From a bacterium (lineage in GTDB: Bacteria > SZUA-182 > DTGQ01 > JAFGSM01): 18,117 nucleotides of DNA. The translations under genes were made by a program, and so were the position numbers. The notes below the pieces were generated by a model. That model worked only from the letters and a program-made list of their open reading frames with translations. It did no database searches and was not told the DNA's origin. Where the stretch lies: NCBI GenBank assembly GCA_049472355.1, contig JBLIRP010000075.1:1-18117 (forward strand). The letters run 5' to 3'. Position 1 is the first letter of the stretch. Each line of letters starts with the position of its first letter. Positions 1 to 18,117 of the stretch are shown one piece after another.

Positions 1-1
1 G

Positions 2-928
2 ACTAGGCAGTATTTTTCGGTTCTGTGCCTCAGTTTAATGGTACTGTTCTTAAGTGTTCTTTTTACTTCATTTACTCTGCATGCCCAGACCACCTACAAT
101 CCCTACTCCTATAGTCCTTACGGCTATTCAGGCTACGGCTACAGTCCCTACGGATACTCAGGCTACGGCTACAGTCCCTACGGATACTCAGGCTACGGCA
201 CCAGCCCTTACGGATACTCAGGCTACGGCTACAGTCCCTACGGCTATTCAGGCTACGGCACCAGCCCTTACGGATACTCAAGCTACGGCACCAGCCCCTA
301 CGGATACTCAGGCTACGGCTACAGCCCCTACGGATACTCAAGCTACGGCACCAGCCCTTATGGATACTCAAGCTACGGCACCAGCCCCTACGGATACTCA
401 AGCTACGGCACCAGTCCCTACGGATACTCAGGCTACGGCACCAGTCCCTACGGATACTCAGGCTACGGCACCAGCCCCTACGGATACTCAGGCTACGGCT
501 ACAGTTCCTTATACGGAAGTCCCTATGGGAGCATTGGGGGCCTCTCCGGGCTCTCCTTATATGGAGGGGGACTTGGAGGAATTTACGGAGGCGGATTAGG
601 TCTCTTGGGAGGGCTGGGGAGCCTCGGCGGAATCAGTTCCTTGTACGGACTCTCTGGAATCGGCGGACTCGGCGGACTTTATGGTGTTGATCCTCTGCTT
701 GGACTCGGCGGACTCTCTGGACTCGGCGGACTCAGCGGACTCGGCGGACTCGGATCTGTTTCACCGTTCTCCTTATCGAACCTCTTCTATCCGATTCAGA
801 CCGCAGGCGGATTGAGCTACCAGATCCCTTACTTACAGCTTGCACCGCTTCTTGGAGTGGGTGGACTCTACTCCCAGCTTTTCCCGTACCTGTTTGATCC
901 TACAGCGACCACGACGACAACGCAATAG
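2..928 (+). CDS. Secreted Tyr/Gly/Ser/Pro-rich tandem-repeat low-complexity protein of unknown function (5' end probably just outside the window)
   Basis: The ORF track starts at 38, but the frame is open from base 2 (TRQYFSVLCLSL-MVLFLSVLFTSFTLHA|Q). This gives a classic Sec signal peptide, and base 1 (g) could be the end of a start codon. Most repeat-unit variation is synonymous in this frame (ggc/gga, tat/tac, agt/agc, ccc/cct). The stop is TAG at 926-928, followed by a strong terminator. Confidence 0.85.
   Translation, partial: TRQYFSVLCLSLMVLFLSVLFTSFTLHAQTTYNPYSYSPYGYSGYGYSPYGYSGYGYSPYGYSGYGTSPYGYSGYGYSPYGYSGYGTSPYGYSSYGTSPYGYSGYGYSPYGYSSYGTSPYGYSSYGTSPYGYSSYGTSPYGYSGYGTSPYGYSGYGTSPYGYSGYGYSSLYGSPYGSIGGLSGLSLYGGGLGGIYGGGLGLLGGLGSLGGISSLYGLSGIGGLGGLYGVDPLLGLGGLSGLGGLSGLGGLGSVSPFSLSNLFYPIQTAGGLSYQIPYLQLAPLLGVGGLYSQLFPYLFDPTATTTTTQ
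119..508 (+). repeat. 13 tandem copies of a 30-bp coding repeat (consensus tacggatactcaggctacggcaccagcccc; YGYS[G/S]YG[Y/T]SP)
   Basis: Read directly: units start every 30 bp from 119 to 479. Confidence 0.97.
701..754 (+). repeat. Six copies of a 9-bp coding repeat ggactcNNN (GLG/GLS tripeptides)
   Basis: ggactcggc ggactctct ggactcggc ggactcagc ggactcggc ggactcgga. Confidence 0.85.
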
Positions 929-970
929 ACTGTCACTGCGTGTGGGTTATCTAAACCCCAGTCCTTTAAA

Positions 971-1016
971 GGGTAGCCCGCCCGCCGATACGGCGGGCGG
1001 GCTACCCGCTTTTTAT
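971..1016. terminator. Intrinsic terminator, probably bidirectional, between the convergent repeat-protein gene and rlmB
   Basis: Perfect 17-bp inverted repeat gggtagcccgcccgccg-ata-cggcgggcgggctaccc (971-1007). It is followed by gctttttat on + and by a shorter ttt on the minus strand. Confidence 0.88.
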
Positions 1017-1054
1017 CTCTAAACGGCGCCCTAAAAAATCCGCCGGTATCCCCT

Positions 1055-1816
1055 TCACCGATGGGCATCCATATATCCGGGAATTCGTATCATCCTCTGT
1101 CTGAGCATCTCGTACATGAGGATACCGCCGGCCACGCTGACATTCAACGAGCCGATGGAACCCATCATGGGAAGACGGACGATCATATCGCATTCCTCGC
1201 GCAGAAGCCTCCTGATCCCCTTGCCCTCTCCTCCCAGAACAAGGGCGAAGGGGCAGGCGAAATCCATCTGAAACCACAGGTCCTTACCGGCGGCATCGGC
1301 CCCGACAATCCAGAGGCCCTTATTTTTAAGTATGGCGCAGGTTTGAACGAGATTGGCCACCCGGACAACCAGGGTGCATGCCGTTGCGCCTGCCGAGGTC
1401 TTGGCGACCACCGGGGTTATATCCGCCGAGCGGTGCTTGGGCAGAACGATCCCCTGGACACCCGCGGCATGTGCGGTTCTGACAAGCGCCCCCAGGTTGC
1501 GGGGATCCTCGATGCCGTCCAGGATAAGCACAAAGGGGGGGGAAGAACTCCCCTGGAGCGTCTGAAGGAGATCATCGAGTGAATGTTCGGGGGGAGGCTG
1601 GGTCTCGGCGACCACCCCCTGGTGGACCCTTCCGGGGAACAGCTCCTCGACCCGCTGCCGGGGAACCCTGACGATGGGCACCCCCTGCTCGTGCGCCCGC
1701 TGCTCGATCCTCTCGACGAGGTACCCGTGCGCATCCTGGGCCATGATAATTCTCCCCACCGGTGTCCCGGTGGAAAGGATCTCCAGCACCGGACGGCGAC
1801 CGAAATAAAGGGCCAT
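1055..1816 (-). CDS. rlmB: 23S rRNA (Gm2251) 2'-O-methyltransferase, SpoU/TrmH family
   Basis: Motifs ILDGIEDPRNLGALVRTA, LGGEGKGIRRL and IGSLNVSVAGGILMYE, plus HQGVVA in the N-domain. Start moved to the ATG at 1816 (MALYFGRRPV), which has an upstream AGAGGA RBS. Lies downstream of cysS, as is common. Confidence 0.93.
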   Translation of the reverse strand: MALYFGRRPVLEILSTGTPVGRIIMAQDAHGYLVERIEQRAHEQGVPIVRVPRQRVEELFPGRVHQGVVAETQPPPEHSLDDLLQTLQGSSSPPFVLILDGIEDPRNLGALVRTAHAAGVQGIVLPKHRSADITPVVAKTSAGATACTLVVRVANLVQTCAILKNKGLWIVGADAAGKDLWFQMDFACPFALVLGGEGKGIRRLLREECDMIVRLPMMGSIGSLNVSVAGGILMYEMLRQRMIRIPGYMDAHR

Positions 1817-1829
1817 GGAATCGTTTCCT

Positions 1830-3251
1830 CTATTTTGCCCGCCAGATGGTTTTTCCGCCAGGCTGATCCTCAAGCAGGATATCGAGGTCGACAAGACGGT
1901 CCCTGATCAGGTCGGCTGTGGCCCAGTCCCGTTTCTGCCGCGCCGAGGAACGAACCTCGATCAGTATCCCGATCAGGTCCCCTGCGAGATGACCCACCTC
2001 GCCCTTATCCTCCCCCTGAAAGAGGGTCAGTACCTGACCGAGATCCTGCACGGCCTTCTTGGAGGCCCGCAGGTCCGCTATCGCCTGGGCATCCACGGGG
2101 GATTCCCTTAGGAGAAGATTGATCCCCTTGATGAACTCGAAGATGTGCCCCAACGCACCCGCCGTATTGAAATCGTCATCCATGGCCGCATCGAATGCAC
2201 CCTTGAGGGCGCATATCCGCTCCCGGCATGCCTCGCTCGGGTGAAGATCCCCGGCGGGTCCCTCCAGACGCTCGATGTTCTGAAATGCGGTATATACCCG
2301 CTCCAGTGCCCGCTGGGCCTCCTCGATCCTTTCCGGGGTAAAATCGATGGGGCTTCGATAGTGGGTGGAGGCAAGGAAATAGCGCACCGCCTCGGCCGGA
2401 AACTCGGAGAGGATATCCCGGATGGTACAGAAATTCTTGAGTGACTTGGACATCTTCTCCTGGTTTATGCTCACGAATCCGTTATGGAGCCAGTAGCGGG
2501 CAAAGGGTTTCCCCGTCGCCGCCTCGGACTGGGCAATCTCATTTTCATGATGGGGGAAGATGAGGTCCTCGCCCCCCCCGTGGATATCAAAGGTGTCCCC
2601 CAGATATCGTTGAGACATCACGGAACATTCTATATGCCAGCCGGGCCTGCCCGGTCCCCACGGACTTTCCCATGTAGGCTCCCCCGGTTTCGATCGTTTC
2701 CAGAGGGCAAAATCGAGCGGGTCCTCCTTGCGCTCGTCGATCTCCACCCGGGCCCCGGAACGCATCTCATCCACGTTTCTTCCCGAGAGCTTGCCGTAGT
2801 CCTTGAATTGCCGCACACTGAAAAAGACATCACCCTCCCGCTCATAGGCAAAGCCCTTCTCAATAAGCACGCTCACCAGGCGTATCATGTCCTGGATATG
2901 GTCGGTGGCCTTGGGTTCAATGGTGGCGGGCCGCACCCCCATTCGCCCGAAATCCTCCTCGTAGGCATGGATATAGCGGCAGGCCACCTCATCGGGATTA
3001 CACCCCTCCTCGCAGGCACGGTTGATGATCTTGTCATCCACATCGGTGAAATTCCGCACGTAGGTCACCTGGTATCCCTTGTATTCCAGGTAGCGACGGA
3101 TGATGTCAAAGACGAGGGCGCCCCGGGCATGACCGAGGTGGCACAGGTCATACACCGTTACCCCGCACACGTACATTCCCACCTTCCCGGGGGCCAGGGG
3201 GCTGAATGCCTCCTTTTTCCGGGTCAAGGTGTTGTAAACCATTACACTCAT
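1830..3251 (-). CDS. cysS: Cysteine--tRNA ligase
   Basis: MYVCGVTVYDLCHLGHAR (HIGH-type motif), GRPGWHIECS, DIHGGGEDLIFPHHENE, KMSKS and MDDDFNT. Confidence 0.98.
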   Translation of the reverse strand: MSVMVYNTLTRKKEAFSPLAPGKVGMYVCGVTVYDLCHLGHARGALVFDIIRRYLEYKGYQVTYVRNFTDVDDKIINRACEEGCNPDEVACRYIHAYEEDFGRMGVRPATIEPKATDHIQDMIRLVSVLIEKGFAYEREGDVFFSVRQFKDYGKLSGRNVDEMRSGARVEIDERKEDPLDFALWKRSKPGEPTWESPWGPGRPGWHIECSVMSQRYLGDTFDIHGGGEDLIFPHHENEIAQSEAATGKPFARYWLHNGFVSINQEKMSKSLKNFCTIRDILSEFPAEAVRYFLASTHYRSPIDFTPERIEEAQRALERVYTAFQNIERLEGPAGDLHPSEACRERICALKGAFDAAMDDDFNTAGALGHIFEFIKGINLLLRESPVDAQAIADLRASKKAVQDLGQVLTLFQGEDKGEVGHLAGDLIGILIEVRSSARQKRDWATADLIRDRLVDLDILLEDQPGGKTIWRAK

Positions 3252-3331
3252 GTCAGGAGACTCCTCTATTGAAGATAGTGACCGTGTGCCCCTTCCGCCC
3301 CGGCGGGTTCAGCCGGGCCGTAACGCTGCAT

Positions 3332-3823
3332 CTATTCCCCTGTGCCGGACACGTCGCAGGGGGCGAGGCACACCACCGCATATGCGGCGATACCCTCCCG
3401 CGCGAAGAGGATCAGCCCGTTCGTGGTGGTGGCCTTGATGGAAACCCTGTCCGGTGCAATGCCGAGGGTCCGGGCAATGGCCGCGGCCATTGCCTTTTTA
3501 TACGGGGTAATGCGCGGGGCGTCCGCGACGATCGTGGTGTCGATCTGATTCACCCGATATCCGCACTCATCAAGAAGACCGGCAACCTCCCCCAAAAGAA
3601 GGAGGCTCGAAATGCCGCGATATCGCTCGTCCGTATCGGGAAAACGCTCCCCGATGTCCCCTTTGCCCAGCGCACCAAGCACGGCATCACATATGGCATG
3701 CACCAGGCAGTCGGCATCGGAATGCCCTGACAGCCCCTTGGGATAGGGAATACTGACACCGCCGAGCACCAGCGGCCTGCCTTCCTCGAGGGGATGAAGA
3801 TCGTATCCTATCCCTACCCTCAT
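3332..3823 (-). CDS. ispF: 2-C-methyl-D-erythritol 2,4-cyclodiphosphate synthase
   Basis: MRVGIGYDLH, GHSDAD, HAICDAVLGA, GDIG..FPD and SIKATT. The ATG at 3823 overlaps the ispD stop (ATGA). Confidence 0.96.
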   Translation of the reverse strand: MRVGIGYDLHPLEEGRPLVLGGVSIPYPKGLSGHSDADCLVHAICDAVLGALGKGDIGERFPDTDERYRGISSLLLLGEVAGLLDECGYRVNQIDTTIVADAPRITPYKKAMAAAIARTLGIAPDRVSIKATTTNGLILFAREGIAAYAVVCLAPCDVSGTGE

Positions 3824-4524
3824 GGACATACCCCCATGCGCAGAATGCACTCCGCGTATGTAAGGTCCCCGGGATGGGTCACCTTGATATTCCAAGGGCT
3901 TCCCGGTATGATCCGCACGGGATGGGGAATCCGCTCAACCAATGACGCCTCGTCAGTGCCGTAAAAGCCGTCGCTCCGGGCTCGGGAGTGGGCCTCCTTC
4001 AGCACTGAGGCCCGAAATGCCTGGGGTGTCTGCGCTACCCACAGGCCGTTCAGGGGGGGAGTGGACATGATGATACCATCGTCATTCACGCACTTGGGGG
4101 TCTCGGTGATCCTGAGACCCAGTATGCACGCACCGCATTGCCGGGCCTCGTGAATGCACCGGGCGATCCCTTCCTGATCCACAAAGGGGCGGGCGCCGTC
4201 ATGCACGATGACGATATCATCGTTCCCCGTGGCGTGCCAAATCTCCTTCAGCCCCTGGGAAACGGAATCCTGCCGCTCGGCGCCCCCCTCGACAATCCGC
4301 CGCACCTTGGGAAGATCGTGCGGGGCGACGATTTCCTGCCTGACCCGCGTGACCTCACCCCTTCGCACCACCACGATGATGTCATCGACCAGGGGCGACC
4401 TCTGGAACCTGAGGAGCGTATGGGTGAGAAGGGGCACACCGGCAAGGGGGATATACTGCTTGGGCATCCCCTCCCCGATCCTGGTGCCGCTCCCTGCAGC
4501 GGGGATGATGGCGTATACGTTCAC
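3820..4524 (-). CDS. ispD: 2-C-methyl-D-erythritol 4-phosphate cytidylyltransferase
   Basis: AIIPAAGSGTR, PKQY, GGAERQDSV, VHDGARP, QTPQAF, GTDEASLVE and NIKVT. The likely start is GTG at 4524 (the ORF track start is 4569). Confidence 0.95.
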   Translation of the reverse strand: MNVYAIIPAAGSGTRIGEGMPKQYIPLAGVPLLTHTLLRFQRSPLVDDIIVVVRRGEVTRVRQEIVAPHDLPKVRRIVEGGAERQDSVSQGLKEIWHATGNDDIVIVHDGARPFVDQEGIARCIHEARQCGACILGLRITETPKCVNDDGIIMSTPPLNGLWVAQTPQAFRASVLKEAHSRARSDGFYGTDEASLVERIPHPVRIIPGSPWNIKVTHPGDLTYAECILRMGVCP

Positions 4525-4688
4525 CGTGCTATGAATCCTCGATATCAGAAGAAGGGCGAAACGGTACATCCATCGATCACGGCGATGGACATGACCCGCT
4601 CACGCACAGGTGTGCCGGCATCCATCCTCATTGATTGATGTGATCGGCATTCATGCCCGTACCCAATGAATTCGCAAGGAGATAAACC

Positions 4689-5168
4689 CTACACCTCAAA
4701 GATGCGTTCGAGCTGTTCCTGGGCCTGCACAGGTGTTATCTTTTGGGCATGAGAGAGCTCGGTCACGATGAGGTCCTTGGTATCCTCGAGCATCTTCTTC
4801 TCACCGAAGCTCAACTCGCGCCGTTGTTTCAGAAGGCTCAAATTGCGGAACACGGCAGCCATCTGGAATATGGAGCCACTTTTGAGTCGATCGAGGTTAT
4901 CCTTGTACCGCCTGGTCCAGTTTGCGGACATCTCATCGATGTCCCCCTTGAGGATCTCGAAGACCTTGCTTACCTCTTCAGGACCTATCAACTGGCGAAG
5001 TCCGACCGCCTCCGCATTATCCGTCGGAACCATAACCATGCTGTTATCGGACAATATCCTCAAGATATAGAATTGTTGCGCGCTTCCCTGAATCTCCCGG
5101 ACCTCGATGGCTTCGACCTTACCTACACCCAAGGTAGGATAGACGATCTCTTCACCAACCTCAAACAT
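4689..5168 (-). CDS. carD: CarD/CdnL family RNA polymerase-binding transcription factor
   Basis: MFEVGEEIVYPTLGVGKVEAIE Tudor-like N-domain, VMVP, GLR, the conserved Trp in NWTRRY, and LSFGEKKML. The carD-ispD-ispF order is typical. RBS AAGGAG. Confidence 0.92.
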   Translation of the reverse strand: MFEVGEEIVYPTLGVGKVEAIEVREIQGSAQQFYILRILSDNSMVMVPTDNAEAVGLRQLIGPEEVSKVFEILKGDIDEMSANWTRRYKDNLDRLKSGSIFQMAAVFRNLSLLKQRRELSFGEKKMLEDTKDLIVTELSHAQKITPVQAQEQLERIFEV

Positions 5169-5234
5169 AGGCCCATCTCCTTATTATTGGATACGTTAGA
5201 CCGCTTTGGCAGAGCATCTGTAGTGGCAGGGAAC

Positions 5235-5243
5235 ATTATACCA
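5235..5243 (-). promoter_or_regulatory. Extended -10 promoter (TGGTATAAT) upstream of carD
   Basis: The minus strand reads ...cctaTGgTATAATg about 67 nt before the carD ATG. There is no well-spaced -35; TTGACC is only 12 nt away. Confidence 0.6.
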
Positions 5244-5307
5244 TAGGTCGCCGGTCAATAAAACTACGCACAAATTCTCATTTGTTTTCAAAGTGTTATG
5301 GAAAGAC

Positions 5308-6726
5308 CTACAGGCGGTTGGGCTGTGATTTCGACTGACCCCGTCTTTTTCGTGGATGGTTGTCAAAGACCAGCCCTATGGCCTCCTGCACCGTCTCCGC
5401 ATAGATGACCTCGGGCCCCCCCTGCCCGCTCCCCCCTTCGGACCTATTGGCGGCGGGCAGAAGGCAGGTGCGGAATCCCCGCTTTCCGATCTCCTTGCGC
5501 CGCACGGAGGATTGGTACACCGCCCTGATCTCGCCGGTCAGGCCCACCTCGCCCACGATCGCCAGGTCGGGCGGCACAGGAAGGTCCTTGAGGCTTGAAT
5601 AGATGGACAGTATGATCCCCAGGTCCACGGCGGGCTCGTCGAGCTTCAGCCCCCCCACCACGTTCAGATAGATGTCCTTGTCCTGCAGATAGAGTCCCAG
5701 CCGCTTTTCGAGCACCGCGATCAGGAGGGCCGCCCTGTTGGGGTCCACCCCGTTGCAGGTGCGCCTGGCCATGCCGATGGTCCCCGGGGAGACCAACGCC
5801 TGGATCTCCACCAGGATCGGCCGGGTGCCTTCGAGACTGCACACCACCGTGGAGCCCGCATACGGTTCCTGATGGGGGTTGAGAAAGAGCTTCGAGGGTT
5901 CCAGCACCTCCACCAGGCCCCGGTCGGTCATCTCGAACAGACCGATCTCGTTGGTGGGACCAAACCGGTTCTTCACGCTCCTGAGGATACGAAAGGCATG
6001 GTGGCGATCTCCCTCCAGGCCGAGGACCGTGTCCACGATATGCTCGAGCACCTTCGGCCCGGCAATGGCCCCCTCCTTGGTCACGTGTCCCACCAGGAAC
6101 GTGGATATGTTCATCTGCTTGGAGAGATACATCCACTGGGTGGCAAGATCCCTGATCTGGCTCAGGCTCCCCGGGGGGCTCTCGATACGTTCCGTGTAGG
6201 TGGTTTGTATGGAATCGAGCACGATGATCCCCGGCTTAAGGGGATCGATGTGAGTCATGATCCGTTCCATGCAGGTGCCCGTATAGATGTGCAGTCCGGG
6301 GGAGGAAAGTCCCAGACGATCGGAGCGGATCTTTATCTGCCGGGCGGATTCCTCTCCCGATATGTACAGGACCTTCTCCAGGGCCGCCAGGCGGTCCGAC
6401 ATCTGTAAGAGGAGGGTGGACTTACCGATCCCCGGATCGCCGTAGACGAGGATAACGGAGCCCCTGACCAGGCCTCCCCCCAGGACCCGGTCCCACTCCT
6501 CCGCCCCCAGCCTGATCCGCTCCCCCTCGTCCGCCTCCAGTTCGGGCAGGGGCAACGGAGGGGCATCGAATGAGGCAACTCCCTTGGGAAAACCGGCGGG
6601 TGTGCTCCTTCCGGTCTTGGGTTCAGGGACCTCCGCCAGGGAGTTCCATTCCCCGCATTCCGGGCAGCGGCCCATCCACTTGAGGGAGCGAAATCCGCAC
6701 GACTGGCAGACAAAGGGGTGGGCCAT
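5308..6726 (-). CDS. radA: DNA repair protein RadA/Sms
   Basis: N-terminal CQSC...CPEC zinc finger, Walker A GDPGIGKST, the KNRFG motif, and a C-terminal Lon-like domain (EGTRPILVEIQAL, GEVGLTGEIR). Confidence 0.97.
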   Translation of the reverse strand: MAHPFVCQSCGFRSLKWMGRCPECGEWNSLAEVPEPKTGRSTPAGFPKGVASFDAPPLPLPELEADEGERIRLGAEEWDRVLGGGLVRGSVILVYGDPGIGKSTLLLQMSDRLAALEKVLYISGEESARQIKIRSDRLGLSSPGLHIYTGTCMERIMTHIDPLKPGIIVLDSIQTTYTERIESPPGSLSQIRDLATQWMYLSKQMNISTFLVGHVTKEGAIAGPKVLEHIVDTVLGLEGDRHHAFRILRSVKNRFGPTNEIGLFEMTDRGLVEVLEPSKLFLNPHQEPYAGSTVVCSLEGTRPILVEIQALVSPGTIGMARRTCNGVDPNRAALLIAVLEKRLGLYLQDKDIYLNVVGGLKLDEPAVDLGIILSIYSSLKDLPVPPDLAIVGEVGLTGEIRAVYQSSVRRKEIGKRGFRTCLLPAANRSEGGSGQGGPEVIYAETVQEAIGLVFDNHPRKRRGQSKSQPNRL

Positions 6727-6730
6727 GGCG

Positions 6731-8242
6731 CTAAAAACCGGGCAGGGGAAGCTTGCCCAGGAGGTACTTCAGATCCTCGTCCTCAAAGGTGAATCCGGCC
6801 CCCGCAAAGAAGCTCCGGGTGTCCGAATTGCCGAAATCGTCCCATCCGACGTTGATGATGAAGTGCCGCTTGATTATGGTCTGGGCGAACAGCTTCAGGT
6901 GCGGTTTCGTCTCCCCGAAATCCCATCCCTCCACACCGAACCACAGGTTCTCGCCGAAGGGATGGTACTCGATGCCCGCACCCCCGGTTGATTCCATGAG
7001 CCCGCCCTTGAAGAGAAGGGGGCCGAACTGCTTCGCCATGAGAATGTTGAAGAGCAGTTTATCCTCGGTCTCTTCCTCGATGAGGGTGACCGTGCCGTTG
7101 GGATCCATCACCCGCCGGGTGGTGGTGACGTGTTCGTCGAAGTCATCCACAAGCTCGAGCAGGTAGTATTTGCCCTCCCGCGGCTGGAACTTGAGGGAGA
7201 AATAGGACTTTGACTGGTCGTATTCCGTGAGGTACTCCGACCTGAATCCAAGGTGCAGGCTGAAGGACTCCGCCTTGCCCACCATGGCGTTGAGCCCCCC
7301 CAGGGTGCCGGAGAGGTCCTCGTACACCTTGTCATCGGTGACCAGCTTGCCGATCGTTCCCTCCCCCCGGTTCACCCTCTCGGAGATCTCACTGATCTGT
7401 TTGAGGGTGAAATCGAGTCGTCGGCTTGCATCGGCGAACCCCTTGAGGGTGGCGCCCACGCCGTAACCGTTGGGGTCCATGAGCCCCTTCAGGGCATCCG
7501 TGGCATCCGCGATATCACGCATCATTCCGGGGCCGTGTTCCGCAAGATCGGAGGAAAACGAACCGAAGTCGTGAATGATGCCGGCGATCCGGTCACTGTT
7601 GTTCTGAAGCAATCCATTCAGCTCTTCCGTGAAATCCGCAAGGTTGCGAACCAGCCGGTTCACCTCCTGCTGGTTCTGGGCCACCACGTTGTTCATGCCG
7701 GTGGTCATGCCCTCCATATTTTCCATGATCTTGATGAGACGGGCCTGTCCCTCCTGGGTGCCGACCACCGCCTTCATGGCGGCGGCGATATCGATGAGCT
7801 GCTCGGCAAGGGTCCCCAGGTATTCGGACATCTCATCCACATCCTTGGTCACGTAGCCCCTGGAAATGCGGTCCCCGTCCCCCAGCAAGGGCAACGGCTC
7901 GATTCCCGGATCGATCTCCACATACTTTTCGCCCATAAGCCCCAAGGATCGAATCCGGGCGATGGCATTCTCCCGTATCCGGATGCCCTCGCGTATCCAC
8001 AGGGTAAGCTCGGGCCGCTCGTCAACCAGGGCGATCTCCTTTATATATCCGGCATCCACCCCGCTCACCTTCACCCGTGCCTTCGGGTCCAATCCCGCCA
8101 CCGTGCTGAAGGAGACCTTCAGGTGATACCCCTCACCCTGATTGAAGGTATACCGCCCGGCCCGAAAGGTCAAAAAGGCAAGGACGAACAGGGACAGAAG
8201 GACAACAAGCCCCACCTTGGCCTCGGTGGATATCCCTATCAC
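6731..8242 (-). CDS. mlaD: Long MCE/MlaD family protein: TM anchor, MCE domain, helical stalk and beta-rich C-terminal domain
   Basis: EAKVGLVVL N-terminal TM segment; MCE signature AGLDPKARVKVSGVDAG...SLGLMGEKYVEIDPG; GEGTIGKLVTDD repeat motif. GTGA overlap with the mlaF stop. Confidence 0.9.
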   Translation of the reverse strand: MIGISTEAKVGLVVLLSLFVLAFLTFRAGRYTFNQGEGYHLKVSFSTVAGLDPKARVKVSGVDAGYIKEIALVDERPELTLWIREGIRIRENAIARIRSLGLMGEKYVEIDPGIEPLPLLGDGDRISRGYVTKDVDEMSEYLGTLAEQLIDIAAAMKAVVGTQEGQARLIKIMENMEGMTTGMNNVVAQNQQEVNRLVRNLADFTEELNGLLQNNSDRIAGIIHDFGSFSSDLAEHGPGMMRDIADATDALKGLMDPNGYGVGATLKGFADASRRLDFTLKQISEISERVNRGEGTIGKLVTDDKVYEDLSGTLGGLNAMVGKAESFSLHLGFRSEYLTEYDQSKSYFSLKFQPREGKYYLLELVDDFDEHVTTTRRVMDPNGTVTLIEEETEDKLLFNILMAKQFGPLLFKGGLMESTGGAGIEYHPFGENLWFGVEGWDFGETKPHLKLFAQTIIKRHFIINVGWDDFGNSDTRSFFAGAGFTFEDEDLKYLLGKLPLPGF

Positions 8243-9018
8243 GCCTCCCTCCTTGTCTCATGGTTGCGATCGGTGATCGGTCCCCTGGCGCTTCCGGTGA
8301 TGAACTGGTAGACAACGGGATTGTTGGTTTCCTGGATCTCCTCCGGTGTACCCACCTGTATGATCTCCCCCTGATAGAGCATGGCAATGCGGTCTGCGAT
8401 CTTATAGGCGCTTTTCATGTCATGGGTAATGGCAAGGGAGGTGATGGTGAGTTGCTCCCTCATGCTCAGGATCAGCTCGTTGATGACGTCACCCATGATC
8501 GGATCGAGACCGGTAGTCGGCTCATCATACAGCATGATCTCCGGCTCCGTGGCGATCGCCCGGGCAAGGGCGACCCGCTTCTTCATACCCCCGCTCAATT
8601 CCGCGGGCATCAGATCCTCGATCCCTTCAAGACCCACCATGGCAAGTTTCTCCGTTACCCTCCGGCGTACCTCCTCCGTGGAAAGCCTGGTGTGCTGCAG
8701 GAGGCTGAACCCGACGTTCTCCCACACCGACAGGGAATCAAAGAGGGCCCCCGCCTGAAAGAGCATCCCGAATTTCTTTCTGAAGCTGTTAAGGTCTCGT
8801 CTCTTCATGTCGCTGATATACCTGCCGTCCACGCGGACCTTCCCCTTGTCCGGCCTGAGCAGGCCGATCACGTGCTTCATCAGCACGCTCTTCCCGCTCC
8901 CGCTCCCCCCGATCACCACCATGGATTCACCACGGGAGATGGCCAGATCGACCCCGCGCAGCACCTGGGTTGCATTGAAGGACTTATATACCCCTGTAAG
9001 TTCGATGAAGGGTTCCAT
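8239..9018 (-). CDS. mlaF: MlaF/Mkl family ABC transporter ATP-binding protein
   Basis: GGSGSGKS Walker A, LFQAGALFDSL, ELSGGMKKRVALARA, YDEPTTGLDP and ITHD. The ATG at 9018 is 8 nt after GGGAG (alternative GTG at 9027). Confidence 0.93.
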   Translation of the reverse strand: MEPFIELTGVYKSFNATQVLRGVDLAISRGESMVVIGGSGSGKSVLMKHVIGLLRPDKGKVRVDGRYISDMKRRDLNSFRKKFGMLFQAGALFDSLSVWENVGFSLLQHTRLSTEEVRRRVTEKLAMVGLEGIEDLMPAELSGGMKKRVALARAIATEPEIMLYDEPTTGLDPIMGDVINELILSMREQLTITSLAITHDMKSAYKIADRIAMLYQGEIIQVGTPEEIQETNNPVVYQFITGSARGPITDRNHETRREA

Positions 9019-9036
9019 TGCTTGCACTCCCTGCTC

Positions 9037-9840
9037 TCAAAAAAACAGCGCGGTCAATACATAGTCGGAGATAAGGATCAACATGGAAGAGAGCACCACC
9101 GAGCCCGTGGTCGCATTGCCCACCCCCTCCGCACCCCCTTCGGTGGCAAGCCCTTTATGGCACCCCACCGTGGAGATGATCAGTCCGAAGAAGCCGGATT
9201 TGAAGAGCCCTATGTAGATGTCCTTCCATTCCATGAAATCAAAGCTCCGTCGTATATAAATAACCGGGTTTGCGTGCAGCATCTTCACCGCCACCAGGTA
9301 TCCTCCGGCAATTCCGATACAATCCGCCAAAACGGTCAGTACCGGGAGCATGACGATCCCGGCGAGAATCCTGGGAACGATCAGGTAAGGGACCGGATCG
9401 ACCGCCAGGGTATAGAGGGCGTCGATCTGCTCGGTAACCTTCATGGTCCCCAGCTCCGCAGCCATTTCCGAACCGGCCCTGCCGGCCACGATCAGCCCGG
9501 TCAGGACCGGGCCGAGTTCCCGCACCATGGAGAGGGCAACCACCGTCCCCACCATGGTCTCCGCATTGAAGCGCTTGAACCCGATATAGCTCTGAAGGGC
9601 GAGCACCATGCCGGTGAATGTGGCGGTAATCAGGGTGACCGGCACCGAATGGACCCCCACCTCCTCCATCTGGGCAAGGGTCTCCCGCCATTTGAGGGGG
9701 CTTCGAAAGAGCCACGCCAGGGACTGCACCAGGAGCAGCAGGAGCCGTCCCGCCTCCTCCAGGCAAATGTAAAAAAACCTCCCTACCTGTTCCACAAGGG
9801 AGGCCCGCCCTCGCCGCTTACCCGGCACAGATGCTTCCAT
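9037..9840 (-). CDS. mlaE: MlaE family lipid ABC transporter permease
   Basis: VRELGPVLTGLIVAGRAGSEMAAELGTMKVTEQIDAL and GAEGVGNATTGSVV signatures. Confidence 0.95.
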   Translation of the reverse strand: MEASVPGKRRGRASLVEQVGRFFYICLEEAGRLLLLLVQSLAWLFRSPLKWRETLAQMEEVGVHSVPVTLITATFTGMVLALQSYIGFKRFNAETMVGTVVALSMVRELGPVLTGLIVAGRAGSEMAAELGTMKVTEQIDALYTLAVDPVPYLIVPRILAGIVMLPVLTVLADCIGIAGGYLVAVKMLHANPVIYIRRSFDFMEWKDIYIGLFKSGFFGLIISTVGCHKGLATEGGAEGVGNATTGSVVLSSMLILISDYVLTALFF

Positions 9841-11023
9841 TGGTTGTTATGCCCGCCCCTTCACTGTTTACCTTGCCTCCATGCGCCACCTCCCGTGCCC
9901 CCTCCTCCCTGCGATAAATCCTCTTGACCCGGGGGCCGACAGCGCAGAGCACCTCATAGGGGATGGTGTTCTGCCAGGCAGCCCAGTCATGGGCGGTGAT
10001 GCATTCACTCCCCTGATTCCCGATCAGCACGACCTCCTCCCCGATCCCGACCCCGTCGATTCCCGTGATATCCACCAGGCTCATATCCATGCACACCGTG
10101 CCGACCACCGGCGCCCTGACCCCCCTCACCAGCACGTGTATCTTTGTGGACATGCAACGGGCGAGGCCGTCGCTGTATCCGACGGGGATCACGGCGATCA
10201 CCTTGTCGGAGGGGCAGATGTAGGTGCGGCCGTAGCTGAGGCTGCTCCCCTTGGCCATTCGTTTTATATGAATGACTTTTGTCCGGAGGCTCATAATGGG
10301 ACGAATAGGCAATGCCTTCTGAAGTCCCGGCACGGGGGCGAGGCCGTACAGCATGATACCCACCCGCACCATGTCGAAATAGGTCTCGGGATGTTTCATC
10401 ACCGCGGCACTGTTGCCCATATGAACAAGCGGGGGGGGATTCACCAGCCCCTCCAGGGAACGGACGAGCCTGGTGAACCGCTCGATCTGGCACCGTGTGT
10501 ACGAGTGATCCGCATCCTCCGCAGTGGCAAGGTGGGTGAAGATCCCCTCGATGCTCAGATGCGGGAGGGCGTTGATTGCGGTGATGGCGTCGAGCGCGTC
10601 GTCGAGAGGAAATCCCAGGCGTCCCATGCCGGTGTCCACCTTTACGTGCGCCTTTGCATGCCGCCTGTTACGGACGGCCAATCGCGACAGGGCCTGTGCA
10701 GTGTCCAGGTCGGAAAGGGAAATGGTGAGGCCGGCCTCCAGGGCGCCCTCCAATTGATCGGGCAAGGTCCCCGACATGACCAGGATGGGGGATGTTATTC
10801 CGGCATCCCGGAGGTTGAGCCCCTCTTCCGGGTAGGCCACCCCGAGCATGTCCACGCCGAATTCTTCCAGGTGCGCACACAGGACCCCGGCGCCGTGACC
10901 GTAGGCATTCGCCTTCACCACCGCCAATAGCCGCCGGTGGGGGCCGATGCGCTCCCGTATGACCTGCAGGTTATGATACAGGGCCGAAAGATCGATGACC
11001 GCCCTGGTCGGATGGTCCGCCAT
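9818..11023 (-). CDS. alr: Alanine racemase
   Basis: PLP lysine motif AVVKANAYGHG, HVKVDTGMGRLG, VRVGIMLYG, SYG, PVGYSDG, GTVCMD and TIPYE. Start is ATG 11023, or TTG 11044 behind AAGGAGG. Confidence 0.96.
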   Translation of the reverse strand: MADHPTRAVIDLSALYHNLQVIRERIGPHRRLLAVVKANAYGHGAGVLCAHLEEFGVDMLGVAYPEEGLNLRDAGITSPILVMSGTLPDQLEGALEAGLTISLSDLDTAQALSRLAVRNRRHAKAHVKVDTGMGRLGFPLDDALDAITAINALPHLSIEGIFTHLATAEDADHSYTRCQIERFTRLVRSLEGLVNPPPLVHMGNSAAVMKHPETYFDMVRVGIMLYGLAPVPGLQKALPIRPIMSLRTKVIHIKRMAKGSSLSYGRTYICPSDKVIAVIPVGYSDGLARCMSTKIHVLVRGVRAPVVGTVCMDMSLVDITGIDGVGIGEEVVLIGNQGSECITAHDWAAWQNTIPYEVLCAVGPRVKRIYRREEGAREVAHGGKVNSEGAGITTNGSICAG

Positions 11024-11126
11024 GCCTATCCCGTTACGCTGCAATCCCCCCTCCTTTTCGCACGGAAACGCTTCTCTCCCGCTCACCGTAACCCAATGCC
11101 CGCAATGCAGTGAGAGATTACCGGAT

Positions 11127-11155
11127 ATGATAACCTTATATTATTCTATTCGCAA
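11127..11155 (-). promoter_or_regulatory. Sigma70-type promoter for the alr-mlaEFD-radA operon
   Basis: Minus strand TTGCGA-(17 nt, AT-rich)-TATCAT in the dnaB/alr gap. Confidence 0.6.
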
Positions 11156-11205
11156 CTTAGGGGATTTTGCATCACCCGGTGGTCGTCCGCACCGCCCGCA
11201 CCGTT

Positions 11206-12552
11206 TTATTGGACGTCCTCGCGGGCGAGATTTTCAAAACGGGTGTATTCCTTGAGAAAGGCCAGTTTTATGGTACCGATGGGGCCGTTTCGCTGCTTAC
11301 CTATGATGATCTCGGCGATTCCCGCCTCCTCGGTATCGGGGTGGTATACCTCGGGCCGGTAGATGAATGCGATCAGGTCCCCGTCCTGTTCGATGGCGCC
11401 CGATTCCCTCAGATCGGAAAGGATGGGGCGACGCTCGGTGCGTGACTCAACCGCCCGGCTCAACTGGGAGAGGGCGATAAGCGGGCAATCAAGCTCCTTG
11501 GCGGTCATCTTCAGGGAACGGGAGATCTCCGATATCTCCTGCTGACGGCTCTCGAATCGTCCGCTCCCCTGGATAAGCTGCATATAATCCACGACCACCA
11601 GCCCCAGGTCCTTCTCCCGCTTCAACCTGCGCGCCTTGGCCCTGATCTCCATGACCGTGGGGGATGCGGCGTCATCGATATAGAGAGGTGCCTCGGAGAT
11701 CTCCGCCGCACCCTTGATCAGTCGCTTCCAATCCCGTTCGGTGAGGAAACCGGTCCGCAGGTGGTGGGAATTAACCCTGGCATGGGAACAGAGCATCCTG
11801 AGCACGAGTTGTTCCTTTGCGGTTTCCAGGCTGAAGAACAGGGCGGGCCGATGCTCCGTAACGGCCACGTGGAGGGCGATGTTGAGGCAAAGGCTTGTCT
11901 TGCCCATGGAGGGGCGGGCGGCGATAATGACGAGATCCTGGTTCTGCAGTCCGGAGGTGAGCGCATCCAAATCCCTGAAACCCGTCGGGAGGCCGCTCAC
12001 CTTCCCCTTTTTTTCATACAGTTTTTCAATGATCTGGAAGCAATCGGTGATAATGTCCTTGATGGAGTAAATGCCGGGCCGGACCTTCTTCTCCGAAATA
12101 CCCTGGATCAAATCCTCTGCAACCCCGAGCAGGGAGTCGATCTCTTCGCCTTCCTCGTAGCCCCTGGTGGCGATTTGGGTTCCCGCCTGAATCATGCGCC
12201 TGGCAAGGGATTTTTCCTTGACCAGTCGTGCGTGGACCCTGATATTGGCAGCGGTGGGGGTCACCTCCAGGAGGTTGGTAAGGTAGGTGAGCCCTCCCGC
12301 CTGATCGAGCACCCCTTTGCCCTTGAGATCCTCCTTGAGGGTAACGAGGTCGACCTGTATGTTCTTCTCGTACAGGGAGAGGATGGAGCGAAAGATGTCC
12401 TGGTGGGCATGGAGATAGAAGTCCCCCGGTTCCAGGAGATCGACGACCTTGTTGATGGCCTCGGCATCAAGCAGCAGTGCCCCCAGGAAGAACCGTTCCG
12501 CCTCGAGGCTGTGGGGGGGTGTCTTGTCGAGCAGGATGCCCTCCGGATCCAC
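11206..12552 (-). CDS. dnaB: Replicative DNA helicase
   Basis: PPHSLEAE N-terminus, AARPSMGKT Walker A, VVDYMQL, LSQLSRAVE, DLRESGAIEQD and KQRNGP. No intein-sized insertion. Confidence 0.97.
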   Translation of the reverse strand: MDPEGILLDKTPPHSLEAERFFLGALLLDAEAINKVVDLLEPGDFYLHAHQDIFRSILSLYEKNIQVDLVTLKEDLKGKGVLDQAGGLTYLTNLLEVTPTAANIRVHARLVKEKSLARRMIQAGTQIATRGYEEGEEIDSLLGVAEDLIQGISEKKVRPGIYSIKDIITDCFQIIEKLYEKKGKVSGLPTGFRDLDALTSGLQNQDLVIIAARPSMGKTSLCLNIALHVAVTEHRPALFFSLETAKEQLVLRMLCSHARVNSHHLRTGFLTERDWKRLIKGAAEISEAPLYIDDAASPTVMEIRAKARRLKREKDLGLVVVDYMQLIQGSGRFESRQQEISEISRSLKMTAKELDCPLIALSQLSRAVESRTERRPILSDLRESGAIEQDGDLIAFIYRPEVYHPDTEEAGIAEIIIGKQRNGPIGTIKLAFLKEYTRFENLAREDVQ

Positions 12553-12563
12553 GCTGATGCCCC

Positions 12564-13007
12564 CTACTCCTTCACCACCCAGACCTTCAGATTTGCCGTT
12601 ACTTCCTGGTGAAGGCGGATGGGTACCGTATAGATGCCGAGGGATTTGATCGGCTCGTCAAGCATGATCCTCTTTCGTTCGACGGGCACCCCTTCATGCG
12701 CCAGGGCCTCCTCGATATCCATGCTGGTCACGGACCCGAAGAGACGATCACTCTCCCCTGCCTTACGTATAATGGTCAGCGAAAGGCTCTCGACGCTCCT
12801 GGCCAATTTTTCACAATCCCTCAGGTGTTTTTCCTTGATGGCCTGTTTGAGCCGCTGTTGATGCTCCAGCGCCTTGATGCTCTTCGCATCGGCCAGAACC
12901 GCCAGTTTCTTGGGCAGGAGATAGTTGCGCGCAAATCCGGGCGCCACGTTTATGAGATCCCCTGCCTGTCCCACTTTTTCAATATGTTGTTTCAATATAA
13001 CCTGCAT
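12564..13007 (-). CDS. rplI: 50S ribosomal protein L9
   Basis: MQVIL, VAPGFARNYLLP, LFGSVT and PIKSLG. Strong GAGGAGGGG RBS. Confidence 0.97.
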   Translation of the reverse strand: MQVILKQHIEKVGQAGDLINVAPGFARNYLLPKKLAVLADAKSIKALEHQQRLKQAIKEKHLRDCEKLARSVESLSLTIIRKAGESDRLFGSVTSMDIEEALAHEGVPVERKRIMLDEPIKSLGIYTVPIRLHQEVTANLKVWVVKE

Positions 13008-13031
13008 ATATCCCCTCCTCTGTTGAAAAGC

Positions 13032-13175
13032 CTACCCATCCATTGTGATGGAGAATACCCCGAACACCGGCGGGAGAATAATGATGGGGACCCAGAACAT
13101 ACCGACACCGAACAGGGTTGCAGCACGAATAATGAGCAGCGACTTCAAACGGTGGCATGAACCCTGCGCGACCAC
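13032..13175 (-). CDS. Putative 47-aa hydrophobic small ORF between rpsR and rplI (possible relic of a YybS/DUF2232 membrane-protein gene)
   Basis: Own translation: GTG...MVAQGSCHRLKSLLIIRAATLFGVGMFWVPIIILPPVFGVFSITMDG-TAG, with an AAAGGGA-like RBS upstream. It is below the length cutoff of the ORF track. Confidence 0.35.
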   Translation of the reverse strand: MVAQGSCHRLKSLLIIRAATLFGVGMFWVPIIILPPVFGVFSITMDG

Positions 13176-13229
13176 TATACGCGTCCCTTTACTCCTGCCG
13201 CAAACCGCACGATGTGTGTGTTGAAGACT

Positions 13230-13451
13230 CTATTCTGCGGTAAAGGGAAGCAGGGCAATGTTGCGGGACCGCTTGATCGCCCTGGTCATTTGTCTTTGGT
13301 GCTTGGCGCAGTTGCCGGAAATCCTCCGGGGGATGATCTTCCCGCGTTCCGTCATGAACGCCCTCAATCTCCTGACATCCTTATAGTCGATATGGGATGT
13401 CCTTGACTCACAGAACTTGCAAACCTTTTTTCGTCGATACTTCCCGATCAT
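13230..13451 (-). CDS. rpsR: 30S ribosomal protein S18 (zinc-binding C+ type)
   Basis: [39 protein letters not shown] and LLPF. Confidence 0.97.
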
Positions 13452-13596
13452 TATTCTCCTCTCGTTGCACAGTTGAATGGTGGCAGGGACCCCTCGTGCA
13501 GAGGCACGGCGCCTGCATCACTCCCTGCCCGTTCGCCCCTCCCCGTGACGTTTTACGCAGGAACATCAAAGCAGGCGGCCGGTTGGCACCCCTCGC

Positions 13597-14001
13597 CTAA
13601 AAGGGTAGATTGGAACCTTCGTAGGTGTCGTCATCGGACGGCTGCTCCTGTACCGTCAGATCGCTCTCCGTCTTCCTCGGCAGGAATTGTATCGTGGAGG
13701 CGACGATCTTCAATTTGGATCGTTTTTTCCCCGCATCATCCTCCCAGCGATCCTGCCTCAGCCGTCCTTCAACAAAAACCCCGCTGCCCTTTGCCAGATA
13801 TTCGTTACACGTTTCAGCCTGTTTGTCCCACACCTCAACCTCAAAAAAATCGACCTCTTCCTTTTTATCCCCCTCTTTGGTGGTATACCTTCTGTTCACT
13901 GCAACGCCGAAACCGGCAACCGCGGTGCCGTTGGGCGTATACCGCAGCTCCGGGTCCCTGGTCAGGTTCCCCATCAAAAAAACCCTGTTCAGCCCCATCA
14001 T
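13597..14001 (-). CDS. ssb: Single-stranded DNA-binding protein
   Basis: LNRVFLMGNLTRDPELRYTPNG, VFVEGRL, and an acidic tail ending in LPF. ATGA overlap with the rpsF stop. Confidence 0.97.
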   Translation of the reverse strand: MMGLNRVFLMGNLTRDPELRYTPNGTAVAGFGVAVNRRYTTKEGDKKEEVDFFEVEVWDKQAETCNEYLAKGSGVFVEGRLRQDRWEDDAGKKRSKLKIVASTIQFLPRKTESDLTVQEQPSDDDTYEGSNLPF

Positions 14002-14345
14002 AGGACAACCTCCTCCCTATTCTCCGCGGAATAGGATCGCGATAAAGACGGATCAAGTTTTTCGGAGAGGGCGATGGTCATATAGCGGATGATCCCTTCC
14101 ATAAACCTCAAATTCCTTTCAATCTCCTTTAAGAGGCGGGTTTCTCCGGAAAATTGCACCAGCAGGTAGAAACCCTTTTTGGTTTTCTTGATCTCGTAAG
14201 CCAGTCTCCTTTTTCCCCATTTATCAACCCCGCTGACCTCTCCTCCCTCCTTCTTGATCACCTGGGTTATTCGATCGACGACCTTCTCGAGATCCTCTTC
14301 AGAGATTTCTGCGTTAAGAATGACGAGTAATTCATATCTACGCAT
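13998..14345 (-). CDS. rpsF: 30S ribosomal protein S6
   Basis: MRRYELLVIL, WGKRRLAYEIKK..KGFY and IIRYM. Start ATG 14345 (or GTG 14351). Confidence 0.97.
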   Translation of the reverse strand: MRRYELLVILNAEISEEDLEKVVDRITQVIKKEGGEVSGVDKWGKRRLAYEIKKTKKGFYLLVQFSGETRLLKEIERNLRFMEGIIRYMTIALSEKLDPSLSRSYSAENREEVVL

Positions 14346-14663
14346 TCCCACCTCGCTCCTTTCGCACCGTTAATCATTGCAGCAACTATGGATACAACCT
14401 TCCCCTTGCCGTGTAGTATTTCATATGAACGTAATTGATTAATTATTCGTTTTTATGAACTTTCATCCCTCGCTGCGATCGAAGGATCATGGGTGTCAGG
14501 GATCCATTCAGGATTAAATGATAAATTAAAATTTTAACATGCCTGATAATAAAGTTCAACAGGGTGACGACACACGCAGCATTTCTAATTTTGAAGCCTT
14601 GGACTAAGCATGCGGGCGCCTGTGACCGGCCTGGACAAGGCGGTATCCAAATCGGCATTCCTG

Positions 14664-15281
14664 TCACATGCGACAATTTCTACCTGTGTCCCCGACAATT
14701 TGGTCGAAGACTCCATTGACCGCCCTCTCGGTCATGTGACGTGATCCGCTGTTATCGATAATAAAATCAGCATGTCGGGTCTTCACCCACTCCGGCCACT
14801 GCAACCCTCTGCGAAGGCGAAACTGTTCGGGGTCCATGATGCCCCGCCGTAACATCCGCTCCCTGCACACATCACCGCGCGCCCTCACCAGCACGATCAG
14901 GTCGAACATCCCCTCCCATCCCGCCTCCAGGATCTGCGAGCCGTCAAGGATAAACATCACCGCGTGCAGGTGTTTCGCCCGTGCCATGGCCTGCGTTACC
15001 TCATGCTTGAGAAGAGGATAGAGGATATCCACAAGGCGATTCAACGCATCCCGGTCTTTGAACACTATCGAGGCGAGCCTCTTTCTATCGATTCTCCCCT
15101 CGCCGGTGCACACGGCATCCCCCCATATGGACGAAACCGGTTTACAGGCCGGCCCCTGGGGCATGAGAAGGTGATGGATAATCCGGTCGGCCTCCACCAC
15201 CCATGCCCCCCGGTAGGAAAACATACGGGCTACGGTGGTCTTCCCGGCACCGATGCCCCCGGTCAGGCCGACACATGTCAT
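14664..15281 (-). CDS. coaE: Dephospho-CoA kinase
   Basis: VGLTGGIGAGKTTV Walker A, ADRI, GRIDRKRLASIVF and ADFIIDNSG. The start is uncertain (15281 or 15293). Confidence 0.9.
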   Translation of the reverse strand: MTCVGLTGGIGAGKTTVARMFSYRGAWVVEADRIIHHLLMPQGPACKPVSSIWGDAVCTGEGRIDRKRLASIVFKDRDALNRLVDILYPLLKHEVTQAMARAKHLHAVMFILDGSQILEAGWEGMFDLIVLVRARGDVCRERMLRRGIMDPEQFRLRRGLQWPEWVKTRHADFIIDNSGSRHMTERAVNGVFDQIVGDTGRNCRM

Positions 15282-15343
15282 GTCCGGTCCCATCCCGGAC
15301 GCCCCGGAGGTAATCACCGGGGAGTCTCTTCCACGGCATCGTA

Positions 15344-15372
15344 TTGACACAACGTCGGTTTTTGTTTATAAT
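15344..15372 (+). promoter_or_regulatory. Perfect-consensus sigma70 promoter upstream of the foldase gene
   Basis: TTGACA (15344-15349), 17-nt spacer, TATAAT (15367-15372). A second candidate extended -10, TGGTACAAT, is at 15405-15413. Confidence 0.8.
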
Positions 15373-15596
15373 TTCTTTTTATTGATTTAAAAGGTGTTCT
15401 CTTCTGGTACAATATTTGCATCCTACTTGTGGAACTTAAGCGCCCCGTCAATGTATATGCATATGACCATACACGTGCGAGGAAACGAAAAAGGCGCGAA
15501 TAATGGCCCTTTCATTGTAATCGAAAGGGCAACCGGGTACAAGACGATCATTTTCACTACATGGACTGTCAATACTTGAAAGGAGGTCCCTCTATT

Positions 15597-17312
15597 ATGA
15601 AGAAGGCACTGGGCACGCTTCTCACCATACTGCTGGTGTTCATCATGATGACCACCCTGTCGGCCGCCGCACAGGAGCAGAATGATTCCAATCCGGCCGG
15701 GAGCAAGAACAACGGCAAGGTCATCGCCGAGGTGAACGGTCTTAAGATCCATACCGCGACATTCGAGAAACTCATGCAAGGCCGTGCGGATCCGCAAGCC
15801 CTGCTCGATCAGATCATCGCCTACCTTCTTCTTGCCGAGGAGGCGAAAAAGAAGGGGGCCAGTCAAGGGCCCGAATTCGAAGAACAATTGGAGATGATGA
15901 AGGAGCAGCAGCTCGCCAACTTCTTTTACAACAGAGAGGTCGAGGACAAGGCGGAATTGACCGATAAGGATATCGAAAAAATGATCCCTGCATCGGATAA
16001 ATACAAGGTCAACTTTCAGCAGATCCTCGTGAATACGAAAGAAGATGCTGCGGACATCCTCAAGACCCTCCAAAAGGAACCGGATTTCAACAAACTTGCC
16101 AAGGTGCGATCCAAGGCGAAAAATGCCTCCAAGGGCGGGCAGATCGGGTATGTTATCCCCAACACCGGATATTTCGAGGGCGAACTTTCAGACGAGGATG
16201 AAAAGAAGATCTTTCGACTCAAGGACGGAGAGGTGAGCGAACCTATCAAGACCCGGCAGGGGTATGCGATCTTCAAGGCCGTGAGCAGGAAGGAACTGAC
16301 GGAACAGGAAATGGAGAGCAGGAAAAACTATTTGCGGTATAAGTTTCAAAAGACCAAACTGGACGAGGTCCGCGATAGTCTGCTCGACCGTTTGAGATCG
16401 AAGGCAAAGATTGAATTGAACGACAAGAATATCAAAAAGCTGGAAAAATCCGACAAGATCAACGAGGCATCGCTCAAGCTGGTGGTCGCAACAGTGAACG
16501 GCAAGGAGATCCTCCTCAAGGAGATCCTGCCCCCCCAAAGGCCCGAATACGGCTACCAGATGAACAGCCCGTACCTTAAGCAACCCGAATTTTTGAAAAA
16601 TATCATCAACGAAAAGGTCAACAGCGAGCTTTTTCTTGAAGAGGCGAAACGGCTCAAATACGACCAGAATGAGGAATTCAAGAGGACATTCGAACTCCTC
16701 AAAAACGGACTGGTCGGACAGACCTACGCCATGGAGTATGTAAAGGACGTAAAGGTGACCGACGAGGAATTGAAGGAATATTTCGAGACCAACAGGGAAC
16801 GGTTCAAGGAGATGCCGGAACGAATCCGTGTCCGCCACGTTCTTGTACCGGATGAGGAACAGGCAAAGGAAATCCTCGCCAAAATCAAGGCAGGCGGTGA
16901 TTTCGAGAAGCTGGCAGAGGAATTCTCAATTTGCCCGACCGCCAAAAACGGCGGAGACCTCGGATACTTCTCCCGGGGCAGGATGGCCCCCCTGTTCGAA
17001 GAGGCCGCCTTCAAGCTCAAAAAGGGAGAGGTCAGTGATGTGGTGCGAACCAATTTCGGTTTCCACATCATCAAGATGGAGGACCATAAGCAGGCGGGGG
17101 CATCAAGCTTGAGCGATGTCAGATACGAGGTTGAACAAATCGTACAGTTTCAGAAAAGGGATAAAAAGATTCAGGACCTTATTGCCAAACTGAAATCAAA
17201 GGCATCGATCACCACAAATCAGGAAGCCCTGAAAAAATATCAGTCTTCCCTCCCCACCCCGCCCATGAGTTTGCCCATGCAGGACATGCAAGGCGGAGGA
17301 ATGATGCAGTAA
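15597..17312 (+). CDS. Exported peptidyl-prolyl isomerase/foldase with two PrsA-like parvulin modules
   Basis: RBS AAGGAGG, then the signal peptide MKKALGTLLTILLVFIMMTTLSAAA. Canonical parvulin RVRHVLV...FEKLAEEFSICPTAKNGGDLGYF...FGFHIIK, with a degenerate first copy FQQILV...GGQIGYV...QGYAIFK. Confidence 0.9.
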   Translation: MKKALGTLLTILLVFIMMTTLSAAAQEQNDSNPAGSKNNGKVIAEVNGLKIHTATFEKLMQGRADPQALLDQIIAYLLLAEEAKKKGASQGPEFEEQLEMMKEQQLANFFYNREVEDKAELTDKDIEKMIPASDKYKVNFQQILVNTKEDAADILKTLQKEPDFNKLAKVRSKAKNASKGGQIGYVIPNTGYFEGELSDEDEKKIFRLKDGEVSEPIKTRQGYAIFKAVSRKELTEQEMESRKNYLRYKFQKTKLDEVRDSLLDRLRSKAKIELNDKNIKKLEKSDKINEASLKLVVATVNGKEILLKEILPPQRPEYGYQMNSPYLKQPEFLKNIINEKVNSELFLEEAKRLKYDQNEEFKRTFELLKNGLVGQTYAMEYVKDVKVTDEELKEYFETNRERFKEMPERIRVRHVLVPDEEQAKEILAKIKAGGDFEKLAEEFSICPTAKNGGDLGYFSRGRMAPLFEEAAFKLKKGEVSDVVRTNFGFHIIKMEDHKQAGASSLSDVRYEVEQIVQFQKRDKKIQDLIAKLKSKASITTNQEALKKYQSSLPTPPMSLPMQDMQGGGMMQ

Positions 17313-17489
17313 TCAGCAAGCGAGGTGTATGTTCGTTCTCGAGTGATTCCTTGATGATCCTTCGGGACAATAAGGGGCGAATATGCCTTAAATGAGACTA
17401 TTTACGAGAATGAACTACTTTGAATGAGGGAAACGACTTAAATGGACTTTTTTGGCCTTTTTACCTGAGATTTTCCCAATAAATACACC

Positions 17490-17518
17490 TTGCTTTTCTT
17501 GCTGCAAATTTTTAGAAT
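17490..17518 (+). promoter_or_regulatory. Sigma70-type promoter for tRNA-Thr
   Basis: TTGCTT (17490-17495), 17 nt, TAGAAT (17513-17518), ending 16 nt before the tRNA. Confidence 0.65.
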
Positions 17519-17534
17519 AGTCGCTTATGTTAAC

Positions 17535-17610
17535 GCTGGCGTAGCTCAGCCGGTAGAGCAGCTGATTTGTAATCAGCGGGTCGGGGGTTCGAATCCCTTC
17601 GCCAGCTCCA
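17535..17610 (+). tRNA. tRNA-Thr (anticodon UGU)
   Basis: 76-nt cloverleaf: acceptor GCTGGCG/CGCCAGC, D-arm GCTC/GAGC, anticodon arm GCTGA-TTTGTAA-TCAGC, T-loop TTCGAAT, and encoded CCA. Confidence 0.98.
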
Positions 17611-17685
17611 CTCGGAACCATGGTAAAGGTCGTAGGGCCGGCGTGCCTTTTGTCTGCATGCGATGCCCCGTTAACGGTATATGTA

Positions 17686-17720
17686 CCCTGCGTTGTCGAT
17701 GCGGGGGGTATTTTTATTTA
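17686..17720 (+). terminator. Possible intrinsic terminator downstream of the tRNA
   Basis: CCCUGCGU-ugucg-AUGCGGGG stem (two G-U pairs) followed by gguauuuuuauuua. Confidence 0.35.
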
Positions 17721-17762
17721 TGAGGGGTATGTATAAAGAGGCGGCAGGGACTCAGCGTGTCG

Positions 17763-17896
17763 TGATTCCGGCGGCATCGTTGTTCGGTTTCTTAATGCAT
17801 GGAATTGCTTCTCGGTGGTTGACAGGCACTATTGAGGGCACTGCTTTCGTCGAAAGATATAACATACAAATTAATTCACTACTGATTCCGGCGGCA
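17763..17896. repeat. 14-bp direct repeat tgattccggcggca, two copies 120 bp apart
   Basis: Identical copies at 17763-17776 and 17883-17896. Confidence 0.8.
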
Positions 17897-17897
17897 C

Positions 17898-18099
17898 TTT
17901 TCCGGCAGAAGACATAACATAGTTCTTGAGTCCGTGACATTTTTTCTGGCAGAGGACATAACATAGTCCTTGAGTCCGTGACATTTTTTCTGGCAGAGGA
18001 CATAACATAGTCCTTGAGTCCGTGACATTTTTTCTGGCAGAAGACATAACATAGTCCTTGAGTCCGTGACATTTTTTCTGGCAGAAGACATAACATAGT
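17898..18099. repeat. 44-bp tandem repeat, about 4.6 copies (ggcagaRgacataacatagtYcttgagtccgtgacattttttct)
   Basis: The ggcag anchor recurs at 17904, 17948, 17992, 18036 and 18080. Copies differ at only 1-2 positions and have no unique spacers. Confidence 0.95.
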
Positions 18100-18112
18100 G
18101 CTAAAAGAGGTT

Positions 18113-18117
18113 GGAGG
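18113..18117 (+). promoter_or_regulatory. Probable Shine-Dalgarno sequence (GGAGG) of a gene starting just beyond the window
   Basis: The window ends ...aaaagaggttGGAGG; the start codon is not visible. Confidence 0.4.

Follow-up and report, generated by a model that had tools for sequence, protein, structure and literature searches.

What is the Gly/Tyr repeat protein, predicted to be exported, that is encoded at one end of this DNA, and what could a bacterium build with it? The window, i.e. the whole stretch of 18,117 nucleotides that was analysed, is an entire contig of a 3.49-Mb genome (G000), 87.5% complete. Frame 2-928 (+) encodes 308 aa, hereafter P0001. A preliminary description had it running past the edge of the window; the start is indeed missing, but by ~5 nt only, since the orthologue of the congener G001 begins MMTRQ, and the ORF is thus almost complete. 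The features are the following.

2..928, + strand: P0001 gene, predicted secreted Gly/Tyr repeat protein (ORF call; syntenic orthologues in G001-G004, beside rlmB in G005)
2..85, + strand: predicted Sec/SPase I signal peptide, residues 1-28 (sequence, KD19 hydropathy 2.34, orthologues)
63..78, + strand: coding-region arm of a predicted long-range RNA helix, pairing with the 5' leader (congener comparison)
86..118, + strand: mature N-terminus and partial repeat
119..508, + strand: 13 decapeptide units (12 exact), residues 40-169; 34% Tyr, 27% Gly, 24% Ser
509..760, + strand: Gly/Leu block, residues 170-253; 43% Gly, 26% Leu
761..901, + strand: unnamed order-restricted 47-aa module, residues 254-300 (profile searches, alignment, low-confidence AF2 model)
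902..928, + strand: Thr-rich tail and stop codon
971..1017, + strand: intrinsic-terminator-like hairpin with T-run; 17-bp stem at 971-1007
1055..1894, - strand: rlmB/SpoU rRNA methylase, convergent; housekeeping genes beyond

Cleavage of the signal peptide is predicted by eye and hydropathy at residues 28/29 (TLHA before Q), and the orthologues have LYA or LNA before Q at their sites. The mature chain of 280 aa (G76 Y58 S49 L32 P22 T17) holds 3 Ala, 3 Val and two Asp, and is devoid of K, R, E, H, C, M and W. Thus the earlier portrait of an almost charge-free Gly/Tyr repeat chain, exported as judged by hydropathy, is borne out, as are its Gly/Leu block and its dense [G/S]Y[G/S] motifs, of which we count 32. 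Thirteen units YGYS(G/S)YG(Y/T)SP had been announced: 12 match YGYS[GS]YG[YT]SP exactly, while the last is degenerate and ends in SS instead of SP. TRF finds a 30-bp unit in 12.7 copies at 119-499. A proline occupies every 10th residue from 39 to 159; its share in the Gly/Leu block is only 2%.

Tandem DNA repeats leave several frames open and this ORF lies at a contig edge, so that a non-functional repeat expansion or a mis-called frame (e.g. in place of the overlapping Thr/Pro ORF 54-599) has to be considered. In the P0001 frame the 12 repeat units differ by 5 synonymous and 2 non-synonymous codon variants, versus 2:6, 1:6, 1:6, 1:7 and 4:3 in the other five frames. For the C-terminal module, pS and pN are 0.172 and 0.009 relative to G001, and 0.757 and 0.094 relative to G004; the C-terminus is under purifying selection. 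In 4/4 congeners the orthologue is flanked by a divergent fxsA and a convergent rlmB, and that of G005 likewise abuts rlmB. The synonymous bias limited to the P0001 frame, the low pN/pS, the synteny, the conserved leader described below and the terminator largely refute the artefact, to which we give next to no credit: P0001 is a real, conserved coding gene.

The repeats themselves vary. In the four orthologues the sequence of the unit, the unit count and the length (233-309 aa) all differ, yet their make-up remains alike (G 19-28%, Y 17-26% and S 16-23%, with 0-4 charged residues and neither C, W nor M). This is the pattern expected if composition, and not fold, is selected. Contigs near-identical to the 3' half of the gene are present in 5 of 6 RNA-library runs (X1-X5) from three studies, and in two runs of one study they end at 978 and 980, within the terminator-like hairpin. 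Such contigs give no expression level and may include DNA carry-over (X1 covers all 30 bins); run X9 left the gene without cover, and in X4 nothing aligned at 93%.

The C-terminal segment had been called unique. This does not hold, as four paralogues in G000 carry the same module, which makes five copies in this genome. The search with the C-terminus that the preliminary description had recommended was productive: profiles detect the module in 12 of the 13 genomes of the order (1-6 matches each, a few of them partial) and in 0 of the 7 other genomes of the class, and 21 genomes further removed yielded no match to a single-sequence search. In the GTDB collection 38 module loci were located, spread over 10 assemblies of which almost every one is an unclassified MAG. 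An HMM was also run exhaustively against 1.84 billion cluster representatives: 19 of its 20 matches are real, and the remaining one, cluster P0021, was discarded as a repeat ORF without relation to the module. The single match of a full-length homologue search with P0001 was composition-only and was also set aside.

Twelve of the 47 module positions are invariant over 34 rows, an Asn and a Gln among them. In 87 of 88 matches (redundant loci counted) the module comes directly behind a tract that is rich in Gly and poor in charge. What comes after it differs between the 54 distinct rows: a short tail (27), a 30-aa tail (14), a ~120-aa domain starting AEQxGxW (8) or a helical CxxCH domain (5). 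The module tree (54 rows, 47 columns, after removal of 20 weak or partial matches) replaces a first tree with spurious rows. It supports the P0001 orthologue group loosely (SH-aLRT 91) and intermixes the carriers of the AEQxGxW domain and of the haem motif. Long P0001-like proteins with Tyr/Ser repeats, a Gly/Leu block and a Thr-rich tail also occur in a sister family (L104, L105 and L106 in G009, G007 and G011 respectively); they sit convergent to an RlmN-like gene (named by eye) rather than to rlmB, and their modules form a separate clade.

P0001 matched no Pfam family at E<=1 (hmmscan), the 34 module rows gave nothing usable in Pfam, and seven proteins run against NCBIfam produced a sole match at E 0.65. 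Neither a PDB sequence search with the module nor the ESM Atlas, searched with the whole protein and the module, returned a match or anything usable respectively. The family was thus rightly called uncharacterised, and P0001 rightly kept apart from CsgA, FapC and TasA, for which Pfam and NCBIfam gave no match. AF2 predicts for the module alone a beta-hairpin then a helix, at low confidence (pLDDT 55.7); beside the CxxCH domain the module reaches pLDDT 49-57 and the helices of that domain 77-89. A fold search with the module alone gave no Z>=2, and these blank family and fold searches do not establish a new fold. A homotrimer prediction scored 0.00 and was counted neither for nor against binding. 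The module was also considered as a transmembrane helix, an assignment rejected as unclear (best KD19 just 1.22). Since the fold is not confident, it is from conservation and position that we infer a docking unit common to the subunits.

P0001 is one member of a large modular repertoire that extends over the order. In G000 a charge-poor Gly/Tyr segment marks 63 ORFs, and 58 of these have a signal-peptide-like start, compared to 27% of 1985 background ORFs. The pattern coding for YGGLYGGLYG is present in 13/13 genomes of the order and in 0/28 outside. Among 20 selected cargo-bearing ORFs, Pfam recognises chagasin inhibitors (2), Kazal repeats (1), alpha-2-macroglobulin (2), as well as subtilase, polysaccharide deacetylase and Cthe_2159; two have weak LVIVD and TSP3 matches and ten have nothing. 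In several Gly/Tyr proteins (G000 C91:8528-9073, C115:17271-17942 and C85:17780-18415; P0011, P0012) the signal peptide is followed directly by a short segment, often acidic, with an R-x-A-like motif at its end. This segment is absent from P0001 and is possibly a cleavable solubility pro-peptide. Many mature Gly/Tyr chains start with Gln, and glutaminyl cyclase is encoded in 9/13 genomes of the order, several times in open frames of 380-545 aa. The enzyme was not found in G000 or G001, and its action on the N-terminal Gln was dropped as a candidate.

A subfamily of these Gly/Tyr proteins, present in 6/13 genomes of the order, ends in an unnamed ~100-aa helical domain with a CxxCH motif:

L047:2737-3462, L048, L051, L061, L095, L099 and L100: CxxCH-domain loci

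In 17 sequences the two Cys, the His of the motif and an upstream His are invariant, and the domain is a putative monoheme cytochrome by its sequence. It was found in none of the 6 genomes of the family to which G000 belongs, G000 included. In G006 it follows a Gly/Tyr tract without the module, which is therefore dispensable for this cargo. The model of module plus CxxCH domain, compared to solved structures, gave a best Z of 4.9 and no Foldseek E<0.001.

The DNA upstream of the G000 gene is not assembled, and promoter and leader were thus analysed in the congeners. A sigma-54-type motif lies 182-191 nt upstream of the ATG in 4/4 orthologues, within the most conserved upstream block. G000 encodes RpoN and 15 activators of the GAFTGA type. 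Sigma-54 motifs are weakly enriched in the repertoire (6/56 versus 25/695, p 0.022).

About 140 nt upstream of the ATG, an arm of the leader pairs with signal-peptide codons (63-78 in the window). In G001 and G002 the predicted helix is a perfect one of 16 bp, whereas G003 and G004 have 11+6 bp; it encloses the ribosome-binding site and the start codon. Over 688 background genes the longest such helix is 14 bp, and 685 of them have 10 bp or less. In an alignment of six sequences 94% of cells pair, compared to 31-48% in slid controls. Changes on both sides affect 3/19 pairs of this helix and 4/9 of a second hairpin. The covariation score beats 500/500 shuffles, whereas the number of covarying pairs fails to do so (32/500); moreover, the six sequences are relatives of one another and served to derive the structure. 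The structure occurs once per genome and is limited to the genus (4/4 congeners). It is not general among the Gly/Tyr genes: the longest helix in 56 of them is 11 bp, and they show no surplus relative to background genes (p 0.88). Folding of the whole region gives ordinary z-scores (-1.16, 0.11 and -0.85), and Rfam did not match the leader. As an element in its own right, this genus-specific structured leader comprises a 16-19-bp helix, a second covarying hairpin and an invariant G-run:

window 63-78; L021:6830-7125, L022:9400-9696, L023:6229-6530, L024:4818-5119, L120 and L121: structured-leader sites

Four metagenome pattern matches were also obtained; among them L118 was rejected as spurious and L119 stops before the gene. 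The leader-CDS helix might serve to protect the mRNA, or to control translation during export.

Where could the chain go, and what could harden it? The host is a diderm (4 Omp85 matches) with a type II secretion system (two GspD secretins plus GspE/F/G, over cut-offs). In a diderm, a Sec signal by itself takes a protein no further than the periplasm, and the P0001 gene sits among housekeeping genes. Peroxidase, tyrosinase or secretion genes had been looked to as neighbours; the window has neither a secretion nor an oxidase gene near P0001. In G000 at large, at 87.5% completeness and with working controls, no catalase-peroxidase (KatG-type), DyP, heme-copper oxidase (COX1) or bd oxidase was found. 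For multicopper oxidase, 2/13 genomes of the order are positive and G000 is negative, again with a control; tyrosinase and animal-type peroxidase gave 0/13 in searches without a positive control. This lack of detectable oxygen-dependent cross-linkers makes the proposed DOPA or dityrosine hardening unlikely. G000 is rich in cytochromes: at least two CxxCH motifs occur in 43 ORFs, with as many as 60 in a chain, and genes for the assembly of cytochrome c are present. Giant multiheme ORFs lie at C92:11990-21787 (60 CxxCH), C67:34681-42543 (49), C136:3190-7392 (28) and C67:29569-33648 (26).

Our preferred reading, whose chance we put at about even, is that P0001 serves as one subunit of a soft matrix or coat that resembles suckerin material, is held together non-covalently and lies beyond the inner membrane. 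Suckerins offer the closest motifs: in the passages available of PMC11931252, their M2 motifs GYG, GGY and GGLY take part in a non-covalent assembly, which implies that such motifs can yield a strong material without covalent links. P0001 shares with them GYG, GGY and GGLY, Pro as a delimiter, a block architecture and a multigene family (same passages of PMC11931252), in line with the likeness to animal structural proteins that had been pointed out. It lacks the crystalline M1 (His/Ala/Val/Thr-rich), the mature chain having 0 His, 3 Ala and 3 Val. The comparison is one of motifs with animal proteins, and the resemblance is likely convergent. With the FUS LC domain, P0001 has in common the dense [G/S]Y[G/S] stickers and an even Pro spacing as in the 12P variant, which phase-separates without aggregation; in the part of PMC12934744 consulted, evenly inserted Pro keeps phase separation and blocks cross-beta aggregation and ageing. 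FUS, unlike P0001, is intracellular and RNA-binding, whereas P0001 is exported and nearly Gln-free. For an extracellular bacterial case we turn to the anammox surface protein Brosi_A1236, whose disordered repeats, according to extracts of PMC7482068, phase-separate and glue cells, a precedent for phase separation and aggregation without amyloid. As described there, it differs from P0001 as a large single S-layer protein with Thr/Ser/Gly-rich disorder and no repertoire of Tyr stickers (PMC7482068).

P0001 might instead stay in the periplasm, as the envelope of an inclusion or as an inner layer, in the manner of sulfur globule proteins. SgpA/B/C of Allochromatium vinosum are, in the sections of PMC10386293 that we could use, Sec-exported to an extracytoplasmic site, very hydrophobic, repetitive and keratin-like with regularly spaced Pro, and are encoded by several genes per genome (1-6); sgpD is transcribed as a unit of its own and has an intrinsic terminator (PMC10386293). 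P0001 resembles them in these respects, and in joining a Sec signal (by hydropathy) to a hydrophobic repetitive mature chain; moreover its Sec signal alone would reach just the periplasm. It differs by its longer chain, by belonging to ~60 genes, and by the conserved module with enzyme and inhibitor fusions. PF17228 matched neither P0001 nor the 20 cargo ORFs (hmmscan) and gave 0 over the whole genome in a search without a positive control. In the order, dsrA was over cut-off in 0/13 genomes and soxY was found in 0/13, the latter with a positive control. As such tracts also occur on a polysaccharide deacetylase, a subtilase and a carbohydrate-binding domain, the surface fits better than the periplasm, and we hold the periplasmic location to be unlikely. 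A functional amyloid, or a covalently hardened (dityrosine/DOPA) sheath, appears quite improbable. The 32 Tyr motifs and the Pro-poor Gly/Leu block would suit it, the invariant Asn and Gln of the module could nucleate fibres, and at high concentration suckerin M2 peptides are able to adopt beta-sheet, as stated in the portions of PMC11931252 at hand. Against it stand the Pro at every tenth residue of the repeat block, which, with the FUS LC precedent in the same part of PMC12934744, favours an amorphous gel over amyloid, and, for the hardened sheath, the missing peroxidases and oxidases listed above. Curli offer an amyloid comparison.

The curli subunit CsgA is a Sec-exported, Gly-rich, repeat-containing matrix protein of diderms. 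P0001 is unlike it in having no curlin match (Pfam, NCBIfam), no Gln/Asn ladder repeats and a periodic Pro, and G000, as far as it is assembled (87.5%), has no full-length CsgG but only partial matches of 55-60 residues in two proteins of 719/739 aa. The partial-CsgG proteins (714-739 aa), at G000 C117:16374-18518 and C73:14140-16359, each lie behind a similar two-gene set; one of them had no NCBIfam match at 1e-10. Endospore coat proteins do not apply either: the host is a diderm and Spo0A_C is 0 in G000, the control being positive. Thus by membership features P0001 falls outside sulfur globule proteins, curli, spore coats and suckerins. The Tyr-rich matrix could also be a mineral-adhesive, redox-active scaffold placing cytochromes for extracellular electron transfer, which is partly compatible with the soft-matrix reading. 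The many multi-CxxCH ORFs with their assembly genes and the module-bearing CxxCH subfamily in 6/13 genomes speak for this; but neither G000 nor any of the 5 other genomes of its family yielded the domain, its model has no structural match, P0001 has no haem motif and no genetic linkage to the large cytochromes was seen. We consider such a scaffold very unlikely.

Returning to the soft, suckerin-like matrix, its formation might proceed as follows. The gene would be transcribed by itself from a sigma-54 promoter, and the 5' leader of this mRNA would fold back on the signal-peptide codons. The chain would be exported by Sec and cleaved by SPase I, and type II secretion would probably carry it to the surface. 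There, Tyr stickers between Gly/Ser spacers would drive coacervation with dozens of similar chains, the Gly/Leu block would add hydrophobic contacts, and the periodic Pro would keep the material amorphous rather than amyloid. The module would provide specific docking among subunits and, together with the Gly/Tyr tags, may co-recruit partner subunits and protease inhibitors and, in sister families, the putative one-haem domain. A wider picture, which we advance tentatively as possible and hardly as probable, is that this uncultured order independently evolved a suckerin-like, condensate-based extracellular material. Its ~60 charge-free Gly/Tyr chains would act both as matrix and as address tags, the docking module would be swapped between tails, the AEQxGxW domain and the one-haem domain, and the sigma-54 mRNA leader would clamp the signal-peptide codons, tying translation to the export of an aggregation-prone chain.

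The protein matrices known from bacteria are based on amyloids, S-layers or a small number of envelope proteins, and we found no description of such a bacterial family in the open-licence PMC and bioRxiv literature, supplements aside. Judged from its sequence, P0001 would belong with the secreted self-associating low-complexity structural proteins (self-association being predicted), to which it would add an unnamed module family. If the reading is true, a genome encodes a library of dozens of exported Tyr-sticker chains that tag protease inhibitors and enzymes, and bacteria use condensation to organise a compartment beyond the cytoplasm, apparently with no oxygen-dependent cross-linking. The orthologues, with the same composition and different repeats over 233-310 aa, form a natural series in which the sticker-and-spacer and Pro-periodicity rules are testable, and would offer bacterial suckerin-like sequences for biomaterials. 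The helix between leader and signal peptide is likewise a testable cis-element that would couple synthesis with export.

At the other end of the window, 15561-17312 encodes a 583-aa exported protein with two parvulin PPIase domains (SurA/PrsA-like), possibly a foldase for Pro-rich exported proteins. A tRNA-like sequence lies at about 17535-17610, upstream of a 44-bp tandem repeat (17898-18099, 4.6 copies, 97% matches) at the contig end.
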